IMG/VR virus record: IMGVR_UViG_3300012199_000001
Location: 3,598-67,597 of that record
Reading direction: 5' to 3' (one strand)
Length of the DNA: 64,000 nt
DNA from: a virus
Positions within the stretch are counted from its first letter, which is position 1; every line of letters begins with the position of its first letter. Positions 1 through 64,000 of this stretch are shown one piece after another. The notes under the pieces are model-generated. The model was not told the DNA's origin and made no database searches. It saw nothing but the letters and a program-made list of their open reading frames with translations. The translations under genes were made by a program, and so were the position numbers.

Positions 1-308
1 ATGGGAGCCCGAGCCAGCCAGGATCGGTGAGCGGCTGTGTATCCCGCAAGTGAATCGGCAAGTCCTGCTGTCGTAGCGGCTGCGTGGTTCGCAGATGGAC
101 AGGTAACGGCACCTCGTACTCGGTATCATCCTGTGCTTCGCCTGTGAGTGATGGATTTGCAAGCAGGTTGACAATGATATCGGCGTCCAACTGCCGATAA
201 GAGTCCCATGCCTGGCCGAGTCCCTGGCACCTGCGCCAATCTAGTGCCCGGCGTTTCTGCTCTCCAAACAGATGAGCCAGCGACTCGACAATGCTTTCTT
301 TTGCTGAG

Positions 309-956
309 TTAAAATGTCCCGGATCGAAAGGTTGATCCCTGCCGATGGACCACAGGCTTTTTTTGAGTGATATCCTGGTAGGCTTCTTCATCCTCAGTCT
401 CCTCGCTGGCACAGAGGATCTGGTCACATGCCAGTGTATTGTCGCAGCACAACTTAATCGGACCGTACCTGTCCCAAATCTCGTCTGTGATCTGGTACAA
501 ATCACGCAACTCGCATAATGTCTTCTCATGCAGATATGCGGTAGTCACACGCGTTTGGTCGTACTTACGGTAATGTGCTTCTGTTTTCTCGATGATGAGA
601 TCGGGCAAGTTGGGAAGCAGGACAAATGGCTCTAGCACCACATGCTCCTGTTTTGCCGACGATCCAGCACTTGGCAGTTCGTGTTCGGTTGGTATCTCCT
701 CGATGGTGTTGATTGGTAATTTGGCGGCGGGTAGATGAAGATTGTAGTCCGTGTGCTGCTTTGTGGGCTGATTTGCGAACTGGCGCTTGCGACGCTCGCG
801 CTCTTGCTCACGACGCTCCATGCGCTCTAGACGGTACCTCAGTGCTGCAATTTCCTGTCGCAGCTCTGACACTTCTTCGCGCCAGATGCTGCGTGCTCTC
901 GCGGAGGATTCAGAATATGGCGGCACCATACGTGGCGTATTGATATTGATCGCCAT
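309..956 (-). CDS. Hypothetical coiled-coil protein
   Basis: ORF; GAGG SD before ATG at 956; heptad-like stretch EEVSELRQEIAALRYRLERMERRE. Confidence 0.65.
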   Translation of the reverse strand: MAININTPRMVPPYSESSARARSIWREEVSELRQEIAALRYRLERMERREQERERRKRQFANQPTKQHTDYNLHLPAAKLPINTIEEIPTEHELPSAGSSAKQEHVVLEPFVLLPNLPDLIIEKTEAHYRKYDQTRVTTAYLHEKTLCELRDLYQITDEIWDRYGPIKLCCDNTLACDQILCASEETEDEEAYQDITQKKPVVHRQGSTFRSGTF

Positions 957-1344
957 AGAAATAGCCTCTTCTCTCACGTGCCTCACGGAATGTTTCGTGG
1001 GCGCAAAAATCCCTAATGGGATCACAAAAGTTGAGGGTCGCCGGTTGGGGTAGTACTCTTACCATCCACTACCCCGCAAATACGTTCTCATCAATTGATG
1101 TATCTCTTTATATAAATTTAATGCAAGTGTCTGTTCTCTGTGCTTATCTCTCAATTGATGAAGTAATGATCATAGAATAGTCCACATTCCATAGACACGT
1201 CAAGTGTTTTGTTGTCCTGGGAACGTTCTCTTTTTCTTCAAGCAACGAAAATGAAAATTCTGTAATCATTACAACTTTGTAAGGAAGCAAGCACATATGG
1301 GCTGGTAGAGTAGTGATAGGTCAGTGATCATGGTAAGATGAGAA

Positions 1345-1369
1345 ACGAATTCACGTGACGTGAATTCGT
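1345..1369. promoter_or_regulatory. Perfect 25-bp palindrome, putative operator
   Basis: ACGAATTCACGT-G-ACGTGAATTCGT just upstream of the HTH gene at 1387. Confidence 0.55.
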
Positions 1370-1386
1370 GAGAGTGAGGAGAAACC

Positions 1387-1845
1387 ATGCTACCATCAGA
1401 TGAGCATGGAACTCAAGTGTCACCACAGGAAGAGAAGCAAGAACGCAACATTTCAGTGTTTGGACATTATCTGAGGGCTATGTGTGCGTACCTCCAGGTG
1501 AGCCAGGTGCACCTCGCAACTGAGGCGGGACTCACCAAGAAGGCAATTACCAGATTTACTGGTCCATCTTCAGGCGTGGATAATTACCCTGCACCCGAAA
1601 CACTGAAAAGTCTTCTTGTGGCGATGGAGTCCATTGCTGCAAGCAAGAAGCGCCCGCTTCCGTGCGGTTGGCATCTTGAGTTCCTTCTGTCTCCACAAGC
1701 AGAAAAAGCCGATGGCTTGCTCTACCTAACTTACTTCCGAGAGCATGTGATGTTAGAGGAAGACTTGGAGAGAGCCGAGGCGTTGATTTTTTCGATGAGA
1801 CAGACTATCGATATAGTACGGGGGCGCTCCCGGTCAGAAAAGTAA
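1387..1845 (+). CDS. XRE-family HTH regulator
   Basis: FGHYLRAM..VSQVHLATEAGLTKKAITRF..P..ETLKSL pattern; GAGGAG SD. Confidence 0.65.
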   Translation: MLPSDEHGTQVSPQEEKQERNISVFGHYLRAMCAYLQVSQVHLATEAGLTKKAITRFTGPSSGVDNYPAPETLKSLLVAMESIAASKKRPLPCGWHLEFLLSPQAEKADGLLYLTYFREHVMLEEDLERAEALIFSMRQTIDIVRGRSRSEK

Positions 1846-2184
1846 CGTCCTTCGACCGGAAGCAACCAGCAATACAAGAAGGCACGCTGCGTATGTGACG
1901 TGCTCGTGATGAGTGTCGTGCTTTGTGTCTCTGCGATACAGAGTACGCCTCCCCATGTCAAAATGCAAGCATGCAGATAGACACAAATCCACATTTTAAA
2001 TACAAATGTGACACATCGCACATAACAAATATTTTCCATTGCATCCTCTTCATAGGCCGCTTCCTTGACGATTGTAGGATTATAAGCCCACTGGTGCAGC
2101 CTCCATGCCTGAGTGTGCCCACTATGCGACGAGTCGATAGGTTTGATAGCCTAGCTGGAAACAAAGGGAAGGTAAGCGGGATGG

Positions 2185-2397
2185 ATGATACGGTTGAAAG
2201 TACGAGAGAAGGCGAAAGTACTAGGAGTGAGCCAGCGGCAATTGATACGGCGATCCGGGCTGGACATCAAAGTCATCCAGCGTGTGTTCCGCGATCCGCA
2301 CGCCAACATCACCATGATCACGCTGGACCGGATCGCGCAGGCCCTCGGCGTCGATGCGAGCGAGTTGATTGAGAGTGAGCACGAGGAGGAGAAATAA
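2185..2397 (+). CDS. Cro/C1-type HTH regulator
   Basis: MIRLKVRE..GVSQRQLIRRSGL..NITMITLDRIAQALGVDASELIE. Confidence 0.88.
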   Translation: MIRLKVREKAKVLGVSQRQLIRRSGLDIKVIQRVFRDPHANITMITLDRIAQALGVDASELIESEHEEEK

Positions 2398-2415
2398 CTT
2401 GTGTAACGTGGAGGC

Positions 2416-2450
2416 AAAAGAAAAGCCGCCCGGTGAAAGGCGGCTGGCTG
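2416..2450. terminator. Intrinsic terminator between convergent genes
   Basis: AGCCGCC/GGCGGCT stem preceded by an A-run (U-run on the minus strand). Confidence 0.6.
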
Positions 2451-2469
2451 AGAGTTGAAATGATGGAGA

Positions 2470-2646
2470 CTACTCATCCACCGGGCCAGTGTAGGTAATG
2501 TCAAGCACCGTACCATCTGGCTTGACGAGATGAACAGTGTCAAAGTTGCCTGTTTCCAGGTCATTCGATAACACGTCGGCGGTTGTGCCATCTGGCAACG
2601 TTCCGTAGAATGCATTCAGGTCTTCCAAGCTGTTAATGGTCTCCAT
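2470..2646 (-). CDS. Small acidic hypothetical protein (58 aa, missing from ORF track)
   Basis: AGAAAGGG SD, ATG..TAG; METINSLEDLNAFYGTLPDG...TYTGPVDE. Confidence 0.7.
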   Translation of the reverse strand: METINSLEDLNAFYGTLPDGTTADVLSNDLETGNFDTVHLVKPDGTVLDITYTGPVDE

Positions 2647-2660
2647 ATCTGTTCCCTTTC

Positions 2661-3026
2661 TTAGTTTGCGTGATATCGATTCAACTCTGCGATATCAGCG
2701 GAATCATTATCGAAACTGATATCGCGCATTCTCTTATCGTCCCAGATCGCGCGGTGCAGGTCTGTCAGAGGACCAAAGACAATTGGCGCGATGAATGCAT
2801 AAATCTCTGCCTCTGGCTTGTCTTGCCAGTTCACATCGCTCTGACTCACGGCTTTCGAGACTGCGTGCTCACGTATGGATGGTCCACCATAGCCGCCAGC
2901 CATGCGGTATGCAGCGTAGGCGACGCTATTAGCAAACGCTGCATGTTTTTGTGGGCTTGCAGTGGGGTAGTGCTTTTTGCCCCACTGCATCGCAGTCTCT
3001 AACGTCTGATGAAAACTCTCGCTCAT
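2661..3026 (-). CDS. Hypothetical protein
   Basis: ORF with ATGA overlap to the upstream gene. Confidence 0.75.
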   Translation of the reverse strand: MSESFHQTLETAMQWGKKHYPTASPQKHAAFANSVAYAAYRMAGGYGGPSIREHAVSKAVSQSDVNWQDKPEAEIYAFIAPIVFGPLTDLHRAIWDDKRMRDISFDNDSADIAELNRYHAN

Positions 3027-3250
3027 GTGTTTCCGCGCTTTTTCTTGATTTCCTTTGCGTGGAAGAAATTCTCTGGCGTCATGTCGGGCTGCTGATCGCG
3101 CCAGTACTGTTCATCTGGATGAAGCTCATAGAAGAGCTGAACGCTTTCCTCCGTCTCCAGGTCGGTCAACCCCTCTGGGTCTTCTTCTTCTTTGGCTGCC
3201 AGTTCGTTGTATCTGGCTAGCCGATCCAGATGCTTTTTCTCTTCTGACAT
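3023..3250 (-). CDS. Hypothetical protein
   Basis: AGGAG SD, operon packing. Confidence 0.75.
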   Translation of the reverse strand: MSEEKKHLDRLARYNELAAKEEEDPEGLTDLETEESVQLFYELHPDEQYWRDQQPDMTPENFFHAKEIKKKRGNT

Positions 3251-3271
3251 GGACTTTCTCCTGTGGTGTGT

Positions 3272-3604
3272 TTATCGTCCTGGTCTTGATGGACGGGCGG
3301 GACGGTCTCCCATTGGACGATGAAACGAGCGTTGGCGATGCTCGCGTCTGCGTGGCTCTGAGGCGACAGAAACAGAAGCAACCTCTTCTCCTTCTACGGG
3401 ATCATGTTGGCAAGAGCCAGAATGCACCTTATCGTGGCAGCACACTTGCTCAGACACGACAAGGCATGGATCATGCTGACAGAATCCACACCATGTGGAA
3501 CCGGGGCAATTGCAATAGCCGTAACGAACTACGTTATGGCAGCACACCTGCCCAGAATCGACGAGACAAGGATCAGTTTTGCAGCTTCCACAGTATGTAT
3601 TCAT
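3272..3604 (-). CDS. Cys/His-rich repeat protein, probable metal binder
   Basis: Repeated CGxCxxDPCLVxSxQVCCH units; AAGGA SD. Confidence 0.65.
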   Translation of the reverse strand: MNTYCGSCKTDPCLVDSGQVCCHNVVRYGYCNCPGSTWCGFCQHDPCLVVSEQVCCHDKVHSGSCQHDPVEGEEVASVSVASEPRRREHRQRSFHRPMGDRPARPSRPGR

Positions 3605-3734
3605 AATGGTTTCCTTTCTGGGCCTGAGCCCAACTCTTTTTTGCTTCAAGCGTAGCCGATCCACGCCTGAATTACATCAGAACTCTTGCTGAATATCTCA
3701 GAAGAAGTTCTGAAAAACCGCCTTTGCGGCAATA

Positions 3735-3983
3735 CTACTGTGTATACCAACCATCTACCTCGGTAGTTCGTGGATGGGGAGCCATAGGCACATCGGCAAC
3801 CTTTGTGTAGCCATGCTCAGTTAGCCACTCTTCAGGGTTATTGCCTTGATACAGTGGTTGCCGATAACCACTGATGTTGTGCTCCGTCGCTGGCTCTAAT
3901 TGTTGACCATCTAGAAACTCTTCGATATCATCCAGACTCACGACTGGAGATACAAGGACTTCTCGTGGCAATTCCTTGCTCAT
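3735..3983 (-). CDS. Hypothetical protein
   Basis: ORF with purine-rich SD. Confidence 0.7.
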   Translation of the reverse strand: MSKELPREVLVSPVVSLDDIEEFLDGQQLEPATEHNISGYRQPLYQGNNPEEWLTEHGYTKVADVPMAPHPRTTEVDGWYTQ

Positions 3984-4000
3984 GTGTTGTTCTCTCTTCC

Positions 4001-4186
4001 CTAGCTTGTCGTCCAGAGGGCCTCTGCAATAATGCTTCGGCCTTCAACTTTTATCCGCCCGATCTCCGAGCCCTGAAAAACAATATATATCCACCCGTTC
4101 TTTTCTCGGGCAGAAAGGCTACTCACCACGCTGCGCCACGTGGGATGAGCCTTCGTGAAGGCTCGAATGGCTTCATCTGCTGTCAT
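4001..4186 (-). CDS. Hypothetical protein
   Basis: GAGGAG SD before ATG 4186. Confidence 0.6.
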   Translation of the reverse strand: MTADEAIRAFTKAHPTWRSVVSSLSAREKNGWIYIVFQGSEIGRIKVEGRSIIAEALWTTS

Positions 4187-4208
4187 CTTGGTTTCTCCTC
4201 TGGGGCAA

Positions 4209-4394
4209 TTAAGCTCCCGATTTGTCAAGCAGCCTCATACCCTTGTAGAGGCGCTCTATATCTTTCGTTTTCATGTGTTGTGCTTCTTGCCTGCGCACTT
4301 CTGCATAATAGCAGTCGGGCTCATGAGTGAAGTTCCATGCCCGAACGTGCTGTGAGGGATGCCGGTGTGCGCACGTACACTTTGACTTGTACAT
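4209..4394 (-). CDS. Small zinc-finger-like protein
   Basis: CxCxHxHxxxH..H..DC; AAGGAG SD. Confidence 0.55.
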   Translation of the reverse strand: MYKSKCTCAHRHPSQHVRAWNFTHEPDCYYAEVRRQEAQHMKTKDIERLYKGMRLLDKSGA

Positions 4395-4432
4395 GTTTCT
4401 CCTTCTCTCGGGCAGGCGATCTGCCCCAAGTG

Positions 4433-4684
4433 CTACTTGCGAGGCGTCCAGCCATCCTCGCCTGCAAATCTCACTATGCTCGCCAGTGGATCAGCACCAG
4501 GATAATCATATCCATAGTAGACACTGGTGCTACATGCTGGCTGACGGTAACGATCATCATTCTTGAAATCTTCGTAGTATCCAGCACTGATGTTGGCCTT
4601 GCTGACCGTGTATGTGCCAGAGATTTCGCCGTCTACGTGCTTGCTTGCGCATCCTGCTGATTGAAGTGCTTCGTGTAGTTTCAT
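4433..4684 (-). CDS. Hypothetical protein, first gene of leftward early operon
   Basis: GAGGAG SD downstream of the promoter at 4730-4758. Confidence 0.7.
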   Translation of the reverse strand: MKLHEALQSAGCASKHVDGEISGTYTVSKANISAGYYEDFKNDDRYRQPACSTSVYYGYDYPGADPLASIVRFAGEDGWTPRK

Positions 4685-4729
4685 TGGGTTCTCCTCTCAA
4701 CTGACTCAACACTCGTTCTTGATATTCTT

Positions 4730-4758
4730 AATTTACCATATCCTACGATATTTGTCAA
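4730..4758 (-). promoter_or_regulatory. Sigma70-type promoter with operator in spacer
   Basis: TTGACA-17bp-TAAATT with extended -10 TG; spacer contains ATCGTAGGATATGG. Confidence 0.75.
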
Positions 4759-4793
4759 GGGTATTTTAATGAAATATCGTAGGATGCAGAAAA

Positions 4794-5111
4794 TTAGTTT
4801 TCACTTCTCTTCTTTGGTCTTCCGGGCGCTTCGTGAGGCAGTTCTACCTTATAAAGATCGGACATGGCAAAGTAGAGCGCCTGTCCAGCTCGCTTCGAGT
4901 GTTTCTCATCTCGGCTGATCAGTGCTCCATTCTTGTCAAAGACGTAAGGCTTTAGTTTGCCATTTCTGACCAGCAGATGGACAGTGTCAACAGAGATATT
5001 GTCCTTGCCCATTCTTTCGGCGATTACCTTTGCAGCGCCTCTGGTGTCGCGTATGTCGCGTGCTGAGAGCGTGGCTGGTGGCCTTGTCGGTGTAGTGGTT
5101 TCATTGCTCAT
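4794..5111 (-). CDS. HTH DNA-binding protein (excisionase/MerR-like fold)
   Basis: AAKVIAERM..ISVDTVHLLVRNGKLKP..ALYFAMSDL; C-terminal GRPKK hook. Confidence 0.6.
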   Translation of the reverse strand: MSNETTTPTRPPATLSARDIRDTRGAAKVIAERMGKDNISVDTVHLLVRNGKLKPYVFDKNGALISRDEKHSKRAGQALYFAMSDLYKVELPHEAPGRPKKRSEN

Positions 5112-5194
5112 CGGGCTCTCCTCTCGTGTTTTTTCATAGGATACCCGATTTTTGAAGAAATTGCAAGATGCTACGAAATTATGTGGTAAAAGCC

Positions 5195-5223
5195 TTGACT
5201 TTCATCGTAGGATATGGTATTAT
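5195..5223 (+). promoter_or_regulatory. Sigma70-type promoter with the same operator in spacer
   Basis: TTGACT-17bp-TATTAT; spacer contains ATCGTAGGATATGG. Confidence 0.75.
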
Positions 5224-5284
5224 TCTTATGTGAGGAGGAACAAGAAACCTTGAATAATCCGCCTCCCCACAGGAGAACAAGAGA

Positions 5285-5761
5285 ATGATAAAGCAATCGA
5301 CAAAGACACGCAAGAGCAGCAAGGCCAAAAGTGTTACGATCATCGCCCGCTATTTCATTAAGCGCAACGGGCATGTTGTGTACCGTGTCCGCTCATCGAA
5401 TGGCGTTGACACCTACTGCACTACGATTATCAACGGGCAAGCGACCGGCTGCACCTGTCCCGCCGTAAAACCCTGTTACCATATGACGCAATTGGAGAAG
5501 ATTGAGTGCGAACGCGCCGAGCGTATCGCTGCTCAATCTGAGCAGGCCAACGAGAAGAAGTTGGCAGAGCGTAAATTGGAAGAGTCCTATAGAGAGCTGG
5601 CTCAGGCCCAACTCGAATGGGCGGAGCACTGGGCACCGCTCCTGGGGATCACGGTGGACGCGTTGCTCGCTATGGGCATCGGTGAATATCGCCCGCTGAT
5701 CGAGGCATATGAGGATGGACGCAACCGCTACAACAATATGGCGCTCGCATTAGGATGGTAG
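5285..5761 (+). CDS. SWIM zinc-finger protein
   Basis: YRVRSS..Y..GCTCP..PCYH (CxC..CxH). Confidence 0.75.
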   Translation: MIKQSTKTRKSSKAKSVTIIARYFIKRNGHVVYRVRSSNGVDTYCTTIINGQATGCTCPAVKPCYHMTQLEKIECERAERIAAQSEQANEKKLAERKLEESYRELAQAQLEWAEHWAPLLGITVDALLAMGIGEYRPLIEAYEDGRNRYNNMALALGW

Positions 5762-5816
5762 GACAGTAGGTAGTACGATAGATCGGCGAGCCGAAGCCCG
5801 CCGGGAGGAGTGAGAG

Positions 5817-6500
5817 ATGAGCAACAATATATTCAATCCATCAGAACATTTGATACAGTTGAAAAGCCGCGACGGATCTAAGGACTACTTACCCGTGCAA
5901 TGGCGGCTCGTTTGGTTTCGTGAGCAGTGCCCTCTCGGTACTATCGATACCGAGGAGATGGAAGTCGATACGGAGCGCGAGGTAGAGGCCGAGGCGTTTG
6001 TCTGGAATAACGAGAAGCGCAAATCTGAGAAGATCATCAAACGCGCAAAGGGCTACGCTCGCTATAAAGCCATTGTGACTGATGGCAAGGGTGGCCGCGC
6101 AACTGGCACAAAGTCAGAGAATGCTGCGAACTTCGCTGATTATGTTGAAAAAGCTGAAACAGGAAGTATAGGGCGTGCGCTGGCAGCTCTCGGTTATGGT
6201 ACTCAGTTTACTGGCGATGAGTTCAACGAAGCGCATCGTATTGTGGATGCTCCAGTCGAATTTTCCGCCGCCTCCAATGGTCATAGCAACGGCAGCATGC
6301 CCGTTACCACGTCTACCCCAGAGGTCTCAACCGATCAGGCGCTCATCACGGAGCGTCAGTTGAATAGCATTCGCAAACTATCCCAGACTCTTCGCAAGAA
6401 TGAGCCACAGGATTTAGAGAAGATGTCTTCTCAAGCGGCGGGGTCGCTGATCCAGCAATTGACTACCGAATATAAGCAGAGGCAGGCACAAGCCTCCTAG
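5817..6500 (+). CDS. Rad52/Sak-like single-strand annealing protein
   Basis: YLPVQWRLVWFR..ATGTKSE..EKAETGSIGRALAALGYG, plus C-terminal ITERQLNSI module. Confidence 0.7.
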   Translation: MSNNIFNPSEHLIQLKSRDGSKDYLPVQWRLVWFREQCPLGTIDTEEMEVDTEREVEAEAFVWNNEKRKSEKIIKRAKGYARYKAIVTDGKGGRATGTKSENAANFADYVEKAETGSIGRALAALGYGTQFTGDEFNEAHRIVDAPVEFSAASNGHSNGSMPVTTSTPEVSTDQALITERQLNSIRKLSQTLRKNEPQDLEKMSSQAAGSLIQQLTTEYKQRQAQAS

Positions 6501-6545
6501 CACAGTGGCCCACCGGGAGCCAGCAATCCCGGTAAGGAGAACATC

Positions 6546-7016
6546 ATGGCAGTCGCAGGCTATAACGTCGTACCAGATGAAAATGATGAGCATGTGGTTG
6601 GTGTTGAGTTGGAGAGAGCCAACGAATACCATATGGGGAAAGCCTGCATCTACATGGATCAAGAAGAGATCCACCTCGACTACTACGAACTGTGTGCGCT
6701 GATCGGTCAGGCCAAATTCGTCCGTCTGGAGATGGAATGGAATATGGCGACCTACGCGCATGCGAGAGAAGGCAGTCAGGGAAAATCTCATCTTGTCCGC
6801 AAGGGAGATGCGAAGCTAGAGCGATCACACTTCACGATAGAGCCAGTTGCCTGCAAGTTCGAGAAGTCGCTGTGCGGGCGTCCCGCTCCGGAGTGGCACT
6901 ATCCCCCAACTCCGAGAGGATGGGATATCGATCCAGTGCTCGGTGATCCTGAGCACATGAATATCTGTAAGCGTTGCTATGAGGCATGGAAAAAGCAGCC
7001 AGCAGTCGAGAAGTAG
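6546..7016 (+). CDS. Hypothetical protein with zinc-finger-like C-terminus
   Basis: AAGGAG SD; H..SLCG..ICKRC. Confidence 0.7.
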   Translation: MAVAGYNVVPDENDEHVVGVELERANEYHMGKACIYMDQEEIHLDYYELCALIGQAKFVRLEMEWNMATYAHAREGSQGKSHLVRKGDAKLERSHFTIEPVACKFEKSLCGRPAPEWHYPPTPRGWDIDPVLGDPEHMNICKRCYEAWKKQPAVEK

Positions 7017-7062
7017 CGCGTTCGGGGCAGGCTTCGGCTTGCCCAATTCACAAGGAGTCGGG

Positions 7063-7416
7063 ATGATGAGAGAGGATCAACACCTCTGGCAGTTAGAAAT
7101 AGCGTATACCGTGCAATGTGTTCGTTGTTTTCAGCGAGAGGAAGTTATCAAGCCGATGCCAGGGCAAGCGATAGACGCACTTGCCTTCGTTGGTTGGACT
7201 GCCAACGCCGCCGGTCCCTGGTGTCCTGAGTGTAAGACACTTCTGTACGCGAGGCGTGGGCGCAAGCATAGCCTCTGTGTTGGCGATCAGGTATGTCAGG
7301 ATACCTCGCGCACTCTCCTCGGCCACATCGTCCAGTTAGGCGACGGATACGCTGAAGTCAGGCGCTCCGATGGCATCCAGGTCTATTGTACGGCTGAGCT
7401 AGTCAAGGTGAAATAG
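7063..7416 (+). CDS. Zinc-ribbon hypothetical protein
   Basis: CVRC..CPEC; AAGGAG SD. Confidence 0.65.
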   Translation: MMREDQHLWQLEIAYTVQCVRCFQREEVIKPMPGQAIDALAFVGWTANAAGPWCPECKTLLYARRGRKHSLCVGDQVCQDTSRTLLGHIVQLGDGYAEVRRSDGIQVYCTAELVKVK

Positions 7417-7463
7417 GCATTGCCACAAAGAGCCGTTTAACGAAGAAAGAAAGGATAGAGAGT

Positions 7464-7817
7464 ATGAATCAGCAAGAGGACAGTATTCGTTTTGTTCGCT
7501 GCCAGCGCTGCAATCTCTCCATGCGAGTACGCGTGAGACAGGGGAATCCAGATGCACGCCTGATGCGCTTCTCAGCAAGCGGTGAGGGCTATTGTGCAAG
7601 TTGTGCCGCTGCCCAGTTTTTGCAGAGTATTGAACATATCAAGCGCATGATCGACGAGAAACGCGAGACGCTCCTCTCAGAATCGATGCAGGTGCAATTT
7701 GCCGGTCTCATGCAGTCTGGCAATGCCGATGCAAAGCCAGTAGAAATTGACTGGCAAAGCGTCCATGATCACTGGGAGCTTCCCTTTGCCAAGCAACGCA
7801 AATCACGTAGATCCTAA
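7464..7817 (+). CDS. Zinc-ribbon hypothetical protein
   Basis: CQRC..CASC. Confidence 0.7.
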   Translation: MNQQEDSIRFVRCQRCNLSMRVRVRQGNPDARLMRFSASGEGYCASCAAAQFLQSIEHIKRMIDEKRETLLSESMQVQFAGLMQSGNADAKPVEIDWQSVHDHWELPFAKQRKSRRS

Positions 7818-7834
7818 AACGAAAGGAGCATATT

Positions 7835-8602
7835 ATGATCGTCTGGTCCTACGGTGGTGGAACTCAATCCATTGCCATAGCCCTGCTGGTAGCTATCGGC
7901 AAACTGCCTAAGCCTGATATGATCGTTTTTGCCGATACAGGCAGGGAGGCAACAGAAACTTTTGAGTATACAAAATCCTATGTTTCACCGCTCCTGGCAT
8001 CGTTAGGATTGCATATCGAGACTGCCAGCCATGATCTCTCAAAAGTCGATTTGTACAAGGTGACGGAGAAGAAGGAAACGCTGCTCCTTCCTGCGTTCAC
8101 GCAGGAAGGAAAACTTTCAAATTTCTGCTCTAATGAGTGGAAGTTGAGGGTTGTACGTCGGTACATTCGTAGCAAAGGTGTGGAGCACTGTATCAATTGG
8201 CTAGGCATGTCTACAGACGAGGTAGAGCGCCTTCATCCATCGGATGTGAAATGGTGTGTCACACACTGGCCTCTCTGTGATATGCCGGTATCTGCTGGCT
8301 ATGGTGTCCAGATGAGTCGCGCCGCCTGCAAGCAGTTGATCCTTGACTATGGATGGCCTGCTCCTCCAAAGTCATCGTGCTGGATGTGTCCTCACCGGCG
8401 TAATAAGCAGTGGCAACGGCTCAAGTTGTACTATCCTGCCGACTTTGAGAAGGCTGTACAACTTGACAAGGAAATACGAGCAAGGGACCAGCAAGGCGGG
8501 GTATGGCTGCACGATTCTCACCAGCCACTGGACGAAGTGGATTTTTCTAAAGAAGATCAACCTGGACTATTCGGATGTGATAGCGGGTTTTGCTGGACGT
8601 AG
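7835..8602 (+). CDS. PAPS-reductase-like PP-loop protein (possible DNA modification)
   Basis: SYGGGTQS loop, FADTGRE, C..EWK, GMSTDE..R, KSSCWMCP, terminal CDSGFC. Confidence 0.8.
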   Translation: MIVWSYGGGTQSIAIALLVAIGKLPKPDMIVFADTGREATETFEYTKSYVSPLLASLGLHIETASHDLSKVDLYKVTEKKETLLLPAFTQEGKLSNFCSNEWKLRVVRRYIRSKGVEHCINWLGMSTDEVERLHPSDVKWCVTHWPLCDMPVSAGYGVQMSRAACKQLILDYGWPAPPKSSCWMCPHRRNKQWQRLKLYYPADFEKAVQLDKEIRARDQQGGVWLHDSHQPLDEVDFSKEDQPGLFGCDSGFCWT

Positions 8603-8635
8603 TTGTTTACACCATAAAGAAAGAGGAGATAAGTC

Positions 8636-9037
8636 ATGCTGGAATACAAAGACACCATCATTCGCATCACGACACAAGATTTAACAACCGATCAGCCTGC
8701 TACCAAAGAGTATCCAGGCAAGGAAGCGGTTGGAACTGGCATAGGCTACTGGATTGGAGAGGAGGAGCCACCGGAGCGCACGTTTTACGCGCTCACTCAC
8801 CTACCAACGGGTTACAGGATGTTTACGGATTTCATCTTCAGCGAGCAAGCTGTGCAATTGATTATCGAGAAAATAGCACCGTTAATCGATTGGAACCGTC
8901 CGCTGGAGCAACTGATAGCTGATCCTGGGTACAAGGGGGTCATAGCAAAGGTGTCCCAGATCACGGCAGATGTCATATGGGACCATGCTGAGTCCATCGG
9001 CTTTGTCGGTGCGGATGGGCGCATCTGGAGCGTGTGA
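8636..9037 (+). CDS. Hypothetical protein
   Basis: GAGGAG SD; YALTHLPTGY motif. Confidence 0.7.
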   Translation: MLEYKDTIIRITTQDLTTDQPATKEYPGKEAVGTGIGYWIGEEEPPERTFYALTHLPTGYRMFTDFIFSEQAVQLIIEKIAPLIDWNRPLEQLIADPGYKGVIAKVSQITADVIWDHAESIGFVGADGRIWSV

Positions 9038-9079
9038 GCACAATATACCAGAGGAGGAGGTGGCACTCCCGCTCTGGCG

Positions 9080-9637
9080 ATGAAAGGACGGAACCCTTCC
9101 ATGCAAGGAATCTTAACACCTGATGGTGCGGTACGCATAGAGCGTATCTACCATTTTAACGCTTATTATAATGCACTGGACGAACGTTGGTGTGGGCGTG
9201 GGAAGCACTGGGCTGATCCACTGGACTTCCATGAGAAATGTCAGTGGTGCCGAGAGTGCCGAGAGTCCTATCGCAAAGAACGCTACGACCCAGAAGCAAA
9301 GCGGCGCGCAAACTTTCGCTACAACTACGGGATGGATAGTCGAGTCTACGATCAACTCTTCCAGTTTCAGGGAGGCGTCTGTGCGATCTGTGGGCGTCCA
9401 CCAGAGTATCGGAAGATCGGGAGGGCGCGGACACCCAATAAAAGCCTGACACTGGATCACTGCCACCGTACCAAGTTGCTGCGCGGACTGCTGTGTTATG
9501 AATGCAATCTGGCTATTGGCTGGATGCGCGATAACGTGGAGAACATTGACAAAATGCGCGCATATATCGAGAATAATGGCGTGGAAGGCTTCTATGAGCC
9601 GGACATTTTAGAGGAAGATGCATCGAATTGCCACTAA
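9080..9637 (+). CDS. Endonuclease VII family protein
   Basis: YG..YDQLFQFQGGVCAICG..LDHCH..LRGLLCYECNLAIG. Confidence 0.9.
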   Translation: MKGRNPSMQGILTPDGAVRIERIYHFNAYYNALDERWCGRGKHWADPLDFHEKCQWCRECRESYRKERYDPEAKRRANFRYNYGMDSRVYDQLFQFQGGVCAICGRPPEYRKIGRARTPNKSLTLDHCHRTKLLRGLLCYECNLAIGWMRDNVENIDKMRAYIENNGVEGFYEPDILEEDASNCH

Positions 9638-9744
9638 GCGCGTACTGTTGGTAATACAATGAACTACGCTTAGTTGCAGTTACGGTACCAATGAGTCAGC
9701 ATGATATAGCATGTAGTGCAGTTTGTACAGGAAGAGAGAAACAG

Positions 9745-10017
9745 ATGAGCGAAGACGAAATGATGCAGATAATTGAGCAAGTGGTTGCGCAATCTGATCA
9801 GCAGCGTACACAGAGTGAGAGAGAGGCATATATCAGCAAGGTTGCAAGCCGTGTAAGCCTGGGAGCATGGAATGAAATAGCAAATAGCTATGACGCTATT
9901 CCTGAGCCTACCCGCTCTGCTCTCATCAAGTGGCAGAAAGAGAATCGTGATCGTGTCTCTTTCCAGATTGGTGAACTGGTACGTCTCCTCTTGCGCAAAG
10001 AATTGTTGGGCGAGTAA
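9745..10017 (+). CDS. Hypothetical protein
   Basis: ORF with purine-rich SD. Confidence 0.65.
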   Translation: MSEDEMMQIIEQVVAQSDQQRTQSEREAYISKVASRVSLGAWNEIANSYDAIPEPTRSALIKWQKENRDRVSFQIGELVRLLLRKELLGE

Positions 10018-10103
10018 GATGCCATGCGCATTCTCGCGTGCTGAGAATGCACATGCAGACGCGATAGAGCACGCGTTTGGATTGGATGAGTGAGGAGAAA
10101 CCG

Positions 10104-10460
10104 ATGAGCGAAGCATTCAAATGGGTAGAATTGACGACAGTACAGAGAGACATTCTTATCGCACAACATGTGACAAAGATACAGCATGAATGGGCTATAA
10201 GTATTGTGAAGGGTAATACGCTAGAAGAAACAAACAGTGCGCCGAAGTATTCAACCGACATGAATGCTGCGTGGCTGGTAGTAGAGCATTTTCGCAACCA
10301 GCGTTTTGATGTCCATGTAGCATCGGCTCCGCTTCAATATGATGTGCTCATTGCTTCTCGCAGATGGGAATGGAAACGTTTTGAAGCCAGCGCAGAGTCA
10401 GCACCAGAAGCCATTTGCCTTGCTGCACTCCGGGCCGTAGGCGTCGAAATTGTCGTCTGA
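10104..10460 (+). CDS. Phage ABA-sandwich (BC1872-like) protein
   Basis: PKYSTDMNAAWLVVE..APEAICLAALRAVG signature. Confidence 0.8.
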   Translation: MSEAFKWVELTTVQRDILIAQHVTKIQHEWAISIVKGNTLEETNSAPKYSTDMNAAWLVVEHFRNQRFDVHVASAPLQYDVLIASRRWEWKRFEASAESAPEAICLAALRAVGVEIVV

Positions 10461-10520
10461 TGACTTCCGTAAAGTGTCCTTTGTGGCAATTCACGACAAC
10501 ATGAAATGAGGTGAAACGAC

Positions 10521-10796
10521 ATGAGTGAGATGACGTTGATCGACATTCTCACGGGCGTCGGTCAACTTTGTGAGTATCAGACGAGTGTAGGGGTATGGGA
10601 ACCTGTCTACATTATGGCTTTCATTGGTGCAGCGAAGCCAGAGGATGAGTATGTTGAGCTGACGTATCTCATCGGTGGTGGAAAATGGAAAGTCTCTGCT
10701 CCCCACTGGCCGCATCTCCTGAGAAAAGCAACGATGAGCAGGGCTGAGTATCTAGCAAAGCACAAGGAGGAGACCAATGGCAAATCTTCAGATTAG
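10521..10796 (+). CDS. Hypothetical protein
   Basis: GAGGTG SD. Confidence 0.7.
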   Translation: MSEMTLIDILTGVGQLCEYQTSVGVWEPVYIMAFIGAAKPEDEYVELTYLIGGGKWKVSAPHWPHLLRKATMSRAEYLAKHKEETNGKSSD

Positions 10797-11016
10797 CGGC
10801 GAGCACATCCTGAAATATCCCGATATCGCCGCCTTTCTCCATGAGCACAACATCGCTATCCGTGATGTACGCTATGTGGAGGTGGAGCAGAAGCGGCGTG
10901 TACCAGGATCATTTCAGGAGCATGGCACAGCACGCAATGAGATTGAGGCAACGGTCATATTACACGACGATGCAAGATGGCCGATCCCATTAGAGCGGCT
11001 TACCTATAACGGATAA
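10777..11016 (+). CDS. Hypothetical protein
   Basis: GGAGGAG SD, overlap with previous gene. Confidence 0.7.
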   Translation: MANLQISGEHILKYPDIAAFLHEHNIAIRDVRYVEVEQKRRVPGSFQEHGTARNEIEATVILHDDARWPIPLERLTYNG

Positions 11017-11083
11017 CTTTACTTTTTCCTCCTCGAAGCGTCAAGATCAGTAGTGCAGAGGCATCGGCGCGGAGTCAGCGATC

Positions 11084-11135
11084 CTGCACACAAAGGAGCT
11101 GCTACGAACGCACGTAGCAGCTCCTTTGTGTGCAG
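11084..11135. repeat. Perfect 23-bp inverted repeat (long hairpin/terminator)
   Basis: CTGCACACAAAGGAGCTGCTACG-AACGCA-CGTAGCAGCTCCTTTGTGTGCAG followed by TTTT. Confidence 0.85.
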
Positions 11136-11252
11136 TTTTGCCGATCTCCGAAAATTGGTTCATTTTCCATTGCATTGTATTTGTATTCGTGATACAATAT
11201 CCATGTACCAAGAATGAGGTACAGAAGATAGTGCGAAAGGGAAAGAGAAACC

Positions 11253-11660
11253 ATGAAGTTTATCGTTGAGACGGGTTCGGAGAGCCATACCACCAGTTCT
11301 GCATCATTGCAAGCCAAGTTTGTTGGTGGAGAGCATGACGGCAAGTATCTTTATGAAGTGAAGAAATTTCAGATCAAAGCAGATTGGGACAAGAATAACG
11401 ATCATCATAGCCGGTGGGTTCTTACTCAATATGAATTGCCTGAAGGGACAGAGGTTGTTGTCATTGGAAAAGGGCGAACAGGCCCGCGTGGAGTGAGCAA
11501 GCATGAGTTCCACCGCATCTATCGCCTGGATAGCACGGCTGAAGTCATTGAGGAGCAGATTGATACAGGATTGCGCCAATGCGTTTTGAAGGGACGTATG
11601 GTGCTCGTGCGTGATCTGATTGCAGAGCATACAGATGTAAATACTGAAGAAGGATTCTAA
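11253..11660 (+). CDS. Hypothetical protein
   Basis: ORF downstream of TTGCAT..TACAAT promoter-like sequence (~11170-11198). Confidence 0.75.
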   Translation: MKFIVETGSESHTTSSASLQAKFVGGEHDGKYLYEVKKFQIKADWDKNNDHHSRWVLTQYELPEGTEVVVIGKGRTGPRGVSKHEFHRIYRLDSTAEVIEEQIDTGLRQCVLKGRMVLVRDLIAEHTDVNTEEGF

Positions 11661-11661
11661 G

Positions 11662-11907
11662 ATGCCAGCAAAACGGCACAATAAGAACGCAGCAGGGAAA
11701 CGGGTTAATCGGGAGCGTATCCCAATTAACCTCAGTGTCTCAGAGGGGAATGGGTTGCTTGACCTCTTCTCTGAGTACTTATTCCGTCAGGGTATAGAGC
11801 CAACCACAGAGAATATTAAACAACTTGCCTCTGATTGGGCGTATCACTATTGGGGCGAACGTCTCAAGCGCGAGATTGAAATGAATGAAGGAGCTATCAT
11901 CATATGA
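11662..11907 (+). CDS. Small DNA-binding protein, possibly ribbon-helix-helix
   Basis: Basic N-terminus, RIPINLSV strand followed by two helices. Confidence 0.5.
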   Translation: MPAKRHNKNAAGKRVNRERIPINLSVSEGNGLLDLFSEYLFRQGIEPTTENIKQLASDWAYHYWGERLKREIEMNEGAIII

Positions 11908-12380
11908 AACTGATCATCTTTGATGTCGATGGGACTTTGACCACCACGAAGAGTGGCGCGACCTTCCGCAAGACCGCCGACGATTGGCAATGGCTCCCAG
12001 GTCGAGTCGAGAAGTGCCAGCAGTTGCGTGGCAAGGGCATAAAAATTGCCCTCGCCAGTAATCAGGCTGGTGTAGCATTCCCTTGGTCAAAGTTTAACGA
12101 GGAGGAGATAGCATTTGAGATCGGTACAGTAGCGTATGAGGTAAGCGCGTCGTATACGGGGATTTGCTACTCGACACCGAATGAGAAAGCCCTCCCACAG
12201 TATCACAATGCCAATGATACACGTCGCAAGCCTGGACCCGGCATGCTGTTAGAGGCGATAGCGGCATGCGGGACAGTGCCAGATGAGACATTGATGGTTG
12301 GAGATCGCGACGAGGATGAAGCTGCGGCCCGCGCAGCTTGCGCGAGTTTCATGCACGCTGCCCAATTCTTTGCAGAATAA
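11904..12380 (+). CDS. HAD-superfamily subfamily IIIA phosphatase (GmhB/polynucleotide 3'-phosphatase-like)
   Basis: FDVDGTL, SNQAGV, RRKPGPGML, MVGDRDED motifs. Confidence 0.9.
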   Translation: MKLIIFDVDGTLTTTKSGATFRKTADDWQWLPGRVEKCQQLRGKGIKIALASNQAGVAFPWSKFNEEEIAFEIGTVAYEVSASYTGICYSTPNEKALPQYHNANDTRRKPGPGMLLEAIAACGTVPDETLMVGDRDEDEAAARAACASFMHAAQFFAE

Positions 12381-12494
12381 AACCTGCACTCCCTGCCGGA
12401 TTTTTCGTTACACTGGAAACTAGAGGAGATTTCCGACAAAATAGCGGAAGTGGCAAGGTAGACTAGAGAGAGAAACCCAAGAAAGGATTACATC

Positions 12495-13523
12495 ATGACA
12501 AACACAGAACCCCTTCATATTACGTTAAACGGCATGTTGAGCCAACGAGTTGATCCCACTACGTGGGCAAAGATCAAGGCGTACATGCGCTACTATGATG
12601 AGGACCTCATTGAAGAGATGGATTGGTTTGGGACGCAGCCTGGCTGGCATGTGACGAACGAGGCTGAAGTAGAACGCATTCTGGGCATTCCTGAAGAGTG
12701 GCATGTAGTGCCCCGTCGCGTCAAGGCAAAGCAAGAAGAGGCGGAGCGCAAAGAGCAAAAAATCCGCGAAGAGCAGGAATCGAGAGCGCGCATAGCGCGC
12801 AAAAAGTCAGGGTATGTTGCATGGCAGGAGCAAACGCTTGCTGGTCTAGAGCGGTTCCATGCATGGTTTGAAGACTTCCCGCAATTGGAGTGGGTAGAGG
12901 TCGCCTCTTTTGACAAAGAAGCTGGATGGCATGACACTGGAGATCGCTGGGGTAAGGCGATCTGGAATGGTGATGTCATTTATAAGCGTTCCTACGGGAA
13001 CACAACTAGCTACTATACCACCCGATCCAATGCTGTGATGCTTGCACGACTGGCTATTGCTGGATGGAAAAAGTATTATCCAACCGATGTTGAGATCGCC
13101 CGTCAGGTCCTCGTAAAACACGATAATGACTGCATCGGTGACGACCCTGCCCGTATTATTGTCGAAGAAGACGGACTCCAGCATTTTATCGATATTGCCA
13201 AGCAGGAACCCTGGTATCTCATTGCCCGTGGTTCCAAAGATGAGGACATAGAAACGGCTCAAAAGTATGGGTTGCCGTATGTTCTCCTGTCGCGAGGAAA
13301 GAGCATCTACAGCCGAGATGTTTCACGCACGACCCAGGAAACCTTCAAACAGCGTATCGATAAGCATTTTGGTACAAGATACACGCGTCATAGCGCCGTA
13401 TATTATCTTCCAGATGGGGGCAAATGGTTCGTGAGCGAAGGCCATTCCAGTGCGCATGCGGTTCCCGCTCCTGATCTCGCAGACCTCTTTCCCGAACTGA
13501 TGAGGGAGGTGCATCATGCATAA
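12495..13523 (+). CDS. Hypothetical protein
   Basis: 342-aa ORF with AAAGGA SD. Confidence 0.8.
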   Translation: MTNTEPLHITLNGMLSQRVDPTTWAKIKAYMRYYDEDLIEEMDWFGTQPGWHVTNEAEVERILGIPEEWHVVPRRVKAKQEEAERKEQKIREEQESRARIARKKSGYVAWQEQTLAGLERFHAWFEDFPQLEWVEVASFDKEAGWHDTGDRWGKAIWNGDVIYKRSYGNTTSYYTTRSNAVMLARLAIAGWKKYYPTDVEIARQVLVKHDNDCIGDDPARIIVEEDGLQHFIDIAKQEPWYLIARGSKDEDIETAQKYGLPYVLLSRGKSIYSRDVSRTTQETFKQRIDKHFGTRYTRHSAVYYLPDGGKWFVSEGHSSAHAVPAPDLADLFPELMREVHHA

Positions 13524-14073
13524 AATCCAGGTTGGACAACTCTACAAAGAAGGTCAGACTTCGTGGCCCGAAGTCGTTGAATGGAACTGGACGCAGAGTG
13601 CCAACGAGTTGCGGTTGTTCTTCCGCAATCCAGATCCGCAGGAAATACAAGCGGTGAAGACTGGCAAGGTTGAATTCGGCTTGGTGATAGAGCAGGATAT
13701 CATTCTCTTGCTTTTCCGCTTCCTGCCAGCACAGAAAGGTCAACATGGTATCCGGTGGTCTGATGCTCCATACAGCTATCACTTTCTGCCAGAGGATCGA
13801 AGAGGGTTGCCGCCACAAGAATTAGGGGCAGAAAAACGAGCGCTGCTACAGATTGTGTTGGTCAATGCCAGCACAGGAATTACACTCGTTATTCGTGCTG
13901 TGAGCTTGTCTCATGAGTTCACGAAGCAACTCTATCAGGCAATTCATGAGCAAGCCGGGAAGTCATTTGATAAAGTGACATATGATCGGCAATTGCGCTG
14001 GCTCTACGCTACCTATCCAGACTCTAGGCAATTGCTTCAAAAGGCAGTTGTACGATGTGAGGGAGGAAGTTAA
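13516..14073 (+). CDS. Hypothetical protein
   Basis: GGAGGT SD, overlap with previous gene. Confidence 0.8.
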   Translation: MHKIQVGQLYKEGQTSWPEVVEWNWTQSANELRLFFRNPDPQEIQAVKTGKVEFGLVIEQDIILLLFRFLPAQKGQHGIRWSDAPYSYHFLPEDRRGLPPQELGAEKRALLQIVLVNASTGITLVIRAVSLSHEFTKQLYQAIHEQAGKSFDKVTYDRQLRWLYATYPDSRQLLQKAVVRCEGGS

Positions 14074-14077
14074 CTAC

Positions 14078-14109
14078 AAAAAGGCCCTAGCGGTATGCTA
14101 GGGCCTTTT
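14078..14109. terminator. Bidirectional intrinsic terminator at the early/late convergence
   Basis: AAAAAGGCCCTAGC-GGTAT-GCTAGGGCCTTTT; a second hairpin AAAAGCACCGAGC..GCTCGGTGCTTTT follows at ~14119-14164. Confidence 0.85.
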
Positions 14110-14191
14110 CATGCGCACAAAAGCACCGAGCCGGTTGTGTCTGAATACGCCGCTCGGTGCTTTTGTTTCTGTCAGTGCTACGCGCTCAGGC

Positions 14192-14425
14192 TCAGTTGAG
14201 ACGCGTCACGTGCGCACCCTTTGGCACTTTAAGTACCTGTTGAGGTCCACCATGCTCGCGGTAGAAGATATCTTCCCCAACTTGGTGCGTCACTTCTCCA
14301 CGCGTGGTTTGTCCACCGTGGGTAATCTGTATCTGATCTCCTGCGTGATACTTCTCATCCTCGTTCGGGGTCGGTGTCTTTCCCGGCTTTTCGTGCTCAT
14401 GCTCATGTGGTGGTTGTTTCATCAT
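14192..14425 (-). CDS. Small hypothetical protein
   Basis: AGGAGG SD; SH3/KOW-like beta pattern. Confidence 0.6.
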   Translation of the reverse strand: MMKQPPHEHEHEKPGKTPTPNEDEKYHAGDQIQITHGGQTTRGEVTHQVGEDIFYREHGGPQQVLKVPKGAHVTRLN

Positions 14426-14570
14426 CGTTATGTTTTCCTCCTGAAATACATCTTTAGGAGCGCCCCTACGCGCTCTCAGCCAGTATATCATGAATGCTGG
14501 ACGCTTGTCATCTTTCCGTCACATGCTGTTGACAGGTAGAAGCAACGGCGCGCGTCTTCCGCGCATGTGT

Positions 14571-15335
14571 CTACTGGATCGTCTGGATTGTCCAGAAGTC
14601 CGCCGATAACCCTCCATCAAGTAGATACTGATAAGGCAGGTAGAAATAGCCTTGGTCACCCCACTGAGCGGTCCATGAATTTCTGCATATCCAAACCTGC
14701 TTATCATCCTGGTAGCCAACGCACAAACAGGCATGCCCTCCGATGGTTGGCTCGTTCGATCCTGGCATTGGCACAATCCCGGTTTGTGCTACAGACTGGC
14801 TCTCAAAACTCTCGTAGACGGAGAACCCAAATACGAATGGGAGGCCACTAGCAAGGCATGCCTTCATCTGGTTGAGGCTGCGTGCAATGCGCTGATAGGA
14901 GAGTGCGCGATGATGTGATGCTTCCTGATAACAGATAATCGGTGGCATGACCGCGAACCTGGGAATATCGTAGGGCCATAGCATCTCGGTGCAGACTCCC
15001 TGCCTATTCACGCATTTGATACCATCTCTGATGTATGCGCCGCTATCCACGCTCGTTGTGCCCTCTCGTGCGCGCTCACAGTAGTAAATGAACAGACGCG
15101 ACGGTGGAAACTCTGGCAACCCCTGCTTCCTCTGATCGAACGCGAGAGCCCCCGCAATGGCGTTGGAGGTGCAGCTCCCCAGATTGCCTTGCGAATACAC
15201 GAGAGGGCATTGTGGACGCAAATCCACGCTCGCTGGCAATGCTTGTAGGAGCGGACCCGGCGCGGCATAGAGGTGATCCCTATGATCTGGGTTATCCCGG
15301 TGCCAGCCCATACCGTAATTGTGTAGTATAGTCAT
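14571..15335 (-). CDS. C1A papain-family cysteine peptidase
   Basis: LPASVDLR..QGNLGSCTSNA, SRLFIYY, GGHAC, RNSW..WGDQGYFYLPY. Confidence 0.93.
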   Translation of the reverse strand: MTILHNYGMGWHRDNPDHRDHLYAAPGPLLQALPASVDLRPQCPLVYSQGNLGSCTSNAIAGALAFDQRKQGLPEFPPSRLFIYYCERAREGTTSVDSGAYIRDGIKCVNRQGVCTEMLWPYDIPRFAVMPPIICYQEASHHRALSYQRIARSLNQMKACLASGLPFVFGFSVYESFESQSVAQTGIVPMPGSNEPTIGGHACLCVGYQDDKQVWICRNSWTAQWGDQGYFYLPYQYLLDGGLSADFWTIQTIQ

Positions 15336-15394
15336 AAAAATATCTCCTTATTTGATGCGCGTGAAAGATGCATGGCTCGCGACGACGCAGTAGC

Positions 15395-15784
15395 TCATAA
15401 CGGTTTATCTGGCAATCTGATCGGCTTTGGATCTACTGAGCGGATCTGCCCTGGTAGTGGAGGCATTTGCTGTGCTGGTGGATCACCTCTCAGATAGCCC
15501 TGAAGTGGTCTGAAGGTCTCCACTTGCAAGGTAGTTGCCAGCGTCAAGACATAGCCCACGTCAACAACAGCATTGCCTGTTAGCTTCCCCTGTGCCAGTG
15601 CCGTTATAATCGCCACGATGAGAATAGAGGTACCGCTGATAGCCGCATTTCGTCGCATAATCACGGTATTCTGTTCAGGTGTATTCGTCGCTGGTGTGGG
15701 ACGCTGAAGATAGTAGCTCGCGCCGAATGCGATAAATGGCAAGAGTGCTATCCCGTAGGGAAGAAGCTGCAATAATGATTGCAT
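15395..15784 (-). CDS. Membrane protein, putative holin
   Basis: 2-3 hydrophobic segments directly downstream of the endolysin; GAGGTG SD. Confidence 0.55.
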   Translation of the reverse strand: MQSLLQLLPYGIALLPFIAFGASYYLQRPTPATNTPEQNTVIMRRNAAISGTSILIVAIITALAQGKLTGNAVVDVGYVLTLATTLQVETFRPLQGYLRGDPPAQQMPPLPGQIRSVDPKPIRLPDKPL

Positions 15785-15794
15785 GGAACACCTC

Positions 15795-16622
15795 TTATTT
15801 GCCACTTTTTTGCGCACGCAGGGCAAGCAGTTCTTTCCCAATATATTCACGGATGACCCCTGTCCTTGCTGTCCATCCAAGCATTGAGAAGCGAAACACC
15901 TGCTGTGTGCCACCTCCGAGTGTTGCGTTGCCGATCTCTAGCGGATTTTGCGCGTGCTCCCTTTCTAGCGGCCAATCGTTCTGGTCCCAATCGTTGGCGA
16001 GCACATAATTCCTAAATCCGTCCCTGACTAGCATGCCGTTGGGAGCGGTCAGGATACTCCCGTTATCCTTCCAACCATCGGGTACATTGCTCATCGATGA
16101 TCCTCCCTTCAAGTAGTCCCACAACTCATTCCAGGGAAATGCAGGACCAGGACAGTGCGCACGATTTGCCGGGTCAATTGATGCATGCGATTTGATGTGA
16201 TCTGGGGCAATCCCGTACTTCTTACTCAAGTAGGCGATCAGCTTAAATGAGGTCTGCTTCTGGGCATCAGAGAGTTGCAGACTATTGGTGAGGTCATTTT
16301 CGTGTTCGACAGAAATTGTGTGCTTATTGAGGTTGTCTCCACCAAACTGATCCCAGAACGTGTCGTGACCCGGCATAATGCAGCAATTAGCCCCGGCACC
16401 ATCTTGTTCTTGCACGTACTGCGCAACAACCCCGTTGCGGTCTATGCCATAGTGTGATGAAACCATGTCCGCATTTGACCGAAAGTAATCTCCTAACTGC
16501 TGTGCGGTTTGATTCGGATTCCCTCCAGTTCCATGCACAACAATGGCAGAGTGCGTGTTCTGGTTGGTAAACACTCTGCTCCTATCTACGTAATATTCAA
16601 TAGCATCAGGATAATCTGACAT
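15795..16622 (-). CDS. Endolysin, N-acetylmuramoyl-L-alanine amidase (Amidase_2)
   Basis: IVVHGT, SSHYGI, NKHTISVEHE, KSH..HCPG zinc-amidase motifs. Confidence 0.92.
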   Translation of the reverse strand: MSDYPDAIEYYVDRSRVFTNQNTHSAIVVHGTGGNPNQTAQQLGDYFRSNADMVSSHYGIDRNGVVAQYVQEQDGAGANCCIMPGHDTFWDQFGGDNLNKHTISVEHENDLTNSLQLSDAQKQTSFKLIAYLSKKYGIAPDHIKSHASIDPANRAHCPGPAFPWNELWDYLKGGSSMSNVPDGWKDNGSILTAPNGMLVRDGFRNYVLANDWDQNDWPLEREHAQNPLEIGNATLGGGTQQVFRFSMLGWTARTGVIREYIGKELLALRAQKSGK

Positions 16623-16637
16623 ACGTGTTGTCTCCTT

Positions 16638-17330
16638 TTATACAGGTGTATCGCGTGTGGGAGGCGGCACATCCGCCTCTCGACTCAGCAGTTCTGCCTC
16701 CTCCTCCAAAACCATCTTGCTTACCGCAGGTCGAGTGAATAGTAGGTATTTGAGCATGACGAGCACTACTATGCCTACAATGAAGAATATTTTGATGATA
16801 AGTAGCTGTATTTTTCGAGCATCGGCGTTTTGCTGTATCAGGGTGATCGCCTGATACATCGCTGTGATGTATGGGCGGTCATGCAGCAGCACGATATTCA
16901 CCTGGACTGGATCGGGACCAGTAGGGCTATCAGCATTGGCGAGAAGGCTCTTGAGCGCCGTTACCATCTGCTGATAGTCTGAGTTTGCCGTGCCTAAAGC
17001 AATCCTGACGTTATCGGGAGGATTGCCAGGCAACCCAAGAGACACGTCACCGACAATGAGACCCGCTTGCACCTGCTGAAACACAGGCAGTATCGTTTGC
17101 AAGTCGCTTACAGCCTGGGAACGAAACGTAATTGGCCGATATGCCAGAACAAGCACATCACGCGAAAGAAATATGCTGCGTGTCAGTTGCAAATCGGCCT
17201 GCCGCTGGATAACCGGGTCATCATTGCCGTTGGTGATAGGCAGGATTTCTAGCCCTACCATGACGACCAACAGAAAGATCGTTAGGGCAAGTGTGGCAAC
17301 CATATATGCGCGTAATACCTTCGCTTTCAA
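16638..17330 (-). CDS. Two-TM membrane protein with PilJ/NarX-like helical extracellular domain
   Basis: TM, then QRQADLQLTRS..LIVGDVSLGLPG, then TM and a short cytoplasmic tail. Confidence 0.55.
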   Translation of the reverse strand: MKAKVLRAYMVATLALTIFLLVVMVGLEILPITNGNDDPVIQRQADLQLTRSIFLSRDVLVLAYRPITFRSQAVSDLQTILPVFQQVQAGLIVGDVSLGLPGNPPDNVRIALGTANSDYQQMVTALKSLLANADSPTGPDPVQVNIVLLHDRPYITAMYQAITLIQQNADARKIQLLIIKIFFIVGIVVLVMLKYLLFTRPAVSKMVLEEEAELLSREADVPPPTRDTPV

Positions 17331-17341
17331 AATATCCTCCT

Positions 17342-17686
17342 CTAGTGAAAAATGTGTGCCGCATACGCAGTGATAATGCTCACTGCAAGCAGCACAACAG
17401 TAGAGACAACACTTATGAGAAAGCGTATCTGCACAGCAGCCGTTGCCTTTTCCTGAGCTTCATAGCGTTCCCTTGCCTCTTTATCCTGTACCTCTTGCTT
17501 ACTCTTCATCTCAATCACATCACGCTCCATGCGTGTAAGCGACGATTGGATATTTTGCAGTTGCAAGTCATTCTCACGGACTGGTACATATGACTTGAGT
17601 TGTACCTGCACATCTTTCAACTGCTGCTCAAGCAGAGTAATGCGATAGAGTAGTGCTGATGCCGATTCTTGCGATGGCTGTTGCAT
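17342..17686 (-). CDS. Coiled-coil plus C-terminal TM protein (XhlA/holin-like)
   Basis: Coiled coil then hydrophobic C-terminal helix, in lysis cassette. Confidence 0.6.
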   Translation of the reverse strand: MQQPSQESASALLYRITLLEQQLKDVQVQLKSYVPVRENDLQLQNIQSSLTRMERDVIEMKSKQEVQDKEARERYEAQEKATAAVQIRFLISVVSTVVLLAVSIITAYAAHIFH

Positions 17687-17693
17687 TTCGTCG

Positions 17694-20600
17694 TCACGTC
17701 CTCCCTTGTGTGAAATCGAGGCCCGAAGCAATCAGTTTTGCCAGGCTGGCCTTCTTCGGTAGCTCTGAACATGTGACCTTGTACCACCAGAGTTGTGTAT
17801 CTCCGGTATGTTTCTTGAGCGTGCTTTCAACCTGAGTGATCAGAAACTGTCCATCCCAGATGCCTTGCTCCGGCAGGAAGATCGTCAACATCTGACCGAT
17901 AGCGAGACCATTACGTGTTGTGTCAAAGATGAGTGTGCGGCCCGCGTTGGCGTAGCGCGCAATCAGTTGGGTTGCTAGCGTCTGTGCCGCAGATAACGTG
18001 AGCCCCTGTCCGGTGTAGTCCTGCACATCCTCGATGATGCCACTACCACCTTCAATGGCCTTGCGTGCAATCTGCTCAGTCGTATCGTCAACGGTGACAT
18101 TGACCTCGTAGAATCCGGTGTAATTCGGGACCGAGAGCTGATCGCTGGATTGCAAGATAATCTGGCCCGCATCCTGCTCGATTACAGGATCGTTGAGGGC
18201 ATAGTAGTAACCTGATCCAGTTGTGCCCTTGAGTCCTACAGTCTGCGTGGTTCCGTTGAGGATGATCGTCGGAGCCGAAGCGATAGGATACCCGAGGGTA
18301 AATGTACGTGTGCTACCATCTCCAGTAAACAAGGCGCTTGAGACGATAGGGGCAAGGACACCCAGGAGGGTCTGCCGATTGCGGTAGAGATCGTTGGATA
18401 CGTCAAGCTCCAGATTGCTCGTGACCTCCAGATCAACTACATTGACGAGCCCTGCCGGTGCTGATTGGAGTATCCACGGTGCCGCAATCGCATTGATCCC
18501 GCCGAACACAAGGTTCCTGTTCTGATCAAAGTACCAACTGAAATTGCTCTGCTTCGCTACATCGTCAATGTTCTTGCTCACAAAGGAGGAGTTATAGGTA
18601 ACACTCGGGATTGTTACCCCTGGATTGATCTGGGGCGTGAATGCATAGGTTGTCAGATCCTGCACCTGCGGAGTCGCTGTAGGATCAGTGGTAGTCAGGG
18701 TGAGTTGTGTATACACAAATTGCCCTGTGACGATATCGCCTGATGGGTTCCCAGTCACTACATCCCCTTGCGGCGTCATCCAAAGTTGATAATACCTGCT
18801 ACCAACTGCCCCTCCGTTGTTATAGAACCCCATCTTCCCTGCGCTAAGCGGAGAGCCATCGGTATAGGTGAGCAACTGTACCCCATCTGCATAGACCGTA
18901 ATCACGCCTGCCAGCATGGAGACTCTGAACCTATGATAGGTACCTCTCGTGAAGGATGCTATGTAGCTGTTCGTGCTCACTCCTACCGTATAGGTGATAG
19001 GAGCTGTGGCGAGTTGTGTTTGCACGTTGGCTGCAACTTTGTAGAGTGTTATGGTATTAGGCGTCCCGGCGCTTGCCTGGGTATCGCCTATCAGGAGGTA
19101 GTAGAAGTTGTTGGCATCGATGTAGCGCCATACGAGCCCTCCTGCATCGCTCTGATCAGTGTCTGCGAAGAAGTCCACATCGGCACGAGAGAGGGCATTG
19201 GACACATAGAGGGCATTTGTGCCTCCTGTGGCAGTGACTCTGCTATTAGCAGTATCATAGGTCCATGCCGCAGCTACCCCGCCTGTCCTGAATGTGCTGG
19301 TATAGTTTGCGGCAGAATTTAACGCGAAGGTATCCACTGTAGGAGTAGGCTGAGAGTAGATCCCTGGCAGGCTTCCTCCGTTGTTAGAAGTTTCATCCGT
19401 CCAGTTGACTCCATCAGCACTCGTCTTTACCGTGAGCGTCGTGCTTGCAGGAGTGAGCGCATTCCAGGCGATTCCTGTCGCGCCCACTCTCGGCACGAGA
19501 GTGGCAAGCGATAATGCAGGATCAGGGAATTGGGTTGCTCGGAAGTGATCGAATGATGTCGTACCTGTACCACTAGTATAGAGTGCTAGTTTCCCGCTAG
19601 CAAGCCTGGGGCTCATCAAGAGCACTCTGCATTGTAGCGCCTTTGTGACCGATGGCGGAAAGACCCTTGCCCTGATTTGCAGCGAAACTGACTTCGTTGT
19701 ACGCACAAGGAACCGAAGCTGAAGCGATTTTGTGGATTTTGTAACAATCCTTGCCCTTGCCTGAAGGACCCTGGTTGCTGTCACCCGCATGGCAACACGT
19801 GCCTGAAGCGTAAGGGATCTCGTTACTCGCTCTAGAAATCGGACCTGTACAGATTTCGATAACTTCGTGCTTATTCGCGCCCTTGCCTGAAGGACCCTGG
19901 TTGCCAGCACACGAAGCAGTATGCGAGCACTCAGTGTTCTGACGTAGGCAATCATCTTTAGGCGAACCTGCAAAATCAGGGTCCTCTGTACCCGAATAAG
20001 TGCTCTTGCAGGCAACGTTTTTGTAACCTGCGTTCGTTCAACAAAGCGAAAAACAAGCGATTTGGTAGTGGATACCTTCTGCAAGACAAAACGAGAAACA
20101 AGCGTGACCGTGTTCGTAACACGTATCCTGGTGCGGGACTGAAGAACCTTTGTGACCTGTGTGCGTTCGAGGAAGCGCGCCCCCAAGGACTTGCTAAGCT
20201 TCGTTGCTATATTCGCCCTGGATTGCAGTACTTTGACCGGGGCTTGTACCCTCTCAACAAATCGAGACTGAAGGGACTTTGTAGCAGTTACTCTCTCTAC
20301 GAAGCGCGAGACAAGCGTTTTGCTCACGGTCACACGTTCGAGGAAGCGTGTTCCCAAAGACTTGCTGAGCTTCGTTGCAATCCTTGTGCGGGCCACCAGG
20401 GTTTTTGTTGCCTGCACACTCTCGACAAAACGGGTCTGTAGCGTTTTTGAGACCTTCGCGATTTGCAGAACAAAGCGGATTCCCAGTGTCTTCGTGACGA
20501 TAGTAGGCAATGCATCAGCCATGAGCGGAGCTGAAAGCACGACCCAGGTGTCACTTGCGCCAAGTGTCCAGTTTGTAGCGGTACTAGAGAAGATACCTGG

Positions 20601-21161
20601 GGCATCTCCCATCGCGCCATCGTCAGAGGTTGCATCAGCCCAGCGTAGAGTCATGCCTGTCCCGGCTGAGAATGCGCCTGCCCCACCATCGCCACCCATC
20701 GAGACCATTACCATTGAGGAGTCCGTATTGGCAACAGTGACGGTTGCAGCAGTGCCTGTTCCAGTCGCACTATTGGAAGGGCCGAATGGATTGGCTAATT
20801 GACTGGCATTCGAGTAGGAGATCGCGCCCGCTGCAACTGGGGTTGATGCCGATTGACTGACAACGATAGCATGCGTCCCTGTGGATGGAGCAACACGATA
20901 CCATAGCTCAACACGCGCACTCCCATTGGTTGCATTCGATATCTTGGTGAGCGCCTCTGAAGTATTCCAGGTAACGCCGGTCACAGTCGTTGTCGCACTA
21001 CTAACAAGCACGCCAACGACGAGCACGCGGTTATTGCCTGTACCCATCACATGGTTCCAGGTGATAGAGGCCGCAGTGACCGTTGTGCCCTTCGAGAACG
21101 CATCGAAAAGCGGGGGAAGAGGCGTTGTCCCGGTGAAAGGACGGATATTCCATCTAGGCAT
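17694..21161 (-). CDS. Tail protein: N-terminal beta domain, basic 14-aa repeats, lectin-like domain and C-terminal half of tail-tip hub
   Basis: C-terminus has NIDDVAKQSNFSWYFDQNRNLVF..YRNRQ..GLAIGQMLTI..FLITQV hub-like motifs. Confidence 0.8.
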   Translation of the reverse strand: MPRWNIRPFTGTTPLPPLFDAFSKGTTVTAASITWNHVMGTGNNRVLVVGVLVSSATTTVTGVTWNTSEALTKISNATNGSARVELWYRVAPSTGTHAIVVSQSASTPVAAGAISYSNASQLANPFGPSNSATGTGTAATVTVANTDSSMVMVSMGGDGGAGAFSAGTGMTLRWADATSDDGAMGDAPGIFSSTATNWTLGASDTWVVLSAPLMADALPTIVTKTLGIRFVLQIAKVSKTLQTRFVESVQATKTLVARTRIATKLSKSLGTRFLERVTVSKTLVSRFVERVTATKSLQSRFVERVQAPVKVLQSRANIATKLSKSLGARFLERTQVTKVLQSRTRIRVTNTVTLVSRFVLQKVSTTKSLVFRFVERTQVTKTLPARALIRVQRTLILQVRLKMIAYVRTLSARILLRVLATRVLQARARISTKLSKSVQVRFLERVTRSLTLQARVAMRVTATRVLQARARIVTKSTKSLQLRFLVRTTKSVSLQIRARVFPPSVTKALQCRVLLMSPRLASGKLALYTSGTGTTSFDHFRATQFPDPALSLATLVPRVGATGIAWNALTPASTTLTVKTSADGVNWTDETSNNGGSLPGIYSQPTPTVDTFALNSAANYTSTFRTGGVAAAWTYDTANSRVTATGGTNALYVSNALSRADVDFFADTDQSDAGGLVWRYIDANNFYYLLIGDTQASAGTPNTITLYKVAANVQTQLATAPITYTVGVSTNSYIASFTRGTYHRFRVSMLAGVITVYADGVQLLTYTDGSPLSAGKMGFYNNGGAVGSRYYQLWMTPQGDVVTGNPSGDIVTGQFVYTQLTLTTTDPTATPQVQDLTTYAFTPQINPGVTIPSVTYNSSFVSKNIDDVAKQSNFSWYFDQNRNLVFGGINAIAAPWILQSAPAGLVNVVDLEVTSNLELDVSNDLYRNRQTLLGVLAPIVSSALFTGDGSTRTFTLGYPIASAPTIILNGTTQTVGLKGTTGSGYYYALNDPVIEQDAGQIILQSSDQLSVPNYTGFYEVNVTVDDTTEQIARKAIEGGSGIIEDVQDYTGQGLTLSAAQTLATQLIARYANAGRTLIFDTTRNGLAIGQMLTIFLPEQGIWDGQFLITQVESTLKKHTGDTQLWWYKVTCSELPKKASLAKLIASGLDFTQGRT
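19620..20502 (-). repeat. About 20 tandem ~14-aa basic repeats (TKxLxxRFxxRVxx)
   Basis: e.g. SKTLQTRFVESVQA / TKTLVARTRIATKL / SKSLGTRFLERVTV. Confidence 0.85.
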
Positions 21162-21196
21162 TATTCGTCCTTTCTCGGCACGCTATCCATGCAGTG

Positions 21197-21694
21197 CTAC
21201 TTCCCAACTATTGACGCACTAAAGGTAAACGAAGGTGAGGTGCCTGTAACGACCCAGCGTAACCGGATGGTATTTCCCAGAGATTGCGCAATAACACAGC
21301 CTGAACCAATCGAGGTACTTGTCTGACTCACAACTGTTATTGCGGCGTTGGTCTGCCATAGGGGGTAGTAAATACCGTCAAGCCCTTTTCGATCAACGAA
21401 CAGCGTAAGCGTAGGTGCCGTACCGCTAACGACAGTAATGTTGACATCGACGCTTACCTCCGTATAAGGACCTACTGCAAGATCAGCACTATTCCCGTTG
21501 GCAGTCTGCGCCGCGCTAGCCTGGTTAAGCACTGTGCCAGGAGCACGGTGTAGCGTGAGTGGCGCAGAGACGTTACTTGAGCCATCAGTGTTAGTGATCG
21601 ATGATGACTGTGCTGCCGTAAGCCCTGTGCCTGGCACATACCCCTGTGCGATAGGGATGCTGCCGGAGTCCTTGACTGATGCCCCAAATGCCAT
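21197..21694 (-). CDS. Virion structural beta-sandwich protein
   Basis: Thr/Ser/Gly-rich; ends IRLRWVVTGTSPSFTFSASIVGK. Confidence 0.7.
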   Translation of the reverse strand: MAFGASVKDSGSIPIAQGYVPGTGLTAAQSSSITNTDGSSNVSAPLTLHRAPGTVLNQASAAQTANGNSADLAVGPYTEVSVDVNITVVSGTAPTLTLFVDRKGLDGIYYPLWQTNAAITVVSQTSTSIGSGCVIAQSLGNTIRLRWVVTGTSPSFTFSASIVGK

Positions 21695-21722
21695 AACGTC
21701 TCTCCCTTGTTACTATATGAGA

Positions 21723-22106
21723 CTACTTGCCTATGATGGAGAGATTGAAATCGACAGTAATGCCGTTCGCATTTGTCATCATGATTTTGACATGATCTCC
21801 AAATGACCACTGATTGATGGCTGCGCCGTAGCTCTTGTTAAACGCCCCTGTTGCAGGTGCTCCCGCGCCCCAGTCGCAATAAAGCATGGGCACGGGCTCA
21901 AGGAGGAGGCAGTTATTCCCGTTTGCATCTACCCGGTAAACCTGAAAGGAGAATGTGTAGTACCCGTTCGAGTCAACTGTCCCGCCTGTTGCAGCGGTTA
22001 CCCACATATCAATGGCTAATTCTGTAAGATCTCCTACCGCAAGACTTGCCGTGCTATAGGATGTAAGACCGCTTTGTGTTGTCGATAAAACAGTGCGAGC
22101 TGCCAT
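21723..22106 (-). CDS. Virion structural protein, paralog of 21197-21694
   Basis: LAVGDLTELAIDMWVT..FNLSIIGK matches LAVGPYTEVSVDVNIT..FSASIVGK. Confidence 0.7.
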   Translation of the reverse strand: MAARTVLSTTQSGLTSYSTASLAVGDLTELAIDMWVTAATGGTVDSNGYYTFSFQVYRVDANGNNCLLLEPVPMLYCDWGAGAPATGAFNKSYGAAINQWSFGDHVKIMMTNANGITVDFNLSIIGK

Positions 22107-22127
22107 GAATGCACCCCGTATCTTTCT

Positions 22128-23465
22128 CTACTCTTCGCTAAATTCAACATATACATTAAATGACCCAGAAGCGCCAAGAAGCGCTCCTGATAGAATTGCT
22201 ATATATTGCGTTGTCCCACGTAATGTAGGCGCTTGCCCTGGTCGAACCCCGAACTCCCAGTCGATGTCTTCGCCTGATGTTGTCGCGGTTGCGTTACAGT
22301 AGAGTTTCTGCGTTCTCAAGTTTCCGACCAGTGTCCCGGCTGTTGGGGCAACTGTGTAGGTAGACGCAACCGCTGTTCCGGCAGCGTTTGTACTATCGTG
22401 AGGAGTGATTGTTGGCGCAGTCCCCGTTGTCCCGCCTGAAGGCGCGGCAGACCATTTCGCGAGGGATACATCCACGGTAATGCTTGTGCCTGCCGTTCCG
22501 CTTACATGGACTCTCAGGATACGAATGGTTTTTGTTGCGCTCCCTTGCAGAACAAATATTGTCCCAGTTGTTGTAATCTGAGCAATGTTTGTCGCAGATG
22601 CAGAGTAGGTTGGTTTCGCACCGTCGTTCGAGGGAGTTGTCTGCACGCTTCCCCCAGCCGTGACGGTGGCCTGTCGCCAGGGATACACTCCATCGGAGAT
22701 CTGAAAGCTGTTTTTTGCGGTGTCAGCTAACGTGACCGTGTTAACGGTAAGCACACCGCTAGAGGCAGGCGCAGATGAACCTGCAATTGCGGTAAACTTG
22801 ATTGGCAGGATATTAACATCAGGGCCGTTAGCTCCGGTAAGCGTTGAGGCAACAACATTGTCCTGGTTGTCAATACACCAGTAGATGTTGTCTCCTTTAT
22901 AGTAGATGAAGTACTTGTGGACGTTGGCATCCTGCGGCTGCTTGCTATTGCCAGTTGAGGTAGACAGGTCCTGCACCGCAACACGTGCGCCTGACTGGTA
23001 CGTGACGGCAATCATCTTGCCTGCCGTCGTGACCTCGTACCCGCAGGCATTGGTGAGTGGGGCCGCAGCCGTTGGAGATCCAGGCGAAGTTCCGAGACCC
23101 CAGAAAAAATACTGGTTGACGAGGATAGGGAAGGCAAGATTGATGCCAGTGTAGAACATGAGCCAGCCAGGGTTTACAGGCGCAAAGGTTGCTACGCTCT
23201 CCAAATAGGAGTACCCCGAAATCGTAGTGCCAGTGCCCAACTGTGTATTTGTAAGAGCATTTGACGCAGCCACGCCTCCTCCCGAGGCCGTTGGGGCCTT
23301 CCACCTATTGGTGATATCCAATGTGGCTGTGTCAAAGCCATCCTGAAAGAGCTGTGTTGGCTCTAGCGCAACACGCGCATAGCCTGGTGCAAACACGGTT
23401 GTTCCAAAGTTGGACCCAGGATCAACGAGACTAAATGGGCTAGGGGTCTGTGATGGGACTGGCAT
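22128..23465 (-). CDS. Putative tail fibre/virion protein with ConA/LamG-like domain
   Basis: Thr/Gly-rich beta protein; HKYFIYYKGDNIYWCID lectin-like motif. Confidence 0.65.
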   Translation of the reverse strand: MPVPSQTPSPFSLVDPGSNFGTTVFAPGYARVALEPTQLFQDGFDTATLDITNRWKAPTASGGGVAASNALTNTQLGTGTTISGYSYLESVATFAPVNPGWLMFYTGINLAFPILVNQYFFWGLGTSPGSPTAAAPLTNACGYEVTTAGKMIAVTYQSGARVAVQDLSTSTGNSKQPQDANVHKYFIYYKGDNIYWCIDNQDNVVASTLTGANGPDVNILPIKFTAIAGSSAPASSGVLTVNTVTLADTAKNSFQISDGVYPWRQATVTAGGSVQTTPSNDGAKPTYSASATNIAQITTTGTIFVLQGSATKTIRILRVHVSGTAGTSITVDVSLAKWSAAPSGGTTGTAPTITPHDSTNAAGTAVASTYTVAPTAGTLVGNLRTQKLYCNATATTSGEDIDWEFGVRPGQAPTLRGTTQYIAILSGALLGASGSFNVYVEFSEE

Positions 23466-23471
23466 AAGAAA

Positions 23472-23519
23472 AGGCCATCCTTTCTTAAAGATGGCCTGCG
23501 CCTCTGGGGCTGTGGCTCT
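23472..23519 (-). promoter_or_regulatory. Conserved late-gene leader motif, copy A, with SD-overlapping hairpin
   Basis: AGAGCCACAGCCCCAGAGGCGCAGGCCATC..GATGGCCT-TTTC-TT-ATG; TATAAT ~30 nt upstream. Confidence 0.6.
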
Positions 23520-23580
23520 ATAGATGATGATATCTTATTCTGCTGCTATTATACGACGTGTGAGAAGGAGAGGTCGTATG

Positions 23581-24090
23581 TTAGGAGAGGCGTACTCCTA
23601 CCACTTCCAGGCTAATTGCTCCCACATCAGTCACACCTTCCCTCCACCGCTTAAAGCCAAGAACAGTTGTCTTGTGATCAATGTATAACTTCTGTTCTAG
23701 TCCATCCCATATGACTGCTGTGCAATCCCCCGTTTCCTTATTGTCCACACGCCCAATGATCTGCGCGGTGGTGAAGCGTTCACTACCAAAAAGGGAGGAG
23801 AAGCCTCGGTGCAGTTGAAATGCAGTATATGGCTCAGAGACAAGCAGGTGAGCATGCCCTTGTGGAGTACAGAGAATGAGCTCCTTTATATGGGCAACAT
23901 CACCAGTTGCGGTAAGATCCTCTAGCCACTCTATCTTGCGCCTGCGTGCAACTATCTTGCCGGTTCTAGGATGCATAGTGTGCTCAACCTTCGTCCCCAG
24001 TTCAGAGACTTCTTTTCCCGATGTAAGCAGCACCTTCCAATAAGATTGGCCGGTAAAAATGGTTTTCGCAACAGGCAGGATGATATTCAC
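23581..24090 (-). CDS. Hypothetical protein
   Basis: GAGGAG SD, GTG start. Confidence 0.75.
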   Translation of the reverse strand: MNIILPVAKTIFTGQSYWKVLLTSGKEVSELGTKVEHTMHPRTGKIVARRRKIEWLEDLTATGDVAHIKELILCTPQGHAHLLVSEPYTAFQLHRGFSSLFGSERFTTAQIIGRVDNKETGDCTAVIWDGLEQKLYIDHKTTVLGFKRWREGVTDVGAISLEVVGVRLS

Positions 24091-24140
24091 TATGGTATAC
24101 TCCTCCTACTATATGAGTCTGAGAAAGCCGGAGGAACACG

Positions 24141-24374
24141 ATGCCGGACGATCAAAAGATTTCCCGCTACCTGATATGGAGTATGCTCGGATATATACCA
24201 GATCCGTGTCCTGAGTACTGGGAGGAGCTGACACAATTGGTAGCTGAACAGCACGAAAGGGATAGCAAAACGACGAGCTATATCAAAGGCAAGTGGAACA
24301 ACAAGTTTCCTCTCACCTCTCTGCTGGATGAGAGAAAGCAGCAGAAGAAGCCTGAAGAAAGCAGCGACAAATAA
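24141..24374 (+). CDS. Small hypothetical protein
   Basis: GGAGG SD; precedes the tRNAs on the same strand. Confidence 0.6.
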   Translation: MPDDQKISRYLIWSMLGYIPDPCPEYWEELTQLVAEQHERDSKTTSYIKGKWNNKFPLTSLLDERKQQKKPEESSDK

Positions 24375-24418
24375 CCTGCAAGGTTGCTCTAGAAACAGCT
24401 TCATGTTAAACTGTGCAA

Positions 24419-24499
24419 GGTAGTGACGCCAACGGTGGTAAACTGTCTTGAAAACAGTGGGGTATAACAGCCTAGCGGGTTCGACTCCTGTCACTACCG
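24419..24499 (+). tRNA. tRNA-Ser (anticodon UGA), atypical D arm, no encoded CCA
   Basis: Acceptor GGTAGTG/CACTACC+G; anticodon arm ACTGT-CTTGAAA-ACAGT; long variable arm; T arm GCGGG-TTCGACT-CCTGT. Confidence 0.85.
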
Positions 24500-24507
24500 C
24501 TTCATCT

Positions 24508-24591
24508 GGTAGGCATGCAGAGCGGCTTATGCAGCAGACTGCTAATCTGTAAAGGATAACACCTTGGTTGGTTCGACTCCAACGCCTACCG
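24508..24591 (+). tRNA. tRNA-Ser (anticodon GCU), no encoded CCA
   Basis: Acceptor GGTAGGC/GCCTACC+G; anticodon arm GCAGA-CTGCTAA-TCTGT; long variable arm; T arm GTTGG-TTCGACT-CCAAC. Confidence 0.88.
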
Positions 24592-24649
24592 TTTCCACTT
24601 CTACATCCTCTAAACAGAAGAGATAAACAAGCGCAAAATAGTCCATAAA

Positions 24650-24678
24650 CTTGCCTGGGGAGCCGTATTGTGGTACAA
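24650..24678 (+). promoter_or_regulatory. Promoter for the HNH gene
   Basis: TTGCCT-17bp-TACAAT with extended -10 TG. Confidence 0.65.
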
Positions 24679-24761
24679 TAGAGGTAGAGATTATTGTCGG
24701 TCTGGAGGGTGTTGATAGCGCCCCCCAAACCTAAATCGCAGCCTGATTGGAGGCCATGATT

Positions 24762-25628
24762 ATGTTTGAATTCTACCATAACGAGCGATCCCCTGCGTCC
24801 AAACTTTGCGCTAAATGCAAAGCGACAAAGCCTCTCGATGAGTATTCCCAACGAAAAGACGGCAAACATGAAGCACGTTGTAAGGAGTGCATACGAGAAG
24901 CTGACAGAGAACGGAACCATAAACGCCGTCCGCGAAAGACACCCATTCTTCCAAAGTCCACCAAAGAGGGATATAAGATATGCAACACATGCTTGATCGA
25001 AAAATCCCACAATGAGTTTTCCCCTGATTCTGCTCAGAAGGATGGCTATACTGGACGTTGCAAGGAATGTAGGGGCAATCGTTATCAATCGCTGCCAGAA
25101 GAAGAAAAAGAACGTATTCGCAGGCAGGATGTAGAAAGCCGCAGGCCACGAAAAGAACTGATTAATGCTCGTGATCGTCTGCGCCATAATACTGATGAAC
25201 ACAATGCAAAGCGAAGAGAGCAGATGGCGCGGAAAAAGGCTACTGATGATAATTTTCAAGAAGCCGTGCGTCAGGCTCAAACCGAGTGGAGAAAGAATAA
25301 TCCTCTGTATACTCGCGAATCTAATCGTCGTCACAAGATTAGGCAAAAAACAGCGAGGTCTGGTGGACGTATAAGCTATAAGCGCATTCTTGAGCGAGAT
25401 GGCTACTTTTGCTATATCTGTGAGAAGGATATAGATTCGACTATTAAATCTAGCGATCCTGCTGGCCTTGTCTTCGATCACAAAATACCTCTTCACCCAA
25501 GAAAGGGTGAGCCTAAAGGGGAGCATACGCTTGACAATATTCATCCCGCACATAAATTGTGCAATGAAAGAAAGTTGAACAGGCAATTCGATAACCTACC
25601 AGCATGGGATCGCAGAGGGGTTGATTGA
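24762..25628 (+). CDS. Free-standing HNH endonuclease with two N-terminal zinc-finger repeats
   Basis: CxxC..K..EY/F..DG..RCKEC twice; RDGYFCYIC..FDHKIPL..GEHTLDNIHPAHKLCNERK. Confidence 0.92.
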   Translation: MFEFYHNERSPASKLCAKCKATKPLDEYSQRKDGKHEARCKECIREADRERNHKRRPRKTPILPKSTKEGYKICNTCLIEKSHNEFSPDSAQKDGYTGRCKECRGNRYQSLPEEEKERIRRQDVESRRPRKELINARDRLRHNTDEHNAKRREQMARKKATDDNFQEAVRQAQTEWRKNNPLYTRESNRRHKIRQKTARSGGRISYKRILERDGYFCYICEKDIDSTIKSSDPAGLVFDHKIPLHPRKGEPKGEHTLDNIHPAHKLCNERKLNRQFDNLPAWDRRGVD

Positions 25629-25662
25629 ATTTCCCCTTTGCGACTCATGCATGTTATAACCG

Positions 25663-26912
25663 TCAAACCCATTGATACTGGAAACCTAGTCATGCTTGTT
25701 GCTCACCTATTGCTAGGCGGGGTCTGTGATTTCTCCAGACCTCCCTGGTTTCTTTTTACGCTATAGCCAGGGATCGGAACATATCTTCGCTTTCGCGCCT
25801 GCGTGTGTTCTCTACGGACTCCGCGCCTTTCGGGTTGGTTGCCTCGGTATTGTCCTTGCGTTAGGAGTTTCACCGATATAGCAGGTTCTTCGAGAGAGCT
25901 TGTTAAGACTCTCAAGCGGCAATCAGTTTACCGGCAGTAATGTACCCATTTTGTTACTCGCTACTACTAGCGGGGCAGATTGTTTCCACCTGCCTCTCTG
26001 GTTTCTTTGCTAGGTTATCGCCAGAGTTCGGACTATGACATCGCTTTCGCGTCTCGCGTTTAGTCTCTACGGTGTCCTCCCCTATTCAGGCTTGGTTCCC
26101 TCGGCGTTGTCTTCCTCAAGAGTTTCACCGATACAGCGAGATTTGCAAATTATGCAGCTTTACTACATAACTGGGGCAATACATTTAATACCCGTCATTC
26201 CAGGCCCCGTGTACCAGGCCATGACAGTATACCAAAAGCCCGCTGTTACGGCTTTTGGTATCGCCACACTCTGTATATATCCGGTTGCGGCCTGCAATTG
26301 TTGCCAGGTTGCCATCCAGGAAGCGGCAGTTGTGTTTGCGGCAGCGGCAGTACCCGTTGTAACTGCAAGGGTCCCGGCTGCATTGGCTGCTGGCGTCTCC
26401 TGAGTGCCTGCTGCATTCACCCCAGACCCGTAGGCATTGGCTTTAATGTAGCTTGTAACAGGGGCTGTTCCGGTATCAGGGTTTGCGCCATTGACGAACG
26501 AGGTGCCATCACCACCTGCACCTGCACTTGGCTGAGTACCAGGAGAGGCGGCAGGCAGCGTGTTATCCTTCCAAGCTGAGAGGATATTGGCTGCGGCAAA
26601 TGTGCCGGTTGCGTCCCAGTTTATACGCCATTGCATGTAATGCGCCGATGTGCCGTCATATGCAGCAACCTTCACGCCGCCTGAAGCGTCAGCGCCGAAG
26701 TAGCCCCACATCTCGGGAATCGTTGATGTGCTTCCTGGACGCAGGAAAGTGGGCCATGAGGCCGACGCAATACTTGCGCCTCCCGCTCCTGTACCACACA
26801 GGCGAAGCTCGTAATTTGCAGTCGCGAACAACATGTCTGTCCATGTCGGTGTTGCGTCAGGTGTACTTGATGCCGTATTTACTTGCGACTTGATGAGTGT
26901 GAAATCGCTGAT
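25663..26912 (-). CDS. Intron-split virion structural protein (exons 26912-26190, 25946-25930, 25690-25663; about 255 aa)
   Basis: Removing both introns gives an in-frame C-terminus ..GPGMTG-GTLLPV-LGFQYQWV*; SD-supported start appears to be ATC at 26912. Confidence 0.82.
25691..25929 (-). mobile_element. Group I self-splicing intron 2 (239 nt, ORF-less)
   Basis: Exon ends in U, intron ends in G; P1 CGGU/GCCG; P3 CCUGC/GCAGG; P4 UCGGUG/UACCGA; P7 GAACA/UGUUC; P8 CGC-GAAA-GCG. Confidence 0.88.
25947..26189 (-). mobile_element. Group I self-splicing intron 1 (243 nt, ORF-less)
   Basis: Exon ends in U, intron ends in G; P1 GGGU/GCCC; P10 AAUGUAUU pairs with 3' exon GGUACAUU; P3 UCUCGC/GCGAGA; P7 GACUA/UAGUC; R-like CCGUAGAGACUA and S-like CAUAGUCC. 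Confidence 0.9.
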
Positions 26913-27048
26913 TTTGGGTACCTCTTTCTCTGTGTGAACTGGCTTTATAAGCCGATTTATGTTATAATAAACAGGACAATAAAATACCTCGGCGAGTGCG
27001 CTAACACTCCCGAGGCGTGACGATAAGATCAGTAAAGGAAACCTTACC

Positions 27049-27813
27049 GTGAGTGAAATTATACCGAAGGTTTGTATTAAGTGCAAACAGCCCTTCCCTG
27101 CTACTCGTGAATTCTTCTTTGCAGACAAGAAGACCAAAGATCATTTGAACGGGCGCTGCAAAAAATGCTCCAAGATACGTGACATGAAACCCCCTGATGG
27201 TTTTAAGCGCTGCACTGGATGTGGTCAAGATTTGCCGCGAACTCCTGAATACTTCCATGCTCATCGTAGTCAATCCGATGGGTTTCGTAGTCAGTGTAAA
27301 ACTTGCAGGCAGGAGAAGCCTTGGAGACCGCCTGATCAGCATTCCCGTGACAATATCAACGAGCGACAACGTGCGTATAGGCTGCGTCGTATTGAGATTG
27401 CGCGAGAATATCAGCATCGCTACGAGGCATCTGACCGTGGGCGTGAGACGCATAGTGCTTATAGGGCAAGTCACTCTGAAGCTATACGAGAACGTCAGCG
27501 TCGTTATTATGCGTCTGATCATGGCCGCGAACGTTTCAGATCTGCACGGCGTAGAAGACGTGCGCGCAAACACAATGCTCTTGGCACACACACACCTGAA
27601 GATATCCAGGCGCAATACGAGCGGCAAAAGGGACGTTGCTATTATTGCAACGTTCAGGTTCAGTGGGGGCAGCACCACATCGAGCACGTTGTCCCGTTGT
27701 CGCGTGGAGGCGCGGATGATATGAGTAACATTGTGATTGCCTGTAAGCCATGCAATCTGAAGAAGCATAATAAACTTCCGCACGAATGGCCCGAAGGCGG
27801 ACGTTTGTTGTAG
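27049..27813 (+). CDS. Free-standing HNH endonuclease with two N-terminal zinc-finger repeats
   Basis: CIKC..EFF..RCKKC and CTGC..EYF..QCKTC; QKGRCYYC..HIEHVVPLSRGGADDMSNIVIACKPCNLKK. Confidence 0.93.
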   Translation: MSEIIPKVCIKCKQPFPATREFFFADKKTKDHLNGRCKKCSKIRDMKPPDGFKRCTGCGQDLPRTPEYFHAHRSQSDGFRSQCKTCRQEKPWRPPDQHSRDNINERQRAYRLRRIEIAREYQHRYEASDRGRETHSAYRASHSEAIRERQRRYYASDHGRERFRSARRRRRARKHNALGTHTPEDIQAQYERQKGRCYYCNVQVQWGQHHIEHVVPLSRGGADDMSNIVIACKPCNLKKHNKLPHEWPEGGRLL

Positions 27814-27821
27814 TTTTGCAA

Positions 27822-27851
27822 TAGCATCTCCCATAATAAGCGAGATGCTAC
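27822..27851. terminator. Hairpin downstream of the HNH gene
   Basis: TAGCATCTC..GAGATGCTA stem; no clear U-run. Confidence 0.45.
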
Positions 27852-27911
27852 CAACTCCTACTGTACTTTCTACCAAAATTCTATTCACCCCTTTCTATAC
27901 ATTTATTGCAC

Positions 27912-28103
27912 CTATAAACCGAAGGCAATTTTGATACAGACGATCAGGCAGATGACCGCTGCGAGAAACCACAGGAGCCATGCAAATCCTCCCCCTGCTC
28001 TGGCCTGATAGCCTGGGATGGCATACCCTATCAGACAAATCAGCAGAGCTACAAAGACGAGTGCAAAGTGCGCGGTCAGGATGTTCTCAAAAAAAGTTGC
28101 CAT
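27912..28103 (-). CDS. Small two-TM membrane protein
   Basis: AGGAGGT SD; two hydrophobic helices. Confidence 0.7.
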   Translation of the reverse strand: MATFFENILTAHFALVFVALLICLIGYAIPGYQARAGGGFAWLLWFLAAVICLIVCIKIAFGL

Positions 28104-28119
28104 GCTACCTCCTGATCAA

Positions 28120-31100
28120 TCAGTAGTCATTTGCTACGACGCTCCATTGCGGAGTTGTTGGCGACATTACGCCGTTGCTCACTCCTGGCTCAAGCGACCC
28201 TGCGACCCACACCTTTCCGAATAATTGAGCAGGCCATGACCCAATCACACGGAAGCGCGCATAGTAGTAGGTGCCGGTAGGAATGACTGCTACAGCGGTT
28301 GAGAGTGTAGTAGCAACACCTCCGATCTTCTTGATAATCGAGACTCCTGTCGTGCTCACTGCCAGCCTGTAGAAGTTGTTGGCATCAACGTAGCGCACCT
28401 CAGGACCACCCTGGATCGTTGAGGCTGATAATTGTTCGCGCACCGTTGTCTCCATATCAGTCCCAGTACGGCTCCCTAGCACCATATGCACATCACCAGT
28501 CGTATTGGTGATCGTGGCTTCGTTGGAGGCGATAGCATCAGTGCCAGTGCCAGTCTTGACCCACGTCTGAGTATCCTGTGCTGTACCCCATCCAGACTGA
28601 TTACCGCGTACTGTATTATCGATCCCGAGTGGTGCGGTTGAGCGCGTACCTGTCACAGAGGGGTATGCGCCGCAGACGCGTATGTAGAGTCCTGAGACAA
28701 TGGGACTGACCAGAAATCCGGTAGCAGCGAGGATGACCTGGATGGTAAGCGATTTGCCAACAGTGCTCGTTCCAACAGGCAGACCTGGAATGATGGCATC
28801 GGGTGTCACTGCTCCATTCGTACATTGTTGCCAGGTTGTGCCACCGTTGAGGGAGGCCATCACTGCGATAGTGGACTGAGTATTGCCGCGCAAGTTGATT
28901 TCCGACCAGCAGATTTGTGTATTACCGCAGGTTCCTAGACTGTTCAGGCTGATTGCTGGTGAGGTCCAGAGACCGGCAAAGGTATTCGTCACGCTGAAGT
29001 TGGCGATTTTTGCAGTGCCTGCACTAGAGTTTTGTGCATAGGTGCGCAGTCCGATATTCCCGGCAGCAGTATAGGTATTGTCGAGGATATCAATGATGGG
29101 CGAGGAGCCGCCATTCCAGTAGACGGTATGCCTATTCTGCCCAACAACCAGCTTGAGGTGATAGGTGACATTGTTGGTAATCGTTTCGGCTATTTTTTTG
29201 ATAACGGTGAATGGCCCTGATGAATTTAGCCCTGGTGTAGATGGGGGGTTATTGTAGCCGAACCCGAGTGTGACAGAAGGCCCGCCTGCTCCACTTCCCT
29301 GCTGAATGCTCACATAATAGGCGAAGCTATTGTTAGGAGATCCCCAGTAGGTTTGTCTGTACAGAAAACCTACTTCGTTTTGCAGAGGGCTCCCTCCGCC
29401 ATTGAGAGTAAAGTCTGCTTCAGCAGTAAAGTTCTGGACAGCCGCAATAAAGTTGAAGCGTGACGCAGACCATGCGTTCCCGCTCGATCCTCCTGTCGAT
29501 GGTGTTGATACCGTGTATGCCCCTCCTGAAACAGATTGAGTTGGATTACTCGCATTCGTATTCCCAGGAACCCAGGTCATATTACCGAGATTTGCCCAAC
29601 TATAGGAGGTAGTGCCCAGAACTAAATCCCCATTTGCGTTAGGCGCTGTCCCTTGCTCAGTTCCAGTGTTCCACGCAGCAGTCGATCCATAGAGGGTCAC
29701 GCTGTCAGCGGTGGAAGCATTCACCGCTGAAGCGATGGAGATGTTGACGGAGAGGAGCGACGGAATAGCCGTTGGGTCCTGTCCGCCTGAGAAGGTCTCT
29801 AACAGGTAGAGCGAGAGGCCAGTCACATTTGCCCCTGCTGGAAGTCCCGGTAACGGTTGGTTGTTTGTGCAGGGGAGCCAGGTGGTTCCATCGTAACTGG
29901 CAAAAATATCTGTACTGCCAGCGACAGTCGCGCCACCAGGACTTCCCAGGATTACCCCAGGCCCAACTGTTGGGATGGTTGCTATCCAGGTGAGGAGCGA
30001 GCTTTTTACCAGTTTTACTACATCGATGCTATAGGCAGGAGAGATACGTGAGCATATTGCTGGATCATAGACTGGAACCACCGTAACAAATGTCGCAGCC
30101 GTGATATACGCACCTATCGACGCAACTACGGGCGGATTAAGTGTAGGGGTCGTCTGAGTTGTCCCAAAGAAGGGAGTACCTGAATGGCTCCCGAGATAGC
30201 AGTTTTTGATATAGATATCAAAGACGCCTGCAATGTTTGCTGCATTGAAGATTGCAACTCCAGTAATGACTTTTCCCGAGAGGATACCAAGGTTGATTTG
30301 ACGTGTGTACCACGTGTCTCGTGCATGATCAGAGAGATCCTGAATAGGCGATCCGGAGACGAGATTCTGATCCCAGACCCCCACATCAAAGTTTGTATCT
30401 AGCGACCCTAGATACTCAGTTAGGGCCGTCCCGTCGTTGAAATAGAGTTCAACCCCTCCTTCCTGCGATGGAGAGGAGGAGGCAATCCAGATATCGTAGA
30501 AGAGGGTATCATTAACCCCGATGGTATAGCTACCAGTCCAGATCATTGCATCGACACGATTATCCGCAACTGCCGCATCGACGGTAATAACGCCGAAATG
30601 GGACTCATCGATCTTGACCTTGCTCTTGAGTTTTGGCTGATAGAGTTGAGTGACCGTCGATGAAACCGTTGTTGAAAAGGGCAGGGTCGCACCTGAAGAA
30701 AAGGGCAGGGTCGCAGAAGTTGAGAAGGGCAGGGATGCACCTGTTGAGAAGGGCAGGGTTGGGTTCGTCGAAAACGAGGTGTTCACTGTTGTATTCAGGT
30801 TTCCTGTGGGATTGAGCGTTACTCCACTTCCACTGAAGGTTGCACTTTCGCCAGGGCTCCCACTAGAAATAGAGATGTTTCCAGACGGTGTATAGCTTGT
30901 AGAGGTGTTCAGCGATACGTTCAGGTTTCCTGATGGATTTGCGCTCACTGTACCACTCGCGTTCCCGCTGACCGTGCCGCTTGCCGTACCGCTCACTGTA
31001 CCACTCGCGTTCCCGCTGACCGTGCCACTGGCACTCCCGCTTGCCGTACCACTTGCCGTTTGCTGAGCTTGAGCAAACTCGACGCCATAGGCAAAGGAGA

Positions 31101-31719
31101 GGGTTGACTGCATCTTGATCGCGTTGACGGTTGTTGGCTTGAGTGCATTTGCCGAGGCACTCATGTTTGCCAATGTGCCAGTTGCAAATTGCGCTGTTGT
31201 ACTCTCTGCAATCGAGAGGTCAGCGCCTGCTGGAGTCAGTTCGAGGTCTCCATCCCCTGCCAGGGATCGCCCAGTTGTCCCACTCAAGATGCCCATGTTG
31301 AAATCGGCTGGAGTACTATCGTAGTTGAGTGCAAAGTTTTGACCAATACCTTCAGCGAGCAACACGTCATTTAACTGATCAACTACAAGCTTTCCCGCTG
31401 GCTGCGGCGTTGTGTAGACACGCGTATAGGTTCGTTTGCCTGCTGCATAGACTCCCCATCCAACACAATCGATACTATGCAGGATTGCGCCTGATGGATA
31501 ATAAGGGGTCTCCTTATCGGAGTTGATGACTCCATCAAAGATCGTCCCGCGCACCGGATCAGTAAGCAGCACCTGCTCACCCTTCACAAAATGCGTTGTT
31601 CCCGCATAATCAATGATGTCACATTTGAAACGATGCCGCTCATCTAACGTTTCTATATTATCAAATTGATCTTCGATCATCGTATAAGACATATTGCCAA
31701 TTGTTAGCATTGTAGCCAT
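28120..31719 (-). CDS. Tail-tip protein: N-terminal hub half plus carbohydrate-binding-like domains
   Basis: Directly after tape measure; IFDGVI..IDCVG..KRTY..AGKLVVDQL..EGI hub-like start; lectin-like beta domains. Confidence 0.85.
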   Translation of the reverse strand: MATMLTIGNMSYTMIEDQFDNIETLDERHRFKCDIIDYAGTTHFVKGEQVLLTDPVRGTIFDGVINSDKETPYYPSGAILHSIDCVGWGVYAAGKRTYTRVYTTPQPAGKLVVDQLNDVLLAEGIGQNFALNYDSTPADFNMGILSGTTGRSLAGDGDLELTPAGADLSIAESTTAQFATGTLANMSASANALKPTTVNAIKMQSTLSFAYGVEFAQAQQTASGTASGSASGTVSGNASGTVSGTASGTVSGNASGTVSANPSGNLNVSLNTSTSYTPSGNISISSGSPGESATFSGSGVTLNPTGNLNTTVNTSFSTNPTLPFSTGASLPFSTSATLPFSSGATLPFSTTVSSTVTQLYQPKLKSKVKIDESHFGVITVDAAVADNRVDAMIWTGSYTIGVNDTLFYDIWIASSSPSQEGGVELYFNDGTALTEYLGSLDTNFDVGVWDQNLVSGSPIQDLSDHARDTWYTRQINLGILSGKVITGVAIFNAANIAGVFDIYIKNCYLGSHSGTPFFGTTQTTPTLNPPVVASIGAYITAATFVTVVPVYDPAICSRISPAYSIDVVKLVKSSLLTWIATIPTVGPGVILGSPGGATVAGSTDIFASYDGTTWLPCTNNQPLPGLPAGANVTGLSLYLLETFSGGQDPTAIPSLLSVNISIASAVNASTADSVTLYGSTAAWNTGTEQGTAPNANGDLVLGTTSYSWANLGNMTWVPGNTNASNPTQSVSGGAYTVSTPSTGGSSGNAWSASRFNFIAAVQNFTAEADFTLNGGGSPLQNEVGFLYRQTYWGSPNNSFAYYVSIQQGSGAGGPSVTLGFGYNNPPSTPGLNSSGPFTVIKKIAETITNNVTYHLKLVVGQNRHTVYWNGGSSPIIDILDNTYTAAGNIGLRTYAQNSSAGTAKIANFSVTNTFAGLWTSPAISLNSLGTCGNTQICWSEINLRGNTQSTIAVMASLNGGTTWQQCTNGAVTPDAIIPGLPVGTSTVGKSLTIQVILAATGFLVSPIVSGLYIRVCGAYPSVTGTRSTAPLGIDNTVRGNQSGWGTAQDTQTWVKTGTGTDAIASNEATITNTTGDVHMVLGSRTGTDMETTVREQLSASTIQGGPEVRYVDANNFYRLAVSTTGVSIIKKIGGVATTLSTAVAVIPTGTYYYARFRVIGSWPAQLFGKVWVAGSLEPGVSNGVMSPTTPQWSVVANDY
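30655..31060 (-). repeat. Paired 8-aa repeat arrays (SGTVSGNA-like and TLPFSTGA-like)
   Basis: ASGTASGSASGTVSGNASGTVSGTASGTVSGNASGTVS..TLPFSTGASLPFSTSATLPFSSGATLPFST; 24-bp DNA periodicity. Confidence 0.85.
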
Positions 31720-31775
31720 ATTGCGCTGCCCCCTTCCCTAAAATATAATGCTATGTGCATGGTTACATCTAATAC

Positions 31776-34700
31776 TCAAATCGACCTAACATTTCCTTGC
31801 ACCCGAACTTCTCGCTGTTGATATTGCATAGCAACCTTGCCGATAACCTTGCCATCAACCTGCATGTAGATCACCATAGGTTGTCCTTGAGAAGATGCTG
31901 AGATGCCTGCTGCCGTTGAGGGTGAAGCACTGATCGTTGGAGAAAGAAGTGCTCCAGAAAGAACGCTTGCGACCTTCCCTGTCACAGCAGAGAGTCCCGG
32001 CATGCCAGCCTGCATACCTCCTGTGATGTTCTCCATAAAGTGCTTGCCCCAGAGATCGTCGTCCTTGAGTGGACCTTCCTTTGGTTTGCTATGTCCGAGT
32101 ACTGCGGCTATTTGAGCGGCAGTCGCAGCAAGAGACGCCTGTACGCCAGAAATCGCACTTGCTACCCCGGCCTGAAATTGATGAATAGCCCCCTGCCATG
32201 CGCCGCCTTTCAAATCATCCAACGCCCACTGGAACTCTGTACGAGAAGTTGCAAAAGCATTACTTGCTAGTTTTGACTCATTGACCATTTTGCTGTATGA
32301 CGCACTCACTGTTTGTGCTGCTGATTGCGCGGAGCCTGCCATTTGTGACGAGTTCTGCACAATCGTTGTCTTCAGTGTCGAATGCGCAGATGCTGTCTGC
32401 TGGGAGGAAGAGACAACTTGCTGATTGGCATTGGTAATAGTCTGTCCGGTTGTTTGTGCACCAGAGGCGGCACCTTGCATCGCAGACTGAATAGTAGACA
32501 TTGAGGACTGCACCTGCGATGCAACCGCAGGTGCCTGCGTCCCTATTGCACCGAGGGCCGCACCAGTTGCCGCAGATGAAACCTGTACGTTGTTGCTGAT
32601 GGCAGACATGGCTGACGAGACATTTGTTCCTGCCTGAGACAGTTTGTTTTGCATGCTCGTAACACCATTTGTTACGTCATTATTCATCTTATTCATTGAA
32701 CCGGAAATGCTGCCTGCAAGTGCATCTGTCGCAAGAGTTACTTTCGGGGTATTGTTGGTAATGCCTGATGCAAACATAGTCATCATGTTTGGCATCCACT
32801 TGTCAGAGGTGGAGAGAGGCCCTTCCTTTGCGGGAGAGCTTATGCCTAGAAAGTTTTTAATGGCCGTTCCTACGTTGGAGACAGCATCAGTTACCCAGTG
32901 AACTGCACCAGTGATTGAGTCTGCGAAGCCTTTGATCAGGTTGGTTCCCCAGGTTTTTAGCTCATTCAAGCGATCTGTTCCCCAGGTTGTTATCCACTTC
33001 CCGATACCTGTGAGGATACTCATGATGGATGCAGGTATTTTGCCGAACCAGCCGATGATTGCGTTGATCATATCTGGAATAATAGAATGCCCAACAAGAT
33101 CGTTATAGAGGTTGGTGAAGAAGGTTACTACCCCCTGCACGAAGCCAGAGACAAATCCTATGATAGCATTGAAGGCACCTGAAAAGATGCCAATCATGGT
33201 ATTCATGATGCCCAGTCCCATGTCTACTATGCCCTGCCAGATGACTCCCAGATCGTCTCCGAGCTTGCTCCACTTTCCTGTAAAAAGATCATAGAAAAAT
33301 GTCAGTATTCCCATAACAGTCTGTACAAATCCGCTGATAAACTGGATGACCCCGCCTAGTGCCTGAATGATCCCTTGGAGGAGCCCTCCCAATCCTTTGA
33401 TAACTCCTGTAATGACCCCAACTAGGAGTCCGAGCGCGACGAGCAGTACCCCTCCGATGAACTTTGCTAGATCTGCCAGGAAGGGTAGAGCAGGCTTAAT
33501 CGCCGCCATCAGATGATCCCAGGCGGGTTTTACCTGGGTCTCGAAGGTTTCTGCAAGTTGTTTAAAGACCGGCTGAAGGGATGAGCTGATTGCATTGATT
33601 ACCTGGGAAAGAATGCTGATATATACTTTTACTGCCCCTGCCAATACCTCCCAGATGACCTTGATTACTCCAGAAGTTGCTATCCATTTCGTCATTGCCG
33701 CCTCTAGCTGAAATATTCCTATGATGAGACCTGCGATAAAGAGTCCCACAGGCTTGAGGGTAATTGCGAGGTTGAGCAGGGCTGGCAAGAGTTGCGATTG
33801 AACAGTCTTCCAGATCGATTGAAATGCAGTGATTGCGCCTTCCACACTCTGCTTGAGAACGGAAAACTGATCCTTGATAATACCCACAACCGCCTGAATA
33901 ATAGGTGCAAGATCCTTTGCGGCCTTACCAGAGGTGATCCACCTTGTTATCGCGATAACGATGTTATCAATAAACAGGACAACCGAGGTCGCACCCTGAA
34001 TCAAAGCCTTGAGTCCTGCAATCAAGCTATCCCAGACGGTTTTGAGGATGTGACTCTGGACAATCCACTTGCCAAATTCAGTCACAATCTTAGCGACAGC
34101 TCCGATGAGCCCTGCAATAATGAGGCCGCTCAATACCTTCAGATCGTCTCCGAGCCCCCGAACAGTAATCTTAAAGTAGTTCCACGCGGGAATGATTTGA
34201 GATTGAAAGGTTTGTGACATATAGGTGAAGGCAGGTCGCAGAAAGTTGACAATATTTCCAAATATACCTGTAATCACAGACCAGATGTTTTTTGCCGCAG
34301 TAGCGATAGGGCTCAGTGCCTGGGGAACTTTATTCGCGGCCTTTGCCGCTGCCGTAGGAATCTGATCGAGAAGCTTATTCATAGCATCGACAGCAGCCGT
34401 AGCAGGCGAAACGTCCGGCATAATCTTGGATAGTGCAGCCTTTGTCTTTGCAGCGACCGTTGCGGCATGTACAGGAAGAGCATTGAGTGCATTCCCTAGC
34501 GCACTGGTCGCGCCAGTAAGGGATGACGCTTTGCTCGCAAGATCCTTTGCCAGTCCGCTAGTCAGGGTGTCACTCACACATTTACTGGCGGTAGCGGCAT
34601 GAGTAGTGCAAAGATCATTGAGTTTGGCTCCGACCCCTGTAATCGCCGACTGGAGACCTCCTAGCGCAGGAGAAACGGTGTTCCCAGTCCCCTTTGCAGC

Positions 34701-36374
34701 AGCATTCCCTCCCTGCGCATTCACCCCTTCAGTCACAGATACCTTGAGTTGGTCACCATCGGCTGTTTGTAATTGTCCAGAGTTGATAAGCGCCCCTGGC
34801 GAGAACTGCCGTCCCACCTGACTAATAATCTGTGTTGTTGCATCAGTGATATGGTGGATGCCTAACTTCATGCCACTGGCAACACCCTGGACCAGTCCTT
34901 CGCCCCATTTCAGAATATTCTGCCCTGGCCCTTTGCGAGCAGGAGAGGCGAATCCGAGATAGGCTTCGATTTCGGTTACGACTCCGACAACAATGTTGAT
35001 GATATCGGAGAGAACGCTCATTACTCCATTGCCGAAGCCCGCCATGAAATTTTTGCCCCAGGCCACTGCTGATGCTGCAAGATTATCAAAGATAGGCCCA
35101 ACCACCGACCAGACTTGTGAGACGACATTGCCAAATTGTGTCAGGATATCGATTACCCACTGGACAGCAGTGACGACGGCACCCAACGCATTCTCGACAA
35201 AATGCGTCCTCTCTTCCCACGCAGTAAAACTGGTGATAACATTCGTAATCCATCCCACAACTTTGCCAAAAATAGGCAGCAGCTCATTTCCTAGCGTGAT
35301 CAGTAGTGCATCACTTGCAGCCTTCATGCGCGACATCTGGAAGTTGAACCCCTCTGAGGCCACAGCGAATGACATCGCAAGGGCTCCCTGCGAATGGTTG
35401 AGCGCGTCGAGATTGCTTGAATACGCCTTGACTCCAGTAGAAAGGGCATCGAATGCCTTGAGCGCTGTTGCGTTATTGCTCATGAGGGCGAGCAGCTTCT
35501 GCTTGTTCCCGTCAGTAATCTGGTTGAGGTAGGCCATTTTATCAGCCAGGTTCATTGAACTATATGCCTGCTCGTTAAAGGCGATGCCAAGCTTCTTTGC
35601 GTGTGCCGCTAATACATCCGTCTTAATGGCAACGGAGGTAAACAGGTTTGATAGATACGTCTGCGCTTTTTGCGCGTTAAACCCCTCATTCGTCATCGTG
35701 GAAAGTGCGGCACTTGCCTCAGTGAATGAGACGCCCGTTCCCTGGATGCTCACTGCAAGCTTAGAAATGACGTTCTTGTACTGATCCCACTGCATATTGC
35801 CTAACTGGACAGTCTTGTCCATAATATCGAATATGTTGGTCATGCGTGCAGTATTGGTTGCGGCGTTATCCGTTGCCAACCCAAGTGCGTTAAACACGCC
35901 GACAGCCGCATTCGCAACCGCTGTACCATCAACAGTTGTTCCTGCAACTGCCTGAAATGACATCTTTAGGGTGTCGAGAGCAATAGCAGATTTTGCTGCC
36001 TGATCAGTGATACCGCTAAATGCTGAGAGGATCGGGTAGAGCGCTTCAGCCAAATCGGTTGGTGAGCGCCCTACGGCAACCGACATATCCATGATAGACT
36101 TCGTGACTTTATCGACCTGATCTTTGGCGAGACCTGCATGAGCGACATTGGAAAGCATCGCTTGCTGAAAATCACCTGCCGCCTTCGTTGCTGCAATACC
36201 TATGCCTGCAATAGCAACACCTGCCGCCGCTGCCGCACCAACAACAGCCCCCAGGATGCCATCTCCTGCGAGCCCTTTCAGCCCGTCAGCGATAGCTTTA
36301 ACGACAGACGTAGCTCCGTCAACAGCAGTGATATTCAAAAAGAGGCTTAAAGCACTATCCCCTGCTGCCATCAA
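31776..36374 (-). CDS. Tail tape measure protein (TP901-type N-terminus)
   Basis: 1532 aa, Ala/Gly-rich; LAEALYPILSA..DKTVQLG; repeated LG(F/I/H)SSPAKxGP; W/F periodic helices. Confidence 0.95.
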   Translation of the reverse strand: MMAAGDSALSLFLNITAVDGATSVVKAIADGLKGLAGDGILGAVVGAAAAAGVAIAGIGIAATKAAGDFQQAMLSNVAHAGLAKDQVDKVTKSIMDMSVAVGRSPTDLAEALYPILSAFSGITDQAAKSAIALDTLKMSFQAVAGTTVDGTAVANAAVGVFNALGLATDNAATNTARMTNIFDIMDKTVQLGNMQWDQYKNVISKLAVSIQGTGVSFTEASAALSTMTNEGFNAQKAQTYLSNLFTSVAIKTDVLAAHAKKLGIAFNEQAYSSMNLADKMAYLNQITDGNKQKLLALMSNNATALKAFDALSTGVKAYSSNLDALNHSQGALAMSFAVASEGFNFQMSRMKAASDALLITLGNELLPIFGKVVGWITNVITSFTAWEERTHFVENALGAVVTAVQWVIDILTQFGNVVSQVWSVVGPIFDNLAASAVAWGKNFMAGFGNGVMSVLSDIINIVVGVVTEIEAYLGFASPARKGPGQNILKWGEGLVQGVASGMKLGIHHITDATTQIISQVGRQFSPGALINSGQLQTADGDQLKVSVTEGVNAQGGNAAAKGTGNTVSPALGGLQSAITGVGAKLNDLCTTHAATASKCVSDTLTSGLAKDLASKASSLTGATSALGNALNALPVHAATVAAKTKAALSKIMPDVSPATAAVDAMNKLLDQIPTAAAKAANKVPQALSPIATAAKNIWSVITGIFGNIVNFLRPAFTYMSQTFQSQIIPAWNYFKITVRGLGDDLKVLSGLIIAGLIGAVAKIVTEFGKWIVQSHILKTVWDSLIAGLKALIQGATSVVLFIDNIVIAITRWITSGKAAKDLAPIIQAVVGIIKDQFSVLKQSVEGAITAFQSIWKTVQSQLLPALLNLAITLKPVGLFIAGLIIGIFQLEAAMTKWIATSGVIKVIWEVLAGAVKVYISILSQVINAISSSLQPVFKQLAETFETQVKPAWDHLMAAIKPALPFLADLAKFIGGVLLVALGLLVGVITGVIKGLGGLLQGIIQALGGVIQFISGFVQTVMGILTFFYDLFTGKWSKLGDDLGVIWQGIVDMGLGIMNTMIGIFSGAFNAIIGFVSGFVQGVVTFFTNLYNDLVGHSIIPDMINAIIGWFGKIPASIMSILTGIGKWITTWGTDRLNELKTWGTNLIKGFADSITGAVHWVTDAVSNVGTAIKNFLGISSPAKEGPLSTSDKWMPNMMTMFASGITNNTPKVTLATDALAGSISGSMNKMNNDVTNGVTSMQNKLSQAGTNVSSAMSAISNNVQVSSAATGAALGAIGTQAPAVASQVQSSMSTIQSAMQGAASGAQTTGQTITNANQQVVSSSQQTASAHSTLKTTIVQNSSQMAGSAQSAAQTVSASYSKMVNESKLASNAFATSRTEFQWALDDLKGGAWQGAIHQFQAGVASAISGVQASLAATAAQIAAVLGHSKPKEGPLKDDDLWGKHFMENITGGMQAGMPGLSAVTGKVASVLSGALLSPTISASPSTAAGISASSQGQPMVIYMQVDGKVIGKVAMQYQQREVRVQGNVRSI

Positions 36375-36603
36375 GCATCCTTTGCCGTTTCATATCGTGC
36401 TCCTGCTGTTCGTGCATTTCTGCTTCAGCCTGCCATTTCGCCACCAGGCGTATGTGATGCCTGAGCACTTTGATCATTGGCGTTGCCATGTATCCGTGAT
36501 ACCCTCCAAACATCGTATAGAGTTCAGCCTCTATGATTTCAGCAGGGACAGACTCGTCAAGCTTGAGCTTTCCACTGTATGCCCGTTTGCAGAGTCCAAA
36601 AAA
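36355..36603 (-). CDS. Tail assembly chaperone, -1 frameshift extension (gpGT-like)
   Basis: Slippery T TTT TTG at 36603-36597; the -1 frame is open to 36355 and overlaps the tape measure start. Confidence 0.75.
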   Translation of the reverse strand, partial: FFGLCKRAYSGKLKLDESVPAEIIEAELYTMFGGYHGYMATPMIKVLRHHIRLVAKWQAEAEMHEQQEHDMKRQRMLDGSRG

Positions 36604-36983
36604 GCTTCCTGTTCCTCCTCTGTCATTGCCGTCGCTAACCCGTCGATCACCTCTAGAATGGCGTTGCTGTAGTTTGCAGGAAGACGACGAATATTGCTGT
36701 AATTGACAGGCACTTTTTGCCCATTCTGTACAAATGTCCAATCCTGGATCATGCGATCCAGCAGAGCAAAGCGACCCTTGCCCATCTGCACTTCAACATT
36801 TCCCTTTTTCCCTGACTGTCCGTATTGGTTGGTGACGTACTCCTGATCAGCAACCGTGACGGTTCCCTTAATCAGTGCCTGCTCATGCGCCTCCCAACGC
36901 CACTTCCTGCGAAATAGTGCTGCCGCTTCAGCATCACTAGGATCAGGGATAACAATATTTGCAACATCGTCAAATGCGCCCAT
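36531..36983 (-). CDS. Tail assembly chaperone (gpG-like)
   Basis: Between tail tube and tape measure; LLDRMIQDWTF..NIRRLP motif. Confidence 0.85.
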   Translation of the reverse strand: MGAFDDVANIVIPDPSDAEAAALFRRKWRWEAHEQALIKGTVTVADQEYVTNQYGQSGKKGNVEVQMGKGRFALLDRMIQDWTFVQNGQKVPVNYSNIRRLPANYSNAILEVIDGLATAMTEEEQEAFLDSANGHTVESSSLTSLSLLKS

Positions 36984-37017
36984 AACTCTCTGTCTCTTTT
37001 CTCTTGTTAATGTGCTT

Positions 37018-38628
37018 TTACGTGGTGTACGAAGGTGGTTGCGTAGAAACAACTACCAGCCGATATGCGGCCCCTATCTCCGAGGAATATTCACATCTCC
37101 AAAGAATTTTGGCGGTTACGATGCCCTTCGAGGGGTCGCTCGTTGGATCAAAGGTACCATCAGTGCGAATAGGCAATGTCCATGTCCACGACTTGAAGTA
37201 GTTCGTACCACCCGTTGTGCCTATGTATTGCCCGAGAAATTGAAAACTCAAGTACTGCTTCAAGTTTTGCCTGAATTGTTCCCATTGCAGCATGTCGATG
37301 AAGTTGATGGTCAAATCTGCAAGGCATTCTCTTTTTCCGGTGTAGGCTCTGTTGAAGTTCTGTGAGTTGTTGAATGTCCAGTGCTCTTCATCGGGGGTCT
37401 TGATATCGACCTTGAGTTCCTGCACGTCGCCATAGTTGGTGGTCAGGGGAGTACCTGTAATCGCATCCATGAACATCAGGGTCTGCCAGCCAACAAGGGG
37501 CATATCATTCAGGTTCGCGCCAATAGCAGCAATGCGGTTCACACCAGAAAGAGGGGTAGTTGTCCGATCCCCTATTGGGAGCTTATCCTGCGCCTTCCCT
37601 TTTAGAGTGATCGTGGCTTCTGAATTGACCTTGATGTCAAACGAGCCGTCTGTGGCGAAGCAAAAGGGATGAGTCCATGAACCAGCGCCATCGAACCACT
37701 CTACGGCTGCCGTGTATTTTGCGCCACTGGAGAGGAAGGTGTATGACCAGCCGAAGACTCCTGTGATCGCAACGGTTGCCGCTGTCGTCACATTGGTAAC
37801 ACCTGATGCATTCACCGCTGTATAGATATTCGATGAGTAGTAGGTGCCTGCCGCAGGAATAGAGATTGACTCAGCGACGTTAGCTGTGCCCCCCACTGTT
37901 CCAGTAATCGTAACTGTGCCTGCTACGGTGAATGCAGTCACCGTGAGAATGAGGCGCATACCTGGAGCAGTTGGCTGAGAGGTAAGTGACTGTGTTGCCG
38001 AAAGAGGTGCCGCAGCCAGGAGCGATGTAGGAACTGCTGGTATTGACGCAGTAGTAGTAGGAGCCCCCATCATCATATACGGCCACCAGAGGCTTAAATC
38101 GCCGTACACGTCCTGCTTGATCTCATCGATGGTGGTCTCATTGGTCAATACCAGGATTTTCTTGTCGCGCTCAATAAGGGCATTGTGCTCATTTGGGCTG
38201 TATACCTTTGGCTTGCGCGTAGACTTCATACTTGATGGAAGCTGAAATTTGCCAGCTTGAATGGCATAGATAACAATCGTGCCGTTGGTGAGTCCAGTAG
38301 TAGTGACGTTTGTGATCGCGGTATAGGCATTCGCTGAAACGTACTCGTTGCTGGCAAGCTGAGCTGATTGCGTCTGCTGTGCAGTTGGTGCAGCAATGTT
38401 GTATGTTTCCGTGTTTCCAGGCGTCCCAGTCCCGGTAATAGTAACTGTACCCGAGGTAGTCCAGTTCGTAATCCTGATAAAGTAGCGCACCCCTGTAGAG
38501 CCAACAGGAGCGGTAATGCCTGTCAGCGTGGCAATAACGGGGGTTGAGGCGAGCGCCAGTTGCATGCCGCTGGTCGCCTCTAGCATGATGTTGCAGGTCC
38601 CCTTGGCGGAAGTTCCAGTTATGGGCAT
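37018..38628 (-). CDS. Major tail tube protein with two inserted beta domains
   Basis: Position; C-terminal tube-like AYTGKRECLADLTINF..WTWTLP; duplicated GTVTITGT..E..Y.S.N.YTA..NVTT inserts. Confidence 0.78.
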   Translation of the reverse strand: MPITGTSAKGTCNIMLEATSGMQLALASTPVIATLTGITAPVGSTGVRYFIRITNWTTSGTVTITGTGTPGNTETYNIAAPTAQQTQSAQLASNEYVSANAYTAITNVTTTGLTNGTIVIYAIQAGKFQLPSSMKSTRKPKVYSPNEHNALIERDKKILVLTNETTIDEIKQDVYGDLSLWWPYMMMGAPTTTASIPAVPTSLLAAAPLSATQSLTSQPTAPGMRLILTVTAFTVAGTVTITGTVGGTANVAESISIPAAGTYYSSNIYTAVNASGVTNVTTAATVAITGVFGWSYTFLSSGAKYTAAVEWFDGAGSWTHPFCFATDGSFDIKVNSEATITLKGKAQDKLPIGDRTTTPLSGVNRIAAIGANLNDMPLVGWQTLMFMDAITGTPLTTNYGDVQELKVDIKTPDEEHWTFNNSQNFNRAYTGKRECLADLTINFIDMLQWEQFRQNLKQYLSFQFLGQYIGTTGGTNYFKSWTWTLPIRTDGTFDPTSDPSKGIVTAKILWRCEYSSEIGAAYRLVVVSTQPPSYTT

Positions 38629-38651
38629 AGCCCCTCCTGTTGTTTACAGAA

Positions 38652-38681
38652 ATGGCCTATGCCTCTAGGGACTATGGCTCT
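38652..38681 (-). promoter_or_regulatory. Conserved late-gene leader motif, copy B
   Basis: AGAGCCATAGTCCCTAGAGGCATAGGCCAT, near-identical to copy A, upstream of the tail tube gene. Confidence 0.6.
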
Positions 38682-38698
38682 TGTTTATGTGCTATATC

Positions 38699-38971
38699 TT
38701 ATTTCTTTGCCTGTGACTCTTGTGCGAGAGGAGAAGATACAGACAGAGTGCTTGTTTTGGCGATTGCTGAAGCTTTCTCCTGTAGGGGTTCAGTGTTACT
38801 GGTAGTCGTATTTGTTCCTGTCGCGTCAGGCTGAGCCAGGACTTTGCGCAGACGCACATCCACAACGGTCATCGTATCTTCATCGATATCTACTTCCTGC
38901 CCCGCATGCCATTCTCCAGGGATACCAGGGATCGTGCCTGTTTCATTGAATGTCCAGGTTTGTTTCTTCAA
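38699..38971 (-). CDS. Hypothetical virion-associated protein
   Basis: Operon packing; TIPGIPGEW motif. Confidence 0.7.
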   Translation of the reverse strand: MKKQTWTFNETGTIPGIPGEWHAGQEVDIDEDTMTVVDVRLRKVLAQPDATGTNTTTSNTEPLQEKASAIAKTSTLSVSSPLAQESQAKK

Positions 38972-39273
38972 GACGCCTCTCCTTCCTCAAGTAGCCTGAG
39001 TTGCGGATGCCTCATGCGATCCGCGACCCTGCGTGTGATTTCATCGAATTCGGCATTGGTGAAGGTTGGTTCAATACGAGAAGGAGCTGCTATCTCGCCT
39101 TCGATTTCGCAAACATCCACAACCAATCGCGCTTCATAGACATGATTATTCACATCTACTGCTACCCAATCCACGCGCTTGATATGCGGGATTTGTTCAT
39201 CAGTATCAGCATCGTAGGCTACTGCCATAAATGGCAATCCGTTAAATTTGATCTTGATACGTTTAGGTATCAT
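38968..39273 (-). CDS. Hypothetical protein
   Basis: TGATG overlap with upstream gene. Confidence 0.65.
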   Translation of the reverse strand: MIPKRIKIKFNGLPFMAVAYDADTDEQIPHIKRVDWVAVDVNNHVYEARLVVDVCEIEGEIAAPSRIEPTFTNAEFDEITRRVADRMRHPQLRLLEEGEAS

Positions 39274-39752
39274 CAAGAGATCACCCCCGGTGGTGGAACC
39301 ACCCACTCGCTCCGAGTCATAATCTTGACTCGATATCCGCGTAACCACTGCTCGTCGCGTCGTACATCAAGATAGGCTCCTGACTTAGGCCGGATTTGCG
39401 CGTGATACACATTGCCTGCGTTCCCAATCGTTGCATGCTTCATAATCGGCTGCACTATTGCATCTCGAATTGCATAAATTTGTCGCGCATAGAGAGCCGT
39501 GTCCTTAGATACAAGTGCGAGTAGCATCCAATCCTGTTCATCTGTCACATAACCACCAAAGGTCTTATGCTGGCTATCATCATCTGTGCCATAGATTTCC
39601 AGGCATGCACCACCATTTGCTACAAGATTCGTAATGTCCTTAATTTCTTCAATTTGCGCCAGTGCAAAACTTTGACCAGACCCCCAGGTCAATGCCGACA
39701 TATAGCCCTGTATGGCATCTAAAATTGCTGGTGTATTGGGTTGTGAAGCCAT
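39273..39752 (-). CDS. Tail terminator-like protein
   Basis: Position and size upstream of the tail tube; GGAGGT SD. Confidence 0.6.
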   Translation of the reverse strand: MASQPNTPAILDAIQGYMSALTWGSGQSFALAQIEEIKDITNLVANGGACLEIYGTDDDSQHKTFGGYVTDEQDWMLLALVSKDTALYARQIYAIRDAIVQPIMKHATIGNAGNVYHAQIRPKSGAYLDVRRDEQWLRGYRVKIMTRSEWVVPPPGVIS

Positions 39753-39768
39753 CAGTGCACCTCCACTA

Positions 39769-40194
39769 TCATACCGGCATCCCCATTTTCGCAAAGGCTT
39801 CGGCTGCGGCCAGCCCCATTCTTTGCAGAATTTGATCGGTGTTCTGTTCCAGCGCAAGCACTAAATATGGCTTACCTGCTTCGTCATAGGTTCTTCCCAG
39901 ACTATCGGTTCCAACAAATCCATCCTCCATACGGCGGCCATAGGGAGCGCCTACACCTACCTGTACCGCCATTGGACCATCGAGTATCGTCATGATCGTG
40001 GAAGCCAGTTGCCCGGTCGGATTGGTAAACGCAGTCCATGTATTCGCGACCGCCGCCTGCACAATGATGTCACCAATCTGCGGCATAGCTACGCTCATCT
40101 CAAGATCGAGAAAAGCGCCAAATTGTGCAAGTTTGACAATTGCCCCAAGTGAGGCCGGGTCAAATGCCACATTGATGAGTGGTTCACCTGCCAT
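39769..40194 (-). CDS. HK97 gp10-like tail completion protein
   Basis: PTGQLASTI..VGVGAPYGRRMEDG..KPYLVLALE. Confidence 0.8.
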   Translation of the reverse strand: MAGEPLINVAFDPASLGAIVKLAQFGAFLDLEMSVAMPQIGDIIVQAAVANTWTAFTNPTGQLASTIMTILDGPMAVQVGVGAPYGRRMEDGFVGTDSLGRTYDEAGKPYLVLALEQNTDQILQRMGLAAAEAFAKMGMPV

Positions 40195-40195
40195 A

Positions 40196-40522
40196 TTATG
40201 TACCTCTTTGCCTAACGCATATCCAATTCCAAGATCCGGTGAGCGGATTTGGTTCAGGATCACTGACAATCAAATATTTGCGGAGTGTGCCTGTTACCGC
40301 GTCATTGGTTACCTGATCCACCACATAATCGCGGAAGAGGATCAGTTGCGGATTTCCCATCGGCAGCAGGAATGTGAATGCCCGATAGGTAAAATGCGGG
40401 TCACTCCCCGCATAGGTAGCAGCTTCAGCAGCCTCAAGCTTGTCCATTTGTACCGTAATGTTGCTTGCAACGGGATTTGCTACTCCCGCTCGCGTCACAT
40501 TTGCGCGTATAAATTCTGACAT
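40196..40522 (-). CDS. Head closure/stopper-like protein
   Basis: Position after adaptor; 108-aa beta-rich. Confidence 0.6.
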   Translation of the reverse strand: MSEFIRANVTRAGVANPVASNITVQMDKLEAAEAATYAGSDPHFTYRAFTFLLPMGNPQLILFRDYVVDQVTNDAVTGTLRKYLIVSDPEPNPLTGSWNWICVRQRGT

Positions 40523-40523
40523 G

Positions 40524-41426
40524 CTAATGCATCTCCACCGCGTACTTTGCTAATATCTTCAGTGCTCGCTTGATCAAAATAGACTCGCCTGTCATATCGC
40601 CACGCAAAACAGCCGAGATATGCACGCCTCCACTGCCGATGTCAGGTGCTCCAATCGGGTTATTGCGCTTGGCAAGCAGATCAGACGTTGCCAGGATTGC
40701 CGCCTCCTTCAAGTCTGGAGGTAGCGCACTGTAGACATAGCCAGCCTGGTAGGTAAGAAACAAATCGGCCTCTGTGTTGCGATCAAACGGCACCTGCACC
40801 AGGTTGGTCGGCTGTCCTCCACCTTGCCCTGGAAGCGGTTTAAGCACGCGAATGCTACAGAGCCGCTTGTTGCCATCGAATGAGATCGTCGTGGTGTCAT
40901 AGCCCACGCTGGACTGCGCAGCCGTCGTAATCGATAGCGCTGAAACACCAACCACAGGCCAGTGACGCGGGCGAAAGGTCAGGCTACCACGATTGTTGAT
41001 GCAGGCGCGCGACGTTGGCATGGTGAGCTGTTCAGCGGTGTAGGTGGACAGCAGCAGTGATTGGTAACATTCTTTCTCCATCCAACCAGAAGCCGCGATG
41101 ATCTGAGCCGCCAAACTTCCGAGCACTCCATCGGTGCAATACGGCGTCCCGTTCGCATGCGCATACGTCGTTGCCGTTGTGGTAATGCTGGTTGCTCCTA
41201 CCGCTGCCGTAGTCGTTGCCGTGAGCACCTCCGTAGAAGATCCATCAAACACTGTAATCTGATCATCGACATTCACCTGCACTGTCAGATTGGGGCGTAC
41301 AGGTAGTGCGGTCACACCGGGGGCAAGCGTGCCATTGAGCCGCCCAGAGTTCCCTATCAGGCTGGCCCACTCTAGACCAGATGTTGCCTGTTTCCAATCA
41401 ACCCAGGAGATGTAGGTGTTCACCAT
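40524..41426 (-). CDS. Head-tail adaptor/connector
   Basis: IIAASGWMEKEC..LTYQAGY..LPPDLKEAAIL gp6/gp15-like motifs. Confidence 0.8.
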   Translation of the reverse strand: MVNTYISWVDWKQATSGLEWASLIGNSGRLNGTLAPGVTALPVRPNLTVQVNVDDQITVFDGSSTEVLTATTTAAVGATSITTTATTYAHANGTPYCTDGVLGSLAAQIIAASGWMEKECYQSLLLSTYTAEQLTMPTSRACINNRGSLTFRPRHWPVVGVSALSITTAAQSSVGYDTTTISFDGNKRLCSIRVLKPLPGQGGGQPTNLVQVPFDRNTEADLFLTYQAGYVYSALPPDLKEAAILATSDLLAKRNNPIGAPDIGSGGVHISAVLRGDMTGESILIKRALKILAKYAVEMH

Positions 41427-41452
41427 GTGCTAAACGCGCCTCCAACTCAATG

Positions 41453-41815
41453 TCATGGTGCCTCTTCTGGCAAATCATCAAGCAAGAAGATTTCTCGAAT
41501 GTACGTAGTATGGAGCCAATGGCTCTTGACGCGTGGCGGCTTCATGCGTTCAGCGCCCTTAATCGGGATGAAAAAATTATCGATGGTAGGATCGAGAATG
41601 GCACGTACCAGGGACACAGGCAACTGCTCATTCAAGCAGCGCACACCATCAGCGTCACTCCCACTAATGAGCAGTTGCACGTTGAGCATGCTTTCCCCTT
41701 GCCCACCGGCTATCGCAAGTTGCTGCAATGCCTTTGGTGTCTTTGGGGCTGGTGCCTCTCTTTCCTCCGCTCTAAGAGGAGCAGGCGTATCCCTCTGTGC
41801 TGCTTTCGCCTTCAA
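41453..41815 (-). CDS. Hypothetical protein
   Basis: AAAGGA SD, TTG start. Confidence 0.6.
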   Translation of the reverse strand: MKAKAAQRDTPAPLRAEEREAPAPKTPKALQQLAIAGGQGESMLNVQLLISGSDADGVRCLNEQLPVSLVRAILDPTIDNFFIPIKGAERMKPPRVKSHWLHTTYIREIFLLDDLPEEAP

Positions 41816-41841
41816 TCAATGTATCCTTTCGCGGTCGCTGC

Positions 41842-42144
41842 CTACGAGCCACCAAGTTGCTTGAGACGCACGTCAATGCTAGCCAGATGCGTCTCCGTTT
41901 GTGCCGCCACGAAGTTGCCAACACGTGACGTGGCCGTAGTCGTGCGCGTGACGTTGTGTGCTGTCGTACCACCTCCGAACTTATACATGTGGAGCAAATC
42001 TACATAGCTCGTGAGTAATGCCATTGTGGCATCATCAATAGTGCCTGCTCCTGCATCTGCAACCGTCTCAACCAATGCACGTTTGAGAGCAAGTGCCCTG
42101 GCTGCAACATTTGGCTGTCCGTCAATGACTGAACCTATGGACAT
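41842..42144 (-). CDS. Hypothetical virion-associated protein
   Basis: ORF right after the capsid gene. Confidence 0.65.
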   Translation of the reverse strand: MSIGSVIDGQPNVAARALALKRALVETVADAGAGTIDDATMALLTSYVDLLHMYKFGGGTTAHNVTRTTTATSRVGNFVAAQTETHLASIDVRLKQLGGS

Positions 42145-42231
42145 ATGGATTACTCGCTTTCAGAAAGGGATGGATGGGTGTAACCATCTCATCCATCCCT
42201 GTACTCATCCATTCACGCTATATACGTCTCA

Positions 42232-43926
42232 TCACACGCCGACTGCTGGCTGTATACCTGAAACGAGTCCCCAACCACCCTGGAATTGGTTCACAAGTGC
42301 CTCGTCCACAAAGATGCCAAAGCCCCATGTCTGAGTATTAGCTTGAGTAGGCGGATAATCAATACTTGTGTAGTCCTGATTCACCATCATGCGGAATGGT
42401 GGATCTTGTACATCAGGTGCAGGAAATGGAATAGAGAAGGAACCGGCAACAATGGTTCCTTGCGGTAGGTAGGGTAACGTGACAACCTGCATGGTCGTAC
42501 CCGTTACCTGATTCAATATGTGGGTCACTTTCTGACCTGCAACAAGGCTCCGAATGCCGCCTGCGCTCTGTGGTTCCGCCAAAACACGAAAATTGCTCGC
42601 AGTGCCAATCAGGTTATCGATGGTGACGGCTTCAACTGGAGAGACGAACAGATGTGTTGGGTCGGCCATCGCCTGAGAGAACATCTTGCGAAGCAGAAGT
42701 TGGATGTCCTGTAGTGCAAGCAGTCCAGTCGTTGCGGCAGGCTGCACGATCACGCTTGTCATGCCTTGCTCTCCCACGCTCAGGCCAGTACCTGCGTTGG
42801 GATTGAGGTAGCAGAGGCTTACCATGCCATCAAAGACATTGGTTGCAACGGTGGAGGTATTGCCAGCCGTGACCACCGCGCTATAGGCCACACCAGAAGT
42901 TGCAATCGTCGTGAGCAGGGCCGTGACACCCATCGTGCCGACATAATCGGCAGGCTGTGCCGGGAGACCCGTTGGCGTAAAGTTCGTGGTGATTTGACGA
43001 TACATCGCTGTGTTTGCAGGCTGTGTCGCCCCGGTGCCCACATAGACATTGTACCCGGTTGCACCAATCACGCCTGAGAAGGTGATGGAGATGGAACTGG
43101 TTGCACCGGTAGTGGTGACTGATTTGGCCGTCGCGGAATAGGCCAGTGTCTCACCTGCCGCATTGGTTGCGGTAATCAGTATCCAGTACGTCAATGCCGC
43201 AAGGGAACCGCCCGTGGTGCTCCCAGTGAGCAGAGGAGGAAGCGGAGGCCAGAGTTTTGCAGCCCCATTGATGATCCAGTTTTCCTCTTGCAATTTGAGC
43301 GCATACACCAGCTCAACTTTGCGCCTTGCCAGCATATCACCTTCTAATGCCCGTGAGCGCCATTGCGCCTGGAACGTTACACTGTTGTATTCAGCAATGG
43401 TCTGGTACGCAGATTGATAGTTGTTCAGGGTATACACAGGGCTATCAATGGTTGTACTACCGTCCGTCGTGCCGCCCCAGTGTGTCTGCGAGAACGGGCC
43501 TTGCTGGTTGAAGATGGAAAGCACGCTTTTCCAGTGCTCTATATCAGTACCGCGTCCAACCATGCGCGGGGTTAACTGTACCATTGGCGCTTGAACGGGA
43601 AAGATGACCTTTGCCGGGGTCTCAAGCACGTATGGAGTAAATCCGGTTGAGGTGGTAATGGCACGTTGTACGTCACCTTGTGCCTGACCCACCGTATCGG
43701 CAATCAGTTTAGAACTGAATGGGCCAATCTGGTCGCGGCGCATTGGGACAATCGAACGTGTCTCCTCTGCTGTTTGTAGCATGTCGCCATAACGATGCAT
43801 GTCAAGCGTGCGGATATAATTCATGCTCTCCGCTGCCATGCGTGGATCAGGCCGGTACGCATTGGCGCTCACAATCGCATCAGGCGGTGACTGCTCGCGG
43901 TGAATAACCGCTGGGGCGTCTCCCAT
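42232..43926 (-). CDS. Major capsid protein with inserted FN3/Ig-like domain
   Basis: After protease; LKLQEENWIING..FDGMVS..PTHLFVSP..LPYLPQGTIV; insert TYWILITATNAAGET..GATGYNVYVG. Confidence 0.85.
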   Translation of the reverse strand: MGDAPAVIHREQSPPDAIVSANAYRPDPRMAAESMNYIRTLDMHRYGDMLQTAEETRSIVPMRRDQIGPFSSKLIADTVGQAQGDVQRAITTSTGFTPYVLETPAKVIFPVQAPMVQLTPRMVGRGTDIEHWKSVLSIFNQQGPFSQTHWGGTTDGSTTIDSPVYTLNNYQSAYQTIAEYNSVTFQAQWRSRALEGDMLARRKVELVYALKLQEENWIINGAAKLWPPLPPLLTGSTTGGSLAALTYWILITATNAAGETLAYSATAKSVTTTGATSSISITFSGVIGATGYNVYVGTGATQPANTAMYRQITTNFTPTGLPAQPADYVGTMGVTALLTTIATSGVAYSAVVTAGNTSTVATNVFDGMVSLCYLNPNAGTGLSVGEQGMTSVIVQPAATTGLLALQDIQLLLRKMFSQAMADPTHLFVSPVEAVTIDNLIGTASNFRVLAEPQSAGGIRSLVAGQKVTHILNQVTGTTMQVVTLPYLPQGTIVAGSFSIPFPAPDVQDPPFRMMVNQDYTSIDYPPTQANTQTWGFGIFVDEALVNQFQGGWGLVSGIQPAVGV

Positions 43927-43933
43927 GATTATC

Positions 43934-45688
43934 TTATCTCCCCCCGTTCTGACCGACGCGTTTGCGTTCAAGGTACAGCACGGCATCTATTTGCTGATTT
44001 TTATTTAAAATGCCTGCCCGCGAAAGTTGCTCAACCATGCGCGTCTCCATTGTGAGTGGATCGGCGTAGGGATCAGGGCTGGGCTGGTTGTGAAGTGCGG
44101 CAGAATTGATCAGTGGGCCACCTGGCATCGGCTGTGCAGCTATGCGCTCGACTAAATCTTTTACCCCGGTCAAAACCGAGCGTACTTCATCCAGTTCGGC
44201 TAACTTCTGCTCAAAAGCCCCAAGTCGGCGTGTCAATTCAGGATCAGACAGTTGCGTGATAGTGGTAGGCATGGGTGTATCGGTTGTGGCAAGCCGCGCG
44301 GCAATGCCATTCATACGGGTAACAATCGGTGACATGTGGCGTGTGATCTGGACTTCCACATACTTCATGATGCCAGTACCAGAACCGTCTCCTCCTGCTG
44401 CATCATGGTCGGTATCCAGGCTTGAAATGATATCGATATCGCCATCGCCATCGGGGTCAAGGACGCGAAGCGCAGATTGGCACTCGTCGCAAGGACAATT
44501 TGCCAGTTGCTCACGCAGTCCCGCCAGCACGTGATCGCGAGATTTATGCATGGAGGACATCGTACCCGCACCAACACGCGCGCCAACACGTGTGACATCT
44601 GGGGTTGCTTGCTGTGGTGCCGCATCCGCCTCTTCCGAAAAATCAAGCACATCGGTTGCCATGCCGTCAGCGCGCACAACCTTTACATCACAGCCAGGGC
44701 AGGAGGGATTGTCAACCAGGCTGACTTCTACGAGGTCATAGCGCTCTAAAAACGGCACTTCTTTGCCGTTGTACGTGCGCTTGCCCCATTTGCCGTTACG
44801 CGCGCCAATGGAGGCACCGGCAAGCGTGCCATCAAGCACCTTCTGCCAGGTGTCTTCAGCGCCACGTGAGACACGGAGCACCACGTCGATAGCTTTCTCA
44901 TCCTCAACCGGGTCCCACTTGATCGCGCGACCAACGGCCTTGGTTGGGTCATGCATTTCCCTGATGTTGCCACGCCAACGCTGAAAAGCATCCTTTGAAC
45001 CGTCAAAGCCAATCACCGTTTCGTAACTGTCAAAGGCTTCGGCAGTCGCGCGAATCACCACCTCACGCTTCGCACGATCCACGCGCAAAATAGGCGCATA
45101 AATTGTGGTTTCGGTAGGCAGCGAGCGCACAATCTCAGGGGCATCAGCCTTGTGTGTCTCCTCGCCTTTTGCCTGCCAGTTCCCATCAAGGTGCGTGTGA
45201 TCATGATGGTGGTCAGCATCGTCCTTGTGCTCATGCTTATGCTCGTGTGTCTCGTCGTCACCCTGCGAACTAAAGGCGCTGTGAGTGTGGATGTGGAGAC
45301 CTGTAAACTTCGCGTGGCTTCCATCAGGATTGATGACCAGTCCTGGATCTCGTTCGCGGGTAATATCTGGGGATTGCGCAGCATCGCGTCTGCCACCGTC
45401 CTCGTCCTGCCAGGATTGAGGAAGGATAAAACCCTTTCTTTTTGCGATGCTGATAGCTTTTGCTTTGACGGCAGCGGGATCGTCTGCATGCCCGATGAGG
45501 TGAGCCGCAGCGTCTAAATGATCCTGCGTATCGATAGGAAACGACTGATCTGGCCCCGCGAAATCCGAATCATCAATGGCGTCCCGATCTTTTTGTGTAA
45601 GAGAGCGTGCAATGCCGAGGCGCTGACAGAGGGATTGAGTTGCAGGAGGATATATTTCAAGGTGTGCAAGTGTCGTATTTGTGCCCAT
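43934..45688 (-). CDS. HK97-type prohead protease/scaffold fusion
   Basis: NIREMH..AVG..WQKVLDGTLAGASIG..LVEVSLVDNPSCP; N-terminal SDFAGPDQSFPI module and His-rich tract. Confidence 0.88.
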   Translation of the reverse strand: MGTNTTLAHLEIYPPATQSLCQRLGIARSLTQKDRDAIDDSDFAGPDQSFPIDTQDHLDAAAHLIGHADDPAAVKAKAISIAKRKGFILPQSWQDEDGGRRDAAQSPDITRERDPGLVINPDGSHAKFTGLHIHTHSAFSSQGDDETHEHKHEHKDDADHHHDHTHLDGNWQAKGEETHKADAPEIVRSLPTETTIYAPILRVDRAKREVVIRATAEAFDSYETVIGFDGSKDAFQRWRGNIREMHDPTKAVGRAIKWDPVEDEKAIDVVLRVSRGAEDTWQKVLDGTLAGASIGARNGKWGKRTYNGKEVPFLERYDLVEVSLVDNPSCPGCDVKVVRADGMATDVLDFSEEADAAPQQATPDVTRVGARVGAGTMSSMHKSRDHVLAGLREQLANCPCDECQSALRVLDPDGDGDIDIISSLDTDHDAAGGDGSGTGIMKYVEVQITRHMSPIVTRMNGIAARLATTDTPMPTTITQLSDPELTRRLGAFEQKLAELDEVRSVLTGVKDLVERIAAQPMPGGPLINSAALHNQPSPDPYADPLTMETRMVEQLSRAGILNKNQQIDAVLYLERKRVGQNGGR

Positions 45689-45693
45689 CAAAA

Positions 45694-45744
45694 AGACCAG
45701 TCCTCTCAAAAGACTGGCCTCCGGGTCTCTCTGCCTCTGGACCT
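45694..45744 (-). promoter_or_regulatory. Late-gene leader motif, copy C (divergent), with SD-overlapping hairpin
   Basis: AGGTCCAGAGGCAGAGAGACCCGGAGGCCAGTC..GACTGGTCT-TTTT-G-ATG; TGcTATAAC upstream. Confidence 0.5.
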
Positions 45745-45834
45745 TACATGGTATTTACTTTTTAGAAATAGATGTTATAGCAAGCATAACACATTGTTAT
45801 GGACATTGTACAGATGTGCAGACTGCAATGTCAC

Positions 45835-46371
45835 TCATAGCAGCCACGCCCAACTCCTCGGCTCGTATTCAGACGCAACGTGAGGATGAAACACACCCTG
45901 TTCGTGCAGGAGCATCATTTCGTAATCAGCACAAACCAGTTCCATCATCTGCACTTCAAAATGATAGCGTGGGTCATCTCTCCTCATCACGCCTTGCAGT
46001 TGCTCATCAGCCCATTGCTTCCAATCTATACGCTCATCGCACATGCGCAGTTCCTTTTGTACCAATGTTACAAACTGCTGATGCCCGTCGCGCGCCTCCT
46101 CTTCCGTCTCATGGCGTTGAAAAACACCAAGTTTGACGTGACCAGGGAGATTGCCGAAAGGATACACCATGCTCTCGCCGTCTATAAAGAGCATGGTCTC
46201 ATAGTTGCCAAGTGGCCCGGTATAGCCTGCTTGTTCATCATACATACGCTGAATATGCTTCAGGTTGTCCAGTGTTGTAGTTGAAATAGTGTAATTGTTT
46301 CCTTTAAATCGGAAGGATGTCACGCTCACTGACCCGACGCATTCCGGTGGTATAGACTCAAATGTGTTCAT
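45835..46371 (-). CDS. Hypothetical protein
   Basis: YTISTT..YETMLF..RHETEEEARDGHQ motif. Confidence 0.7.
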   Translation of the reverse strand: MNTFESIPPECVGSVSVTSFRFKGNNYTISTTTLDNLKHIQRMYDEQAGYTGPLGNYETMLFIDGESMVYPFGNLPGHVKLGVFQRHETEEEARDGHQQFVTLVQKELRMCDERIDWKQWADEQLQGVMRRDDPRYHFEVQMMELVCADYEMMLLHEQGVFHPHVASEYEPRSWAWLL

Positions 46372-46581
46372 CCGGCTATACTACCACACTTAGGCTCATC
46401 CTCACTCATAACATTCCCCTCAAAGTCTGTTTGGTGAGAGGTGAAGATTCGCACTTCACATGAAATAGTTTGCCTGTGCGTCGGTCAGGTTGCTATTCCT
46501 TGCTTCCGATTGGGTCCGACTGCCTACCCTCAAAGCTTGGTCTCCTCGAAGGAGAAAGCGTCTACCGTTTTCCGCCATCTC

Positions 46582-46782
46582 TCACACGGCAATACTACCA
46601 CACTCTGGCTTGTCCTGCACCACTTTTTGACGCATCGCCTCCAACTCTTCCCAGGTCGTCACGTCGATACGCTGGCAGGTTCTGCACTTGATTTCGATGC
46701 CAGCACGACTCAAGACCATGAGCAGGCGATGATCGTACTCGCACTCAATACGTTGTGCGTTGGCTCCTACGGATTTTCTCAT
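46582..46782 (-). CDS. Mu Com-like zinc-finger protein
   Basis: IECEYDHRLL..GIEIKCRTCQRI resembles the Com pattern IRCxxCxKLL..IEIxCPRC; GAGGAG SD. Confidence 0.65.
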   Translation of the reverse strand: MRKSVGANAQRIECEYDHRLLMVLSRAGIEIKCRTCQRIDVTTWEELEAMRQKVVQDKPECGSIAV

Positions 46783-46792
46783 GCTCTCCTCA

Positions 46793-47023
46793 TTAATTTT
46801 TCCATCGGTCGCACACTGTCTCGTAGCCTCTATGCGACACAGGTATACTTGTACGGCACGTCCCTTTTGACGTATAGAGAATGCATTCGTTTGTGTAGTA
46901 GGTATAGGGCTGCTGGTGGAACTGGAGGCAATTCTTTGCAAACCAGACTTGATACCAGATAGCACCTACCACAATCGTAAGGACGATAGCCACTACACCA
47001 GCAATCATCAGATATGTTTTCAA
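46793..47023 (-). CDS. Small membrane-anchored Cys-rich protein
   Basis: N-terminal TM, four Cys. Confidence 0.65.
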   Translation of the reverse strand: MKTYLMIAGVVAIVLTIVVGAIWYQVWFAKNCLQFHQQPYTYYTNECILYTSKGTCRTSIPVSHRGYETVCDRWKN

Positions 47024-47034
47024 TTCATCCCTCG

Positions 47035-49188
47035 CTAGACTGCATTCTCACTCCCTAAAAAAAGCGTGTCCCTTTCTTTTGCCCGGTCGAACACGACACG
47101 CACATCACCTATCGTGCGACACTCTTCTAGCTCACGAGCAATGCGAGCATGCATATCCGCTGGAATGAGCGTGGAGGTGAACACGCGTACCGGTCGCTCT
47201 GCTTTTACGTCATGGACAGCACATGACCGCCATCGATTGAGTTCGAGGACGATATCGCGTGGCGTCGTGCCTGGACTCTCTGTTTGTACTTCAGCTTGAT
47301 CTCTTGCCTGCGCTTGCTTTTCGATGAGATGTAAAATCTCTGCGAGAGTATAGCGCCGCTCACCCGCTTGGCTCGTATTCCCCTGCGCTTGCTCCCCATG
47401 CTCTGCTGCTGTCGGATTTGTTTTCGCCTGTTGTGCTTCAATGTCATCGTCTGGTAGTTCCTCCTCAAAATCAGCACTCTGTGCTGATCGTTGCATCTGC
47501 TGTACGACTTGTGGCCGCAGGTTCTCGGCACGATCCAACCGTGTGAGGATCTCCTGCACCTGTGCCATGAGGCGAGCAACGGCAGGACTCTCTTTCTCAC
47601 CTTCGCTTTTACCACCGCTGGCTTCCTCTGGTGGTGCGTCACTACCTGCTACTGGTTGCTGTAGTTGCGGATTAGCAGCCATGTCAAACCCGGCCAGTTT
47701 CGCGGCATTTTGCGCGTCTCGCATGGCTGGATTAGCCATATCGTCGAGAAAGACCGGACCGTCCTTGCCCATGAAGACGCGCCCGATGTACGGGGCATCC
47801 GGTTCCTCTGGAAGTTTCAGCAACTTGGCGGCATTGGTGAGGCCGAGGATACCCGCCCCCACAAGTTGCGTATAGGTTGCAGCTTGTGCTTGTGTATCTT
47901 CGTTTTCCTCGTAGCCCTTAAAAGACACAATGAAACGCTTCTCACCAAAATACTTCTGCAAGATCATGGTAAACAGACGTGCATAGCGCTTCATGAGTGG
48001 ACCCATCGCGCGCCGGTACACAACATTCTCCTGACTGTCACCAGTAGAGCGGTTCACATCATCGGTAAAGGCAAGTTCCGCCATAGTCAGGCCATGACAG
48101 GCTGCGGCAACATTCAAGACGAACTGATCAAGCTCCATGTGAATGTCGTCAGAGTCCGTGACCGCCTTATACTCGAAGCCGCGCGGCAAGACCTTCAGAC
48201 GAGCGCGCAGTTCATCGTTGCCAGCCATCACGTTGTTGAGTTGCATCTCCCAGGCTTCAATCTCCTCTTGTGACCACTGCACATCCATCGTCGGCGAAAT
48301 AAAGCCGGGTGGCAGCGTGCCATCGGTGAAATGTGCCAGATCCTTCGTCTGTTTTCGGAGCGCCACATTGATGTTGAGGATAATGCGCTCAGTACGTGAG
48401 CGGCCATACACACTATCAGTTCGCTCCGTCTCTTTGATGTAGATCAGGTCATCGGAGGTAAGCAGGCAGGCAGGCACACCATGCACAAATTGCTCGTAAG
48501 CCGGGAATGGTGCTTGTGGCTTGCGTCCACGATCATCAACAAGCGGCTTCACCATTTGGGCGTCGATCAGATCCAGGCTGTAGAGGCGTCCAGCCCTATC
48601 CTTGCGTGGATAGATAGCAACCGCATCGATCTCCAGTTGATCTTTCACGGCCATCTGTATCCAGGAATGCAAGTCATGATCTCGGTCAGGGTAAGCGAAG
48701 AACTCTTTGTAGGTTTCGATGTCATCCTCATACATCGAAATATCCCCATCCTCTCCAATGAGGCTAGGGATCGGGGTAATATCTAGCTCTAGTTGCGAGA
48801 TATAATCAAACCAGACCTGCTGGCACATCTGAATGCCGTAGTACATCGTGGAGAGCGCCCGTAAATCCGCAAAGCTGTATATTTCCGTAGAACGTGGCAA
48901 CTGCCCGATATTGTACCCAACGGTGTAATCATATACGCGAGGTCCCGATTTTGGCACAAGTCCGGGGACTGGCCTAAGCGGAGCACCAGGGGAGTACATG
49001 GCATCCTGATTTGCTTGCGGACCCATGTTCTGATACATGGCCTGAATCACTTTGTCATTGATTGGAGTGAAGTTCGTCGCGCCTTCCTTAATATGTGGAA
49101 CCCTTGCGGCACGTTGCTCTTGCGGCATATTCTGCGTTATCACACTCTTCGATTGCGAACGTCTACGGCGTCTGCTCATCATATCCAC
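47035..49188 (-). CDS. Portal protein
   Basis: DQLEIDAVAIY..LYSLDLIDAQMVKP..YGRS..HFTDGTLPPGFI..NRSTGDSQ..MGPLM. Confidence 0.92.
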   Translation of the reverse strand: MDMMSRRRRRSQSKSVITQNMPQEQRAARVPHIKEGATNFTPINDKVIQAMYQNMGPQANQDAMYSPGAPLRPVPGLVPKSGPRVYDYTVGYNIGQLPRSTEIYSFADLRALSTMYYGIQMCQQVWFDYISQLELDITPIPSLIGEDGDISMYEDDIETYKEFFAYPDRDHDLHSWIQMAVKDQLEIDAVAIYPRKDRAGRLYSLDLIDAQMVKPLVDDRGRKPQAPFPAYEQFVHGVPACLLTSDDLIYIKETERTDSVYGRSRTERIILNINVALRKQTKDLAHFTDGTLPPGFISPTMDVQWSQEEIEAWEMQLNNVMAGNDELRARLKVLPRGFEYKAVTDSDDIHMELDQFVLNVAAACHGLTMAELAFTDDVNRSTGDSQENVVYRRAMGPLMKRYARLFTMILQKYFGEKRFIVSFKGYEENEDTQAQAATYTQLVGAGILGLTNAAKLLKLPEEPDAPYIGRVFMGKDGPVFLDDMANPAMRDAQNAAKLAGFDMAANPQLQQPVAGSDAPPEEASGGKSEGEKESPAVARLMAQVQEILTRLDRAENLRPQVVQQMQRSAQSADFEEELPDDDIEAQQAKTNPTAAEHGEQAQGNTSQAGERRYTLAEILHLIEKQAQARDQAEVQTESPGTTPRDIVLELNRWRSCAVHDVKAERPVRVFTSTLIPADMHARIARELEECRTIGDVRVVFDRAKERDTLFLGSENAV

Positions 49189-49451
49189 CTTATCTGATTA
49201 TTCTCAACAAAGTAGTGGGCAGCGCATGGGGTTGCAATGCTACCGAAGCAGCGCAATGATGGAGAGAGGGTGATGGTGCCATCTGCGTTTTCTGTGACCT
49301 CGTGATTGATAAGGCTTGCCTTCCCGCCACATGCAGGGCAGGCAATATACCATGTGGTCTCGGTCGGGAATGGGCGTCCCACTTCACCGGGCTTGTACGC
49401 CATAAGGCTTCTATCGTCGCGTATGACTGTGACTTGTGTGAGTCTATCCAT
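49179..49451 (-). CDS. DUF6527-like zinc-binding protein
   Basis: CPACG..H..DGTITLSPSL..C..HYFVENNQIRW. Confidence 0.7.
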   Translation of the reverse strand: MDRLTQVTVIRDDRSLMAYKPGEVGRPFPTETTWYIACPACGGKASLINHEVTENADGTITLSPSLRCFGSIATPCAAHYFVENNQIRWI

Positions 49452-49732
49452 CAGCGGTACTCCGGTCTGTGAGCATAGATGTCAGGTGAAAGATGTGTAT
49501 CTGCATCGACAATAGAGACAGCGTATGCCGCTCGCTTATCCACTTCTTCTTGAGACACAATGACGAGCGGTGTCTGATCAAGTCTGCATATCCTGTTCAT
49601 CGCTTCGTCAAGTTTCTGTTGAGCCGCCAGGAGGCCGATTGCCTCAACATAGTGGTTCCATGCAATCTTGTATTCCGCTACGGCACGCTCATAGCGTTGT
49701 AAGGCTTGCTCAAACACTTCTTCAGGATACAT
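49451..49732 (-). CDS. Hypothetical protein
   Basis: AGGAGG SD. Confidence 0.65.
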   Translation of the reverse strand: MYPEEVFEQALQRYERAVAEYKIAWNHYVEAIGLLAAQQKLDEAMNRICRLDQTPLVIVSQEEVDKRAAYAVSIVDADTHLSPDIYAHRPEYR

Positions 49733-50210
49733 CTGATTGCGCCTCCTTGTGATAGAGAAACAGCATCGTTCCCTGTGGAAGTCTCTCACCACGGATATAG
49801 CTCGTCTCTTTCATGTGAGTCTCTGACCAGTATTGATGATTGTAGGCACTTAAAAGGATAGTGCCTGCAAATTCTCCAGGAGCATGACATCCCCAACAGC
49901 GGTTACGAAAAGAGATAGCAAAGAGACACGCGCGCAAATCATCACTATTCAGGAGCAGATAGTCAGGAACAATCCTTTGCTGCTCCCAAAACTCGACAAG
50001 AATGGATTGAATGCCTCGCAGACTCACAACCTGCCATCCAGTCTTTTTATCAGTCTCCGTTGGCAGGGGATACGTAGCAGATTCAAACTGCGCAATAGTC
50101 TCATCAGAGAGAGAATGATAATAGTCGGCATACTTCCCATTGAGCCACGCAAAGAAATCTTCTAATTCCGTATCACTATAGGTCTTCAGGTTGAGTGTGC
50201 TCATGCCCAT
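49722..50210 (-). CDS. Hypothetical protein
   Basis: Operon packing. Confidence 0.65.
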   Translation of the reverse strand: MGMSTLNLKTYSDTELEDFFAWLNGKYADYYHSLSDETIAQFESATYPLPTETDKKTGWQVVSLRGIQSILVEFWEQQRIVPDYLLLNSDDLRACLFAISFRNRCWGCHAPGEFAGTILLSAYNHQYWSETHMKETSYIRGERLPQGTMLFLYHKEAQSDVS

Positions 50211-50458
50211 CTCCGTTCATAATCACCACCAGACATTTTCTCGCGCCACTTCTTACCAAATGCAATCCCAACAATACCGGCCTCATCTGCTGCCATCCCT
50301 TTTACCAATGTCAGTACGGGTATGGTGATCTGCTTGCCACATCCCATGCACTGATAGCAGTGATCGCCTGACAAACTATCGCTCCATGATGCAAGCTTCG
50401 GATGGTTGCAGGCCTCTTCTGTTGTTGCCAAATCTCTCATGTTCATCACCAGAACCAC
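50201..50458 (-). CDS. Small zinc-ribbon protein
   Basis: CNH..CYQCMGCG. Confidence 0.6.
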   Translation of the reverse strand: MVLVMNMRDLATTEEACNHPKLASWSDSLSGDHCYQCMGCGKQITIPVLTLVKGMAADEAGIVGIAFGKKWREKMSGGDYERRWA

Positions 50459-52269
50459 TCGTTGCGTTGCTTCTGTATTTTTTCTTTTGCCGTTTCCTTG
50501 GCTGTCTGTCTGTCCGTTAGATCGGCCACAAGCGCCTGCATGCTGATACCAGCAGAAACCTCATCTGCCGCCATGCTACAGCCATCAACAATATCATCGT
50601 GCCCTCCCAGTGGAAATGTGAGCAACTCGGGCTCAACCGTGGCAAGATATGGATCACCTTGCCTGAAAAAGAACTTTCCATTCTCCATCCAGATCGCAGG
50701 GGTCGTGGCTCGTGCCACCTTGTCCTTCACCGGTTTGTACTCACGTACTGGAATAGATACACGCGATGGATCTACCCCAGGCTGTCCCACAATTTTGCAG
50801 TAGCCCTGCTTTTCCACGGCAAATTTGAAGAAGCCCGCATCACCTAGTACCTGCACCACATACCGATCAGGACCATAATAAGTAATATAGTTGTGCGTAA
50901 AGTCATCACGCACAACAAATGCTTCAACACCGGGCAATTGACGAAGTGTGCTATCCAATGCTTCAGGACTGGCTACCTCAACGATAAAATCAGTGAGATT
51001 CTTTGGCTCATTTTTGAGCTCCTGGATAAGTGCAAGCTGATAACCCACTGACTCCACTTTTAAGAAGCGTGGTTTCAGGCGATGGTAGAGCAGGCGTAAG
51101 ATTTTCTGCTGCTGTGGGTTGTCCAGATGATCTCTGATTTGCTCAATGAGCAACAAATCATTCTGTGGAGTTACGTCATAGGTCTGGATAACGGTATAGT
51201 CGGCTGTTTGCTTCAATGAGATAGCCAGGTCAACGACGGTGAAGCGCCAGCAGTCAGATTTCAGGATGGAACACGTGCCCTGAGCCGTCTCTAGTAGATA
51301 GGCTTCTGGTGTCTCCGTAAAATAGCGAAACCACTGCTTTTTGAAAATGGCCCCGCCAGCAGGCACAGGCGATTGCTGGTACTGCGATGCATAGCCAATA
51401 GATCCGAGATCGCGCTTCAATCCATCAAGTGTTGATTTACTAAATCGTTCAGGCCAAAGAAGTTCTCCTTCAACTGTCCTGGGGTCACTCCATCCAATCG
51501 AGGTAAAACACTTTCTTGAAGGATCGTATTCAGCGGGTAGGTCAAGATGCACCCAGTCAGGACGTTCTCGCAGAATATAGCCACATACGTCTTTTTCGTG
51601 GATACGCTGACCTACAACTGCCATTGCATCCTTCTCAGCATTATTGAGTCGGTTTGACCACACCTCGCGAAACCACAAAACCGCCGTTTCACGCTGCACA
51701 TCGCTGTGAGCATCATCTGCTGAGTGAGCATCATCTATGACCAGTTTTGAGCCACCGTCACCAGTGGCTGATCCTGCAACAGATAAGGCGAGCTGGAAAC
51801 CTTTCTTGTCATTCTCAAAAAGACTTTTCATCTTCTGATCGGAGGCAAGGCGGAATACATGTCCATACCTCCTCTGAAACCAGGGGTCCATGATGAGGTT
51901 GCGCCGCCGCCGATTATCACGCATGGCTAAACTTTGCTTGTAAGATGCACACAAAAACTGATCTTCTGGAAGAGTAATCCAGTCCCATACAGGCCAAACA
52001 ACAGAAATCGTGGTGCTTTTTGTGTGTCGTGGGGGAATGGTTATCACGATTTTGCGTATCTGTCCCGATGTAACCGCCTGCATGTGTTCGCAGATAGCTC
52101 CAAGACACCAGCCATCAACAAATGGCACACCTGGCTCAACAAGATGCCATACATCTTTGAGAAACTGCTTGAGAGAGCGTTTCCCTAAGTCGGCACTGGC
52201 AATACCTTGCTCATATTCGAGTCGCACCAATCGTTTGAGGCGTTCAGGATTATCAAGAATGGTCGCCAT
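50446..52269 (-). CDS. terL: Terminase large subunit
   Basis: ITIPPRHTKS Walker A, LVIDD Walker B, QRIHEKD, QYQQSP, VDLA..ADYT, FPLGGHDDIVD. Confidence 0.95.
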   Translation of the reverse strand: MATILDNPERLKRLVRLEYEQGIASADLGKRSLKQFLKDVWHLVEPGVPFVDGWCLGAICEHMQAVTSGQIRKIVITIPPRHTKSTTISVVWPVWDWITLPEDQFLCASYKQSLAMRDNRRRRNLIMDPWFQRRYGHVFRLASDQKMKSLFENDKKGFQLALSVAGSATGDGGSKLVIDDAHSADDAHSDVQRETAVLWFREVWSNRLNNAEKDAMAVVGQRIHEKDVCGYILRERPDWVHLDLPAEYDPSRKCFTSIGWSDPRTVEGELLWPERFSKSTLDGLKRDLGSIGYASQYQQSPVPAGGAIFKKQWFRYFTETPEAYLLETAQGTCSILKSDCWRFTVVDLAISLKQTADYTVIQTYDVTPQNDLLLIEQIRDHLDNPQQQKILRLLYHRLKPRFLKVESVGYQLALIQELKNEPKNLTDFIVEVASPEALDSTLRQLPGVEAFVVRDDFTHNYITYYGPDRYVVQVLGDAGFFKFAVEKQGYCKIVGQPGVDPSRVSIPVREYKPVKDKVARATTPAIWMENGKFFFRQGDPYLATVEPELLTFPLGGHDDIVDGCSMAADEVSAGISMQALVADLTDRQTAKETAKEKIQKQRNEWFW

Positions 52270-52831
52270 CTTGCTCCTTTCGCTCCTTCAACTGTGCAGC
52301 TAACCCCACGACCAATTGCAAGTCCTCTTCAGAGAGATCTTCTGTATCTCTCTTCATCTCAATAGGTCCACCGTCTTTTCCTGTCACGGCTATTTGCTCA
52401 GTAGAAGCACCACGCGCCACACGCTCTAGATCTGTTGATAATTTGAGCAATTGGACAGCAGCCACCGACCCAAAGGCTTTTGCCTCAATGAGTGCCTTGA
52501 TCTGTTCTATTGCACGCACCTGCTGAGTTACCCCTATTTGTGCATGACGCTCGTTCATAGCTTCGAGAGCTTTAGCACGCTTCTTGCGCTCCCTTTCAGC
52601 CTGTGCTTTGTCTCGCTCGATAACCCTCTCCTGCCAGCGGTGCTCAGTTGACCACTTTTTGAGACGCGAGAGAAGAGTTGCCTCAGTTGGTATGAGTTTA
52701 GTACTGCCCTGGCTGTTCTGCTGTGCTGTGATCTCCCGGTGCATCGTTTGAGCAAGCAGCGCTAAGGTGCGATCTTCATGAAGATCGTAGTACCGCTCGA
52801 AGGCCAAAGATGCTTCAGGAGTCTCACGCAT
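52253..52831 (-). CDS. terS: Terminase small subunit
   Basis: Immediately upstream of TerL; AFERY..RTL..KWSTEHRWQERV..VTGKDGGPIE. Confidence 0.8.
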   Translation of the reverse strand: MRETPEASLAFERYYDLHEDRTLALLAQTMHREITAQQNSQGSTKLIPTEATLLSRLKKWSTEHRWQERVIERDKAQAERERKKRAKALEAMNERHAQIGVTQQVRAIEQIKALIEAKAFGSVAAVQLLKLSTDLERVARGASTEQIAVTGKDGGPIEMKRDTEDLSEEDLQLVVGLAAQLKERKEQDGDHS

Positions 52832-53366
52832 GCGCTCCCTCCTTTCCGTCATGCAAACGCTGAACCGTCTCGCGTGCCCTCCCCTTACGAGGTCCGATGA
52901 TCGAGAATATTCTCGCCAAATCACACGGCGTGTTGGCGTAGGGATCGCTATAGGCTTCAGGAAGAATCACACCAGACTGCTGTAAATAGCGTGTGGCAAA
53001 ATCGCTACAGTCCCACCTTCCCTTAACGCCCCATCTCAATTTGTTGTTTGGATTTAGAAACTTGATTATTTGGAAGATCACATCCGACCATCCATACTTC
53101 CTTCCTCGCTGCTGCATAGCCCACAACAGCCCATGTAAAACATTCGACCCGGTGGTATAGGGCGCGATATCGATGGCAACATACGTGTCTGGATCAAGCG
53201 GCAGAGGGTGAAGCGCAATCCCATCGAGACGAGCGCCAATCATATGCTCATCGTCCAGTGCTATCTCAACGTGCACATAAGGCCCATGCGTCACGAAACT
53301 GATGAGTCGATCCCACCAGGAGCCAGTGGAGTAGAACAGCAGGATATTCCCGCGCAGATCAGGCAT
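52824..53366 (-). CDS. Permuted papain-like NlpC/P60 (YiiX/YebB-type) hydrolase
   Basis: GNILLF..YVHVEI..GRKYGW..DCSDFA..TPCDL (His before Cys). Confidence 0.8.
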   Translation of the reverse strand: MPDLRGNILLFYSTGSWWDRLISFVTHGPYVHVEIALDDEHMIGARLDGIALHPLPLDPDTYVAIDIAPYTTGSNVLHGLLWAMQQRGRKYGWSDVIFQIIKFLNPNNKLRWGVKGRWDCSDFATRYLQQSGVILPEAYSDPYANTPCDLARIFSIIGPRKGRARETVQRLHDGKEGAHA

Positions 53367-54792
53367 GCACCACCTCCTCGGCACGTTCTAGGAGCGTGGC
53401 AGCCTGTCCCGTTTCCTTCTCCCAGCGAGAGAGCACCACATTGATATAGTCTGCACTCAGTTCACACCCTATAACAGATCTATCACCCAATCTCTCAGCG
53501 GCAATCACGCTGATACCAGAACCAAGAAATGGATCGAAGATCCAATCCCCCTCATGCCCAAATTCGGTAAAACAATAGGAAGCCAGAGCGCAGGGTTTTT
53601 GGCTCGGGTGTACTCTCTTCTGTCCATGCTCACTTGCCTTGAGCATTCCATTCCACATATGCCGAAAAATGCGTACAGCCCGATCTGCACTACACCATGC
53701 TAATTCAGCATCAGCGAAATTGCCTGTATTCTCCTTATCCCAGACAATCCAGCACTTTGAAGGAGGGAGAGTATTCGCATAGTAGTTTGCACCCCACCAG
53801 ACGTGCACCGCACCTGGAAACAATTCTAGGCAGATTTGAGAGGAGACAATAGCCGTCTCTGTGGTGTCATCACCAATAATCGGGGCATACTTGCCAACGT
53901 CCACCACGTTCGCGGCTCCGTCGGAGCCGCGAACGGACCTGCTTCCAAAGGGCTTGGCTCCATTGGGGGAGCCAAGCCCTTTGGAAGCAGGTCCGTTCTT
54001 TTTCTCCTGCCATTCTTCAAGATAGGATTTGCCGGTCTTTCTGATGTGGGAGGCGGTGCCTCCCACATCACCGCGTGTCCGGTTTTTTACGCCGCCGAAA
54101 GGAATATCATAGGCTTCACCGCCACCAACGGATACGTTGGTGGCGACAATAGAAATGCCGTAGGGAGGATCTGCAAAGACGAGCGAGATATGCTTCTTGC
54201 CAATAAGTTTTTGCACAGCATCGATATTACAACTATTCATACAGGCAATGATGTGCCTGCCTAGTTGCCATACATCGCCAACCTGAACACGTGTCTGTTC
54301 CTCATCAACTTCTTGCTCAAATTCGTCTTCCTCATCACCACCACCTCCGTACCCGGCAGGTTCATCACCGAGTGCCTCCAGCATCTGCCGCAGCGCCTCA
54401 TCATCAGTGCCGAGTGTTGCTAGGTCATACCCTGCATCCTGCTGCCCTTGCAAAAGTTGCACGAGGATGGACTCATCATCTACAGCCTCATTGGAGAGAA
54501 GGTTGTCCGCTGCAAGTATGCCATCGATATCCTCTTGCAGAGTGCTCTCGGGTAGGATATCGGCCCTCACGCGCGTTACACCGCGTTCGCGCATAGCCTG
54601 GACAATACCATGACCAGCCACTTGTATATATTGTCCACCCGGACGCTGCCACACTACCACTGATCGGTACTGTGAGAAGCGCTCATGAGACGCCTTGAGC
54701 TTCTTGATTTGTGGATCAGGATGCTCCCGATAATTCCTGGGATGAGGCTTAATCGCCTCAATAGGAATAACACTGTTGACGATCTCAGTCAA
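53359..54792 (-). CDS. ParB-like N-terminal domain fused to N4/N6 DNA methyltransferase
   Basis: PHPRNYREH..VAGHG..ADN; GDVWQLGRH; DPPY; HPSQKP; DPFLGSG. Confidence 0.92.
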   Translation of the reverse strand: MTEIVNSVIPIEAIKPHPRNYREHPDPQIKKLKASHERFSQYRSVVVWQRPGGQYIQVAGHGIVQAMRERGVTRVRADILPESTLQEDIDGILAADNLLSNEAVDDESILVQLLQGQQDAGYDLATLGTDDEALRQMLEALGDEPAGYGGGGDEEDEFEQEVDEEQTRVQVGDVWQLGRHIIACMNSCNIDAVQKLIGKKHISLVFADPPYGISIVATNVSVGGGEAYDIPFGGVKNRTRGDVGGTASHIRKTGKSYLEEWQEKKNGPASKGLGSPNGAKPFGSRSVRGSDGAANVVDVGKYAPIIGDDTTETAIVSSQICLELFPGAVHVWWGANYYANTLPPSKCWIVWDKENTGNFADAELAWCSADRAVRIFRHMWNGMLKASEHGQKRVHPSQKPCALASYCFTEFGHEGDWIFDPFLGSGISVIAAERLGDRSVIGCELSADYINVVLSRWEKETGQAATLLERAEEVVHA

Positions 54793-54798
54793 AATGGC

Positions 54799-55059
54799 TC
54801 ACCTCTTCCTCCTCAGTTCTATCCAGTCCTGCGGCGTCTCAAGCACTGGTATCCCCATCCGTCGCATCGCCGCCTCACTCTTTGCCAGCGAGCGCGCAAT
54901 ATCGGCCTGATCCATCTCGCCCGATGCACACAACTTTATGAGATTACGATAGCCATTGGTCAGGATCGCAAGGTGATAGGACATGCTCGGATGCGCCTTC
55001 AACACCTGCTGCACTTCTAGGTCTTGGGCCGATACCAAGTCAGCATCAACCATTTTCAT
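54799..55059 (-). CDS. Hypothetical protein
   Basis: Operon packing, GAGGG SD. Confidence 0.6.
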   Translation of the reverse strand: MKMVDADLVSAQDLEVQQVLKAHPSMSYHLAILTNGYRNLIKLCASGEMDQADIARSLAKSEAAMRRMGIPVLETPQDWIELRRKR

Positions 55060-55063
55060 ACCC

Positions 55064-55741
55064 TCATTCAAGAGTTTCCTCCTCTCGCTTCGACCCAAGC
55101 ACCAACGCCAGTTCGCTGATCGCATGCCAGACCAGCATCAATCTCGCCTGCTGCTCTGTGGCCTCAATCCGATGGTGGATGTAGTTGTGGATCGGCATGA
55201 GATCGATACGAATAGAATCGATCAGGGCAAGGGCATGCTCTGTGTCTATCGCTGGCACCAGTTTGAGGTGTGCACGTACTTCCTTGACTTCAGACTGGAC
55301 ACTCAGCAGGACTGAGGATTGTTTGTTAAGGAGATTACGCTGATGCTCCAATTCCTTAAAACTGGCCTCGTTCACATGGTAATCAGACTCTGCAAGAAGC
55401 TCGCCATGTGCTGCAACCTGATTCTGGCCTACTTGCAAAATTGGTAGGCCGAATAGTTGCACAAAGTTCCCGACAAGCAGAAGCAGTGCATACGGGGCCG
55501 GGTCAAACGCCTGCCTACCGAGTATCTCCTGCAAGAAGATCCAGACGACGCAGCCAAAGACCAGCACATAAAAGAAATATATAGAGCCATAGGCACTGGT
55601 GAGCATGGTCGCGATACGGTTATTGAGGGTGCTACGCTTAATCTCATCATGCAAGAGGTTGACATTGGCGTGGTGCAGATCGCCTGCATGCCGACGATAG
55701 AGCAGGTCAAGATGCTTTTTGCTCACCGTCTCGTCCTCCAT
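55064..55741 (-). CDS. DUF1003-like membrane protein
   Basis: RIATMLT..GSIYFF..FDPAPYALL..PILQVGQN..ESDYHVN. Confidence 0.8.
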   Translation of the reverse strand: MEDETVSKKHLDLLYRRHAGDLHHANVNLLHDEIKRSTLNNRIATMLTSAYGSIYFFYVLVFGCVVWIFLQEILGRQAFDPAPYALLLLVGNFVQLFGLPILQVGQNQVAAHGELLAESDYHVNEASFKELEHQRNLLNKQSSVLLSVQSEVKEVRAHLKLVPAIDTEHALALIDSIRIDLMPIHNYIHHRIEATEQQARLMLVWHAISELALVLGSKREEETLE

Positions 55742-55847
55742 TGCTTCCGTGCACAGCAGTCGCAGGAGTAGAGCACAGCATACCCTGTCTGCCGAATGCG
55801 CCGATAGCTGTGTAGCCCAATCAAGCACAGAAAACGTTTCACATGCG

Positions 55848-56153
55848 TCATTCCCGCACCTCATACAGCACGCCCCTGAAACGCCTGCCATTCCACTGAA
55901 AATCCCACTCCATCGAATCACCAGGGATTGCCACTGCGAGATACTTCGTTGGCACGCATACCCCCAACGAGAGCGACCCATTACAGCACTCTTGCCCACT
56001 GAGCACATACTCGTAGCCCTTGAAGCTGCTGGCAAAGGGATAGCCACACGTTGGGCACATCTCCACCAGGCGTTCGACAAGGCTGGCCTGCATGCGATCA
56101 GCGGGCGTTGTCGTGCGAATGCTCGTCTGTGTGTAGGGCACAAGCGTTGTCAT
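55848..56153 (-). CDS. Zinc-ribbon hypothetical protein
   Basis: CPTCG..CCNG; operon packing. Confidence 0.55.
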   Translation of the reverse strand: MTTLVPYTQTSIRTTTPADRMQASLVERLVEMCPTCGYPFASSFKGYEYVLSGQECCNGSLSLGVCVPTKYLAVAIPGDSMEWDFQWNGRRFRGVLYEVRE

Positions 56154-56163
56154 GCGAGCGATG

Positions 56164-56454
56164 TCAGTCACCAGGCACCTCCTGATCGAACGCATCACGA
56201 AACACGTCAGGGATAGGTGTCTGCTGTTCAGCATGCTCCACATGCGAGAAGACAGGATCATACTTGCTATGACCAGTGCAAAACGTCGGTGCGCGGAGTT
56301 CCAGGTTCGTGACAAAGTAATGGATCTGATACCACTGCCCGCCGTGCAATGCGAGCAAAGAAGGCATGAGGAAGTGACCACAGAGCGGACAGCGTACTAA
56401 GTCCGCAGTAATCTCCACCGGAAAGCGAGCGTGGATATACGGATCGTCGCTCAC
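56164..56454 (-). CDS. Zinc-ribbon hypothetical protein
   Basis: CPLCGH..CTGH; GGAGGT SD. Confidence 0.6.
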   Translation of the reverse strand: MSDDPYIHARFPVEITADLVRCPLCGHFLMPSLLALHGGQWYQIHYFVTNLELRAPTFCTGHSKYDPVFSHVEHAEQQTPIPDVFRDAFDQEVPGD

Positions 56455-56690
56455 GCCGTCACCTCCTCGCTCATCCAGGTAATCTCACACTTGCCCCACT
56501 TCGACAGCTCCTCGGTCATCTCCTCGATGTTGCGGAAGCTTGAGCGTGGCGCATAGTAGGTGTCGATGACGACGTGACCAGTACGCGCGAACTGGACACC
56601 AACGGCGTCGTAGCGCTGGTAAGGTGTTGCGGGTCTGCGGCGCTTTGCGTTATCGAATATGACGATGAATACACGCACGTCAAAGCTCAT
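56451..56690 (-). CDS. Hypothetical protein
   Basis: GGAGGT SD. Confidence 0.65.
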   Translation of the reverse strand: MSFDVRVFIVIFDNAKRRRPATPYQRYDAVGVQFARTGHVVIDTYYAPRSSFRNIEEMTEELSKWGKCEITWMSEEVTA

Positions 56691-56904
56691 CAGGCACCTC
56701 CTTCCTGCGTTCCCACGTGTCTATATCCTTTTGCACTTCTTTTGCAATAGCACGCATCGTATAAATATGTTCATCTATCAACGACTGTTTATCTTCTGCC
56801 TGATACCATGCACGATTCACCATCTCGCGCAAACTTCTCAAAGCATCAAAGACCTTACCTCTTCCTCGTCGTGTTTCTGTGAGCGTATACTCGGCATCGA
56901 TCAT
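56680..56904 (-). CDS. Hypothetical protein
   Basis: AGGTGA SD. Confidence 0.65.
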   Translation of the reverse strand: MIDAEYTLTETRRGRGKVFDALRSLREMVNRAWYQAEDKQSLIDEHIYTMRAIAKEVQKDIDTWERRKEVPDEL

Positions 56905-56910
56905 GTGAGT

Positions 56911-57924
56911 TCACCTGCCTTCCCACAATTGCGCAATACCAGCATCTACCACAGATGCATATGTACCATTGGAAACATATTGTTTCAGCTTTTGCAGTTC
57001 CCGCATCATATGGGTGGTCTTTTCTATGGCTTCATCCAAACGCTGCCAGGAGTCGGCATCGAAGGATTGTGTATCGACTAATGAGGGCAAGTGATTGAGA
57101 GCCACGCGAATATTATTCGTATAATCACGCATCGCATCAGCAAACTTCACATTAATGCGATCAGCGTTCTCACCCTCCAGATTTTCAAGCATACGGGCCT
57201 GCGCTACTGCTCGCTCGTCGTGAAGTTGTTGCCGATAGCTGTCACGTTCACGCTGAAGTTGCCGATGCTTTTCTTCCAACTTGCGGATATGCTCTTGAAG
57301 ATTCGGAGGAACAACTTGCTTTTCAACAACCTTCTCAACAATTTGAGGCTCCTGCTCAGCAAGTTGTTTGACTTTCTGTTCTGCCGCTAGCCGCGCTTTT
57401 TGCGCTTCTACTAATTGCTGTTTCACATAAGCCACCTGGCGATCAATGGCAGCAGTTCTTTCCAGTGCAGAACGCATCTCATCGCGTGCAATCTTCTCTG
57501 CTCTCTGGTACTCCGCAATCTCTTTAGCCTTCTTTGCGGTAATCTCACCTTCGATCTGTTTGCGCAGCAGTGCTTCATCAACAGCATTCTGAGGATTAGG
57601 AGCATTAGCAAGTTCGTACTGAGCACTTATAGCAAAATCTAGATGCAAACAATTGTTTGCATCTAGATTTTCATAAATCTTAATAAGCCGCTCCGCATAA
57701 ACACGACTATAGCCAAAGCACGCTTGTACCCAATTTTCAAAACCCCGCTTATGACTATCTGCAAACCATTGGCGAACTTCCTTCAGTTCGCGTCCAGTTT
57801 CGAGGGCCGATTGCATAAGAACCCTTTTAATGCATAACTCTTTCTGATCGAGATATGCCCGATCATCAGGTGTCCATGCAGTATCATCAAAAAGTACTGG
57901 AGAGTTAGACATCACCATGCTCAC
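56911..57924 (-). CDS. DUF3102-like protein with coiled coil
   Basis: LETGRELKEVR..GFENWV..GYSRVYAERLIKIYE..SAQYELA. Confidence 0.75.
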   Translation of the reverse strand: MSMVMSNSPVLFDDTAWTPDDRAYLDQKELCIKRVLMQSALETGRELKEVRQWFADSHKRGFENWVQACFGYSRVYAERLIKIYENLDANNCLHLDFAISAQYELANAPNPQNAVDEALLRKQIEGEITAKKAKEIAEYQRAEKIARDEMRSALERTAAIDRQVAYVKQQLVEAQKARLAAEQKVKQLAEQEPQIVEKVVEKQVVPPNLQEHIRKLEEKHRQLQRERDSYRQQLHDERAVAQARMLENLEGENADRINVKFADAMRDYTNNIRVALNHLPSLVDTQSFDADSWQRLDEAIEKTTHMMRELQKLKQYVSNGTYASVVDAGIAQLWEGR

Positions 57925-58690
57925 GTCCTTGTTGTAAGAGCACTATTTTCGGAGTACCAGACGGTAATGGTTCCAAAATCCCGCTCGGACGCTCTTGCCA
58001 AAGTCTGTTTGCTTGCATATGATATTTGGCATCCAACGCTATACGTCTTGTCTTTGCCTCGTATTCACTGATGCCTCTCAATCCACCTGTAATACGATGT
58101 GCCTTTGCCCGCTTATTAATTTCGATGATCTCAGCAACATACATCTCACGCAAATCGAGGCATCTACTCATCTGTTCAAAGACCCAAGGGCAGGCAAACG
58201 CCTTCTGTCCTTCACGCTGTGCTTTGACCTTCTCTTCTAATATCTTGAGCGTCGTCATTAATTGCGCGAGTGAAAGTATCTGATCCAGAACTTTTTTAGG
58301 AAGATTCTTGTAGCGCGGGGTAAAATCCTTCACCAGCCACGTAAGATAATTTGTTGGCAGTCGCGTGAATGCGCGACTCAAAAAACTGCGATCTGTTGGA
58401 GGAAAAAATTCAGCCTTGAAGCGCTTCCAGGGATAGTCGTTACAAATCTTATCCACGCGTAAGGTGATCTCATGTCCCTGATTATCAAAGTTGCCAGTTG
58501 AAAGGACAGCGGGAATACCAGCCGACTTCTCAGCCATAGCAGTATTCGACTCACTAATAACAAGAAGTACACCATCGAATTCCGCATGCTGCTCTAGCAT
58601 CCCCATCAAGCGATGTTGTTCAAAGGTGATGCCATCAGGAATACGCATTATATCGCTACCTGAAGGATATTCTTCAATCACGCTTCCCAC
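57905..58690 (-). CDS. Hypothetical protein
   Basis: 261-aa ORF, GAGGAG SD. Confidence 0.7.
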   Translation of the reverse strand: MGSVIEEYPSGSDIMRIPDGITFEQHRLMGMLEQHAEFDGVLLVISESNTAMAEKSAGIPAVLSTGNFDNQGHEITLRVDKICNDYPWKRFKAEFFPPTDRSFLSRAFTRLPTNYLTWLVKDFTPRYKNLPKKVLDQILSLAQLMTTLKILEEKVKAQREGQKAFACPWVFEQMSRCLDLREMYVAEIIEINKRAKAHRITGGLRGISEYEAKTRRIALDAKYHMQANRLWQERPSGILEPLPSGTPKIVLLQQGREHGDV

Positions 58691-59040
58691 TCCTCTTGTT
58701 CAAGTTGTTGTCTCCACTTCCGCGTACACAACCTCATACCCCTATCGCTCTGCCCACGTCGCCAACGTGCCATGCGCGCACCCGTAATCCTGATCGTCCT
58801 CGCGATATCGGAGAGCACACTGTACCCGGCTGGTGGACGTGATGCCGGTCCACGCTCCACCAACCTGTACAGTGGCCGTCCAGGCAGAAGCAAAGGAGAC
58901 CCAAGAAGAGAAACAGCATCATTCCTTGTAGTATCTTGTAGCTTTTCGGACATCTCAGGCGAGATCGCACGCAGGGCATGTTGAGTTGCATCGTCGAGGC
59001 CGATATCTTCGTCGTCATTGTTGTCGTATTCGTCGTACAT
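58678..59040 (-). CDS. Hypothetical protein
   Basis: GAGG SD; acidic N-terminus, basic C-terminus. Confidence 0.6.
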   Translation of the reverse strand: MYDEYDNNDDEDIGLDDATQHALRAISPEMSEKLQDTTRNDAVSLLGSPLLLPGRPLYRLVERGPASRPPAGYSVLSDIARTIRITGARMARWRRGQSDRGMRLCTRKWRQQLEQEEWEA

Positions 59041-59056
59041 AGAGCCTCACCGAACA

Positions 59057-59102
59057 AACAAAAACGGCGTCAGAACTCTCAACTTCGAGAGTTCTGACGC
59101 CG
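59057..59102 (-). terminator. Strong hairpin/terminator upstream of the long leftward operon
   Basis: CGGCGTCAGAACTCTC 16-bp perfect stem followed by TTTTTGTTTG on the minus strand. Confidence 0.7.
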
Positions 59103-59134
59103 GGACTTTTATGTAGTACTGTCGCGTCAATACA

Positions 59135-59371
59135 CTATTTCTTGTTGTTGCGTTGCTGCCGCTTGCCTCTACCGCGAATGACTTTGAGAATGGCCTCAAA
59201 GGACTTCACGATCAGATTGCCTTGAACGTCGATCCCCTGGACATCGAAACTAATGCGTGCGTGTCCAGAGTTTTGCGTCTTGACGACACCGAGTACCGCG
59301 TCAAGGTCTCTGGCAATGGGAGCAAGGTGAGGAAACTTGAGTGCTAACATTTCGTCAGTGTCTTGACTCAT
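59135..59371 (-). CDS. Hypothetical protein
   Basis: ORF with AGGGA SD. Confidence 0.6.
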   Translation of the reverse strand: MSQDTDEMLALKFPHLAPIARDLDAVLGVVKTQNSGHARISFDVQGIDVQGNLIVKSFEAILKVIRGRGKRQQRNNKK

Positions 59372-59709
59372 GTGTGTTCCCTGCAATCGTTGCTACTTCC
59401 AAGTATAGCGCCAAACGAGCAGGCGCGTCAATGTGCAGGGAAAAGTGGCGCGAGAGAAGGGGGAGGGATGGGACAACCCGCGTACCATCCCTCAAAATGG
59501 ATTTCGTATGACGACTCAGCGCCAGTATAGCGTATGCGCACACATCACACAATGCAGCCAACCATTCCTCCTACTCGGTGGTAGAGACGGACCATACCGC
59601 TTGTGTAACTTGTCCGTACGACAATGCATAAAAGAGATCAAGTACTCGTTATTGCAGTCCTCGATCCGTTCCGTTACAATGCTGCTAACACTTGCGCAAA
59701 GGGGAAAGC

Positions 59710-59949
59710 ATGGCAATTGTAGAGGCAAGAATGCCCGATGGTCGATTGATTGAGCTGACAGAGGTAAACCTGACCAGGAGCGGGATGTTCATTATCATCA
59801 CAGATTCTAGTGGTGATCAAGCATGGATACATCGCGATGCGTGGAGTGGCGTGATTGAGGCCGTGCAGAAGCTTTTCGAGGAAGAGGAGCAATCCGCAAA
59901 AGAAGCGCTGGCACAACTGCTGGAAAGGGAGCGGGTAGAGGGAGATTAG
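59710..59949 (+). CDS. Hypothetical protein
   Basis: AAGGGG SD. Confidence 0.65.
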   Translation: MAIVEARMPDGRLIELTEVNLTRSGMFIIITDSSGDQAWIHRDAWSGVIEAVQKLFEEEEQSAKEALAQLLERERVEGD

Positions 59950-60149
59950 CGGCAACAAAAAACGCCGCCGGTTCTCCCGGTCGGCGCTCGCGGCGCATTG
60001 AGCGCATCCTGCATCATCTGTACCGATGGATCAATCCCTAGCTCACTGAATTTATCCAGCAATTCATTCATCGGGTAGAATATTCCCATCGCTTCATTGC
60101 GTGACTCTTCATCATCTTCGTCAAATGCGACTCTCCAAAATGGTGCCAT
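59946..60149 (-). CDS. Hypothetical protein
   Basis: ORF with purine-rich leader. Confidence 0.5.
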   Translation of the reverse strand: MAPFWRVAFDEDDEESRNEAMGIFYPMNELLDKFSELGIDPSVQMMQDALNAPRAPTGRTGGVFCCR

Positions 60150-60173
60150 CGTCTTCTCTCTCTCTCTTTCTGA

Positions 60174-60404
60174 CTATAATCCCATCCCATTCTTGAGGCC
60201 GATCAGGTACGCCATTTGCTCTTGTGGATCATCTGACCAGAACTCGGCCTCCTCTAGCCATGCAGCCAGCAAATCGGCTTCAGACATGCCAGCCGTGTTG
60301 ACAGTTGCCGCAAAATTGGAGGCTATCTCTGTTGGAGTATTTCCCGCAACAGGGGTCCAATCCTTGCTATCCTTGTGTGATGAACGGCTCCACAGTGTGG
60401 TCAT
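60174..60404 (-). CDS. Hypothetical protein
   Basis: ORF with purine-rich leader. Confidence 0.6.
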   Translation of the reverse strand: MTTLWSRSSHKDSKDWTPVAGNTPTEIASNFAATVNTAGMSEADLLAAWLEEAEFWSDDPQEQMAYLIGLKNGMGL

Positions 60405-60502
60405 TGCGCTCTCTCTCTTTCTCTGTGAACTTTTCGACTCTCACGACGCGCTACGCTGCCACATTACGCTGAAACTTTTGTCTGATTTTTTCGCGCTACG
60501 AG

Positions 60503-60961
60503 TTACTGGGTGTCTTTTGTTTCTTCTTCAGATGACTTCGTCCACGTGCCTCTCGTTATGAAGGCAATGTCTGCAATAAGCATGATCAAGAATACAGTAA
60601 GATTGACGCATGAAAAAGCAAAAGCACCTCCTGTCGAGGTGGTCACAACACCGATAAGATAAACGAAACCAACGATAACCATGACGGCCCACCAGCCTTC
60701 CTCACCCTTTGTCCTGATTGAATGAAAGATGTATGGAAGTGAGAGCAGTATCGCCGCTAAAAAGATGACGACATTCAAGAATATCCAGATGATCATAACC
60801 CAAGCATCATACCCCTTAAACCCCATGACAGTTTGAGCAATTCCGAGGCCAACAAAAATGAGCGAAACCAGAAACGCCACGATCACACAAATGAGATGCC
60901 AGTGCTGACGTAAGAAACTGGCCCGTTCTTGATCCACAAGTTGTTGCATGGTTCCCTCCAT
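60503..60961 (-). CDS. Four-TM membrane protein
   Basis: Four hydrophobic helices; TAATG overlap with upstream gene. Confidence 0.8.
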   Translation of the reverse strand: MEGTMQQLVDQERASFLRQHWHLICVIVAFLVSLIFVGLGIAQTVMGFKGYDAWVMIIWIFLNVVIFLAAILLSLPYIFHSIRTKGEEGWWAVMVIVGFVYLIGVVTTSTGGAFAFSCVNLTVFLIMLIADIAFITRGTWTKSSEEETKDTQ

Positions 60962-62016
60962 TAAGATGCTGTGTTGCCCTGAAATTCAGCGATTAATTTA
61001 CTTGCATACTGCCGTGTAATCCCGGCCTTCTTTGCCAGTTCCGCAGGTGTCAACTGGGGTTGCTTTTTGAGGATGCGTGAAGCCTTCTGCCGAGCCTCTC
61101 CACGCCCATTGTTTGTTGACACATTCGTTGACGAGTTTCGCGCAACTGAGGAGCATCCTTTTGTTGACGCCACGTTGACAATTGGGATCTCGTCCGTGTC
61201 AACTGAAACCCCCTCCTCAGTTTCACTTTTGTTTCCATTTCTGTAATCTACAATGGAAACTATCGAGGCATCCTGGTTGTCAACTTCGTTGCTCTCTTCG
61301 TTTCCAGTATTGTCATCTTCAGTTTCGTTGCTCTTGACAACAGGTTCACTTTTTGCCACCGTGAGAGTTGCTATCTGTGTTTCCAGATCGATCAATTTCT
61401 CGCGCAGCGTATCACTGATTCTCTGTTCTATCGTCTCTGTCATCTTCTCAACATCGATGGTTGGCACTAGAGCAGGGTCAGGGATTGCTGGTTGAGGCTG
61501 TGGGACACTTTGCTCTAAGGCATGTACTGCGTGTCCGTACTGGACGGCAAGAATGCAGCGTATCACTGAGAGTGTAATCTCGACGAGCATCCAGAAACCA
61601 TTAATCCAGACCAATACGCCTTTGTCGAATGGGATCGTACTAACTGCGTGCTCTAGAGAGACGGTAACGAGACCAGCAATCATAATACCAATGAGCCAGC
61701 GAGATAGCTTTTCGCCTACAATGGCCCCCTGCACATTGTCCTGTGCTCGCGCTGTCTTTGCGATTTGCGCCAGGCCCAACCCGCCCATGTCCAGGGCAAA
61801 ACTGAGAGTGATGAATATTGCAAGGTTGAGCCAGGCCGGGAGCGTGACACCTGGGTACAACTCCGCTGACATATAGAGCGTGCAAATAATCAGCGTTATT
61901 CGCGCGATCTTCCCCCCAAACGTGAGCAGCCACTTGGTACTCACTGACACCCAGGTCGATTCGACAAACCACGTTTGTCTCCAGAAACGTTGCTGTCCTT
62001 GCTGTATTGCTGCCAT
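60961..62016 (-). CDS. Four-TM, coiled-coil and C-terminal HTH protein (Spd-like architecture)
   Basis: Four TMs, acidic linker, LTPAELAKKAGITRQYASKL HTH. Confidence 0.75.
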   Translation of the reverse strand: MAAIQQGQQRFWRQTWFVESTWVSVSTKWLLTFGGKIARITLIICTLYMSAELYPGVTLPAWLNLAIFITLSFALDMGGLGLAQIAKTARAQDNVQGAIVGEKLSRWLIGIMIAGLVTVSLEHAVSTIPFDKGVLVWINGFWMLVEITLSVIRCILAVQYGHAVHALEQSVPQPQPAIPDPALVPTIDVEKMTETIEQRISDTLREKLIDLETQIATLTVAKSEPVVKSNETEDDNTGNEESNEVDNQDASIVSIVDYRNGNKSETEEGVSVDTDEIPIVNVASTKGCSSVARNSSTNVSTNNGRGEARQKASRILKKQPQLTPAELAKKAGITRQYASKLIAEFQGNTAS

Positions 62017-62041
62017 TCTACGAGTTCTCCTCTATTTTTCG

Positions 62042-62135
62042 CTTCGATGGACGGATGGACGACTTGAAACCCCGTGTTGCGCGGCCATTTTTGCCCATCC
62101 GGTCCATCTGACTATCCGTCCGTCCGTCCATCGGA
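62042..62135. repeat. GATGGAC/GGAC repeat cluster at the 3' end of the FtsK-like gene (clt-like)
   Basis: GATGGACGGATGGACG on +; GATGGACGGACGGACGGA and GATGGACCGGATGG on -. Confidence 0.65.
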
Positions 62136-63530
62136 CCCACTCACGCCCATCAGCGTCATGAGCTTGCCAGCCTGATTTTCAGCGATGTCCAACGCCTTCG
62201 CCAACTTCGCACGGCTGGCAAATCCACCATTCCAGAGTGTGACGGCCATCTTCAGGTCAATGTCCTCTGCCTTGCGCCTCACATCTCGCTTGGTCACTTC
62301 TGGCAACGGCTCCGTCTCTCTCGCATCACCGTTGTCTAAAAGACCTGTATCAGTATCGATAGCAGGATCATCATCTTGCTGTTGTGGCTGGCTACGCGGC
62401 TGGTAGGTGGAAGGACCGAGCATGCTATAGAGCGCCGGGTTATCCATCCAGGGTGTGTGTGCAAGAGTGGCGTCTTTGACCACAGCACAGCGCACCATCA
62501 CCGAACCTTTGCCGAGTGTTGCCTCAATCGGTTGTGGGACCACCTTATCAAGCAACGCCTTCGCTGTTGCAGGATCGCCACCAACATACAGGCATGTCTT
62601 ATAACTATCGCGTATGCCGCCACCAGTCTGCGCAGCAACGGTCTTCACCTGGAAGTCTTGCGAGGCCACACACAAGGTAATCTTGTACTTGCCGCCTTCT
62701 CGCAGCAGCTTCGCCACATACGGCTGCACTCCAGGACACTCGGCAACAATCGCCGGGTATTCATCAATCACCAGGACCGTCTGTTTCCCTACTGGCCTGC
62801 TCTGTTCGCGCAACTGCTTACGGTGATCAAGCAGCGTCGTTGCTGCATAGCGCAAAATCTGCTCTATTCTCTCGTAGGACTTGCATTCCAGCGGGTCAAA
62901 GCGCAGATAGGGAGTGTAAGGCGTCCAGTCCTCCCCCGTCTCAATATCATAGGGGGTATAGTGGGGATCAAGCAGGATACAGCAGCATCCGATAGCACAA
63001 AATTGAGCCAGCAATTGCCGAATGATCGACGTTTTCCCCTCCCTGGTGGAACCGGCCAGCGCGATATGCACCAATTGATCCACCGAGACGAATACATTGT
63101 TGCCATCCTCTAACCGCGCAAGAAAGATTTTCTCGGAGGATGGACGCCAACCGCTCGCTAACAGTTCAGAAAAGAGAAACTGTCCATTCCCCAAAAATGG
63201 CGCATCAAAATCATCATCAAAGTCTGGCTCAACATCTGGTGGCATCTCGGATCGGTCCCATCCCTCTTCGCGCATATCCTTGGGAGTGAAGGCGCGATAC
63301 CAGAAACCTTTCTTACCACTCGTCTGCTGCCGCGAAGGGCGAGGGAAGGCAATTGCCTTCCCTCGCCGACGCTCGTACTCATCAACGACGAGCCATGTGA
63401 TCCCGGCACCGCCCAATGCAACAACGCCGCCAACAAAACCACCATGAAACGCTGCCGCTAGACCTTCCCAAATTGGCACGGATGCACCTGCGAGAAGCAG
63501 TTTATCGGTTCTTGTTGTTTCTTCTGACAT
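62112..63530 (-). CDS. FtsK/HerA-superfamily membrane ATPase (TraB-like DNA translocase)
   Basis: N-terminal TMs; Walker A GSTREGKT; LLDPH; Walker B VLVIDE; REGGKY..ASQ; C-terminal HTH SRAKLAKALDIAENQAGKLM. Confidence 0.85.
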   Translation of the reverse strand: MSEETTRTDKLLLAGASVPIWEGLAAAFHGGFVGGVVALGGAGITWLVVDEYERRRGKAIAFPRPSRQQTSGKKGFWYRAFTPKDMREEGWDRSEMPPDVEPDFDDDFDAPFLGNGQFLFSELLASGWRPSSEKIFLARLEDGNNVFVSVDQLVHIALAGSTREGKTSIIRQLLAQFCAIGCCCILLDPHYTPYDIETGEDWTPYTPYLRFDPLECKSYERIEQILRYAATTLLDHRKQLREQSRPVGKQTVLVIDEYPAIVAECPGVQPYVAKLLREGGKYKITLCVASQDFQVKTVAAQTGGGIRDSYKTCLYVGGDPATAKALLDKVVPQPIEATLGKGSVMVRCAVVKDATLAHTPWMDNPALYSMLGPSTYQPRSQPQQQDDDPAIDTDTGLLDNGDARETEPLPEVTKRDVRRKAEDIDLKMAVTLWNGGFASRAKLAKALDIAENQAGKLMTLMGVSGSDGRTDG

Positions 63531-63548
63531 GGCTTTATCCCTCGTGCG

Positions 63549-64000
63549 CTAGTACTGCTCACATCCATATTCGATCAATCCAATGCCGAGCGGCAAGCCA
63601 CACGTCACGATCAATCCGATAGCCAACGCCACTAAGAAGCGGATCAGATCATTGGTGCCAGGGCTACTACTGAAATCTGCCCAACTGTTGAGGACAACGA
63701 GAATAATCGCTGCGCCAACGAAGATCTGGGCAAGCAGACGATTGATCGAACCAATTTTGATAAAGGCCGCGACCAGTGCCAAACCGACGATAAGTGTGCA
63801 GGCTTCCACGATCCATCCGTACATCCACGCCGTTTGCAGTTGGGCAGGTGCTTGACCAGTAATCAGCAAGTAGGGCTGCGCGAAGACGTTCCAGGCCACA
63901 GCCTTGACCACCTGGTTCGCTCCCATTGCTAGGTATTCACTGGTCTGGATTTGTACGATGGTTGCACACAACCATAAGAGCAGGACCAGCCCGCCGAGGA
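63549..64000 (-). CDS. Multi-TM membrane protein (5' end truncated by window)
   Basis: Four hydrophobic segments upstream of the ATPase. Confidence 0.75.
   Translation of the reverse strand, partial: LGGLVLLLWLCATIVQIQTSEYLAMGANQVVKAVAWNVFAQPYLLITGQAPAQLQTAWMYGWIVEACTLIVGLALVAAFIKIGSINRLLAQIFVGAAIILVVLNSWADFSSSPGTNDLIRFLVALAIGLIVTCGLPLGIGLIEYGCEQY

What the first reader, a model, noticed from the sequence alone, without database searches (positions are those of the whole stretch)
24650..27851. Two free-standing HNH genes bracket the twin-intron gene: candidate double collaborative-homing unit
Seen: the intron-split gene has an antisense HNH gene on each side. HNH-1 stops 35 nt from the last exon and HNH-2 starts ~135 nt from the gene start. 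Each has its own promoter-like sequence and two tandem Zn-finger repeats, and neither intron carries an ORF. Known: in collaborative homing an adjacent free-standing endonuclease cuts intron-less alleles, while the intron protects its own allele by disrupting the site. Inference: two introns 17 nt apart plus two nucleases may form a one-nuclease-per-intron invasive cassette, also usable against co-infecting relatives.
Basis: inference. Interest (0 to 1): 0.8.

Follow-up and report, generated by a model that had tools for sequence, protein, structure and literature searches.

The report
Twin-intron tail gene flanked by HNH genes
A soil phage tail-region gene carries two small self-splicing introns in its last codons and has a stand-alone DNA-cutting (HNH) gene on each side, which is a crowded example of a known kind of selfish-DNA cluster and not a new mechanism.

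Summary
A minus-strand gene of about 255 codons (26912..25663) is split by two paralogous ORF-less group I introns of 243 and 239 nt, 17 nt apart. It lies between two plus-strand HNH genes, which hold the only two HNH domains in the 67.6-kb record.

The splice model rests on uninterrupted homologues with the same C-terminus, and on P1, P3-P7 pseudoknot and helix covariation.

The "one nuclease per intron" reading is only partly supported.
- HNH-1 belongs to a family at the same intergenic spot (convergent with the gene's 3' end) in six other phages. Two of those six carry an intron there and four carry none.
- One relative (two loci) has the second intron and no HNH.
- No relative has an HNH-2 counterpart.
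- Intron/HNH co-occurrence is not significant (Fisher p = 0.14).
- Introns enter at four positions within 19 nt (-1, 0, +3, +17) and come from two ribozyme types.
- HNH-1 divergence is uncoupled from divergence of the neighbouring gene.

Best reading: a homing-endonuclease hot spot. HNH-1 probably mobilises the introns in trans, and HNH-2 is a separate bracketing element ("HEG island"). No cutting or splicing has been shown.

This scan has already noted candidate collaborative homing about 405 times on other DNA. I file this as a new member of a known kind, of moderate interest.

The parts
24762..25628 (+). HNH-1: free-standing HNH endonuclease gene (288 aa from the ATG at 24762; the open frame starts at 24747). 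It has two Zn-ribbon repeats followed by an HNH domain.
   Evidence: PF01844, 22.8 bits; phrog_1035, 3.7e-25; D-H...N...H and the Cys columns are invariant in 14 family members. Homologues lie at the same syntenic spot in L121, L012, L022, L127, L128 and L130.
25663..25690 (-). Exon 3 of the split gene (codes ..LGFQYQWV and the stop TGA at 25665-25663).
   Evidence: Intron-less homologues end ..LPVLGFQYTWV*.
25691..25929 (-). Intron 2: ORF-less group I intron, 239 nt. The 5' exon ends in U and the intron ends in G. P1 is CGGU/GCCG.
   Evidence: (R1, 251.7 bits). The same intron lies at the same site in L011/L025.
25930..25946 (-). Exon 2: a 17-nt micro-exon (codes GTLLP plus part of V).
25947..26189 (-). 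Intron 1: ORF-less group I intron, 243 nt, a paralogue of intron 2. P1 is GGGU/GCCC.
   Evidence: 244.8 bits; Rfam RF00028, 29.1 bits, E 1.6e-5, below the gathering score of 50.
26190..26912 (-). Exon 1 of the split tail-module gene (241 codons, ATC start). Its function is unknown.
   Evidence: There is no Pfam or PHROG match.
27049..27813 (+). HNH-2: free-standing HNH endonuclease gene (254 aa) with two Zn-ribbon repeats followed by an HNH domain.
   Evidence: PF01844 46.9 bits, PF14279 47.4 bits; 198 homologues at E <= 0.001. It has no counterpart beside the target gene in any relative.
24419..24592 (+). A tRNA-Ser(GCU) gene (24507..24592) and a second tRNA-like sequence (24419..24498). Both lie on the HNH-1 strand, upstream of HNH-1, and belong to the same antisense insertion.
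   Evidence: These are absent from intron-less, HNH-less relatives such as L002 and L003. L128 also has a tRNA (Ile, UAU) upstream of its HNH-1 homologue.
27912..28103 (-). A 63-codon predicted membrane-protein ORF between the fibre gene and HNH-2. This is context: it is part of the roughly 1.2-kb extra DNA between the fibre gene and the split gene.
   Evidence: GGAGG ahead of the ATG. In L002 the fibre gene and the target gene are 3 nt apart. It has no Pfam or PHROG match.

Best explanation
The stretch is a cluster of four selfish elements around one tail-module gene of an uncultured soil phage.

Two paralogous, minimal (about 240 nt) group I ribozyme introns interrupt the last 45 nt of the coding sequence. 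They must splice out of the late mRNA to give the conserved C-terminus ..GPGMTGGTLLPVLGFQYQWV.

HNH-1 is a free-standing homing-endonuclease gene of a family that lives at exactly this intergenic spot, convergent with the gene's 3' end, and that turns over horizontally.

Inferred mechanism for HNH-1:
- It nicks or cuts alleles that lack the HNH gene, in or near the gene's 3' end.
- Repair from the donor genome then copies HNH-1 and, by co-conversion, the nearby introns (collaborative or trans homing).
- The introns break up the likely target sequence and so protect their own genome.

HNH-2 is a separate free-standing homing-endonuclease gene with its own, unknown target near the gene's 5' side. 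Together the two genes bracket the gene as a 'HEG island'. Nothing ties HNH-2 to one particular intron.

Shown: the anatomy, the intron fold, the splice junctions, the HNH families, and their distribution among relatives. Inferred: cleavage, target sites, protection and mobilisation.
For: Introns.
- Intron-less homologues (L002, L003, L010, L012, L014, L016, L017, L018, L020, L021, L022, L024) end ..MTGGTLLPVLGFQYTWV* or close variants. This matches the joined exons.
- The 5' exons end in U and the introns end in G. P1 changes in step with the exon: GGGU/GCCC against CGGU/GCCG.
- RNAalifold on 3 introns gives 51 pairs, 17 of them with compensatory changes.
- A P3 pseudoknot helix of at least 5 bp forms in 35 of 42 family members, against 12.7% of cross-pairings between members.
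- Intron 1 gives a sub-threshold Rfam group I match.

HNH-1 locus family.
- The same order, g169(-) | HNH(+) | target(-), is found in L121, L012, L022, L127, L128 and L130.
- HNH identity and target identity are uncorrelated (Spearman -0.11 over 21 pairs). L012 and L022 have targets 87% identical and HNHs 30% identical. The window and L121 have HNHs 65% identical and targets 50% identical. This fits horizontal turnover.

Hot spot. Introns enter at -1 (L128), 0 (window intron 1), +3 (L121, a different ribozyme type: Rfam 72.6 bits, no R1 hit) and +17 (window intron 2, L011/L025). All lie within 19 nt.

Record. Its only two HNH domains flank this gene.

Literature, passages read.
- Collaborative homing is defined as a free-standing endonuclease plus an ORF-less intron converging on one site (PMC3984707).
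- MobE mobilises a neighbouring intron without cutting at the insertion site, with co-conversion up to about 2 kb (PMC2790892).
- HEGs bracket essential phage genes as 'HEG-islands' (PMC10448857).
Against: - No cleavage, nicking or splicing data exist.
- Co-occurrence of intron and HNH-1 is not significant: 3 of 7 against 1 of 11, p = 0.14. Without the window it is 2 of 6 against 1 of 11, p = 0.27. In the sample drawn without regard to HNH it is 0 of 2 against 1 of 11.
- Four HNH-1-bearing relatives lack introns, and L011/L025 keep intron 2 without any HNH.
- The gene's 3' end is not more conserved at the nucleotide level than the rest: 0.61-0.68 against 0.64 overall. A specially conserved homing site is therefore not evident.
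- Across the wider intron family, HNH-1/2-type genes were found in only 5 of 71 viral loci. This used family-specific HMMs, and other nuclease families were not surveyed.
- The loci are not phylogenetically independent, and the window was picked because it has both elements.
Confidence: 0.5

Rival explanations
1. Independent tenants of a permissive hot spot. The introns and the two HNH genes are unrelated selfish elements that gather at gene ends in the tail module because insertions there are tolerated. The HNHs home on their own (intron-less homing). The introns are relics that spread by other routes, such as a lost intron-borne endonuclease or reverse splicing. Neither helps nor protects against the other.
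For: - Elements occur separately in relatives: HNH only in L012, L022, L127 and L130; intron only in L011/L025.
- Co-occurrence is not significant.
- The intron family is widespread (109 CM hits in 92 sources) and often multi-copy within a locus (L053, L030, L052, L082, L086, L060, L056). An HNH-1/2-type gene was seen in only 5 of 71 such loci.
- Barth et al. raise HEG turnover with loss of the intron-borne HEG as an alternative origin of such loci (PMC10448857, passage read).
Against: - Four separate intron insertion positions within 19 nt, from two ribozyme types, sit right beside the resident HNH-1 family. A shared cause, such as recurrent breaks there, explains this more easily.
- Three of seven HNH-1-bearing loci have introns, against one of eleven loci without the HNH. 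The trend is present but not significant.
Confidence: 0.3
2. One reading: a double collaborative-homing cassette in which each HNH is the dedicated partner of one intron. Each nuclease cuts at that intron's insertion site, and each intron protects against its own nuclease.
For: - There are two introns and two nucleases in one 3.2-kb stretch, and these are the only two HNH domains in the record.
- The two nucleases are only distantly related (26% identity over the N-terminal repeats), so they could differ in specificity.
Against: - No HNH-2 counterpart lies next to this gene in any relative, including those with introns (L011/L025, L121, L128).
- HNH-2 lies about 0.87 kb of coding sequence from both intron sites, whereas HNH-1 lies 63-80 nt from them in an intron-less allele (coordinates).
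- Relatives with one intron have either an HNH-1-type gene or none, and never an HNH-2-type gene.
Confidence: 0.07
3. The HNH genes are not homing elements. They serve the phage in another way, for example by cutting co-infecting competitors' or host DNA, or in DNA processing. Their position beside the intron gene is then incidental.
For: - The HNH-2 family is large (198 homologues at E <= 0.001). Sources label members only generically, as McrA-like or as endonuclease VII / HNH in cultured phages.
- No target is known.
Against: - The genes are antisense insertions inside a late structural operon and are absent from close relatives.
- The HNH-1 family has a fixed position, yet its divergence is uncoupled from its neighbours.
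- The number of Zn-ribbon repeats varies from member to member.
- All three points are typical of free-standing homing endonuclease genes.
Confidence: 0.08

Closest known systems
[quoted passage not shown] Examples are the cyanophage S-PM2 psbA intron with F-CphI and the DNA polymerase introns of T3/T7-like phages. Passages in PMC3984707 and PMC10448857 were read. The original 2009 papers were seen only as references.
   Same: [quoted passage not shown] Relatives carry the nuclease without the intron, and neither element is universal.
   Different: - There are two paralogous introns 17 nt apart and two nuclease genes.
- The host gene is a tail-module gene of unknown function.
- The nuclease is of the Zn-ribbon-repeat + HNH type.
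- Cleavage at the insertion site, which is the defining property, is untested.
Trans homing by T4 MobE of the nrdB intron with defunct I-TevIII (PMC2790892, abstract and discussion passages read).
   Same: A free-standing HNH gene next to an intron-bearing gene could carry a non-autonomous intron along by co-conversion without cutting at the insertion site. Both HNH genes here lie within the roughly 2-kb co-conversion range quoted in that paper.
   Different: The introns here have no endonuclease remnant at all. No genetic crosses are possible yet because the host is unknown.
HEG islands: homing endonuclease genes that bracket essential phage genes. This includes the ICP1 terminase intron with an adjacent T5orf172 HEG (PMC10448857, passages read).
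   Same: A structural-module gene is flanked on both sides by free-standing HEGs, and an intron lies beside a HEG and does not contain one.
   Different: The bracketed cargo here is a single small gene carrying two introns. I did not test for polar or partial homology between islands.
ORF-less group I intron in a minor tail gene of Cluster J mycobacteriophages BAKA and Optimus, in genomes rich in free-standing HNH genes (PMC3706429, passages read).
   Same: A small (265 bp) ORF-less group I intron sits in a tail gene, bounded by U and G, and was found by comparison with intron-less relatives.
   Different: That case has a single intron, and splicing was shown by RT-PCR. The passages I read describe no adjacent dedicated nuclease.
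Multi-intron phage genes such as those of Staphylococcus phage Twort. That one Twort gene carries three introns is recalled. Only the title of the paper on the two-intron ribonucleotide reductase gene was seen, in a reference list.
   Same: Several small group I introns of one family lie close together in one phage gene. In my own search, many viral loci carry 2-5 copies of this intron family.
   Different: The spacing here is only 17 nt, and the introns lie in the last 45 nt of the gene.

Membership tests
Group I intron | The 5' exon ends in U, paired to G in P1. The intron ends in G. | tested here: met
   Read directly. Intron 1..GGGU | ... AUG |, with the internal guide GCCC. Intron 2..CGGU | ... 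AUG |, with the guide GCCG. The same rule holds in L011, L121 and L128.
Group I intron | A conserved core made of the P4-P6 domain and the P3-P7 pseudoknot, supported by covariation. | tested here: met
   - 17 of 51 pairs show compensatory changes across 3 introns.
- P7 reads GACUA/UAGUC, GAACA/UGUUC and GAGCA/UGCUC in the three introns.
- a P3 helix of at least 5 bp forms in 35 of 42 members, against 12.7% of cross-pairings.
- The alignment used had been fitted to the model for every helix except P3.
Group I intron | Reaches the gathering score of Rfam RF00028. | tested here: not met
   There was no hit on the whole window or on a 4.2-kb stretch. On 581 nt, intron 1 scored 29.1 bits (E 1.6e-5) against a gathering score of 50, and intron 2 was not listed. 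The different intron in L121 scored 72.6 bits.
Group I intron | Removing the intron restores the reading frame seen in intron-less homologues. | tested here: met
Group I intron | Self-splicing with guanosine. | not testable with these tools
   No RNA holder was listed.
HNH endonuclease (PF01844) | The Pfam domain scores above its cut-off, and the catalytic D/H-H...N...H residues and the Zn-binding Cys residues are present. | tested here: met
   HNH-2 scores 46.9 bits and HNH-1 22.8 bits, against a cut-off of 21.4. D239, H240, N259, H264 and C267 (numbered on HNH-1) are invariant in 14 family members.
Collaborative homing system | An ORF-less intron with an adjacent free-standing endonuclease gene. 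| tested here: met
Collaborative homing system | [quoted passage not shown] | not testable with these tools
   This needs a cleavage assay.
Collaborative homing system | The intron and the nuclease are inherited or found together. | tested here: inconclusive
   Introns occur in 3 of 7 HNH-1-bearing loci and in 1 of 11 loci without it, p = 0.14. L015 and L023 were dropped as chimeric or truncated, and duplicate loci were merged.
HEG island (Barth et al. 2023) | A core gene or operon is flanked at both ends by homing endonuclease genes. | tested here: met
HEG island (Barth et al. 2023) | The flanking HEGs mark the boundaries of genetic exchange between related phages. | not tested
   No near-identical relative was available. 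The closest target protein is 70% identical.

The most novel reading that the evidence does not exclude
The 19-nt stretch at the end of this tail gene is the cleavage zone of the resident HNH-1 endonuclease family. ORF-less introns have been recruited there repeatedly (four positions, two ribozyme types) as immunity against the nuclease. The twin introns of this phage would be stacked immunity against two HNH-1 variants of different specificity. That would record an arms race between a homing endonuclease family that turns over and the gene it targets. The natural allelic series (no element, nuclease only, intron only, one intron plus nuclease, two introns plus two nucleases) would make the origin of collaborative homing directly testable in vitro.
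Probability: 0.2. Interest if true: 0.6.

Novelty: new member of a known kind. Interest (0 to 1): 0.4.

Why it matters
If HNH-1 does cut at the intron sites, this locus and its relatives form a ready-made natural series. The series covers no element, nuclease only, intron only, a different intron type plus nuclease, and twin introns plus two nucleases. It could be used to test two open questions:
- How ORF-less introns and free-standing endonucleases come to share a target.
- Whether introns are kept as protection against the nuclease. Barth et al. note that the origin of such arrangements is unclear (PMC10448857).

It also shows that a small group I intron family missed by Rfam's gathering threshold is common in uncultured phages, often in several copies per gene. 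This matters for gene calling in viral metagenomes. Otherwise the arrangement is of a kind already described in phages and already noted many times in this scan.

Tried and rejected
Searches and tests that gave nothing useful:
- DNA searches of 24300-28100 (megablast) and 25600-27000 (blastn) against cultured phage records found no match.
- tblastn of an intron-less target homologue against the same records found no match. HNH-2 has only relatives of 35% identity or less over most of its length there.
- Rfam at gathering score over the whole window, and at E <= 10 over 4.2 kb, gave no group I hit.
- My first intron pattern was too strict and gave no hits.
- AlphaFold2 of the target protein with 12 sequences gave mean pLDDT 38.5. 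The model is unusable, so I ran no fold search.
- The ESM Atlas gave only unnamed viral clusters under 0.8.
- The PDB sequence search found nothing for HNH-1 and only generic HNH/Cas9 domains for HNH-2.
- No RNA holder was listed.
- Laying contigs of four soil DNA runs showed one 3,381-nt unitig across 24562-27942. It had no variant without an intron or without an HNH gene. The two holders may be the source samples. One 'joint' (27028 to 27763) has only 20 nt on one side, comes from an unrelated 1,057-nt contig, and was disregarded.
- Nucleotide conservation along the gene is not raised at the 3' end.
- Intron/HNH co-occurrence is not significant.

Rows dropped before counting:
- L015 (diverges into unrelated high-GC sequence after residue 201) and L023 (target truncated and overlapping the next gene) were dropped.
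- L013/L026 duplicate L002, L019/L027 duplicate L003, and L126 duplicates L121.
- L025 was merged with L011.
- L129 holds an HNH-1 relative but no target gene within the 6.4 kb held.

Limits:
- I did not ask for supplementary files of the papers. Locus tables in the supplements of PMC10448857 may bear on how common twin-HEG brackets around intron genes are.

I considered and rejected the idea that the gene simply ends at the TAG at 26163 with two repeat elements downstream. Twelve intron-less homologues carry the extra 17 residues that the exon joins restore.


Full report
WHAT IS THERE

The window is part of a 67.6-kb IMG/VR virus record, estimated 44% complete. The finding lies in a minus-strand tail module. 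The order is: a 1,199-codon fibre-like gene (31719..28120); a 63-codon membrane-protein ORF; the region of interest; a 169-codon gene (24090..23581, here called g169); and a 445-codon gene.

Two ORFs run on the opposite strand.
- HNH-1 is 24747/24762..25628. Pfam HNH scores 22.8 bits against a cut-off of 21.4.
- HNH-2 is 27049..27813. Pfam HNH scores 46.9 bits and HNH_5 scores 47.4 bits.

Both best match PHROG 1035, which is annotated endonuclease VII. Both have two CxxC...CxxC repeats ahead of the nuclease domain. They are only distantly related to each other, at 26% identity over the repeats. They hold the only two HNH domains in the whole record.

THE SPLIT GENE

The minus-strand frame that opens the gene runs into a stop at 26163. 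Uninterrupted homologues in other phage contigs are about 17 residues longer and end ..GPGMTGGTLLPVLGFQYTWV* or close variants. Removing 26189..25947 and 25929..25691 restores exactly this ending (..GPGMTG|GTLLPV|LGFQYQWV*). A 17-nt middle exon is left. The start codon is ATC at 26912, where most relatives have ATG.

THE INTERVENING SEQUENCES ARE GROUP I INTRONS

- Each 5' exon ends in U and each intron ends in G.
- A short guide near each intron's 5' end pairs with its own exon end: GGGU/GCCC for intron 1 and CGGU/GCCG for intron 2.
- The two introns are paralogues. The alignment's mean column identity is 82%, about 65% by my count of identical columns.
- Together with a third copy in L011 they give 51 consensus pairs, 17 with compensatory changes.
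- The classical P7 helix reads GACUA/UAGUC, GAACA/UGUUC and GAGCA/UGCUC in the three copies.
- A motif from P4-P5-P4' hit 71 viral and 20 genome contigs.
- A covariance model built from the three introns found 109 matches in 92 sources.
- Across distinct matches, the P3 pseudoknot, which was not in the model, forms a helix of at least 5 bp in 35 of 42 sequences. Only 12.7% of cross-pairings between sequences do so.
- Rfam's group I model does not reach its gathering score: 29.1 bits against 50 for intron 1, found only when 581 nt were searched, and nothing for intron 2.
- Neither intron has room for a nuclease gene. A mechanical 70-codon frame in intron 2 overlaps the ribozyme core and matches no Pfam family.
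- Many viral loci hold 2-5 copies of this intron family close together, so a twin intron is not unusual for the family.

SURVEY OF RELATIVES, SEARCHED BY THE TARGET GENE

Searching with the target protein gave 2 viral and 16 metagenome loci. I merged duplicates and dropped two unclassifiable loci, L015 and L023. The remaining loci fall into three classes:
- Ten distinct loci have neither an intron nor an HNH gene. In these the fibre or upstream gene, the target gene and g169 follow each other directly.
- L012 and L022 have an HNH-1-type gene at the same place and in the same orientation, and no intron.
- L011 and L025, identical here, have one intron exactly at the window's second site and no HNH.

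SURVEY OF RELATIVES, SEARCHED BY HNH-1

Searching with HNH-1 relatives found four more phages with the order g169(-) | HNH(+) | target(-).
- L127 and L130 have no intron.
- L128 has one intron of the same family (88.5 bits), one base upstream of the window's first site. It also has a tRNA-Ile gene upstream of the HNH gene.
- L121 has an HNH 65% identical to HNH-1. Its intron is a different group I type (Rfam 72.6 bits, no hit with my model), three bases downstream of the first site.

No relative has an HNH-2-type gene beside this gene.

WHAT THE SURVEY SAYS

1. The HNH-1 family is tied to this spot: seven phages including the window. However, its divergence is uncoupled from that of the neighbouring gene (Spearman -0.11). 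L012 and L022 have 87% identical targets but 30% identical HNHs. The window and L121 have 65% identical HNHs but 50% identical targets. This is the behaviour of a mobile endonuclease gene that turns over.
2. The last codons of the gene are an intron hot spot. There are four insertion positions within 19 nt, from two ribozyme types.
3. Introns and HNH-1 are not significantly associated: 3 of 7 against 1 of 11, p = 0.14. The p-value is 0.27 without the window. In the sample drawn without regard to HNH the figures are 0 of 2 against 1 of 11.
4. The 3' end is not specially conserved at the nucleotide level.
5. Exon bases next to intron 2 (..CCGGU|A) are shared by the two intron-2 alleles, the window and L011. 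Intron-less alleles lack them and use other Pro and Val codons. This fits either co-conversion or selection for P1 pairing.

MECHANISM

The best-supported reading is a homing-endonuclease hot spot. HNH-1 is a free-standing homing endonuclease whose target lies in or near the gene's 3' end. In an intron-less allele its insertion point would be only 63-80 nt from the two intron sites. The ORF-less introns would be carried along by co-conversion and would split the probable target. This is collaborative homing as defined in PMC3984707, or trans homing as shown for T4 MobE, where the cut need not be at the insertion site and co-conversion reaches about 2 kb (PMC2790892).

HNH-2 is a separate element. 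Together with HNH-1 it brackets the gene like the 'HEG islands' of Barth et al. (PMC10448857). Nothing pairs it with one intron.

All cleavage, protection and splicing steps are inferred. The main rival is that the elements merely share a permissive site.

COMPARISON AND NOVELTY

The following are all in print in the passages I read:
- ORF-less introns beside free-standing nucleases.
- Introns in phage tail genes (Cluster J phages, PMC3706429).
- Genes bracketed by nuclease genes.

That one Twort gene holds three introns is recalled, not read. This scan has itself noted candidate collaborative homing about 405 times in at least 350 genomes.

What this locus adds is density and a natural allelic series: two introns 17 nt apart in the last 45 nt of a gene, two nucleases, and relatives that show most intermediate states. 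I rate it a new member of a known kind, with interest 0.4.

LIMITS

- The host is unknown.
- The function of the target gene is unknown (no Pfam, PHROG or Atlas lead; the structure model failed).
- No RNA data exist.
- The loci are few and related.
- Paper supplements were not seen.

Noticed in passing
window 24419-24592 (+): Two tRNA-like genes sit just upstream of HNH-1 on its strand, inside the minus-strand tail operon. ARAGORN calls only tRNA-Ser(GCU) at 24507-24592. The other (24419-24498) scores 36.5 bits on Rfam's tRNA-Sec model, below the gathering score. L128 also has a tRNA (Ile, UAU) upstream of its HNH-1 homologue, so tRNA genes and this nuclease family may travel together.
   Followed up: partly
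window 26910-26912 (-): The split gene appears to start with ATC, 8 nt behind GAGG, where most relatives have ATG. L010 and L021 also lack ATG, GTG or TTG at that place.
   Followed up: partly
L121 10874-12175 (-): The phage of L121 carries a second, diverged copy of the pair target gene + g169 (35% and 31% identity to the window's proteins) a few kb from the first. This second copy has no intron.
   Followed up: no
L050 10082-12029; L092 1576-3696; L058 2829-4227: Apart from L011/L025, the closest relatives of the window's introns (155-165 bits) interrupt a roughly 400-codon gene of unknown function in other viral contigs. In L050 an HNH-2-family gene (86.8 bits on my family HMM) lies directly upstream of that gene. 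In L092 a 159-codon ORF ending in a CxxC..N motif lies upstream; I did not check it against Pfam.
   Followed up: partly
L099-L118 (genome contigs): The same intron family occurs in genomes assembled from metagenomes of Candidate Phyla Radiation bacteria (Doudnabacteria, Magasanikbacteria, Saccharibacteria), a Chloroflexi bin (L100, 8 hits) and others (L115, 4 hits). I did not look at which genes the introns split.
   Followed up: no
window 27912-28103 (-): A 63-codon predicted membrane-protein ORF with a good ribosome-binding site lies between the fibre gene and HNH-2. It is absent at this place in L002, where the fibre and target genes are 3 nt apart.
   Followed up: no
alignment A7 (HNH-1 family): Members of the HNH-1 family carry different numbers of N-terminal CxxC...CxxC repeats, about one to four, ahead of a conserved nuclease domain. 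This may be a modular way of changing DNA specificity.
   Followed up: no
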